From: an uncultured Pseudomonadales bacterium
GTDB taxonomy: Bacteria; Patescibacteriota; Microgenomatia; UBA1400; PJMF01
NCBI GenBank assembly: GCA_964609285.1
Contig: CAZSQY010000003.1
Location: 1-37,776 of the forward strand
Length of the DNA stretch: 37,776 bases
Direction: 5' to 3'
The notes below the pieces were generated by a model, which saw only the letters and a program-made list of their open reading frames with translations, ran no database searches and was not told where the DNA came from. A program made the translations under genes and the position numbers. Positions 1 through 37,776 of this stretch are shown in pieces (position 1 is the stretch's first letter; each line of letters starts with the position of its first letter).

Positions 1-764
1 TTAACTTCAATAATCTTCCAGCCGTTTGTTGTTTTAAACAAATCGACTCCAGCAATTTGATAATTAAGTGTTTGAGCTGCTTGTATAGCCAGTTCTGCTT
101 CTTCTTTATTGTATTGATAGCAAAAACCTTTAGCCCCAAGAGAAAGATTGTTCAAAAATTCTCTATCCTTACTTCTCACTCTTTGGATAGCAGCGACAAC
201 TTGATTATCAATAACAAACAAACGATAATCACCTTTATTTACTATAAATTTCTGAACCAACAGTCTTGGATAATTTTTAAAAATTTTTTGTAATTGTTTA
301 GCTTCTTTTACTAAAAAAACTTCTTCCCCTTGTGAGCTGAAAGTATTTTTGGCTACGCAGGGATAACCTATATCTGTGTTAATATCTTCAATTTGCTGTT
401 GAGTAGCGAAAAGTGAGTTAATAATTGGCAAAGAGCTATCAGCCAATTTTAGATATTCATAGCTTTTGCGGTCTATCCAGGGCGCTTCTTCTACAAAAGC
501 TTTATCTAAAACTGGAACTTTATGCTGTTTGCAATAGGCTGCTATGAGTGTTGAGAGCTCTGGATTATGCCAAGCACCTTTAATATAAATTGATTGAAAC
601 TGTTTAAGGTCTTTTCCTTGGTGCGCGATGATTGTTTTACTATTCAAATATTTGATACTGAGATTTTGATATTCAAGAATATTAACTTTAATGCTTAGTT
701 CTTTAGCAGTTGTTACTAAATCACGATGAGTTTGTTTAGTTTTTGAAACAATAATAGCAATCAT
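1..764 (-). CDS. RimK-type ATP-grasp ligase (alpha-L-glutamate-ligase-like); 3' end cut by the window edge
   Basis: Not in the ORF track because it has no stop inside the window. The reverse strand from ATG 764..762 is open to nt 1. It reads MIAIIVSKTKQTHRDLVTTAKEL...IGYPCVAKNTFSSQGEEVFLVKE...KGDYRLFVIDNQVVAAIQRV...YQIAGVDLFKTTNGWKIIEV, which is the RimK/ATP-grasp layout. Its ATG overlaps the TGA of the upstream gene (ATGA). Confidence 0.7.
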   Translation of the reverse strand, partial: MIAIIVSKTKQTHRDLVTTAKELSIKVNILEYQNLSIKYLNSKTIIAHQGKDLKQFQSIYIKGAWHNPELSTLIAAYCKQHKVPVLDKAFVEEAPWIDRKSYEYLKLADSSLPIINSLFATQQQIEDINTDIGYPCVAKNTFSSQGEEVFLVKEAKQLQKIFKNYPRLLVQKFIVNKGDYRLFVIDNQVVAAIQRVRSKDREFLNNLSLGAKGFCYQYNKEEAELAIQAAQTLNYQIAGVDLFKTTNGWKIIEV

Positions 765-1744
765 GCTAATGTAGATAGGTGGTTAATATCAGCAATTTGT
801 GTTAAATTCTTCACGTACTTTTGTTTATCTTGAGCAATAAAATGTGGCAGTTGCGGCTTAAAGTCAGCATTCATTTCCCTGGCTTTGTTCACATCTTCAG
901 TAGCAATTTTGCCATAATATAATCCCTCAACGTCAAAATTAGATTCTTTTAGATATTGCCAAACTTTAGCCATCCCTTCTAAATAGACAATACTCTTAGT
1001 AAAGCCGCCCGGTTCGCTAGTGTCATACAAGCCTCTTTTCATTTTGACTGTTAATCGCCAGGAGCGTAGTTCGTCTTTTAAATATTGATAAATAAACTCA
1101 TAGGTTTTAATAAAACTACTTTCTTGAGCTATGTTGGTAGCAAGATAGGTCAAGGCGTGATAATAGTCTAATTTGTAGTTGGCTGCTAATTGGGAATGGA
1201 AGCTAGCCAAACCCTCTTCCGTTGAAAGATAATTTGAGAATTCTAACTTGTCTTTTTTACCGTAAAAAGGTTGCTCTAAATAATTAAGCCTTCTTAAAAA
1301 GTGAGTGCCAATTTCATGATAGAGTGTAGATACAAACTGTTTTTCTCTATAGTCAAAGTCTTTTCTGAGTTTGAATTCGTTTTTATAAGTACTAGCTTTA
1401 CTAATGTGCCCTTCTATCCAGCTGACTTCAATTTTATCTTGAAGATCATTTTTGAGAATGAAATTCTCCAGCATTTCCATGCCCTGCTCAGCACTAATTT
1501 TCTGACCTTCCAGCTCGCGTAGTTCTTGCTCAGAGTATTGACTAAAAGCTTCATCTAAAATTTGTTTAGCCAGTTTTAAATACTTTTCTTTAGGTTCTCC
1601 ATATTTATGCAGTTTGTTTAATGTAATTAATTCCTTGTATTTAAACTGCGGATTATATTTGCAATTCTTGTCAAAGAATTTTTGTTTCTCTTCTTGAAGA
1701 TTAAGGGGTGTCATCTGTTGCACTAAACTCATAAAAACCTTCAT
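761..1744 (-). CDS. DUF1704 / MATCAP-type metallocarboxypeptidase-like protein ('QEGLA motif' family)
   Basis: 327-aa ORF. It carries the zinc-motif-like string YHEIGTHFLRR (H-E-x-x-x-H) and, about 35 aa downstream, STEEGLASFHS, which resembles the family's QEGLA motif. It is translationally coupled (ATGA) to the RimK-like gene. Confidence 0.65.
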   Translation of the reverse strand: MKVFMSLVQQMTPLNLQEEKQKFFDKNCKYNPQFKYKELITLNKLHKYGEPKEKYLKLAKQILDEAFSQYSEQELRELEGQKISAEQGMEMLENFILKNDLQDKIEVSWIEGHISKASTYKNEFKLRKDFDYREKQFVSTLYHEIGTHFLRRLNYLEQPFYGKKDKLEFSNYLSTEEGLASFHSQLAANYKLDYYHALTYLATNIAQESSFIKTYEFIYQYLKDELRSWRLTVKMKRGLYDTSEPGGFTKSIVYLEGMAKVWQYLKESNFDVEGLYYGKIATEDVNKAREMNADFKPQLPHFIAQDKQKYVKNLTQIADINHLSTLA

Positions 1745-1822
1745 TAGTTAATTGTGTTGGGCAGGTTAAATTAAATAAGCGATTGACTGTAATAGATCTA
1801 TAATAAGGAAATTGTAGCGGCT

Positions 1823-3100
1823 TTAGCTTGGTTTCTCAACTTTGACCAAGAAACCCGCCAGGTCGCGACGGCCGAGCTCAACTTTATGGCGGCTGCGATT
1901 GAGGCGTTTGGAAACAATCATAGTTGTTTCCACCCTTTCTTTATTGAGTTCAAACTCGACTTCTACTACCGGGACTTTGCCTTCTCCGGCTTCTTGTTGA
2001 TACCACAGCAAGTCTTCTAAATCGATTAATCCTAGATCTCGTGCCAGGTCACTAGCAAGAGCGCTGCGGTAGCGTCCGGTTTTGATTAAGGCCAAAACTT
2101 TTTCACTACGGGCATTATCGCCAAAAACAGTAACTTCTTCTTTGGGGTTAACAATGGTTAGACGTTCTTCTTCTGCTTCAAAATAGTTTTCTGCAAATAA
2201 GGCCTTAGCAATGCGCACCCCATGCTTGGAATTTAAAATATTCAAGTCCTCGACTCTTTCCAGTCGTTTACGCAGCCCTGCCTGGTTAGCGATTTGGATT
2301 GATAAGCCCGGGCGGTAATTTAGCTCTACTACCATAGGACCTTTGTCTTTGTGGATGAATAAATCAATGCCGGCAAAAACCAAATTAGCGGCATTAGCAG
2401 CCTTAACAGCTGTTAATAAAACTTGATCCCAAAAAGGAACTTGAATGCCGCGCAGTTCAGTTTCTGTACCGGGTAGGTAACGAATTAATTCAGTTTTATG
2501 AGCAGCGGCATAAGTAGTGAGGCCCGTACCAATATCAATACCCACACCCAACGCACCTTGGCTTTGATTGGCGCGACCCTCTGATTCTTCGGTGGGTAAG
2601 CGCATGTAAGCCATGATTGGAACACTGTTAAATACTACTACCCTGACATCGGGTGTACCTTTATAGGAATATTTAGTTAATTCAGGGTGGGCAATGATCC
2701 TCTCCTCAATAATCGCTTTAGGATTAGCTCCATGTGAGCTATATTGGCCTTCCAAAATGTCATAGCAGTGAATTCTAAGCTCTTCCTCACTCCAGCGGCG
2801 ATTAATAACATCAACCCAGACATCTCCTGACTTTTTTTTAAAAGCTACCACACCTTTACCGGCGTGTCCGTTAGTCGGCTTAATCACAAAGTTTTTTTCT
2901 AAATGGTGCCAATTAAAGTCATTGACATCTTCAATAGTGGCTAAAATTCCATACACATCTGCAGTGGGGATCCCTTCATTTAAAAGTAATACCTTGGTAG
3001 CGTATTTAGAATGACAAATACTTTTAGCCCGTTGAGGGTTGCGTGATACATAAAGCCGGTTGCGGGCATTCATGCCCAAGATATCACTCGGATTGATCAT
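1823..3100 (-). CDS. alpha-L-glutamate-ligase-like ATP-grasp enzyme with a C-terminal retropepsin-like (RimB/'Zn_protease'-type) domain
   Basis: 425-aa ORF. The N-terminus ILGMNARNRLYVSRNPQRAKSICHSKYATKVLLLNEGIPTADVYG is typical of the alpha-L-glutamate ligase-related family. ATP-grasp body elements include FVIKPTNGHAGKGV and GIDLFIH...VVELNYRPG. The C-terminal ~110 aa (KVLALIKTGRYRSALAS...ELGRRDLAGFLVKV) aligns with the AKVDTGARTSALHA...LLGR..L.g.flVD pattern of RimB-like proteins. Confidence 0.75.
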   Translation of the reverse strand: MINPSDILGMNARNRLYVSRNPQRAKSICHSKYATKVLLLNEGIPTADVYGILATIEDVNDFNWHHLEKNFVIKPTNGHAGKGVVAFKKKSGDVWVDVINRRWSEEELRIHCYDILEGQYSSHGANPKAIIEERIIAHPELTKYSYKGTPDVRVVVFNSVPIMAYMRLPTEESEGRANQSQGALGVGIDIGTGLTTYAAAHKTELIRYLPGTETELRGIQVPFWDQVLLTAVKAANAANLVFAGIDLFIHKDKGPMVVELNYRPGLSIQIANQAGLRKRLERVEDLNILNSKHGVRIAKALFAENYFEAEEERLTIVNPKEEVTVFGDNARSEKVLALIKTGRYRSALASDLARDLGLIDLEDLLWYQQEAGEGKVPVVEVEFELNKERVETTMIVSKRLNRSRHKVELGRRDLAGFLVKVEKPS

Positions 3101-4094
3101 CGCCAGCTGGATAATTGAGCTTATCTGTGCCCAGAATAGAGCTGAAGCGCGCTAATTCTAGCAGTCTTAGACCTGAATATCGGCCTATTAAGTAATTGAC
3201 TACAGCCGTGGCGAGCAGAGTTAATTCCGGCTGTAGCAGAACAAATCTTTGTACAGCCTCCTGGCTGATAATGAGTGAGCAGACGATGGCAATTAACAGG
3301 GTTTCTAATGTTATTTTTAAGGCCTCTTTTTGACTGTTAAATAACTGCGAATTCATAAAATTCTCTGAAAGTAAAATCAGAATCAGTATTGGGAAGATGC
3401 TAACAGTTAATAGGGAGAAAAGCTTTAACTGAGATGCAAAGATCAGCATTATTAAAATAAAAACTGATACTCCCCATAAAATCATTGATGTTCTGGGTAG
3501 ATAGGGAAATCTAAAAGCCTTAACAATTTTACGGGTGATAATGGCTCCGATTAATACTGCCACAAAAATGATCACCCCGGAGACTATTTCTGTTGAGACA
3601 AAAGCCACTGATAAAACTGCTGGGATATAAATTCCAAAACCCCTTAAGCCAACAATATGGCGAGAAATAGCTATGATTGAAGCAATTAAAGGGAAAAGCA
3701 ACAGTAAAACGATAATATTGGCTGATAAGCCTTTATCCACTGCATTGCGAATTGCATGTTGTAAAAAATTGTGCCAGGTTAAAGGTCCAATTTCAGTTTC
3801 AAGTAAGAAAGTTGAAAGCCTACCGCGATTTTCGCCGCTAGTTTCAGTAATATCTTCAGCTCTTTTTTCTCTAAGAAGTTGATCCAGTTGGGCTGCAGGT
3901 GAAGCTTCAGCTGAGGCAGTGGCTGAATCAGTCGCTACTGGTTCTAGTTCAATGATTTCTTCAGCTTCATCTGTTTCAAAACCGGCTTCTTGATTGTTTG
4001 TTTGAGGTATTTGTCCCTGGATTGGTTGGGGTTGAGTTAAGCCTAAAGTTAAAAGTAAAGTTAGAAGAGCCAAACCACCAAAGATTTTTTTCAT
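3084..4094 (-). CDS. secreted-N-terminus, roughly 7-TM membrane protein ('7TM_transglut'-like, without a transglutaminase domain)
   Basis: 336-aa ORF with a signal peptide (MKKIFGGLALLTLLLTLGL), an acidic low-complexity linker, and a ~200-aa block of consecutive hydrophobic helices. It overlaps the downstream ATP-grasp gene by 17 nt. The family assignment rests on gene context and topology, not on a run search. Confidence 0.55.
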   Translation of the reverse strand: MKKIFGGLALLTLLLTLGLTQPQPIQGQIPQTNNQEAGFETDEAEEIIELEPVATDSATASAEASPAAQLDQLLREKRAEDITETSGENRGRLSTFLLETEIGPLTWHNFLQHAIRNAVDKGLSANIIVLLLLFPLIASIIAISRHIVGLRGFGIYIPAVLSVAFVSTEIVSGVIIFVAVLIGAIITRKIVKAFRFPYLPRTSMILWGVSVFILIMLIFASQLKLFSLLTVSIFPILILILLSENFMNSQLFNSQKEALKITLETLLIAIVCSLIISQEAVQRFVLLQPELTLLATAVVNYLIGRYSGLRLLELARFSSILGTDKLNYPAGDDQSE

Positions 4095-4161
4095 ATCTTA
4101 ATATTATAACACTTTAATTTTAGGGGAAAATAAGGCTTGAAAATGATTAGTATTGCCTGCT

Positions 4162-4524
4162 TTACAAGATTTTTTTAAGCAGATTTTGAATAAAACTAAT
4201 AATAAAAGAAACCACTAGTAATGTGCCAAATTTGCCAAGTCTGACCCCTAATAAAATCATGGGAGAAATTTGTAAGCCCGGAACTAGAAAAGTGGCCAGC
4301 CATAGGATAAAAACATTTATGACTAAGGAAAATAAGCCTAAAGTAACAATATTAATTGGTAGAAAAAATATTTTTAGCACTGGTTTTACCACTGCTTGCA
4401 GCAAGGTCAAAACCAGACTGGCTAAGATTAAAGTGATAAGGTTTAGATACCCAATAGTGGGCAAGAGCCAGGCTAGAATAGCTAACGTAATGGCTGTAAT
4501 AAGAATGGAGCGAATAGGTTTCAT
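4162..4524 (-). CDS. small 4-TM membrane protein, DUF360 / phage-holin-4-like
   Basis: 120-aa ORF, almost entirely hydrophobic. The central LPINIVTLGLFSLVINVFILWL segment resembles DUF360 family proteins. Confidence 0.5.
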   Translation of the reverse strand: MKPIRSILITAITLAILAWLLPTIGYLNLITLILASLVLTLLQAVVKPVLKIFFLPINIVTLGLFSLVINVFILWLATFLVPGLQISPMILLGVRLGKFGTLLVVSFIISFIQNLLKKIL

Positions 4525-4664
4525 AATAAGTTTATATTAACATAATTGTGTTAGTGGCTGCATTATTTTTTCTAAAATCTGAAAATACACAGAGAATATT
4601 TCACAATAAAAAATTATAATATCAATCAGGGACGCATTATTATTAAAAAATCATAAACAATCTT

Positions 4665-4886
4665 ATGTCAAAGCGAACAGAAATGCCCTCCAATCCTTTA
4701 ACATATATAGACTATGAAGACGCAGGGAGATTGCAATCTTTAATCGAAGGTGGTCTTTCTGGGCCTTTTTTTAAAGCATTGGTGCAGCAAGCCGCTAATC
4801 AAGGAGGTCAGGCAGAAAAGGATTTGCGAGAAATTTTAGAAACAGCTCGTTCTTTTCCGAGTATTAGAAATCTTTTAAAAGGTTAA
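4665..4886 (+). CDS. hypothetical small protein (73 aa)
   Basis: An ORF in an otherwise empty interval. It has no obvious Shine-Dalgarno sequence, and its stop overlaps the uvrC stop (convergent). I recognise no motif. Confidence 0.35.
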   Translation: MSKRTEMPSNPLTYIDYEDAGRLQSLIEGGLSGPFFKALVQQAANQGGQAEKDLREILETARSFPSIRNLLKG

Positions 4887-6256
4887 TCTGTTAGTTTTTT
4901 CCTCCTTAACCGGCCGTGCTGCTTTTTAGCAAACCGGTGTGATTCGTCACGAATTTGTTGGACTAAATGCAGTGTGGGATGATCTTCAGGCAAACGAATA
5001 ATCTCATAACTAATTTTTAAACGATGTGTTTTTTTATCAGTAAAAATTTTGCTTGGCACCACCAGCCGATCCGGGTTTTTAGCAATCCCAATGACCGGCG
5101 CAGCCCAGTCCCAAACAGTTAAAGCCGCTCTCACCTGCCCTTTGCCTCCGTCTACCACAACTAAATCAGGCTTACCCCAATCCGGGTGTTTTTGCCGGCG
5201 GCTAATGGCTTCTTTAAGCATTTGATAATCATTAGGAGTGTCTAAGCTGCGAATATTAAATAAACGATAATTTTTTTTGTCCGGCAAGCCATGGCTAAAG
5301 CAAACCATTGAGACTGCTGCATTTTTCCCCATAATATTACTGACATCATAGCCCTCAATTCGTTTTAAACGATATTGGCGCGGTAAATCTGCCACATCAA
5401 TTAAAATTTTGCGCAAATGATCTAAAGCATTGCGATTAGCATTATCGTGTAAAGCTGGTAAGATTAGGTCAGGTTTTAAGCGATATTTTTTGCTAGTGAC
5501 ATCTTGAATTAGGTCAATTTTATACTTAACTTCGCCGGCTTGTTCAAATTTAAGCTCATCAGCTAGTTTTTTCATTTTTTTCTCCAAATTGCGCAAGACG
5601 GTTTTCTTTTTGCCTCTTAAAAATAAAATGAGATTATCTAAATTTTCCGCATAATTTTTCGGGGGAATTTTGCCTATACAGGCGCCGGGGCACAAATCAA
5701 GATGGTAGTAAAAACAGGCCTGGCTATGAGTTTGCAATTTTTTATAAGCTTGCTTTGGACTTACTTTGTTTTTAGCCCGTTCAGAAGCTTTATCACACCA
5801 AGGAAAAATACGCCGAGCTATTTTTAAAACCTGTCTAAGTTTGTAAGCACTGCGGAATGGTCCTAGAATGGAGCCGCCCAAGTTTCGTTTAAGAATGTCA
5901 AGCTTGCGGACCAAATTTAACTGGGGAAAGACATCATCAGTGATTTGAACATAAACCGGACTTTTATCATCTTTAAGCAAGACGTTATATTCTGGTTGGT
6001 GAAGTCGGATCAACTCAGCTTCAATTAAAAGCGCTTCCATTTCACTCTCTAAAACTTCAAATTTAAGATGAGTGGCTTGCCGAATCATTTCTTGCTTGCG
6101 TGGAGATAAGCGGCGCAATTGACTATAAGATTTGACGCGCTTTTTTAAATTTTTGGCTTTGCCGACATATAAAACTTGATTATTAGCTGCGGCGTTTAAA
6201 AACCAGTAAACTCCCGGCTGTGACGGCAGCGATGAGAGCGAAGATTCCCAATCCAT
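4883..6256 (-). CDS. uvrC: excinuclease ABC subunit C, short form lacking the C-terminal (HhH)2 domain
   Basis: GIY-YIG motif (PGVYWF...VLYVGKAKNLKKRV), a Cys cluster (CFYYHLDLCPGAC), a UVR motif (LADELKFEQAGEVKYKIDLI), the UvrC RNase-H-like region (IEGYDVSNIMG...VVDGGKGQ) and the motif IRDESHRFA near the end. I placed the start at the ATG giving MDWESSLSSLPSQPGVYWF, which leaves the usual ~14 aa before GIY-YIG. The track ORF extends to 6349. Confidence 0.85.
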   Translation of the reverse strand: MDWESSLSSLPSQPGVYWFLNAAANNQVLYVGKAKNLKKRVKSYSQLRRLSPRKQEMIRQATHLKFEVLESEMEALLIEAELIRLHQPEYNVLLKDDKSPVYVQITDDVFPQLNLVRKLDILKRNLGGSILGPFRSAYKLRQVLKIARRIFPWCDKASERAKNKVSPKQAYKKLQTHSQACFYYHLDLCPGACIGKIPPKNYAENLDNLILFLRGKKKTVLRNLEKKMKKLADELKFEQAGEVKYKIDLIQDVTSKKYRLKPDLILPALHDNANRNALDHLRKILIDVADLPRQYRLKRIEGYDVSNIMGKNAAVSMVCFSHGLPDKKNYRLFNIRSLDTPNDYQMLKEAISRRQKHPDWGKPDLVVVDGGKGQVRAALTVWDWAAPVIGIAKNPDRLVVPSKIFTDKKTHRLKISYEIIRLPEDHPTLHLVQQIRDESHRFAKKQHGRLRRKKLTD

Positions 6257-8072
6257 AGATGAACTGAGGCGACTTGAGGTCAAATTTGCTCCACTGCTGA
6301 GGTTTGAATTTGATGGGTTTGATAGTTTTAACTGTGACTGTTTGCTCATAGTGATAATCCTGATTTTGCAGGCTTAATTGTAACGTATCTTCTTTTGCTA
6401 ACCAGTGGTGTGGATTAAATACCTGTAGTTCTAACTTTTTTTTCTGCCATGGAAGAATAGCAAAGGTTTGATCACTGATCTGCGTAACCACTGCTTGATT
6501 GGGGCTGGTTAAATCGAGTTGATTTTGATGCCAAGCTTGGCCGGTGTGATTAATTATGGCAAGTTCATACCAACTTGGCAGTGGTATGAGGTTAAATAAT
6601 TTACGTTGATGAAGCTTGAATTCAAAATCAGCTTCTACTTGAGGAAACTGATCACCAAAAGCAACTTGGATATCTTTAGTTTCTTGATTAGGTAATTTGT
6701 AATCACCGGCAGCCAGAGGGTATTTGCTAGATTTGCCATTATAGGCAAATACGATGTGCTTTAGATCAAATTGAGTGAAATAATCTACGCCTTTCATGGT
6801 GTTGGCCCAAGTTGGATCCACTGGAATCCACTCTTGGGTTTGTTGGTTGTAATACTCAGGCCAAGCATGTAAAACATCTCTCACTAAGCTTAAGGGTTGA
6901 AGCGTGGGATCATTGCTGTGAGCATAACCTGTCGCCCTGCGGGCGGGAATAGCATTGGCTCTCGCTAGAGCAATAAATAGATCTGTAAACTCTTGACAAG
7001 TGGCTTGATCGGGTTGTTTTAAAGCTTGAACTGCTCCCATCCGCTTAAATTGTTGATTCAGATCCTGGTCAGTGTATTGCAGTGTGTCTACTACATAGTG
7101 ATAAATTTTTTCTGGAGTGGATAGATCAAAGGCTAGATTTTGAATTTGCTCCTGGTTGACTTCCCAGAATTGCTGCTGATTAAGATGGCTAGGTAATGGT
7201 TCGGGATTAAGCCAAGGATGAAGGGGCCTCAAACTGATTAAGGCATCGGCTTGAATATTAACTTCTACTGTTTCATTGGCTGGTAAATAATAAGTGGCAA
7301 TCCAATTTCCATCCTCATCTTCTTCAATATTTTGTGGGCGAGGCTCGAGCTGATGATAATGAATTTTTTGCAAAGGTGTATCTGGTGGCAAACTCACTTG
7401 AGTAATAGCAGCTTGGTTGTGCGGATTATCTAAGTGATAACGTAACGTTAAATTAAAAATTTGTTGCTCGCCAAAAATAGCTGAAATTCCTTGTTCATGA
7501 ATGTCACTATATGTCAGAGTAATATTGTTATTATCAATCTTCATTTCATAATTTTCCGGAGAGATGCGGGTTGGACGGCCAAACCGTAGCGGTGTGACTA
7601 AAATTACTTGGTGATGATTGTAATCTGCTTCGCTGGACATGGCTGGAATATGGGCTTCTAAAACTTGACCATTGACTTGGGCAATTTGCGGATTGAGGTA
7701 GGTGATGCTGAATTTACGAATTTTATCTTTACCTACCAGCTTGTCATCGAACTCAATCTCAATTTCCGTAAAACCGTTTTCTTGATTAGTATCAGGATCA
7801 ATAATTTGGCCGCCAGTGATGACGCGGATGTTAGAAATGTCGCTAGAATTAAGGGTTAAGCCATATTTGCTAATGTAATATTCCGGAGTAAGATTGCGTA
7901 TTTCAAAGGAGTGTTCTACTCTAGTGACGCCGGCTAAATCTACACTGTAAGTAGTAGTTAAATCAGTATAAAAATGCTCTTTGGTTTGAGCCTGAGCTGG
8001 ATGCTGAATGATGATAAAAAGCAAACAAGCAATAACTAAAGATAAAAATTGTTTGATTTTTTTTGACATCAA
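6183..8072 (-). CDS. secreted, C-terminally membrane-anchored transglutaminase-like cysteine protease/cross-linking enzyme
   Basis: 629-aa ORF with a signal peptide (LSLVIACLLFIIIQHPAQA). A Cys-His-Asp triad is present in the usual context: QATCQEFTDLF, DVLHAWPEYY and WIPVDPTW. A C-terminal TM helix (IYGLGIFALIAAVTAGSLLVF) is followed by KRRS. Confidence 0.75.
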   Translation of the reverse strand: MMSKKIKQFLSLVIACLLFIIIQHPAQAQTKEHFYTDLTTTYSVDLAGVTRVEHSFEIRNLTPEYYISKYGLTLNSSDISNIRVITGGQIIDPDTNQENGFTEIEIEFDDKLVGKDKIRKFSITYLNPQIAQVNGQVLEAHIPAMSSEADYNHHQVILVTPLRFGRPTRISPENYEMKIDNNNITLTYSDIHEQGISAIFGEQQIFNLTLRYHLDNPHNQAAITQVSLPPDTPLQKIHYHQLEPRPQNIEEDEDGNWIATYYLPANETVEVNIQADALISLRPLHPWLNPEPLPSHLNQQQFWEVNQEQIQNLAFDLSTPEKIYHYVVDTLQYTDQDLNQQFKRMGAVQALKQPDQATCQEFTDLFIALARANAIPARRATGYAHSNDPTLQPLSLVRDVLHAWPEYYNQQTQEWIPVDPTWANTMKGVDYFTQFDLKHIVFAYNGKSSKYPLAAGDYKLPNQETKDIQVAFGDQFPQVEADFEFKLHQRKLFNLIPLPSWYELAIINHTGQAWHQNQLDLTSPNQAVVTQISDQTFAILPWQKKKLELQVFNPHHWLAKEDTLQLSLQNQDYHYEQTVTVKTIKPIKFKPQQWSKFDLKSPQFIYGLGIFALIAAVTAGSLLVFKRRS

Positions 8073-8142
8073 ATTTTATTGTAACTGATGTTGCCTTGAA
8101 GAGAAACTTTAGACAGGCGGTAAGCAGGCTTGGATGTAGTTG

Positions 8143-11124
8143 CTACATAATTTCGGCCAGCTCATCTTTTAGATAAATGCCTGTGTAGGAATTAGGATTT
8201 TTCACAATTTGACTGGGTGTGCCAGTTGCTACCAGCTCTCCTCCAGCCTCACCCCCTTCTGGTCCTAGATCGATAATCCAATCAGCGTTTTTAATTACAT
8301 CTAAATTGTGTTCAATGATGACTACACTGTTACCCTGATCAACCAACCGATGCAATACATCTAGCAGTTTTTGTACGTCAGCAAAATGCAGCCCGGTGGT
8401 AGGTTCATCTAGCAGATAAACAATATGATCAGTGCGGCTGATGGCTAATTCTCTGGAGATCTTAACCCTTTGAGCTTCTCCTCCGCTTAGGGTCGGAGCC
8501 GGTTGACCTAGTTGCAAGTAGCCTAAACCCACATCAACCATGGTTTTTAATTTACGCCTTAAAGTGCTGTGATTGTTGAAAAATTCATAAGCCTCCTCAA
8601 TCGTCATATGCAAAACCTCTGCAATGTCTTTTCCCTGATATTTAACCTGGAGCGTTTCCTGGTTATAGCGCTTCCCTTGACAAACATCACATTTTACATA
8701 GACATCAGGTAAAAACTGCATTTCTATTTTTATTTGGCCGTCACCATGACAGGCCTCGCAACGGCCACCTTTAACATTAAAACTAAAGCGTCCGGGTTTG
8801 TAACCGCGGATTTTAGCCTCTTTAGTATTAGCAAAAATATCACGGATATAATCAAAAACTTTAGTATAAGTAGCAGGATTAGAGCGAGGCGTTTTGCCAA
8901 TTGGGCTTTGATCAATCAATTTAACGCGGCCCACTTCCTGCGGAATGTCAATAGAGTCGATCGGTCCGGGTTTTTCTTGAAAGGTTCGTCCCAGCTGTTT
9001 GAGTAAATGATAATACAGGGTGTCATGAATTAAGGTGGACTTACCAGATCCAGAAACGCCGGTCACGGTGGTTAATTTATGCAGCGGAAATTGAACATCA
9101 ATTGATTTGAGATTATGATGACGTGCGCCACGGATAGTGATGTGCTGTGAACTTGGCTGGCTGCGTAGAAGCTTGCGTTCGCGCAGCACTTTTTTCTTAC
9201 GAGCCAAAAATTGGCCAGTCAAGGAAGCATCGTTTTCTTTAATTTTCTTCGGATTCCCTTGAGCTACAATTTTGCCGCCTTTTTTTCCGGCCAAAGGTCC
9301 AAAATCAATTATTTCATCAGCAGATAAAATGACATCACGATCGTGTTCTACTACGATCACCGAGTTGCCTTTATCTCTAAGATTTTTTAAAGTTTTAATC
9401 AATCGTTGATTATCGCGTTGATGCAGACCAATGGTGGGTTCATCTAAAATATATAAAACTCCAGTCAAGCCGGTGCCAATCTGTGAAGCAAGACGAATTC
9501 TTTGAGCTTCACCCCCGGCTAAAGTACCGGCCTCTCGGCTTAGGGTTAAATAATCCAAACCGACAGCTGTCAAAAAACTTAAGCGGTTAATAATTTCTTT
9601 TACAATTGATACGGCAATGGCTTTTTCTTTTTGATTTAAAACCTTATTTTTCTGTAAATTTTGCACCCAATTTAAGGCATCGCCGATGGTCAAAGTTGTT
9701 ATATCGTGGATATTAAAATCATTGATAATTACTGATAAGGCTTTGGGCTTAAGTCTGGCGCCGTGACAATCTGGGCAGGTCACTTTTTTTTGGTATTTTT
9801 CTATTTCGCGGCGGATGTATTCACTGTCAGTTTCTTCATAACGGCGTTTTAGGTTTGGCACAAACCCTTCCCAGGTTTCGTGAATACTCGTCAGACGACC
9901 GTGCCGATTCTCTCCAGTGACGCGGTAAACTTTCTTTGAGCCATGTAGCAATTTATTCTGAATATCTTGAGGAATATCTTCAAAAGCTGTGTTGCGGAAA
10001 TCGATTTGTGTTTCCGCGCTGCTGCTGTTTTCATCTTCTAATAAAGTTTTAATAATCCGTGAGTTCCAGGTGTCGTGACTGAGCATGCGGGCAAAAGGGA
10101 TAAGCGCTCCCTCACTTAACGTTAGTTCCGGTGCAACAATTTTTTCTTCATCAATTTCTAAAATCACTCCTAAGCCGTTACAAGTAGGACAAGCTCCCTC
10201 AGGAGAGTTAAACGAAAACAAGCGTGGTTCAAGTTCTTGCAGAGAAATGCCGCAGTCACTGCAGGCTAATTTTTCGCTAAACAAGCGATCTTCAAACTTT
10301 TGTGGATTTTTTGGAAAATCAAAGCTTTCATCCTGAATAAATCCCACCACGATTAAGCCATCGGCTAGTTTTAATGATTGTTCAATCGATTGAGTTAAAC
10401 GGCTGCGGATTGCAGCGCGTTCTTTTTTGTTTTTAAGCTGAGTGTCAGAAACGATCAGACGGTCGATCACCACCTCTATGTTATGTTTGTTAGTTTTGAT
10501 TAAAGTTAAATCTGCGTCTAAATCATAAACTTGGTCGTCGATACGAGCCCGGCTGTAACCTTGCTGCTGCAAAGATTCAAATAATTCTGAAAATTGACCT
10601 TTACGGTTTTTAACCACCGGAGCGAGGATCATGAGTTTTACGGGCTTAAGACGGCTGCGTTTTTCTAGTTCAGCCATGACTTGCTCTAGAATTTGGTCAA
10701 TACTTTGTGTTGCGATTTCTTGACCGCATTCTGGACAGTGTGGGTGTCCCACTCGGGCAAATAATAGTCGCAGATAATCATATATTTCAGTGATGGTTCC
10801 AACTGTGGAGCGTGGGTTATGAGAAGTGGTTTTTTGATCAATGGAGATAGCAGGCGACAAACCCTCTATTTGATCAACTTCCGGCTTGTCCATTAATCCT
10901 AAAAATTGGCGAGCATATGAGCTGAGAGACTCAACGTATCTCCGCTGCCCTTCAGCATATAAAGTGTCAAAAGCTAGGGTTGATTTGCCGCTGCCGGATA
11001 AACCCGAAAATACCACTAGTTTATTTTTAGGAATAGCAAGATCAAAATCAGCTAAATTGTGTTGTTTAGCCCCTTTAACAATAATATGGTTTAATGGTGA
11101 TATATCTGTTTTTTTGTTACTCAT
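8143..11124 (-). CDS. uvrA: excinuclease ABC subunit A
   Basis: 993-aa ORF with two ABC ATPase modules (GLSGSGKSTLAFDT and GVSGSGKSTLIHDT), signature motifs (LSGGEAQR twice), and zinc-finger Cys pairs (CPECG, CSDCG...CPTCNG, CPDCHG, CEACHGDG...CDVCQG). Confidence 0.97.
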   Translation of the reverse strand: MSNKKTDISPLNHIIVKGAKQHNLADFDLAIPKNKLVVFSGLSGSGKSTLAFDTLYAEGQRRYVESLSSYARQFLGLMDKPEVDQIEGLSPAISIDQKTTSHNPRSTVGTITEIYDYLRLLFARVGHPHCPECGQEIATQSIDQILEQVMAELEKRSRLKPVKLMILAPVVKNRKGQFSELFESLQQQGYSRARIDDQVYDLDADLTLIKTNKHNIEVVIDRLIVSDTQLKNKKERAAIRSRLTQSIEQSLKLADGLIVVGFIQDESFDFPKNPQKFEDRLFSEKLACSDCGISLQELEPRLFSFNSPEGACPTCNGLGVILEIDEEKIVAPELTLSEGALIPFARMLSHDTWNSRIIKTLLEDENSSSAETQIDFRNTAFEDIPQDIQNKLLHGSKKVYRVTGENRHGRLTSIHETWEGFVPNLKRRYEETDSEYIRREIEKYQKKVTCPDCHGARLKPKALSVIINDFNIHDITTLTIGDALNWVQNLQKNKVLNQKEKAIAVSIVKEIINRLSFLTAVGLDYLTLSREAGTLAGGEAQRIRLASQIGTGLTGVLYILDEPTIGLHQRDNQRLIKTLKNLRDKGNSVIVVEHDRDVILSADEIIDFGPLAGKKGGKIVAQGNPKKIKENDASLTGQFLARKKKVLRERKLLRSQPSSQHITIRGARHHNLKSIDVQFPLHKLTTVTGVSGSGKSTLIHDTLYYHLLKQLGRTFQEKPGPIDSIDIPQEVGRVKLIDQSPIGKTPRSNPATYTKVFDYIRDIFANTKEAKIRGYKPGRFSFNVKGGRCEACHGDGQIKIEMQFLPDVYVKCDVCQGKRYNQETLQVKYQGKDIAEVLHMTIEEAYEFFNNHSTLRRKLKTMVDVGLGYLQLGQPAPTLSGGEAQRVKISRELAISRTDHIVYLLDEPTTGLHFADVQKLLDVLHRLVDQGNSVVIIEHNLDVIKNADWIIDLGPEGGEAGGELVATGTPSQIVKNPNSYTGIYLKDELAEIM

Positions 11125-11189
11125 GATTTTCGAAAATTAAAACATTTTTAGTCTCGCTTCAGCCACACTTTCAATCAGACGAAACAATA

Positions 11190-11218
11190 ATTATAACCGA
11201 AACACGATAAATTGGCAG
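11190..11218 (-). promoter_or_regulatory. candidate sigma70-type promoter for uvrA
   Basis: On the minus strand the sequence reads CTGCCA, then 17 nt, then TATAAT (the + strand shows TGGCAG at 11213-11218 and ATTATA at 11190-11195). This lies in the 139-nt uvrB-uvrA spacer. The -10 element is flanked by two TGTTTCG direct repeats (+ strand CGAAACA at 11180-11186 and 11198-11204). Confidence 0.25.
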
Positions 11219-11263
11219 TGCTCTCTATAGACGCACCTTAGTTAAGTTCATTGGTCTATTTTT

Positions 11264-13537
11264 TTAAAGTTGAATTTCTTGAATCTTATCTCTTAAAATT
11301 GCAGCCAGTTCAAAATCCATCTCTCTGGCTGCCTGCCGCATTCGTTTAGTGAGTTTTTTAGTTAAACTCTTCCTATCTTGAGGGGTTAAAGCATTGGGCT
11401 GAATTTGGGACAAATCAATTTTTTCATTTTTATTGACTTTAATAATGACTGGCTGAAAGCCTCCTGGCTGAGTAGCTTTTTTTTTCTCGTCTCTTTTAAG
11501 CAGTTTTTTTCTAATTGGTTTGCTGATAGAAATTGGTGTAATATCATGTTCTAAATTATATTTTTCCTGTATTTTGCGCCTTCGCTGAGTTTCACTAATG
11601 GCTGACTGCATGGCATCGGATAAATAATCTGCATATAATATGGCTAGGCCTTTTTCGTGACGGGCGGCTCGGCCCATGGTTTGAATTAGAGCTGTATCCG
11701 AGCGTAGAAAGCCTGTTTTGTCTGCGTCTAAGATGGCGACTAAATTAACCTCGGGTAGATCAAGACCCTCGCGCAATAGGTTAATACCCACTAACACATC
11801 GTATTTGCCCTGCCGCAAGTCGTCTAAAATATCTGATCTTTCTAAAGTTTCTATTTCTGAGTGCAAATAAGCCACTTTGGGAAAGCGGATTTGTCCAGCG
11901 TCTTTGATTTCTTTTTCTGAGACTTGAGCTTGAGTGTAGAGCTCTTTATCAATCGGGCCCAAATTTATCTCATCAACTGGCAGATAAGATGAATTTTTTG
12001 TTGCAGCTGCGAGTCGATTATTCTCTGATTCTTGTTTTTCTAAGTAGTTTTTAACTAATTTTTTAATCTTGTTTTTGTTATTAAGATAATCAGTTAAGTC
12101 TTCAGCCATGCGCTTGGTTAGAGTGGTGACCAATACCCGTTGGTTTTGGCTGACGCGCTGAATAATTTCAATTATGAGATCTTGAATTTGGTTTTCAGTT
12201 GGCCGCAGCTCAACAACAGGATCGAGCAAGCCGGTCGGTCGAATGAGCTGTTCTATAACCTGGTGGTTACTCCGCTCTATTTCCCAGTCCTTGGGCGTGG
12301 CAGAAACATATAAATTTTGCCTGGTCTTAGTTAAAAACTCTTCAAAATTAAGCGGCCGATTGTCTAGGGCTGACGGCAGCCTAAAGCCGTATTTAATTAA
12401 AGTCTCTTTGCGCGAGCGGTCTCCATGATACATACCTCGAATTTGAGGAATGGTCATATGACTTTCGTCAACAATGGTTAAGAAGCTGTCCTGATTAAAA
12501 CGTTTAATATTTTCTGCAAAATAGTCTATTAAGGTATAGGGTGGCTGACCCGGCTGCCGGCCGTCAAAATAGCGTGAGTAGTTTTCAATTCCATTCACAA
12601 AGCCAAACTCCTGCAGCATTTCTAAGTCATAATTGACTTTTTTTTCTAAGCGGTAAGCTTCGAGCTCTTTGCCTTGTTTTTTTAATTCTGCCACGCGATC
12701 TTTCATGTCCTGTCTAATTTGAGCTAAAGCTGCTTGCTCTGATTTGGGATCAACTGTGTAGTGTTTAGCCGGATACAGCATATAGCGACCTTTATGGTCT
12801 GTAATGGCTTGCTGCTCATCCAAGTTTTTGATGGGGGTACCGCTCATGGGATCAATCTCTTGGATTTGGGTGATTTTGTTTTCCAGGGTTTCGATTTTTA
12901 AGGCTGTATCTTGATAAGCAGGCCAAACTTGAATGGTGTCACCTCTTACACGATAAGTTCCCCGATGGAAATCAGTATCATTGCGCTCATATTGTAAGTT
13001 AGCCAGCTGCAGCAGCAGTGTTTGCCGCGGAATGAGCTCGCCTTCTATTAGTTCAAAAATGTGAGAGTCGTAATCAACCGGGTTGCCCAAGTTATAAATA
13101 CATGAGACTGAAGCGACTACAATCACATCTTGGCGTGTTAATAAATTGGCTGTGGCAGATAAGCGCAGTTTATCGATCTCGTCGTTGATTTGCGCTTCTT
13201 TTTCAATATAGGTGTCGGTGGTGGGAATGTAGGCCTCAGGCTGATAATAATCATAGTAAGAAACAAAATAATTAACCGCGTTTTCAGGAAAAAAGTCCCT
13301 AAACTCTTGATATAATTGAGCTGCTAAGGTTTTGTTGTGGGCAATGACTAAAGTTGGTTTTTGAGTCTTTTCAATGACGTTGGCCATAGTAAAGGTTTTG
13401 CCTGAGCCGGTGACACCAAGTAAAACTTGATCGCGTTTGTTATGTTTGACACCATTAACCAGTTTCTCAATGGCTTGAGGCTGATCTCCGGTTGGCTGAT
13501 AGTCTGACTTAAGTTTAAACTGCATTTTGTTGTTCAA
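11264..13537 (-). CDS. uvrB: excinuclease ABC subunit B, with a ~60-aa insertion in the helicase C-terminal domain
   Basis: 757-aa ORF with Walker A (GVTGSGKTFT), the beta-hairpin region (YYDYYQPEAY), the DEAH-like motif VDESH, the motif GINLLREGLDLPEV, and a C-terminal UVR motif (MDFELAAILRDKIQEIQ). Confidence 0.97.
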   Translation of the reverse strand: MNNKMQFKLKSDYQPTGDQPQAIEKLVNGVKHNKRDQVLLGVTGSGKTFTMANVIEKTQKPTLVIAHNKTLAAQLYQEFRDFFPENAVNYFVSYYDYYQPEAYIPTTDTYIEKEAQINDEIDKLRLSATANLLTRQDVIVVASVSCIYNLGNPVDYDSHIFELIEGELIPRQTLLLQLANLQYERNDTDFHRGTYRVRGDTIQVWPAYQDTALKIETLENKITQIQEIDPMSGTPIKNLDEQQAITDHKGRYMLYPAKHYTVDPKSEQAALAQIRQDMKDRVAELKKQGKELEAYRLEKKVNYDLEMLQEFGFVNGIENYSRYFDGRQPGQPPYTLIDYFAENIKRFNQDSFLTIVDESHMTIPQIRGMYHGDRSRKETLIKYGFRLPSALDNRPLNFEEFLTKTRQNLYVSATPKDWEIERSNHQVIEQLIRPTGLLDPVVELRPTENQIQDLIIEIIQRVSQNQRVLVTTLTKRMAEDLTDYLNNKNKIKKLVKNYLEKQESENNRLAAATKNSSYLPVDEINLGPIDKELYTQAQVSEKEIKDAGQIRFPKVAYLHSEIETLERSDILDDLRQGKYDVLVGINLLREGLDLPEVNLVAILDADKTGFLRSDTALIQTMGRAARHEKGLAILYADYLSDAMQSAISETQRRRKIQEKYNLEHDITPISISKPIRKKLLKRDEKKKATQPGGFQPVIIKVNKNEKIDLSQIQPNALTPQDRKSLTKKLTKRMRQAAREMDFELAAILRDKIQEIQL

Positions 13538-13730
13538 ATCAATGTTTTTATTAAAAATTCATTAAAAGCATTAATTAGCGGATCATATATTGTAACAGAA
13601 AAATTTGAATGGAATGTAAGTCGAAAATTGATTGCAGGAAGACTTTGTACTGGCAAAAAGTGGAAGTTTTTGAGAAAATAGAGTACTGCTGAGAAAGGCT
13701 AAATTGACAGCTGATCAGAAAAGTTAATCA

Positions 13731-13804
13731 GCGCCGGTAGCTCAGCTGGATAGAGCAACTGCCTTCTAAGCAGTAGGTCGTGGGTTCGAATCCCTCCCGG
13801 CGTA
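13731..13804 (+). tRNA. tRNA-Arg (anticodon UCU)
   Basis: Hand-folded cloverleaf: acceptor GCGCCGG/CCGGCGT (G1-U72 wobble), D arm GCTC-AGCTGGATA-GAGC, anticodon arm ACTGC-CTTCTAA-GCAGT, T arm GTGGG-TTCGAAT-CCCTC (one U-U mismatch), discriminator A. CCA is not encoded. Confidence 0.85.
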
Positions 13805-13805
13805 C

Positions 13806-13846
13806 AATTGTTCAAAAAATAAATTAATTTATTTTTTTGAACAATT
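13806..13846 (+). terminator. long AT-only hairpin immediately 3' of tRNA-Arg (terminator-like)
   Basis: AATTGTTCAAAAAATAAATT / AATTTATTTTTTTGAACAATT forms a ~20-bp inverted repeat with a 1-nt bulge. It has no G/C-rich stem, so its terminator function is uncertain. Confidence 0.35.
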
Positions 13847-13887
13847 AACAGTTGTAAGCTGGGGGAAGATGAGAAGACAAGGGTTCT

Positions 13888-13985
13888 GCCGTCAAGCGAG
13901 CGAGGCAGAAAGCCTGAGCGAGCCTGAGTAATACTGGGAGTACCGCAAAGCGGGACGAGCAGTGGAATCCCTCCCGGCGTACAAT
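13888..13985 (+). repeat. GC-rich tRNA-flanking module, copy 1, ending in a 21-nt duplicate of the tRNA-Arg 3' end
   Basis: The sequence 13965-13985 (GAATCCCTCCCGGCGTACAAT) is identical to 13788-13808, which is the T-loop 3' half, the acceptor 3' strand and 4 nt beyond. The preceding ~77 nt (13888-13964) is homologous to 31833-31915. Confidence 0.8.
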
Positions 13986-14025
13986 AAAAGTTAATAACAT
14001 TATTAATAATTTAAGAAGGATAAAC

Positions 14026-14364
14026 ATGGTAGAAAGATTAAACACAGCAATTGAAGTTCAAAACTCATATCCTGAAGATGTGCTTAATAAGGTAAGGAGA
14101 GTGGCAAATAAAGCAGGAACTACAATTCAGGTAGTTTTATCTGTTCACCGCCAAGTTAGGGAAAAGGGTTTTAATCAGAGGGCAGCATCCATGTCTTTTC
14201 CAGCAGAAGCACTGGAAGCTTATCATCAAGTTGCCGAATTATTAAGACAAGCGGATCATCAAACATCTGGGGGAAACTCTTTTGCTGAACTAAGGGATGA
14301 GAGTTCCGTTGGAACAAGCAGAATGAATGAGCAGGGTCAATTGATAGAAGTTAACAGTAATTAG
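14026..14364 (+). CDS. hypothetical protein (112 aa)
   Basis: ORF preceded by a good Shine-Dalgarno sequence (AAGAAGGATAAACATG). I recognise no motif. Confidence 0.45.
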   Translation: MVERLNTAIEVQNSYPEDVLNKVRRVANKAGTTIQVVLSVHRQVREKGFNQRAASMSFPAEALEAYHQVAELLRQADHQTSGGNSFAELRDESSVGTSRMNEQGQLIEVNSN

Positions 14365-14406
14365 ATTGAGGGTTACCTTACATTATTGAGGTTTATTTTA
14401 AACTAA

Positions 14407-14482
14407 GGTGGTAGTAGCTCAGTTGGTCTAGAGCGTCCCCCTGTGGAGGGGAAGGCCGCGGGTTCAAGTCCCGTCTACCACC
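14407..14482 (+). tRNA. tRNA-His (anticodon GUG) with genomically encoded G-1
   Basis: G-1 followed by acceptor GTGGTAG/CTACCAC and discriminator C. D arm GCTC-AGTTGGTCTA-GAGC, anticodon arm TCCCC-CTGTGGA-GGGGA, T arm GCGGG-TTCAAGT-CCCGT. Confidence 0.9.
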
Positions 14483-14531
14483 CATATTTATTTTTGGTGA
14501 ATATTTTTATTTTTCTCACTACTAAAAATGT

Positions 14532-14963
14532 ATGATAAAAATTACGCAACAAATTGAGAAAAATACCCAAGTCAAAGAGTTTGAAGACCGAGAATGGAAT
14601 CTAGCCGATATCGAACACTACGGCCGTCCCAATCCTTTTGAAAAGCATGAGTACAAGTTTGTTGCCAGAAATGATAACAATCAAGTTGTGGGCATATTAG
14701 ATCTAAAAGTTGAGGCAAATGTTGCTTATTTAGAGAACATTTTAGTTGGTAACCAATTTAGAAAACAAGGCATAGGAAAAAAGCTAATGATGAGGGCAGA
14801 AGAGTTTGCTAAAGATAAAAGCTGTACTAAAATTTGGCTTGATACTGATGAAGATTGGGAGGCTGCTAAGTTTTACAAAAGGATGGGCTTTGAAGTTACT
14901 GGAACTCACGAAAATCATTACTTTGGTAAGAAGGCATTAATTTTTACTAAGTTTTTAGATTGA
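14532..14963 (+). CDS. GNAT-family N-acetyltransferase
   Basis: 143-aa ORF with the acetyl-CoA-binding motif VGNQFRKQGIGKKLM and a C-terminal FYKRMGFE motif. Confidence 0.8.
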   Translation: MIKITQQIEKNTQVKEFEDREWNLADIEHYGRPNPFEKHEYKFVARNDNNQVVGILDLKVEANVAYLENILVGNQFRKQGIGKKLMMRAEEFAKDKSCTKIWLDTDEDWEAAKFYKRMGFEVTGTHENHYFGKKALIFTKFLD

Positions 14964-15122
14964 TATTATAATTTAGATTGCTTCTTGATTGTTTGACTCT
15001 CAAATTGTTGGAGTCCTGAATACAATTAATCCCAACTGCACTACATCATCAAAAACTGATAAAATCCGATTAATTGACTCCTCTACTCTCTAATACTTAT
15101 AATTCTTGGTAGGGGACCCATT

Positions 15123-16046
15123 TCATTTTTTCAAAAATTTTCTTTCTATAATAAAATCTGCAATTTGGTTCTGGATAAACTCAACACCTTTTTGTGAAGG
15201 ATGAATGTAATCATCTGCACGAATATATTCCAGATTTGCTGAACCGTTAGGATTAAGGCTTTCATCATAGACATTTATTAAAGGGATGTTTTTTGACTGA
15301 GCATAATCAATAAAATTTTCGATAAAAGCCCGTCTCTGCTCTACTCTTCCAGCTCTTTCAGTTGGAGTTAAGTCTCTTACCCCTTCAGCATATTTTTCTT
15401 TACTGGGAGCGATTGTTGCTAGAAAAATAATCAGTCCCTCAGGATTTTGGTTAATGAGAGATGATATGACTCGGTTAAGAATTTGTTCTTGCTGCTTAAG
15501 GGCTTCCGACTGGCTTTCAGCTATGATGGGGTTGTATCCCATAGACTCGACTATTAAGATGTCATAATCTCTGTCGATAACCGGAGCTGCCCGTTCTCCA
15601 TTGCTTAAGGTGTTATCCTTAATAAGTGCCGGGAGGCTCTCAATATTAGTCGAACCTCGGCTGTAGTTCTCAATGATAAATCCCTTGTTTGGATAGGCTT
15701 CGTTCATCCGTACACTAAGTTGGTATGGATAAGGTCCTAGGGCCTTTGTCATTGAGTCGCCCACCAGCAAAATTGTATAGTCTTTATCCTGAGGAATATT
15801 AGGGATTTTGTAAGTTGTGAACTGTTTTTCTTGAGAACCATTGGTGGATATTTGATTAGTTTGATCTGCTTGAGTCTGTTCATCTTGATTGTCAGGCTCT
15901 GATTCCTCATTCACCACCGGAAATCGAAGGAATGTAAACCAGCGGGGATTAATTTTGGAGACAGCAAATATAGCAGTGCTCAGGGTTAGGACAAGCAAAA
16001 TAATTTTTAGCAGTTTTTGCATGAATGACTTTATTTTAACAGGCAA
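15123..16046 (-). CDS. membrane-anchored SGNH/GDSL-like hydrolase
   Basis: 307-aa ORF with an N-terminal TM helix (LLKIILLVLTLSTAIFAV), block I ILLVGDSMT (GDS), and a C-terminal DYIHPS (D-x-x-H) motif. Confidence 0.65.
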   Translation of the reverse strand: MPVKIKSFMQKLLKIILLVLTLSTAIFAVSKINPRWFTFLRFPVVNEESEPDNQDEQTQADQTNQISTNGSQEKQFTTYKIPNIPQDKDYTILLVGDSMTKALGPYPYQLSVRMNEAYPNKGFIIENYSRGSTNIESLPALIKDNTLSNGERAAPVIDRDYDILIVESMGYNPIIAESQSEALKQQEQILNRVISSLINQNPEGLIIFLATIAPSKEKYAEGVRDLTPTERAGRVEQRRAFIENFIDYAQSKNIPLINVYDESLNPNGSANLEYIRADDYIHPSQKGVEFIQNQIADFIIERKFLKK

Positions 16047-16084
16047 CTTACTTATGAGGAGCAGTATGAATAATTTATGATTAA

Positions 16085-16159
16085 GGTGGTAGCAGCTCAG
16101 TTGGTCTAAAGCCTCCCCTGTGGAATGGAAGGCGGTGGGTCCAAAACTCGTCTGCCACC
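16085..16159 (+). pseudogene. decayed tRNA-His copy (direct repeat of 14407-14482)
   Basis: By eye it aligns over its full length with tRNA-His, with scattered mismatches and two 1-nt gaps, including the 4 upstream nt TAAG. The GTG anticodon is retained. The D stem (GCTC/AAGC), the anticodon stem and the T arm (T loop TCCAAAA in place of TTCAAGT) no longer pair. Confidence 0.7.
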
Positions 16160-16276
16160 CATTTCATTCTTAATTTTTTTATATTCCGATTTCTCCTAGC
16201 TCTTTTGTTTAAGCTTGCGGTATACTATAAACCTAATTATTTAACTCTATTTAGTTTAGAAATATTTATTCAAACT

Positions 16277-16822
16277 ATGGCAATTAATCCAAACATTTTT
16301 AAAAACAGTTCTCAGACAAAAACTTTAACTAACATAGGCAGCGGAACCGGCCAAGCCTTGCTCTTCCTCAGCATTGCTCTCTTCCTCCCTTCAGTTATTC
16401 ATCAGCAAACCATTACTGGCCCGATGATCAATGCTACCTTACTTTTGTCCAGTCTGGTCCTCGGTCCTTCAGCAGCGATGATGATTGGTTTAATCCCGAG
16501 CGTGGTGGCTTTGAGCCGCGGCTTACTGCCCTCTCCCCTTGCCCCAGTGGTGCCCTTTATCATGCTTTCAAATGCAGTTTATGTTTTTGTTTTTAACCAG
16601 TTTAAGGATAGAAGTTTTGCAGGAGCGGTGGGAGCCGCTTCAGTCATAAAATTCAGTTTATTACATTTTGTCAGCCAGTTTTTATTAGCTAGTTTATTGC
16701 CGGCTAAGTTTCTTACTCCGGCTGCAAATATGATGAGCTGGCCGCAATTAGTCACAGCTTTGGCCGGTGGTTTTATTGCCTGGCTAATAATTAGCTCAAC
16801 CAAATTAGCTTCTAAAAATTAA
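16277..16822 (+). CDS. polytopic membrane protein of unknown function (possibly ECF S-component-like)
   Basis: Multiple hydrophobic helices. I chose the start at ATG 16277 (MAINPN...) rather than the track's TTG at 16205. The gene ends 23 nt before the hydrogenase gene on the same strand. Confidence 0.5.
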   Translation: MAINPNIFKNSSQTKTLTNIGSGTGQALLFLSIALFLPSVIHQQTITGPMINATLLLSSLVLGPSAAMMIGLIPSVVALSRGLLPSPLAPVVPFIMLSNAVYVFVFNQFKDRSFAGAVGAASVIKFSLLHFVSQFLLASLLPAKFLTPAANMMSWPQLVTALAGGFIAWLIISSTKLASKN

Positions 16823-16845
16823 TTTTTTTTAGCTTAGATTAACTT

Positions 16846-18540
16846 ATGGCAATTACTATTCGCGTTGACCGTCAAAAAATTGAAGCTGAGAACGATCAAA
16901 ATTTACTCGATCTTTTAAAAAACAACCAAATTAATCTACCTGAGTTTAGTGCTCAGCTGCCTTCTGGTCGTAGTATTACCTCTGCCCTGGTGGAAGATAT
17001 CCAAACGCAGCAAGTTAAACCTGCGGCAGAAATTCAAGTTAAAGACAGGATGAGAATCGGGCTTAATTCCGGTGCTGCGCGCCAGCAGCGGCAAGAAGCA
17101 TTACGGCTGATTAAATTTCACCATTTACAATCTTGCCCCACTTGCCGGCAAGGCACTGCCTGTGATTTTATTCATCAGCTTAATCAGTATTTTGATTATG
17201 ACTTAATTATCAGCCAGGAAAAGAAATTAAAACTCCACCCTATGGCCCAAGCGGCTGAGCTCGATCCAGCCATTTGTATTGGTTGCAATAAGTGTGTTGA
17301 AGCTTGCGACCAAATCGGTATAGGTTTTTTAAAATTAGAAGTAGAAGGATGCAACAAACATGTTGCTATTAGTCAGGATGGAAAAGTTGATTGTATTTAT
17401 TGCGGACAGTGCACTGTGGCTTGTCCGGTCAAAGCTGCTCGCGAGCAATCCCAAATACAACAAGTCGAAGAGATATTGGCAGACGAGAATTTAATCACGA
17501 TTGTGCAGATGGCCCCGTCGGTCCGCGCCAGTATTGGTGAAGAGTTTGGCCAAGAAGTTGGTCTTAATTTGGAAAAGAAAATGTTTACTGCTTTTCGTCA
17601 ACTGGGTTTTGATTATATTTTTGATGTTAACATGGGCGCAGATATTACCACTTTGGTAGAGGCACAAGAGTTAGTGGATCGGCTTGAAAATAATGGCAAG
17701 CTGCCGATGTTTACTTCTTGCTGCCCGGCCTGGGTTAAGTTTTTAGAGTTTTATTATCCCGAAATGTTAGAGTATTTAACTGATGCTCGTTCGCCTCAAA
17801 TTCATTCTGGTGGAGCTTATAAAACTTGGTGGGCACAAAAAGTTGGGATTGATCCGAAAAAGATTAGAGTAGTTTCGATTATGCCTTGTACTTCAAAAAA
17901 ATATGAGGCACGGCACGAGAAACTGCAAATAGATGGCATGTGGCCAGTTGATGCTGTTTTAACCACCCGTGAAACCGCTTATTTATTAAAGAAAAACCAA
18001 ATTGATTTGCCTAGTTTACAAGATGGTGAACTGGATGAGTTTGGTCAATACTCCGGAGCTGGTGTGATTTACGGAGCCTCCGGCGGTGTCATGGAGTCTG
18101 CTTTGAGAACAGCGGCTAATTTAATGGAGGGCAAAGATTTATCCAAATTTGAGTTTGAAGTAGTGCGTGGCATGGAGGGTATTAAAAAAACAGAAGTGAA
18201 ATTTAATGGTCAAGTTCTTAAAATAGCCGTGGTGCAGATGGCTAAGAACATGCACAAAATTATTAAAGAAATCAAAGCTAATCCGCAAGCTTACCACTAT
18301 GTTGAGTTTATGGCCTGTCCGGGTGGTTGTATAGGCGGGGGTGGTCAACCTCAGCCCGCCAGCGATGAAAAGACGGCCAAGCGCATTCAAGGTTTATATG
18401 CAATTGATGATGTTATGGAGGTTCGCCAAGCCCATCAAAACAAAATGGCTCAGGAGTTTGTAAATTATGCTCAAGCCACTGAAGAAAAGCAGGGAAAATT
18501 ATTGTACACACATTACTCTAAAAAGAAAAAATTTGAGTAA
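16846..18540 (+). CDS. [FeFe]-hydrogenase catalytic subunit (HydA-like, multi-cluster form)
   Basis: H-cluster motifs FTSCCPAWVKF, MPCTSKKYEA and EFMACPGGCIGGGGQP. Two ferredoxin-type motifs, CIGCNKCVEAC and CIYCGQCTVACP. A His-ligated cluster motif, HLQSCPTCRQGTAC. Confidence 0.9.
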   Translation: MAITIRVDRQKIEAENDQNLLDLLKNNQINLPEFSAQLPSGRSITSALVEDIQTQQVKPAAEIQVKDRMRIGLNSGAARQQRQEALRLIKFHHLQSCPTCRQGTACDFIHQLNQYFDYDLIISQEKKLKLHPMAQAAELDPAICIGCNKCVEACDQIGIGFLKLEVEGCNKHVAISQDGKVDCIYCGQCTVACPVKAAREQSQIQQVEEILADENLITIVQMAPSVRASIGEEFGQEVGLNLEKKMFTAFRQLGFDYIFDVNMGADITTLVEAQELVDRLENNGKLPMFTSCCPAWVKFLEFYYPEMLEYLTDARSPQIHSGGAYKTWWAQKVGIDPKKIRVVSIMPCTSKKYEARHEKLQIDGMWPVDAVLTTRETAYLLKKNQIDLPSLQDGELDEFGQYSGAGVIYGASGGVMESALRTAANLMEGKDLSKFEFEVVRGMEGIKKTEVKFNGQVLKIAVVQMAKNMHKIIKEIKANPQAYHYVEFMACPGGCIGGGGQPQPASDEKTAKRIQGLYAIDDVMEVRQAHQNKMAQEFVNYAQATEEKQGKLLYTHYSKKKKFE

Positions 18541-18570
18541 CTGAATTTTTGATCAAGATTATTTTGAATT

Positions 18571-19911
18571 TTAATCGGTAGCTTTAAGCTTTGCTCTTTT
18601 CTTATCCCAATATTCTCCCCTGCGGCAAAGCAATACATTAGCCTTGTCCGGTTCAGCCATTAGTTTTTCAACTGCAATTTCTAGCAGCAAAGTGTTTTGC
18701 GAGCCTTTTACCAGTAGCATGTCATCAGGTTTCAGTTCCTGCCTCAATATCTCAACTGCTTGATAAGCGTTTTCTACCCAATCAACTTTAATGCCTTTTG
18801 ATTTTAAAACCGGCAGTACATATTGTTTCATGGCCGGACCGACCAAGACCACTCGGTCGCATATTTTACTGGCAGCAGTCGCTACTTTTTCATGTTCTAA
18901 TTTTGCTTCTTGCCCTAACTCTCTGAGATCTCCCAACAAAGCCAATTTTCTGCTAGGGCTGACTTCATCCATTAGTTTCAAAGCATCGATAATGGGTTTA
19001 GTTGAGGCATTATAAGAGCTGTCTAGAATATAAGAATTATTGAAGCCTTTGATCAAGCTTGCCCGGCCTGGCGGCAGTTTAAAATTTTGCTGTAAATCTT
19101 TAGTTGCGTCTTTTACATCAATGTTCAAGCTTAAAGCTACACTCAATGCTGCAGCAAAAGAATAAGCATAATGGTCGGGCAATAAAAGTCTGTTTAAGGT
19201 TAACTTTAGTTTTTCTTTTTCAAACTCGAACTCAAAACTTGTACCTTCTAGGGATTGTTGAATATTACGAATTTTTACTTGGGCTTGTTCATGCTGGCCA
19301 AAGCCGACCACTTTAGCTTGGGTTAAATCTTTAAAACGAAAAACATTAACATCATCTGTGTTTAAAACAGCTGTGCCGTCTTTAGGTAAGGCTAAAATCA
19401 TTTTGCCTTTTTCTTGCGCAATTAGCTTCGTTGTTTCTTGGCGGCGCTGTTTGAGATCTGTTGTTTTTACCAAAACATCATAATTTAAACTATGCAGCGG
19501 CTGAGCGTTTAAAAACACTCCAATCTTCGGTTTAAAAATTGTTAACAAATAACCCATATTCTTGGGAGGAAAAGGACTATCAATTCCCATTTCAGCTAAA
19601 TAGATATCATATTTATTCCAGTTGATTAAAAGTTGAATTGGGGCTAGTAAAGCCACTCGCAGCCAATCCAGCCAATTGTAAGATTTCATCTGCAAGCCCA
19701 AGATATTCAATGGCAAGCCGGTCTCACTATTGGCTTTGTGGCTAACTTTTAACCTAAAATGGTTGGACAAAATAGCTTCAATGGCGTGAGCAGTGCTGGT
19801 TTTACCGGCTGTACCGGTTACGCCTATAATTTTGGGCTTAATCTTCCAAAGTTGAATTTTGGCTAATAAACGTAAATAGGTTAAAAATAACCAAACTGTA
19901 TTTTTTTTCAT
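18571..19911 (-). CDS. Mur ligase family protein (MurF-like)
   Basis: 446-aa ORF with P-loop IIGVTGTAGKTST about 30 aa from the N-terminus, plus Mur-ligase central and C-terminal features (LNTDD, LGDLRELG, LLVKGSQ). Confidence 0.6.
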   Translation of the reverse strand: MKKNTVWLFLTYLRLLAKIQLWKIKPKIIGVTGTAGKTSTAHAIEAILSNHFRLKVSHKANSETGLPLNILGLQMKSYNWLDWLRVALLAPIQLLINWNKYDIYLAEMGIDSPFPPKNMGYLLTIFKPKIGVFLNAQPLHSLNYDVLVKTTDLKQRRQETTKLIAQEKGKMILALPKDGTAVLNTDDVNVFRFKDLTQAKVVGFGQHEQAQVKIRNIQQSLEGTSFEFEFEKEKLKLTLNRLLLPDHYAYSFAAALSVALSLNIDVKDATKDLQQNFKLPPGRASLIKGFNNSYILDSSYNASTKPIIDALKLMDEVSPSRKLALLGDLRELGQEAKLEHEKVATAASKICDRVVLVGPAMKQYVLPVLKSKGIKVDWVENAYQAVEILRQELKPDDMLLVKGSQNTLLLEIAVEKLMAEPDKANVLLCRRGEYWDKKRAKLKATD

Positions 19912-19993
19912 AAATAATCCCTTTTTCTATTGTAACTATGCATAGCCAGACTCTCAAGTTGCCAGGCTTTATTTTTCATGATACAACATAATC

Positions 19994-21004
19994 ATGTTGC
20001 CCAAAATTTTTTCCCCTTTTACCTCCATTTATAGGTTGCTGCAATCTAGTCAGCGTCGTGAAAATTTGCAGGAGGAAATTGAAGAAGAGCTGCGCCCTAG
20101 CACGGCTTATTTTATTTTATTAGGCGGAGCTAGTGTTTTGGCAACTTTAGGTTTGCTAATCAATAATTCAGTCGTTGTGATGGGAGCTATGATCATTGCT
20201 CCTTTGTATTGGCCTTTGTTGGGTTTGGCACTGGGAGTAGCCAAAATGGATAAAAAAATTTTGCAACGCTCCTTATTATTAGCGATCATTAGTATCTTGT
20301 TTTCCTTATTAATCAGTTATACAGTAGCCCGCCTCACTCCTATTTATGAAATCACTGATCAAATTGGGCTCAGAACTAATCCAACTATTCTTGATTTGGT
20401 TATTGCAATGGTCTCAGCTTTAGTCGGCATCGCTGCCATTTATTATCCAATGATTTCCACGGCTGTGATAGGAGTAGCCTTATCTTTATCTTTATTGCCA
20501 GCTTTAGCCACCATGGGAATCGGATTAGTTTTTAATTCAGGTTTAATTTTGGGAGGAGCCACTAATTTATTTTTGGTTAATGTACTTTCAATTGTCTTTA
20601 TCGGTTCAGTGACCATGTATGTTTTAAAAATTAGATCTCAACAAAAAAACCGAGGTCAGTTTTGGCTTGGCTTAATTGGGATTTGGTCATGTCTTTTTAT
20701 TTTAGCTATTCCTTTAGCTAAGCGCTTGCGGCAAAATCAGGCTTTGGCCAGAGAAAAAAAATTAGTTTATCAAGAACTCGAATTACAGCTGGAAGAGCAC
20801 TTTCCTGAAGTTGAATTTTATGATTTTGAGTTTAATGCTTTATCTAATCAGTCTAGTTTCTGGAAAGCTCAAGTAGTGCTATTAGTGCCAGAATCAGTAG
20901 AACTGAAGCGGGAGGATTTGTTAGCTATCGAGGATAAAATTAAAAACACCCATTATTTGACAATATTTTTCAATTGGAAAAAGATTTCGACGCAAAACTT
21001 TTAA
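19994..21004 (+). CDS. DUF389-family integral membrane protein
   Basis: 336-aa ORF. The repeated hydrophobic core contains VVVMGAMIIAPLYWPLLGLALG, similar to the DUF389 (TIGR00341-type) signature. Confidence 0.55.
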   Translation: MLPKIFSPFTSIYRLLQSSQRRENLQEEIEEELRPSTAYFILLGGASVLATLGLLINNSVVVMGAMIIAPLYWPLLGLALGVAKMDKKILQRSLLLAIISILFSLLISYTVARLTPIYEITDQIGLRTNPTILDLVIAMVSALVGIAAIYYPMISTAVIGVALSLSLLPALATMGIGLVFNSGLILGGATNLFLVNVLSIVFIGSVTMYVLKIRSQQKNRGQFWLGLIGIWSCLFILAIPLAKRLRQNQALAREKKLVYQELELQLEEHFPEVEFYDFEFNALSNQSSFWKAQVVLLVPESVELKREDLLAIEDKIKNTHYLTIFFNWKKISTQNF

Positions 21005-21239
21005 TATATTAGTTGATTCAGCCGTTAACTTAGTTTGTGGCATTGTTAGGATTGACGAGAAAGACAACTATTAAAATTATAAGTTTGTTATATAATATAT
21101 ACATAGCTGTTTTTTCTAAAATAGCTTGCAACCCAGAGAAGTTTAAACAACAATAACAGACAATTAGATATTAGCTCGACATTTACCCTGAAAAAGTAGT
21201 TTATTGTGTAATTTAATATAATAATTATTTGTAATTTTT

Positions 21240-22679
21240 ATGTCCAAACCACAAAAACCTGTAGTTAAACTCACAAAAATAGTGGCCACTATCGGCCCGG
21301 CTACAGAAACAGAAGAAACTTTAAAAGAATTAATTTTAGCCGGCATGAACGTGGCCCGTTTTAACACAAAGCATGGCACGCCCGAGTGGCATCATGAAAG
21401 GATTTTGAGAGTCAAACAAGTGGCAGCAGAACTAGATTTACCAATTGCTGTGCTATTAGATTTACAGGGTCCGGAGATCCGAATTAATCTTCCTGAAAAA
21501 TTTCAAGAGTCCGGTTTTGAAATGCAAGAAGGCGAGGTCGCTTATTTTACTTCAAACCAAAACCTTAAAAAGGAAAATTTAATTTTTATTCCAGAAAACG
21601 CCATTGATGTCATTGAGCCAGGTCAGCTAATTCTCACCGATGATGGTCTCTGTCAATTTGAGGCTGTGAAAAAAGGTAAAAAAACAATTGAAGCTGTAGC
21701 TTTAGATTCTTTTACAGTTAAACAGCGTAAAACTATGAGTATTCCGGGCTTAGTGACTGACATGCCGGTTTTAGTAGAAAACGATTATGTACAACTAGAT
21801 GGTATCCAAAATAATGAAGTTGATTACGTGGCTCTTTCTTTTGTTAGAGACAGAAGCGATGTTCTAACATTGCGGCGGGAATTAGAAAAACGTGACTTAA
21901 CGGCTGGTATTATTGCAAAAATTGAAAATCAAGCTGCCTTAGATAATTTGGACGAAATTATTGAGGTTTCGGATGGCATTATGGTAGCTAGGGGCGATTT
22001 AGGAGTTGAGGTACCTTATGAAGAATTGGTTTATTGGCAGCGGCAGATGATAAAGAAATGCCGCGATCAAGCCAAACCTGTTATCACAGCAACTCATATG
22101 TTGGAGACAATGATTGATAATCCTTTACCAACACGAGCTGAAATTAGTGATGTGGCACATGCTATTTATGATTTAACTGACGCTGTTATGCTTTCGGGTG
22201 AAACGACGATTGGTAGATTTCCAGTTAAGGCCGTTGAAACTCAAGCCAAAATTGCTCAATTTAATGAAAAACACATTGATGTGGATATGGTAGCTTGCGT
22301 TAATGGCGATGATGAAATGAATATTGCTTATGCTGCTGCCAATCTTTTACATAAACAGCCAGTGATAGTTGATGCAATCATATGTATTACCGCTACTGGT
22401 GCCACTGCCGCTCAGATAGCGCGTAATCGACCTCAAGCACCCCAACATGTCATTACCTCTGATAAGAGAGTTTATCAACAATTAAGTTTGTATTATGGCG
22501 TTTATCCTCATTTGGTTGATTGGACTGAGGAAGATGCAATCTTGAATGCAGAACAGCTGTTGGAAAAATTGGGTAAAAGGCAATGGTTTAAATCAGGACA
22601 GAAAATTTTAGTTTTACACGGACCTCATGTTAGGGCTGTTGGTAAAACTAACACCTTATCGATTATCAAGGTTGCTTAA
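21240..22679 (+). CDS. pyk: pyruvate kinase
   Basis: 479-aa ORF with TKIVATIGPA, GMNVARFNTKHG, IIAKIENQAALDNLDEII, MVARGDLGVE and MLSGETT motifs. Confidence 0.95.
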   Translation: MSKPQKPVVKLTKIVATIGPATETEETLKELILAGMNVARFNTKHGTPEWHHERILRVKQVAAELDLPIAVLLDLQGPEIRINLPEKFQESGFEMQEGEVAYFTSNQNLKKENLIFIPENAIDVIEPGQLILTDDGLCQFEAVKKGKKTIEAVALDSFTVKQRKTMSIPGLVTDMPVLVENDYVQLDGIQNNEVDYVALSFVRDRSDVLTLRRELEKRDLTAGIIAKIENQAALDNLDEIIEVSDGIMVARGDLGVEVPYEELVYWQRQMIKKCRDQAKPVITATHMLETMIDNPLPTRAEISDVAHAIYDLTDAVMLSGETTIGRFPVKAVETQAKIAQFNEKHIDVDMVACVNGDDEMNIAYAAANLLHKQPVIVDAIICITATGATAAQIARNRPQAPQHVITSDKRVYQQLSLYYGVYPHLVDWTEEDAILNAEQLLEKLGKRQWFKSGQKILVLHGPHVRAVGKTNTLSIIKVA

Positions 22680-22733
22680 GTGTTAAATATTTGATAATAA
22701 TGAAGTATAAACTATTAATCATAGAGAAAGATT

Positions 22734-23000
22734 ATGTCTAATAATAAAAGCAAAAGAACTAAAACCGGTGTGCTAGCCTTTTTGGCGGGTGCGGCTGCTG
22801 GAGCAGCTGCTCTTTTCTTTTCCAAGAAAGAGAATCGCGAAAAAACTAAAGAGGTTATTGATGATACTGCAAAAAAAGCCAAAGAAGTTAAAGAGGAAAT
22901 TGCTAAGGATTCCAAAAGAATTAAGCAAGAGACAGAGAAAAAAGTGAAAAAGGCTGTAAAAAAAGCAAAAAAGGAAATGGATAAAAAGATTAAGAAATAG
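22734..23000 (+). CDS. YtxH-like small Lys-rich protein with an N-terminal hydrophobic segment
   Basis: 88-aa ORF. GVLAFLAGAAAGAAALFFSKKENREKTKE is followed by a Lys/Glu-rich helix. Confidence 0.6.
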   Translation: MSNNKSKRTKTGVLAFLAGAAAGAAALFFSKKENREKTKEVIDDTAKKAKEVKEEIAKDSKRIKQETEKKVKKAVKKAKKEMDKKIKK

Positions 23001-23020
23001 TTTATTTCGAATTTTAAAAT

Positions 23021-23050
23021 AAAAACCCCAGCTTTAGGCTGGGGTTTTTT
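23021..23050. terminator. bidirectional rho-independent terminator
   Basis: AAAAA-CCCCAGC-TTTAG-GCTGGGG-TTTTTT lies between convergent genes (22734-23000 on + and 23074-23508 on -). Confidence 0.85.
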
Positions 23051-23073
23051 AGTGGGCTTAATCTATCTCTATC

Positions 23074-23508
23074 TCAAATTTTTTGAGACAATTCTTTAGA
23101 CCAGGCTTCAATTTTTTGCTCATTTTCTTCTTCATCAGGAAACCCATCAATTTTAAGAGTTGTGACAATGGTCTTTCCTCCTAATTTAGTAAAAGTTCCT
23201 TCTAAAATATCAGCTGCCTCACAGAAATCCGGGTAGTTGCTGTCACCCAGACCAAAAATGGCCAGTTTTTTACCGGCTAAATCAGCCTCTAGTCCCTCGA
23301 CAAAATCTCGGAAATCTTGTTGCAGTAAACCGTCATCCCAAGTAGATGAACCCAAAACTAAGACATCATACTCGGTTAAATCTTCCGGGCTGGTATCTGC
23401 GACATCCTGTAGCGAAACTTCATGATCTTTCAAAGAATCCATAATTTCTTCAGCCACCATTTCTGTATTGCCTGTGGTGGAGCCATATACAATGAGTATT
23501 TTACTCAT
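23074..23508 (-). CDS. short-chain flavodoxin
   Basis: 144-aa ORF with the FMN phosphate-binding loop KILIVYGSTTGNTE and the motif GSSTWDDG. Confidence 0.9.
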   Translation of the reverse strand: MSKILIVYGSTTGNTEMVAEEIMDSLKDHEVSLQDVADTSPEDLTEYDVLVLGSSTWDDGLLQQDFRDFVEGLEADLAGKKLAIFGLGDSNYPDFCEAADILEGTFTKLGGKTIVTTLKIDGFPDEEENEQKIEAWSKELSQKI

Positions 23509-23653
23509 AAGTAGTCCTTTCTGTGGTTAGTAATTGTGTTAAAGCGAGCTTAAAATATTATTTAAGACGCTGCATGTTTATTGATTAGTATAACTTTTTT
23601 TGCTGATTTTGTTGAGATCAATTTCTGTTTGTAGATCTAGCTTCTCCTAAATT

Positions 23654-23965
23654 TTGTTTTATTTTGATATAGATAGTCTTATTGAATCTTTGGGTTTTAT
23701 TCGTTTTAATGATGATATGTACCAAACAATACACGAAACAGTGCGTGTGGCTGGAATTTTTAAACAAAGTCAATTCCGGCCGGTTTGGTTTGATTGGCAG
23801 GGTCGTCGTTTTGATGTAGATAATATTACCCTGGTATCAGACTATAATCAGGGACAAGTCAAACACACAATTTATTCAATCGAAGCTCAGGGCAATTTGT
23901 ACCGTTTGCTTCATGATTTGCAGTCACAGGATTGGTATTTAGAGCAAGTTTGGATGGACGGTTAA
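23654..23965 (+). CDS. hypothetical protein upstream of dinB (start uncertain: TTG 23654 or ATG 23717)
   Basis: The ORF ends 6 nt before dinB on the same strand. A Trp-rich C-terminal half reads RPVWFDWQGRRFDV...DWYLEQVW. No family assigned. Confidence 0.5.
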   Translation: MFYFDIDSLIESLGFIRFNDDMYQTIHETVRVAGIFKQSQFRPVWFDWQGRRFDVDNITLVSDYNQGQVKHTIYSIEAQGNLYRLLHDLQSQDWYLEQVWMDG

Positions 23966-23971
23966 ATAAAA

Positions 23972-31973: not shown

Positions 31974-32900
31974 CTACCCCTCAACCCACTCAATCGGCCT
32001 TCTTGGATTTTCACAGCCGTAAACAAAATCACTATCGCTGCTGGGATAAGATTTAATATCACAGCGAGCGTATGGATCTGGTATACAATAATATTCCCTA
32101 GTCTCCTCCCAGTGACTCAAACATTCAGCAAACCCATCGCCCACACCGTAATTCCGCTTCATTAAACCACGTTCTCCGGGCTCACAAGCTTCAGGACAGC
32201 CATACGATAAACAGCTGTTCCCGCACCCTAGGTCTGTTACGCAATAATGTGTGCAACCCCAGTGAACATAAGCGCTCGAAGTATTACAGGTCCCAGGGTA
32301 ATTGGGCCACTCTGGATCAAAATCTGCGCACAGATCTTGGGTTTCTTCTGCAGGGAGTTCTGTTTCAGTATCAGGCGGGTTATACCCGCTTAAATTTTCA
32401 AAATCAGTTGAAATACATAAATAACAGCCTTCTTCAGGACATTCTTCGGTTGGTATGCCTTCAATGCTGTAGTGAGTCAGTTCGTGATCTTGAAAAGCCC
32501 GAGATTCAGGTAAAAAACAAAAAGCTCTTTTTTCATAGCCGTTTTGAGCTGTTGCATAAGTTCCAATAAAGTATTTTTGATAGCCGTTGACAAAACCTGC
32601 TTTTAATTCTTGGACATTGACCATGTTGGCAATGGTAAGTTGGCCAGCCGCAGAGTTTAATGGAACAGCAAAAACGTCTGTTACCCAAGGCGGCGGTTGA
32701 TTATTGGCGTACATTCTCTCGCTGGCTCTGAATAGATGCTCAATCAGTTGGATGCGAGCTGCGTCTCTTCCTCGGCTGATTTGTTCAATCGGGTTAATGG
32801 ACGACAAAACCATGGTGGCAAGAATACCAAAAATAGTGACGACGATTAGAATTTCGATTAAGGTAAAGGCTGAGTAAGGAGAATGGGCCTGTTTAATCAT
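31974..32900 (-). CDS. type IV pilin/pseudopilin-like protein with a large Cys-rich C-terminal domain
   Basis: The N-terminus MIKQAHSPYSAFTLIEILIVVTIFGILATMVL has the prepilin-type motif (A|FTLIE plus a hydrophobic helix). By hand count there are 17 Cys residues in the C-terminal half (for example WGCTHYCVTDLGCGNSCLSYGCPEACEPG). Confidence 0.75.
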   Translation of the reverse strand: MIKQAHSPYSAFTLIEILIVVTIFGILATMVLSSINPIEQISRGRDAARIQLIEHLFRASERMYANNQPPPWVTDVFAVPLNSAAGQLTIANMVNVQELKAGFVNGYQKYFIGTYATAQNGYEKRAFCFLPESRAFQDHELTHYSIEGIPTEECPEEGCYLCISTDFENLSGYNPPDTETELPAEETQDLCADFDPEWPNYPGTCNTSSAYVHWGCTHYCVTDLGCGNSCLSYGCPEACEPGERGLMKRNYGVGDGFAECLSHWEETREYYCIPDPYARCDIKSYPSSDSDFVYGCENPRRPIEWVEG

Positions 32901-32957
32901 GCAGATAGTATAACAAGAATATATTTGCTGATCAGCTCGTGGTTATTCAATGACTAT

Positions 32958-34409
32958 TTAATAATAGCGAATGGTCTGGTTGCGTTTTGGCCCAGTGCTC
33001 AGTAAAAAAGGCACAGCCTGCAAAGCTTGTGAAATAAAAGCAACATATTGTAATGTTTCTTGAGGTAAACCCTCTAACTTATTGATTTGCTCAATTTTTG
33101 ATCCGTCCCATGGGGGTAGTTCTACAAATTCCGGCTCAACTTGGTCTAAAAAGAGTTGATCCGGACGATAATCAACCTCTTTGCCATTGATTTTATAGCC
33201 CACGAAAACTTTGATTGGTGTGTCTGAGTAACAAATATCCAGATGAGTGATGACTAAATCCTCTACCCTGCCCACCTTAAATAAATAAGACAGCATGGGA
33301 AGATCTAGGTGGACAATATCTCTGGGGCGCCCGGTAGTGGCGCCAAACTCGTCGCCATCTTTTCGAATTCGATCAGCTAGTTTCTCATCCATCATGGTTG
33401 GCAGCCGCCGGGCGCCCACACTCGAAGTATAAGTGGCTTTAATTACCGCGGCTCTAACCGCTAACTGCTGAGGATCTATGATGCCTTCAGTTGATGACCA
33501 AATACCATCAAACCCGCAGTTGGAGGCGGTTACATCAGGATAAACTCCCCAGCGTTTATCTAAGCCCAAGGCTTGAGCTTTTTCAAACACCATTGGAGTT
33601 CCATTTTGCCAGTATTGTTTTAAATCCTGATACACCGGTTTAATAAACTCAGTTAAAACTTCTCTGGTTTTAGCCAACCGCTCAAGAAACTCATCAACCG
33701 ACCCAACCCTAACATCATCTGAGCCGAGTCTTGGTGCTTCTAATTTTGATAATTTAAAGCCTAAACCCTTGACCCAGCCGGCATACAAATCATAATGATC
33801 TTTAAACTTCTGCTGCCAGTTTTTAGCTGCCAAATCTCGCATGCGCAAAGGATGGCGGTAAATAATATCAGCATAGGCCGGTGAAATGCCGCGGCCGGTG
33901 GCACCTTTACTGCCGCGTGATCTCATTTTTAAAACAGCTTCAAAAGCGCGGTGGGTATCCAAACATAAAGCAGCCATTTCATCAATTTTTAAATTGGCTG
34001 GTATTTGCTGGCTATTAGCTGCTTGTTTAACATCTGCAATTTCAGTCACTAAATCCTCAGGATGCAAAACCATCTCTTTTCCTAAAATGACTGTGGCATT
34101 ATTTTGCAGCACTCCGGATCCAAGTTGATGCAAAGCGATTCTAATTTTGTCCACCTCAACTGTGTGACCGGCGTTGGCTCCGCCGTTATCGCGGTAATGG
34201 ACTACTTTCTTATGTTCCTTTAAAAATTTTGCAGTCAGTTCATCTGTGATCCGTCCTTTGCCTTCGTCTCCCAAAGCTCCGCCCACCACAGCAGCACTAT
34301 TTGGCCTCCGCCCTGTTTTGTTAAAAGGATTTTGTTTTTGCTTTTTCTCAACATTGAATAGTTTTTTTTGTTTATAAACCTGCTTGTATAGTTTTTTGAA
34401 ATTCCTCAT
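32958..34409 (-). CDS. purA: adenylosuccinate synthetase
   Basis: GDEGKGRITD, GGANAGHTV and GATTGRPR motifs. The ATG at 34409 overlaps the purB stop (ATGA) and gives a ~35-aa Lys-rich N-terminal extension. In-frame GTG GTG codons (the two Val of AAVVGGALGDEGKG, 7-8 codons before GDEGKG) would give a canonical-length N-terminus, so the start is uncertain. Confidence 0.85.
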   Translation of the reverse strand: MRNFKKLYKQVYKQKKLFNVEKKQKQNPFNKTGRRPNSAAVVGGALGDEGKGRITDELTAKFLKEHKKVVHYRDNGGANAGHTVEVDKIRIALHQLGSGVLQNNATVILGKEMVLHPEDLVTEIADVKQAANSQQIPANLKIDEMAALCLDTHRAFEAVLKMRSRGSKGATGRGISPAYADIIYRHPLRMRDLAAKNWQQKFKDHYDLYAGWVKGLGFKLSKLEAPRLGSDDVRVGSVDEFLERLAKTREVLTEFIKPVYQDLKQYWQNGTPMVFEKAQALGLDKRWGVYPDVTASNCGFDGIWSSTEGIIDPQQLAVRAAVIKATYTSSVGARRLPTMMDEKLADRIRKDGDEFGATTGRPRDIVHLDLPMLSYLFKVGRVEDLVITHLDICYSDTPIKVFVGYKINGKEVDYRPDQLFLDQVEPEFVELPPWDGSKIEQINKLEGLPQETLQYVAFISQALQAVPFLLSTGPKRNQTIRYY

Positions 34410-35800
34410 ATTGCTTCTTTCTTGACTACTTGATATATTTGCTGGCCGGTTTGTTTAGCAAGTTTAGCTGATAAGCCGGTATAATCACTCGGTGTTAACT
34501 TTTCAAGTTTGGGGTTAATTTTCGAGACACTTTGCTGCCAGCTGCTTTTGTCAAGAGTGGTGTTTTTACTTAGTTTAGCCAATTTTTCATAGGCCTGCTG
34601 GTCTCCTTGCTGACGGGCTATGGTTTGAGCTGCTTCGGCCAAGATGTTCCAGTTAGCTTCCAGATCCTGTTTAATCTTTGTTTTATTGGGCTCAATCTGA
34701 CTTAAGCCCTTGTTGAGCTTTGAGTAAGCTAATAAACAATGGCCAAAAGCTGTGCCAATATTGCGTCGAATGGTGCTGTCAGATAAATCTCTCTGCAGGC
34801 GGCTTATAGGGAACTGACAAATAAAAATTTGCAGCAAGCCATTGGCCAGTTTTAAATTGCCTTCGCTATTTTCAAACTCAATCGGATTAATCTTTTGCGG
34901 CATAGTGGAAGACCCAACATGCTTTTTCTTACCCTTTTGAGCTAGCCAGCCATCGCTGATATAACGCCAGATATCTTGATTTAAGCCGATTAAAATAGAG
35001 TTAAAATGCTCTAAGAGTTGGAATAACTGCACCAGATCGTCTTGAGGATTAATTTGAGTAGTGATACTTAAATGTTCGAAGCCCAGTTTTTCTACAAATT
35101 TTTGGCTGAACTCAATCCAGTTAACATCAGAAAAAGCCAGGTTTAGGGCTTGATAGCCGCCGACTGCTCCGTTTAACTTACCCTGCAGCTGTGTATTTTT
35201 AAGTTTTATATATAAAGGCAGGAGTCTTGATGCGAACACAGCCAGTTCTTTACCCAAGGTGGTGGGGATGGCCGCTTGGCCGTGGGTTCTGGCCAGCATG
35301 GGTAAAGCAGCGTGTTTTTGGCTTAAATCAGCTAAATTAAGTAAAAGAGTTTTTAATTCAGGTTTAATAATTTCATTTAAACCTTGTTTTATCATCAAGC
35401 GGTAGGCCAAATTATTCACGTCTTCTGAAGTCAAGCCAAAGTGAATAAAAGGGATAAGATCTTTTAAAGTTGTTTGCTCAAACTCTTGGCGAATAAAGTA
35501 CTCCACAGCTTTAACATCATGATGAGTTTTTTCTTCAATAGCTTTGATTTGCTCTGGGGTACTTGACTTGGGTTTTAGAAGCTGTACTAGTATGTCTTTT
35601 TCTTTTTTAGAAAAACTGCGAATAATTTTATGTTTGGATAGAGCTTGGAGGTATTTAATTTCTATCAATAATCTATGTTGAATCAGAGCGGCCTCGTTAA
35701 AGATCTTAGCAAGAGGTTTAGTTTGGTGGGCATAACGGTCATCTAAAGGCGACAAAGCCAGTTGAGGGGTGTGTCCCATTACTGATCTAGTATAAAACAA
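34406..35800 (-). CDS. purB: adenylosuccinate lyase
   Basis: LSPLDDRY near the N-terminus, the fumarate-lyase signature GSSTMPQKINP, and 464 aa. Confidence 0.9.
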   Translation of the reverse strand: MFYTRSVMGHTPQLALSPLDDRYAHQTKPLAKIFNEAALIQHRLLIEIKYLQALSKHKIIRSFSKKEKDILVQLLKPKSSTPEQIKAIEEKTHHDVKAVEYFIRQEFEQTTLKDLIPFIHFGLTSEDVNNLAYRLMIKQGLNEIIKPELKTLLLNLADLSQKHAALPMLARTHGQAAIPTTLGKELAVFASRLLPLYIKLKNTQLQGKLNGAVGGYQALNLAFSDVNWIEFSQKFVEKLGFEHLSITTQINPQDDLVQLFQLLEHFNSILIGLNQDIWRYISDGWLAQKGKKKHVGSSTMPQKINPIEFENSEGNLKLANGLLQIFICQFPISRLQRDLSDSTIRRNIGTAFGHCLLAYSKLNKGLSQIEPNKTKIKQDLEANWNILAEAAQTIARQQGDQQAYEKLAKLSKNTTLDKSSWQQSVSKINPKLEKLTPSDYTGLSAKLAKQTGQQIYQVVKKEAI

Positions 35801-35850
35801 ATTAACTCAAACGGCCAGAATTGATAACCGCTTTTGACTATAATAAACTT

Positions 35851-36447
35851 ATGAACATTCAAAACTTGACTCTTGGTCCTTTGAATACCAATTGTTATTT
35901 GTTGATCGACAATTTAAATGAAGAATGCCTGATTATTGATCCGGCTGATAGTGCTGAGACTATTAGTAGTGAAATTTTGCGCCAAAACTTGCAGCCGGTG
36001 GGCATGATAGCCACCCATGGCCATTATGATCACATTATGGCCGCTTATGAGCTGCAGTTAAGTTTTAATTTGCCTTTAAGCGTTCATAAAAAGGATGAGT
36101 TTTTAGTTGATGAGGTGGTTGAGCGAGCTGCTCACTGGGGACATCAAATGCCGGAACTACAAGCACCCAAGAAAAAAGAGTTTATTGATGAGGGTGATGA
36201 GGTGGTATGCGGAGAATTACGTTTACAGGTTATTCATACTCCCGGCCACACTCCGGGCGGTATTTGTTTGTTTGATTCAACAGAACAAGTTATTTTTACT
36301 GGCGACACTTTGTTTGCTGATGCTGTGGGTCGCACAGACCTTTCTTATTCCTCTAGCTCAAAGCTGAGAGAATCTTTAGATCGAATCAGGGATAAGTTTG
36401 AGGGTTATCAAGCCTATCCAGGTCATGGGAAAGAGTTTGTGATTTGA
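35851..36447 (+). CDS. MBL-fold metallo-hydrolase (glyoxalase II-like)
   Basis: NCYLLID..., the HGHYDH motif, HTPGHTPG and GDTLFADAVGRTD. I chose ATG 35851 (MNIQNLTLGPL) over the track's TTG at 35821. Confidence 0.8.
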   Translation: MNIQNLTLGPLNTNCYLLIDNLNEECLIIDPADSAETISSEILRQNLQPVGMIATHGHYDHIMAAYELQLSFNLPLSVHKKDEFLVDEVVERAAHWGHQMPELQAPKKKEFIDEGDEVVCGELRLQVIHTPGHTPGGICLFDSTEQVIFTGDTLFADAVGRTDLSYSSSSKLRESLDRIRDKFEGYQAYPGHGKEFVI

Positions 36448-36453
36448 ATATCA

Positions 36454-36474
36454 GCTCAATGCAATTTGAGTTTT
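36454..36474 (+). terminator. weak hairpin plus T-run between convergent genes
   Basis: CTCAA-TGCAAT-TTGAG followed by TTTTT. The stem is only 5 bp. Confidence 0.25.
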
Positions 36475-36484
36475 TGCTCAGTGA

Positions 36485-37108
36485 TTAGACCAGCGGCACA
36501 AAAGCAACCCCAGACTCTGTTTCTTGCTTCCAACCATCTTCTTGTTTAGTGTAAATGACCAGACGCTGCCCCAGTGTTTGTTTGATGGGCGTCACTATTT
36601 TACCACTCGTCTTGAGCTGATCTTTCCAAGCCGGTGGGACTTCTGCGGCAGCAGCAGCGGCAATAATGCCGTCATAAGGAGCTTGTTTAGCATAGCCTTT
36701 TTTGCCGTCGCCGGTAATAATCTTAACATTTTGATAATCAAGCTGTTTTAAGGTTTCTCTGGCTTGTTGAGCTAGTTCCGGCACGATCTCAATGCCTATC
36801 ACCTGCTCGACTATTTCAGCTAATACTGCCGCTTGATAACCGCTGCCGGCTCCAACTTCCAAAATTTTGTCTGTTGCTTCTAGCTCTAGCAACTGGCACA
36901 TTTTAGCCACAATGTAGGGCTGGCTAATGGTTTGCTTATGTCCGATAGGCACCGGAGAGTCAGCATAAGCTTGTTGCTTATATTCTGATGGCACGAATTT
37001 CTCCCGCGGAACTTTAGACATGGCCTGCAAAACTTTTTGGTCAGTGATATCGCGAGTTTTGAGTTGAGTTTCAACCATTAATTGGCGTTGTTGAGAAAAA
37101 TTTGGCAT
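36485..37108 (-). CDS. pcm: protein-L-isoaspartate O-methyltransferase
   Basis: 207-aa ORF with QTISQPYIVA and the SAM-binding motif ILEVGAGSGYQAAVLAE. Confidence 0.9.
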   Translation of the reverse strand: MPNFSQQRQLMVETQLKTRDITDQKVLQAMSKVPREKFVPSEYKQQAYADSPVPIGHKQTISQPYIVAKMCQLLELEATDKILEVGAGSGYQAAVLAEIVEQVIGIEIVPELAQQARETLKQLDYQNVKIITGDGKKGYAKQAPYDGIIAAAAAAEVPPAWKDQLKTSGKIVTPIKQTLGQRLVIYTKQEDGWKQETESGVAFVPLV

Positions 37109-37281
37109 AAATGAATTTTAAACTTAATTTGTAACTCAATTTAATAGTAGGGGGCGCTTTTAGAGTTTTTGTAAGATAATTGTAAGAGGATGGAAATTAA
37201 GGATAATTTTAAATCTAGTAGTTGTTAATGTCTTATAAAAATATTAAAATATAAGATTAATTATAAGGTCTTAAAGTAAAT

Positions 37282-37776
37282 ATGAACAAAGCTTCTTTTT
37301 TTAATATGCCCAGCCGCGACCGCGTGCTTTTGTTTTTAAATGTTTTTTCAGTTTTTGTGATTGTGGGAGTAAGTTTGTTGCTGCCGGGGAGTTATGTGTT
37401 AAAAACAGAGGGCAACAAAGTATTGGCCACTAGCGATAATGTTTGTCAGGGTGAAGGATATTATGATGAATGGAATGGAGAAAGCTTAGGCTGGATAAAG
37501 TTCGAAGCTGAAGAATCAGGACAAAGCGATGATTTAATTCAACATGATTTTGCTACAGATTTTGACTTTGATGTTGTAATAGAACAAATTTGTGTCAAAG
37601 GAGCTAACGTTAATAATCAAGGAAACAATTCAGGTAGTTATTTGCATGTATTTTTGGAAAATGGTTGGTTTGTTAATAACGGTGAAGATTGTATTCTTGC
37701 ATTTGGTATTGGTACTAGCTCTGGAGGTGCTGAAAGAAATGCTGATTTACAGGGTACAGTCTGTGCTGATTTATCA
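37282..37776 (+). CDS. hypothetical N-terminally anchored/secreted protein; 3' end cut by the window edge
   Basis: Not in the ORF track because it has no stop. ATG 37282 opens a frame that runs to the window end. It reads MNKASFFNMPSRDRVLLFLNVFSVFVIVGVSLLLPGSYV..., a TM/signal segment followed by an acidic, Cys-containing soluble region. It is preceded by a 170-nt AT-rich spacer. Confidence 0.5.
   Translation, partial: MNKASFFNMPSRDRVLLFLNVFSVFVIVGVSLLLPGSYVLKTEGNKVLATSDNVCQGEGYYDEWNGESLGWIKFEAEESGQSDDLIQHDFATDFDFDVVIEQICVKGANVNNQGNNSGSYLHVFLENGWFVNNGEDCILAFGIGTSSGGAERNADLQGTVCADLS

What the first reader, a model, noticed from the sequence alone, without database searches (positions are those of the whole stretch)
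1..4094. Composite operon: 7TM protein, ATP-grasp/retropepsin-like fusion, MATCAP-type carboxypeptidase and RimK-type ATP-grasp
Seen: four co-directional minus-strand genes joined by a 17-nt overlap, one 78-nt gap and an ATGA overlap. They are a secreted-N-terminus ~7-TM protein (3084-4094), an ATP-grasp with the alpha-L-glutamate-ligase-like N-terminal signature (1823-3100), a DUF1704/MATCAP-type metallopeptidase (761-1744) and a second, RimK-type ATP-grasp (1-764, truncated by the window).

Established: comparative genomics (the amidoligase survey by Iyer, Aravind and co-workers) predicted two kinds of peptide-tagging or peptide-synthesising system, neither with a known substrate. One is a trio of '7TM + alpha-L-Glu-ligase-like + retropepsin-like peptidase'. 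The other is a pair of 'RimK-like + DUF1704'. RimK itself adds Glu residues to the C-terminus of ribosomal protein S6. Eukaryotic DUF1704 (MATCAP) removes the C-terminal Tyr that the ATP-grasp ligase TTL adds to tubulin.

Inference: both modules are merged here into one transcription unit. That suggests a membrane-coupled cycle in which two ligases add C-terminal or side-chain amino acids and one carboxypeptidase trims them. The target protein or peptide is unknown. I do not know of this combined architecture being characterised.
Basis: partly seen in the sequence, partly recalled or inferred. Interest (0 to 1): 0.8.

Follow-up and report, generated by a model that had tools for sequence, protein, structure and literature searches.

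The report
Membrane-linked amino-acid ligase and trimming operon
A tiny uncultured bacterium (Patescibacteria) carries a conserved gene cluster that pairs a membrane protein and glutamate-ligase-like enzymes with a bacterial cousin of the human tubulin-trimming enzyme MATCAP. This variant of the recently described Pseudomonas Rlo stress-tolerance system appears not to have been described before.

Summary

- **Retropepsin fusion.** Pfam does not detect it, but it is real: AF2 pLDDT is 92.7, the 50 Foldseek matches listed are almost all retropepsin-like proteases, and an HMM of DTGA-bearing relatives scores E=5e-25. It is catalytically dead. The catalytic Asp is Lys340 here, and Asn or Lys across the family.
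- **MATCAP-like protein.** It keeps the HExxxH and EEG motifs and is 30% identical to human MATCAP.
- **Conservation.** Among 75 non-redundant related Patescibacteria (Microgenomates/Pacebacteria-type) loci, 7TM, ATP-grasp/retropepsin and MATCAP are always adjacent (48/48 and 52/52). A PF04020 membrane protein precedes them in 44/45.
- **RimK-type gene.** It is optional. It is absent from 95%-identical relatives, and some extra ATP-grasp gene occurs in 25/45 loci.
- **Fusions.** An 800-aa ATP-grasp + retropepsin + MATCAP protein and several retropepsin + 7TM proteins found elsewhere support functional coupling.

Best reading: an Rlo/Rim-like ligation-and-trimming cycle at the membrane, probably using glutamate. 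MATCAP would be the working peptidase, and the dead retropepsin domain would be kept as a binding or activating module. The substrate is unknown. The 7TM protein's own Glu-terminated tail is one candidate. I class this as a new variant of a known kind.

The parts
4162..4524 (-). 120-aa four-helix membrane protein of family PF04020 (named 'Phage_holin_4_2'). It is probably the first gene of the conserved block and lies 67 nt upstream of the 7TM gene.
   Evidence: Pfam 1.6e-22. It sits directly upstream of the 7TM gene in 44 of 45 non-redundant related loci. It has no PHROGs or PADLOC match. Its role is unknown.
3084..4094 (-). 336-aa RloB-like 7TM membrane protein. It has a signal-peptide-like N-terminus, an acidic low-complexity segment of about 100 aa, a 7TM core (residues ~125-320) and a cytoplasmic tail ending in DDQSE. 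It has no transglutaminase domain.
   Evidence: PF14402 2.9e-27. It matches only the C-terminal 7TM part (positions 314-506 of 508) of NCBIfam RloB, at 66.7 bits against a 900-bit cut-off. AF2 pLDDT is 74 and the model is helical across the core. No PDB fold match was found. It is always adjacent to the ATP-grasp gene (48/48).
2180..3100 (-). RloC-like ATP-grasp domain (residues 1-307) of the 425-aa protein. It is alpha-L-glutamate-ligase-like.
   Evidence: PF14397 1.6e-60. TIGR02291 scores 238.7 bits, below its 314-bit cut-off. The ELN Mg/ATP motif region is conserved among 117 homologues. No solved structure is detectable by sequence.
1826..2167 (-). Retropepsin-like (RimB/RloA-like) C-terminal domain (residues 312-425) of the same protein. 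It is predicted to be catalytically inactive: the pseudo-active-site loop reads I-K340-T-G-R (nt 2063-2086). The G-R-x-D motif is retained (nt 1859-1876).
   Evidence: AF2 pLDDT 92.7. The 50 Foldseek PDB matches listed are almost all retropepsin-like proteases: DDI1, Rickettsia APRc, HTLV-1/EIAV/foamy-virus proteases and DUF785 2pma (TMq up to 0.67), plus three plasmepsin-type pepsins low in the list. An HMM of 54 DTGA-bearing standalone relatives scores E=5e-25 and aligns K340 under the catalytic D. The family column is N83/K30/S3/D1. Relatives pass Pfam PF05618.
761..1744 (-). 327-aa MATCAP/DUF1704-type metallocarboxypeptidase. It has no signal peptide. Its HEIGTH motif (residues 143-148, nt 1301-1318) and TEEGLA motif (residues 175-180, nt 1205-1222) are intact.
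   Evidence: PF08014 3.1e-25. phmmer against human MATCAP/KIAA0895L (7z5g) gives E=8.9e-36, with 30% identity over 312 aligned residues. H, E, H, E-E-G are invariant in 33 homologues. It lies directly downstream of the ATP-grasp gene in 52/52 loci.
1..764 (-). RimK-type ATP-grasp ligase. The first 254 residues are present and the gene is cut by the window edge. Its start overlaps the MATCAP stop (ATGA).
   Evidence: PF08443 1.7e-29, TIGR00768 3.7e-34. E. coli RimK 5zct scores E=3.2e-11. A full-length orthologue (288 aa) occupies the same position in L005. The gene is optional: absent in L001-L003, while an extra ATP-grasp of some type occurs in 25/45 loci.
1811..1839 (-). Sigma-70-like promoter match (TTGAGA-17-TACAAT, 10 of 12) at the end of the ATP-grasp gene, upstream of the MATCAP gene. 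It could be an internal promoter.
   Evidence: Consensus scan only. The total number of matches in the region (23) is close to the shuffled expectation (17.7 +/- 4.2), so this is weak evidence.
6183..8072 (-). 629-aa secreted, C-terminally anchored transglutaminase-core protein with Cys359/His402/Asp419 present. It is a syntenic neighbour, and whether it belongs to the system is uncertain.
   Evidence: PF01841 8e-17. The motifs ATCQEF, HAWPEYY and VDPTW were located. It is present upstream in 34/38 loci, directly next to the PF04020 gene in L018/L023, and absent in L033, L055, L062, L089 and L092.

Best explanation
This is a Patescibacteria (Microgenomates/Pacebacteria-type) version of the Rlo/Rim kind of system. 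It would work as a membrane-associated cycle that adds amino acids, most likely alpha-linked glutamate, to a C-terminal carboxylate and trims them off again.

**Proposed roles.**
- **ATP-grasp enzyme.** The RloC-like ATP-grasp works at the cytoplasmic face of the RloB-like 7TM protein.
- **Retropepsin-like domain.** The C-terminal RimB/RloA-like domain has lost its catalytic Asp. It is kept as a dimerising, ligase-activating or acidic-peptide-binding module.
- **MATCAP-like enzyme.** The cytoplasmic metallocarboxypeptidase has taken over the opposing trimming step, so the balance of ligase and peptidase sets tail length.
- **RimK-type ligase.** It is an optional second ligase that changes or extends what is added.

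**Shown here.**
- The gene families.
- The dead active site.
- The intact MATCAP motifs.
- The invariant adjacency of the three core genes.
- The existence of fused versions.

**Inferred.**
- The amino acid used.
- The direction of the chemistry.
- The interaction between the ATP-grasp enzyme and the 7TM protein.
- The role of the dead domain.
- The acceptor, which is unknown. Candidates are the 7TM protein's own Glu-terminated tail, a free Glu-rich peptide destined for export, or another protein.
For: **Families and motifs.**

**Dead retropepsin domain.** An HMM of DTGA-bearing relatives finds no other retropepsin-like ORF in the 37.8-kb window.

**Conservation.** The order 7TM, ATP-grasp/retropepsin, MATCAP holds in 48/48 and 52/52 non-redundant loci, with median gaps of 5 and 2 nt. 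It persists where the flanks differ (L089/L092; L095).

**Fusions.**
- P0433 (800 aa) joins ATPgrasp_ST (1.1e-68), PF05618 (3e-09) and MATCAP (4.4e-43). It sits next to a PKD-7TM gene, three more ATP-grasp genes and a second MATCAP gene.
- Retropepsin + 7TM fusions exist, and one of them lies next to an ATPgrasp_ST gene.

**Extra ATP-grasp genes.** Several types occur inside or beside the cluster in 25/45 loci. In L102 one lies between the ATP-grasp/retropepsin gene and the MATCAP gene.

**Literature.**
- RloA cleaves Glu-rich sequences, and deleting rloB or rloC suppresses the rloA1-3 triple-mutant defects (PMC12239564).
- RimB removes Glu from polyglutamylated S6, needs Asp31, and separately stimulates RimK (PMC11957791).
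- MATCAP/TMCP enzymes remove C-terminal Tyr and Glu and act as deglutamylases. They use HExxxH plus an EEG motif (PMC10499314).
Against: - There is no biochemical or expression evidence for these proteins.
- The amino acid is inferred from family resemblance only. TIGR02291 and TIGR00768 score below their curated cut-offs.
- Pfam labels PF14397 as 'sugar-transfer associated'.
- Much of the adjacency could be inherited synteny within one bacterial class. The block also contains uvrA, uvrC and mnmA.
- A promoter-like site lies in the gap before the MATCAP gene, so the cluster may not be one transcript.
- In Pseudomonas, and in the retropepsin-7TM fusions, the peptidase acts outside the cytoplasm. 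Here both peptidase-type modules are cytoplasmic, so the analogy with Rlo is incomplete.
Confidence: 0.55

Rival explanations
1. Synthase-exporter model. The ATP-grasp enzyme(s) build a free Glu-rich peptide or polymer in the cytoplasm, and the 7TM protein passes it to the cell envelope, as the Pseudomonas genetics suggest for RloBC. The MATCAP-like enzyme only edits or recycles the product in the cytoplasm.
For: - In Pseudomonas, loss of the secreted RloA peptidases is suppressed by deleting cytoplasmic RloC or membrane RloB. This implies a product that crosses the membrane.
- Retropepsin-7TM fusions place an intact peptidase on the outer face.
- The outer N-terminal part of the 7TM protein varies between lineages: inactive transglutaminase, PKD, retropepsin or an acidic segment. 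That fits contact with the envelope.
- In L095 and L097 the cluster lies next to or near a class A PBP gene.
Against: - The 7TM model matches no known transporter or channel fold.
- In this lineage no peptidase-type module is extracytoplasmic.
- No product is known even in Pseudomonas.
Confidence: 0.3
2. Two unrelated systems that merely sit together. The RimK-type enzyme glutamylates ribosomal protein S6 as in E. coli, the MATCAP-like enzyme is a general peptidase, and the 7TM and ATP-grasp genes do something separate.
For: - The RimK-type gene is absent from the closest relatives.
- Its best solved relative is E. coli RimK.
- The block is embedded in conserved housekeeping synteny.
Against: - The RimK start overlaps the MATCAP stop.
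- ATP-grasp genes of at least four types recur at this spot, in both orientations, and once between the two core genes.
- The triple fusion P0433 and the multi-ligase cluster L095 tie MATCAP to the RloC-like ligase.
- Proteobacteria also pair an ATP-grasp with MATCAP.
Confidence: 0.1
3. The ligases modify a non-protein molecule, such as a surface polysaccharide, a peptidoglycan-like precursor or a glutamylated cofactor. This would follow the Pfam label 'sugar-transfer associated' and the RimK relatives MptN and CofF.
For: - The name and original context of PF14397.
- Weak NCBIfam matches to MptN, CofF and LysX.
- Mur-ligase genes occur near some loci.
Against: - No glycosyltransferase or cofactor-pathway gene lies in the conserved block.
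- The partner enzymes, MATCAP and the retropepsin domain, are peptide hydrolases.
- The Mur-ligase neighbour is on the opposite strand and is not conserved.
Confidence: 0.08

Closest known systems
Pseudomonas aeruginosa rloABC operon (Lormand et al. 2025, mBio, PMC12239564)
   Same: It has a 7TM membrane protein of the same family (PF14402, the RloB C-terminal half) next to a TIGR02291/PF14397-type cytoplasmic ATP-grasp (RloC) and a RimB-like retropepsin module.
   Different: - RloB carries a periplasmic inactive transglutaminase domain that is absent here.
- RloA is a separate, secreted, active peptidase. Here the retropepsin is fused to the ligase, cytoplasmic and lacks the catalytic Asp.
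- rloABC has no MATCAP gene and no second ligase.
- RloB was reported as 96% proteobacterial. This system is in Patescibacteria.
RimK/RimB (rimABK) and RimBK hybrid enzymes (PMC11957791)
   Same: An alpha-L-glutamate ligase is paired or fused with a retropepsin-like domain. RimB both trims poly-Glu tails and stimulates the ligase, which gives a precedent for a non-proteolytic role.
   Different: - Known RimBK hybrids have RimB at the N-terminus of a true RimK and are proteolytically active. Here the domain is C-terminal to an RloC-type ligase and is dead.
- Those systems have no membrane partner and no MATCAP.
Eukaryotic tubulin-tail cycle: TTL/TTLL ligases with MATCAP/TMCP carboxypeptidases (PMC10499314; PDB 7z5g, 7z6s)
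   Same: ATP-grasp ligases oppose a MATCAP-family metallocarboxypeptidase that acts on acidic C-terminal tails. The catalytic domain here is 30% identical to human MATCAP over its whole length, and the HExxxH and EEG motifs are kept.
   Different: - The system is bacterial and has no tubulin.
- The ligases are of the RimK/RloC type, not TTL/TTLL.
- It is coupled to a 7TM membrane protein.
- The substrate is unknown.
Proteobacterial ATP-grasp + DUF1704/QEGLA pair (example: Photobacterium sp. DA100, locus L015)
   Same: A GshB/RimK-like ATP-grasp gene lies immediately upstream of, and co-directional with, a MATCAP-family gene.
   Different: - The proteobacterial peptidase is only ~23% identical, is fused to an FGase domain, and carries QEGLA where this one has EEGLA.
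- It has no 7TM or RloC-like partner.
- TIGR02421 scores 103 bits against a 339-bit cut-off for the window protein.

Membership tests
RloABC system | RloB: 7TM domain of family PF14402 | tested here: met
   PF14402 scores 96.2 bits against a 25-bit cut-off, over residues 127-320.
RloABC system | RloB: N-terminal inactive transglutaminase domain | tested here: not met
   Only positions 314-506 of the 508-position RloB model are matched, at 66.7 bits against a 900-bit cut-off. The N-terminal 125 residues are a signal-like helix plus a low-complexity acidic segment with no Pfam hit.
RloABC system | RloC: cytoplasmic alpha-L-glutamate-ligase-like ATP-grasp (TIGR02291) | tested here: inconclusive
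   The alignment to TIGR02291 is full-length (E=7.4e-71), but 238.7 bits is below the 314.2-bit cut-off. PF14397 is clearly met.
RloABC system | RloA: separate secreted retropepsin with a catalytic Asp | tested here: not met
   The domain is fused to the ligase, has no signal peptide, and carries Lys at the Asp position. No other retropepsin-like ORF occurs in the window.
Retropepsin-like peptidases (clan AA; Pfam PF05618 Zn_protease/RimB-like) | Retropepsin fold | tested here: met
   AF2 pLDDT is 92.7. The Foldseek matches listed are nearly all retropepsin-like, with probability 0.99-1.00 and TMq 0.44-0.67.
Retropepsin-like peptidases (clan AA; Pfam PF05618 Zn_protease/RimB-like) | Sequence membership in PF05618 | tested here: inconclusive
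   There is no direct Pfam hit. Homology is transitive: the domain profile finds DTGA-bearing proteins at E down to about 1e-19, and these pass PF05618. The reverse HMM scores E=5e-25.
Retropepsin-like peptidases (clan AA; Pfam PF05618 Zn_protease/RimB-like) | Catalytic Asp in the D-T/S-G motif | tested here: not met
   The motif is K340-T-G here, and the family column is N83/K30/S3/D1. Of 136 motif-bearing representative relatives, 120 have D. RimB D31E is already inactive (PMC11957791).
MATCAP / DUF1704 (PF08014) | Profile match above the curated cut-off | tested here: met
   The score is 89.4 bits against a 27-bit cut-off. Human MATCAP scores E=8.9e-36 across the whole catalytic domain.
MATCAP / DUF1704 (PF08014) | HExxxH metal and catalytic motif plus the EEG third-ligand motif | tested here: met
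   HEIGTH lies at residues 143-148 and TEEGLA at 175-180. Both align to the human motifs and are invariant in 33 homologues.
MATCAP / DUF1704 (PF08014) | Carboxypeptidase activity on Tyr- or Glu-terminated acidic tails | not testable with these tools
   This needs an enzyme assay.
TIGR02421 QEGLA-motif protein (proteobacterial subfamily) | Score above the equivalog cut-off, and the QEGLA motif | tested here: not met
   The score is 103.4 bits against a 338.65-bit cut-off, and the motif reads EEGLA.
RimK family (TIGR00768 / PF08443) | Profile match | tested here: inconclusive
   PF08443 is met (103.2 bits against a 21-bit cut-off). TIGR00768 scores 118.3 bits against a 143.4-bit cut-off, but the protein is truncated by about 35 residues at the window edge.
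RimK family (TIGR00768 / PF08443) | Glutamylation of the ribosomal protein S6 C-terminus | not testable with these tools
   No rpsF gene lies in the window, and this needs an assay.
RimBK hybrid enzymes | RimB domain N-terminal to RimK, proteolytically active | tested here: not met
   Here the domain is C-terminal to an RloC-type ATP-grasp and lacks the catalytic Asp.

The most novel reading that the evidence does not exclude
The substrate may be built into the system. In this lineage the cytoplasmic C-terminal tail of the 7TM protein is genetically Glu-terminated. It ends in E in 121 of 159 unique proteins, in EE in 66 and in EEE in 57. Here the tail reads ...DDQSE.

On this reading:
- the dead retropepsin domain, descended from poly-Glu-cleaving peptidases, reads and holds that tail without cutting it;
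- the ATP-grasp ligase(s) lengthen it;
- the MATCAP-like enzyme shortens it.

This would be a bacterial membrane-protein counterpart of the tubulin-tail code, using a close relative of the human eraser enzyme. The four sampled lineages whose retropepsin keeps its Asp have 7TM tails that do not end in Glu (L095, L097, L099, L100).
Probability: 0.2. Interest if true: 0.85.

Novelty: new variant of a known kind. Interest (0 to 1): 0.62.

Why it matters
**Origin of the tubulin-tail enzymes.** MATCAP was identified only in 2022-2023 as a eraser of the tubulin tail code. Its bacterial relatives have no known function. Here a 30%-identical bacterial MATCAP is locked into an operon with glutamate-ligase-like ATP-grasp enzymes, and in one lineage it is fused to one of them. 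This is the same writer/eraser logic as TTL/TTLL versus MATCAP, so it gives an experimentally tractable prokaryotic model for where that logic came from.

**Extension of the Rlo system.** The Rlo system affects osmotic tolerance, cell shape and antibiotic resistance in Pseudomonas. RloB, its membrane component, was reported to be 96% proteobacterial. This work extends the system to Patescibacteria, where it appears in every related locus sampled.

**A natural experiment.** In this lineage the retropepsin partner has died and a metallocarboxypeptidase sits beside it. That suggests which activities are essential. It also points to a non-proteolytic role for the retropepsin domain, matching the second function reported for RimB.

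Tried and rejected
1. **Pfam on the C-terminal 125 residues at E<=10:** no peptidase hit.
2. **A profile of that domain against PDB sequences:** only a spurious homeobox match at E=0.36. hhalign against HIV-1 protease aligned only LALIKTGR with EALLDTGA, which is not significant. The homology was settled instead by structure prediction, fold search and the large profile search.
3. **Exact look-up of the window's MATCAP protein:** not on record, so the missing end of the RimK gene could not be recovered from the source contig.
4. **Genome-contig scan with a single protein:** only 4 loci. The metagenome scan with an alignment gave 79.
5. **AF2 model of the 7TM protein (pLDDT 74) against PDB:** nothing better than E=1.1, so there is no clue to transport or channel function.
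6. **RloC-like ATP-grasp against PDB sequences:** no hit.
7. **The Iyer et al. 2009 survey:** not held. Searches for DUF1704 or MATCAP together with ATP-grasp or Patescibacteria found no paper.
8. **Does a 7TM tail not ending in Glu predict absence of MATCAP?** Rejected. L101 (tail ...IIER) and L102 (tail ...IIEKKS) both keep MATCAP.
9. **~260-aa ORFs downstream of MATCAP in L033 and L062:** suspected to be divergent ligases, but they are TruB.
10. **Defence-system or phage origin:** no PADLOC hits. PHROGs gave only generic ATP-grasp matches.
11. **Rfam:** only three tRNAs in the window.
12. **Membership of the upstream transglutaminase-core protein:** left open. It is syntenic in 34/38 loci but absent from the most divergent ones.

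Full report
**Observation.** The junctions are a 17-nt overlap, a 78-nt gap and an ATGA stop/start overlap.

Profile HMMs confirm every family call:
- PF14402 7TM_transglut, 2.9e-27.
- PF14397 ATPgrasp_ST, 1.6e-60, with TIGR02291 'alpha-L-glutamate ligase-like' at 7.4e-71.
- PF08014 MATCAP, 3.1e-25.
- PF08443 RimK, 1.7e-29.

Names attached to homologues place the window in Patescibacteria (Microgenomates, Pacebacteria and Woesebacteria labels). The rest of the window is ordinary chromosome. It carries uvrB, uvrA and uvrC, an [FeFe]-hydrogenase, pyruvate kinase, purA/purB and three tRNAs.

**The retropepsin-like fusion is real but dead.** Pfam finds nothing in the last ~120 residues of the 425-aa protein, even at E<=10. 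A profile of the domain finds nothing meaningful among PDB sequences. However, the domain is strongly conserved in 117 homologues. It folds with pLDDT 92.7. Almost all of the 50 Foldseek PDB matches listed are retropepsin-like proteases: DDI1, Rickettsia APRc, HTLV-1, EIAV and foamy-virus proteases, and the DUF785 protein 2pma. The only others are three plasmepsin-type pepsins low in the list.

A profile search of 1.84 billion representative proteins found 212 relatives. Of the 136 that carry a recognisable motif, 120 have the canonical AK[IV]DTGA, and several pass Pfam PF05618 Zn_protease/RimB-like. An HMM built from 54 such standalone proteins hits only this domain in the six-frame translation of the window (E=4e-23). 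It aligns Lys340 under the catalytic Asp. Across the window's own family that column is N83/K30/S3/D1. The GR-x-D motif is kept.

RimB D31E is already inactive (PMC11957791). I therefore conclude that the domain cannot be an aspartic protease. No other retropepsin-like ORF exists in the window.

**The MATCAP-like protein looks active.** It aligns over its whole length to the catalytic domain of human MATCAP/KIAA0895L (7z5g, E=8.9e-36; 30% identity over 312 residues). It keeps HEIGTH and TEEGLA, the HExxxH and EEG motifs that define the active site of the human enzymes (PMC10499314). Both motifs are invariant in 33 homologues. It has no signal peptide by inspection. It is more distant from the gammaproteobacterial QEGLA subfamily: about 23% identity, and TIGR02421 well below its cut-off.

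**Comparative genomics.** I gathered about 100 related loci and annotated them with the window proteins as queries. Loci were de-duplicated to 75 unique MATCAP sequences, and only those with enough flank were counted.

| Feature | Count |
|---|---|
| ATP-grasp/retropepsin gene directly upstream of MATCAP | 52/52 |
| 7TM gene upstream of that | 48/48 |
| PF04020 four-helix membrane-protein gene upstream again | 44/45 |
| Transglutaminase-core gene further upstream | 34/38 |
| Extra ATP-grasp gene anywhere in or beside the cluster | 25/45 |
| Extra ATP-grasp gene directly downstream of MATCAP | 18/45 |
| Same, and co-directional as in the window | 12/45 |

Median intergenic distances inside the core are 5 and 2 nt. 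The usual block is uvrA, transglutaminase, uvrC, PF04020, 7TM, ATP-grasp/retropepsin, MATCAP, (variable ligase), mnmA.

The RimK-type gene is absent from relatives whose ATP-grasp is 95% identical. The extra ligases are of several types: RimK-like, R2K-like, ATP-grasp_4 and another. They occur in either orientation, and in L102 one sits between the two core genes.

The core survives changes of flank. L089 and L092 have glutamate dehydrogenase and a DsbA-like gene upstream instead of the uvr block.

**Fusions and variant architectures.**
- P0433 (800 aa) is a single chain of ATPgrasp_ST (1.1e-68), PF05618 retropepsin with DTG intact (3e-09) and MATCAP (4.4e-43). Its locus L095 reads: PKD-7TM, the triple fusion, ATP-grasp, ATP-grasp, a second MATCAP (575 aa), ATP-grasp.
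- Other lineages have a 7TM gene plus an ATP-grasp/retropepsin fusion with DTG intact and no MATCAP (L097/L098).
- Others have a signal-anchored, DTG-intact retropepsin fused to the outside end of the 7TM protein. In L099 this lies next to an ATPgrasp_ST gene (L099, L100).
- In Photobacterium, a GshB/RimK-like ATP-grasp directly precedes an FGase-MATCAP fusion.

The four component types are therefore repeatedly linked by adjacency and by fusion across distant lineages.

**What is known experimentally.**
- In P. aeruginosa, rloABC encodes a secreted retropepsin (RloA) that cleaves Glu-rich sequences, an inactive-transglutaminase-7TM protein (RloB) and an ATP-grasp (RloC). The defects of the triple rloA mutant in osmotic tolerance, shape, biofilm and antibiotic resistance are suppressed by deleting rloB or rloC (PMC12239564).
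- In P. fluorescens, RimK polyglutamylates ribosomal protein S6. RimB trims the tail and, separately, stimulates RimK. RimBK hybrids have RimB at the N-terminus (PMC11957791).
- Human MATCAP/TMCP enzymes remove C-terminal Tyr and Glu and act as deglutamylases (PMC10499314).

**Most likely mechanism (confidence about 0.55).** This is an Rlo/Rim-like cycle at the cytoplasmic face of the membrane. The RloC-like ATP-grasp, sometimes helped by a second ligase, adds amino acids, probably Glu, to a C-terminal carboxylate. The MATCAP-like carboxypeptidase removes them. The dead retropepsin domain is retained for a non-catalytic job such as dimerisation, ligase activation (as RimB does for RimK) or holding an acidic peptide.

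The families, motifs, dead site, linkage and fusions are shown here. The amino acid, the acceptor, the contact with the 7TM protein and the role of the dead domain are inferred.

**A lead on the acceptor.** The cytoplasmic tail of the 7TM protein ends in Glu in 121 of 159 unique family members, in EE in 66 and in EEE in 57. The equivalent figure is 27 of 120 for the ATP-grasp proteins, and Glu is not among the six commonest last residues of the MATCAP proteins. In this window the tail is ...DDQSE, encoded inside the 17-nt overlap.

Within loci, a non-Asp retropepsin is paired with an E-terminated 7TM in 35 of 38 scorable cases. The four sampled lineages with an intact Asp have tails ending in A, N, K or R. 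This fits the idea that the tail is the ligase's acceptor, or the ligand of the dead domain. However, the pattern is confounded by shared ancestry, and L101 and L102 are exceptions. I give it about 0.2.

**Rivals.**
- A synthase-exporter that makes a free Glu-rich product for the envelope, as the Pseudomonas genetics hint (0.3). The 7TM model gave no fold match that would help decide.
- Two unrelated systems side by side (0.1). This is contradicted by the fusions and by the recurrent ligase slot.
- Modification of a sugar or cofactor (0.08). No such genes lie in the conserved block.

**Novelty.** Every family is known, and the ligase-plus-peptidase logic has been characterised in Rim, Rlo and the tubulin cycle. 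Four things I could not find described:
- the invariant 7TM + RloC-like/dead-retropepsin + MATCAP unit of Patescibacteria;
- its variable extra ligase;
- the triple fusion;
- the loss of the catalytic Asp alongside the presence of MATCAP.

I class it as a new variant of a known kind.

Noticed in passing
window 6183-8072 (-): A 629-aa secreted, C-terminally anchored transglutaminase-core protein with Cys/His/Asp present. It overlaps the start of uvrC and is conserved between uvrA and uvrC in 34/38 related loci. In L018 and L023 it lies directly next to the PF04020 gene, with no uvrC between them. Pseudomonas RloB carries an inactive transglutaminase domain that the 7TM protein here lacks, so a link is conceivable but unproven.
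   Followed up: partly
window 3087-3101 (7TM C-terminal tail) and homologues: The 7TM protein's cytoplasmic tail ends in Glu in 121/159 unique family members, often as EE to EEEE. This resembles the S6 tail that RimK extends and the acidic tails that MATCAP trims.
   Followed up: partly
window 761-1744 (-): This Patescibacteria MATCAP-like protein is closer to human MATCAP (30% identity, E=8.9e-36) than to the gammaproteobacterial QEGLA subfamily (~23%). This may bear on where the eukaryotic enzyme came from. No phylogeny was made.
   Followed up: no
L095 1870-10678: An expanded cluster in another uncultured bacterium: PKD-7TM, an 800-aa ATP-grasp + retropepsin + MATCAP fusion, two ATP-grasp genes, a second 575-aa MATCAP-related protein and a further ATP-grasp. 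All are co-directional.
   Followed up: partly
protein P0462 (539 aa): A class I lysyl-tRNA synthetase (PF01921, 2.3e-84) carries a C-terminal DTG-intact RimB-like retropepsin domain (PF05618, 4.1e-06). This is an unexpected fusion. A gene-calling artefact has not been excluded.
   Followed up: no
window 4665-4886 (+): A 73-aa ORF with no family match lies on the opposite strand in the 358-nt gap between uvrC and the PF04020 gene, followed by a terminator-like hairpin at 4752-4765 (+). In the 95%-identical relatives this gap is only 54 nt.
   Followed up: no
L005, L006, L007 (genome contigs records): The public titles call these assemblies 'uncultured Pseudomonadales bacterium'. Their gene content and closest relatives are Patescibacteria, so the labels are probably wrong.
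   Followed up: no
window 16846-18540 (+): An [FeFe]-hydrogenase large-subunit-like gene with ferredoxin domains (PF02906, 3.4e-84) in this small-genome bacterium. A flavodoxin gene lies at 23074-23508.
   Followed up: no
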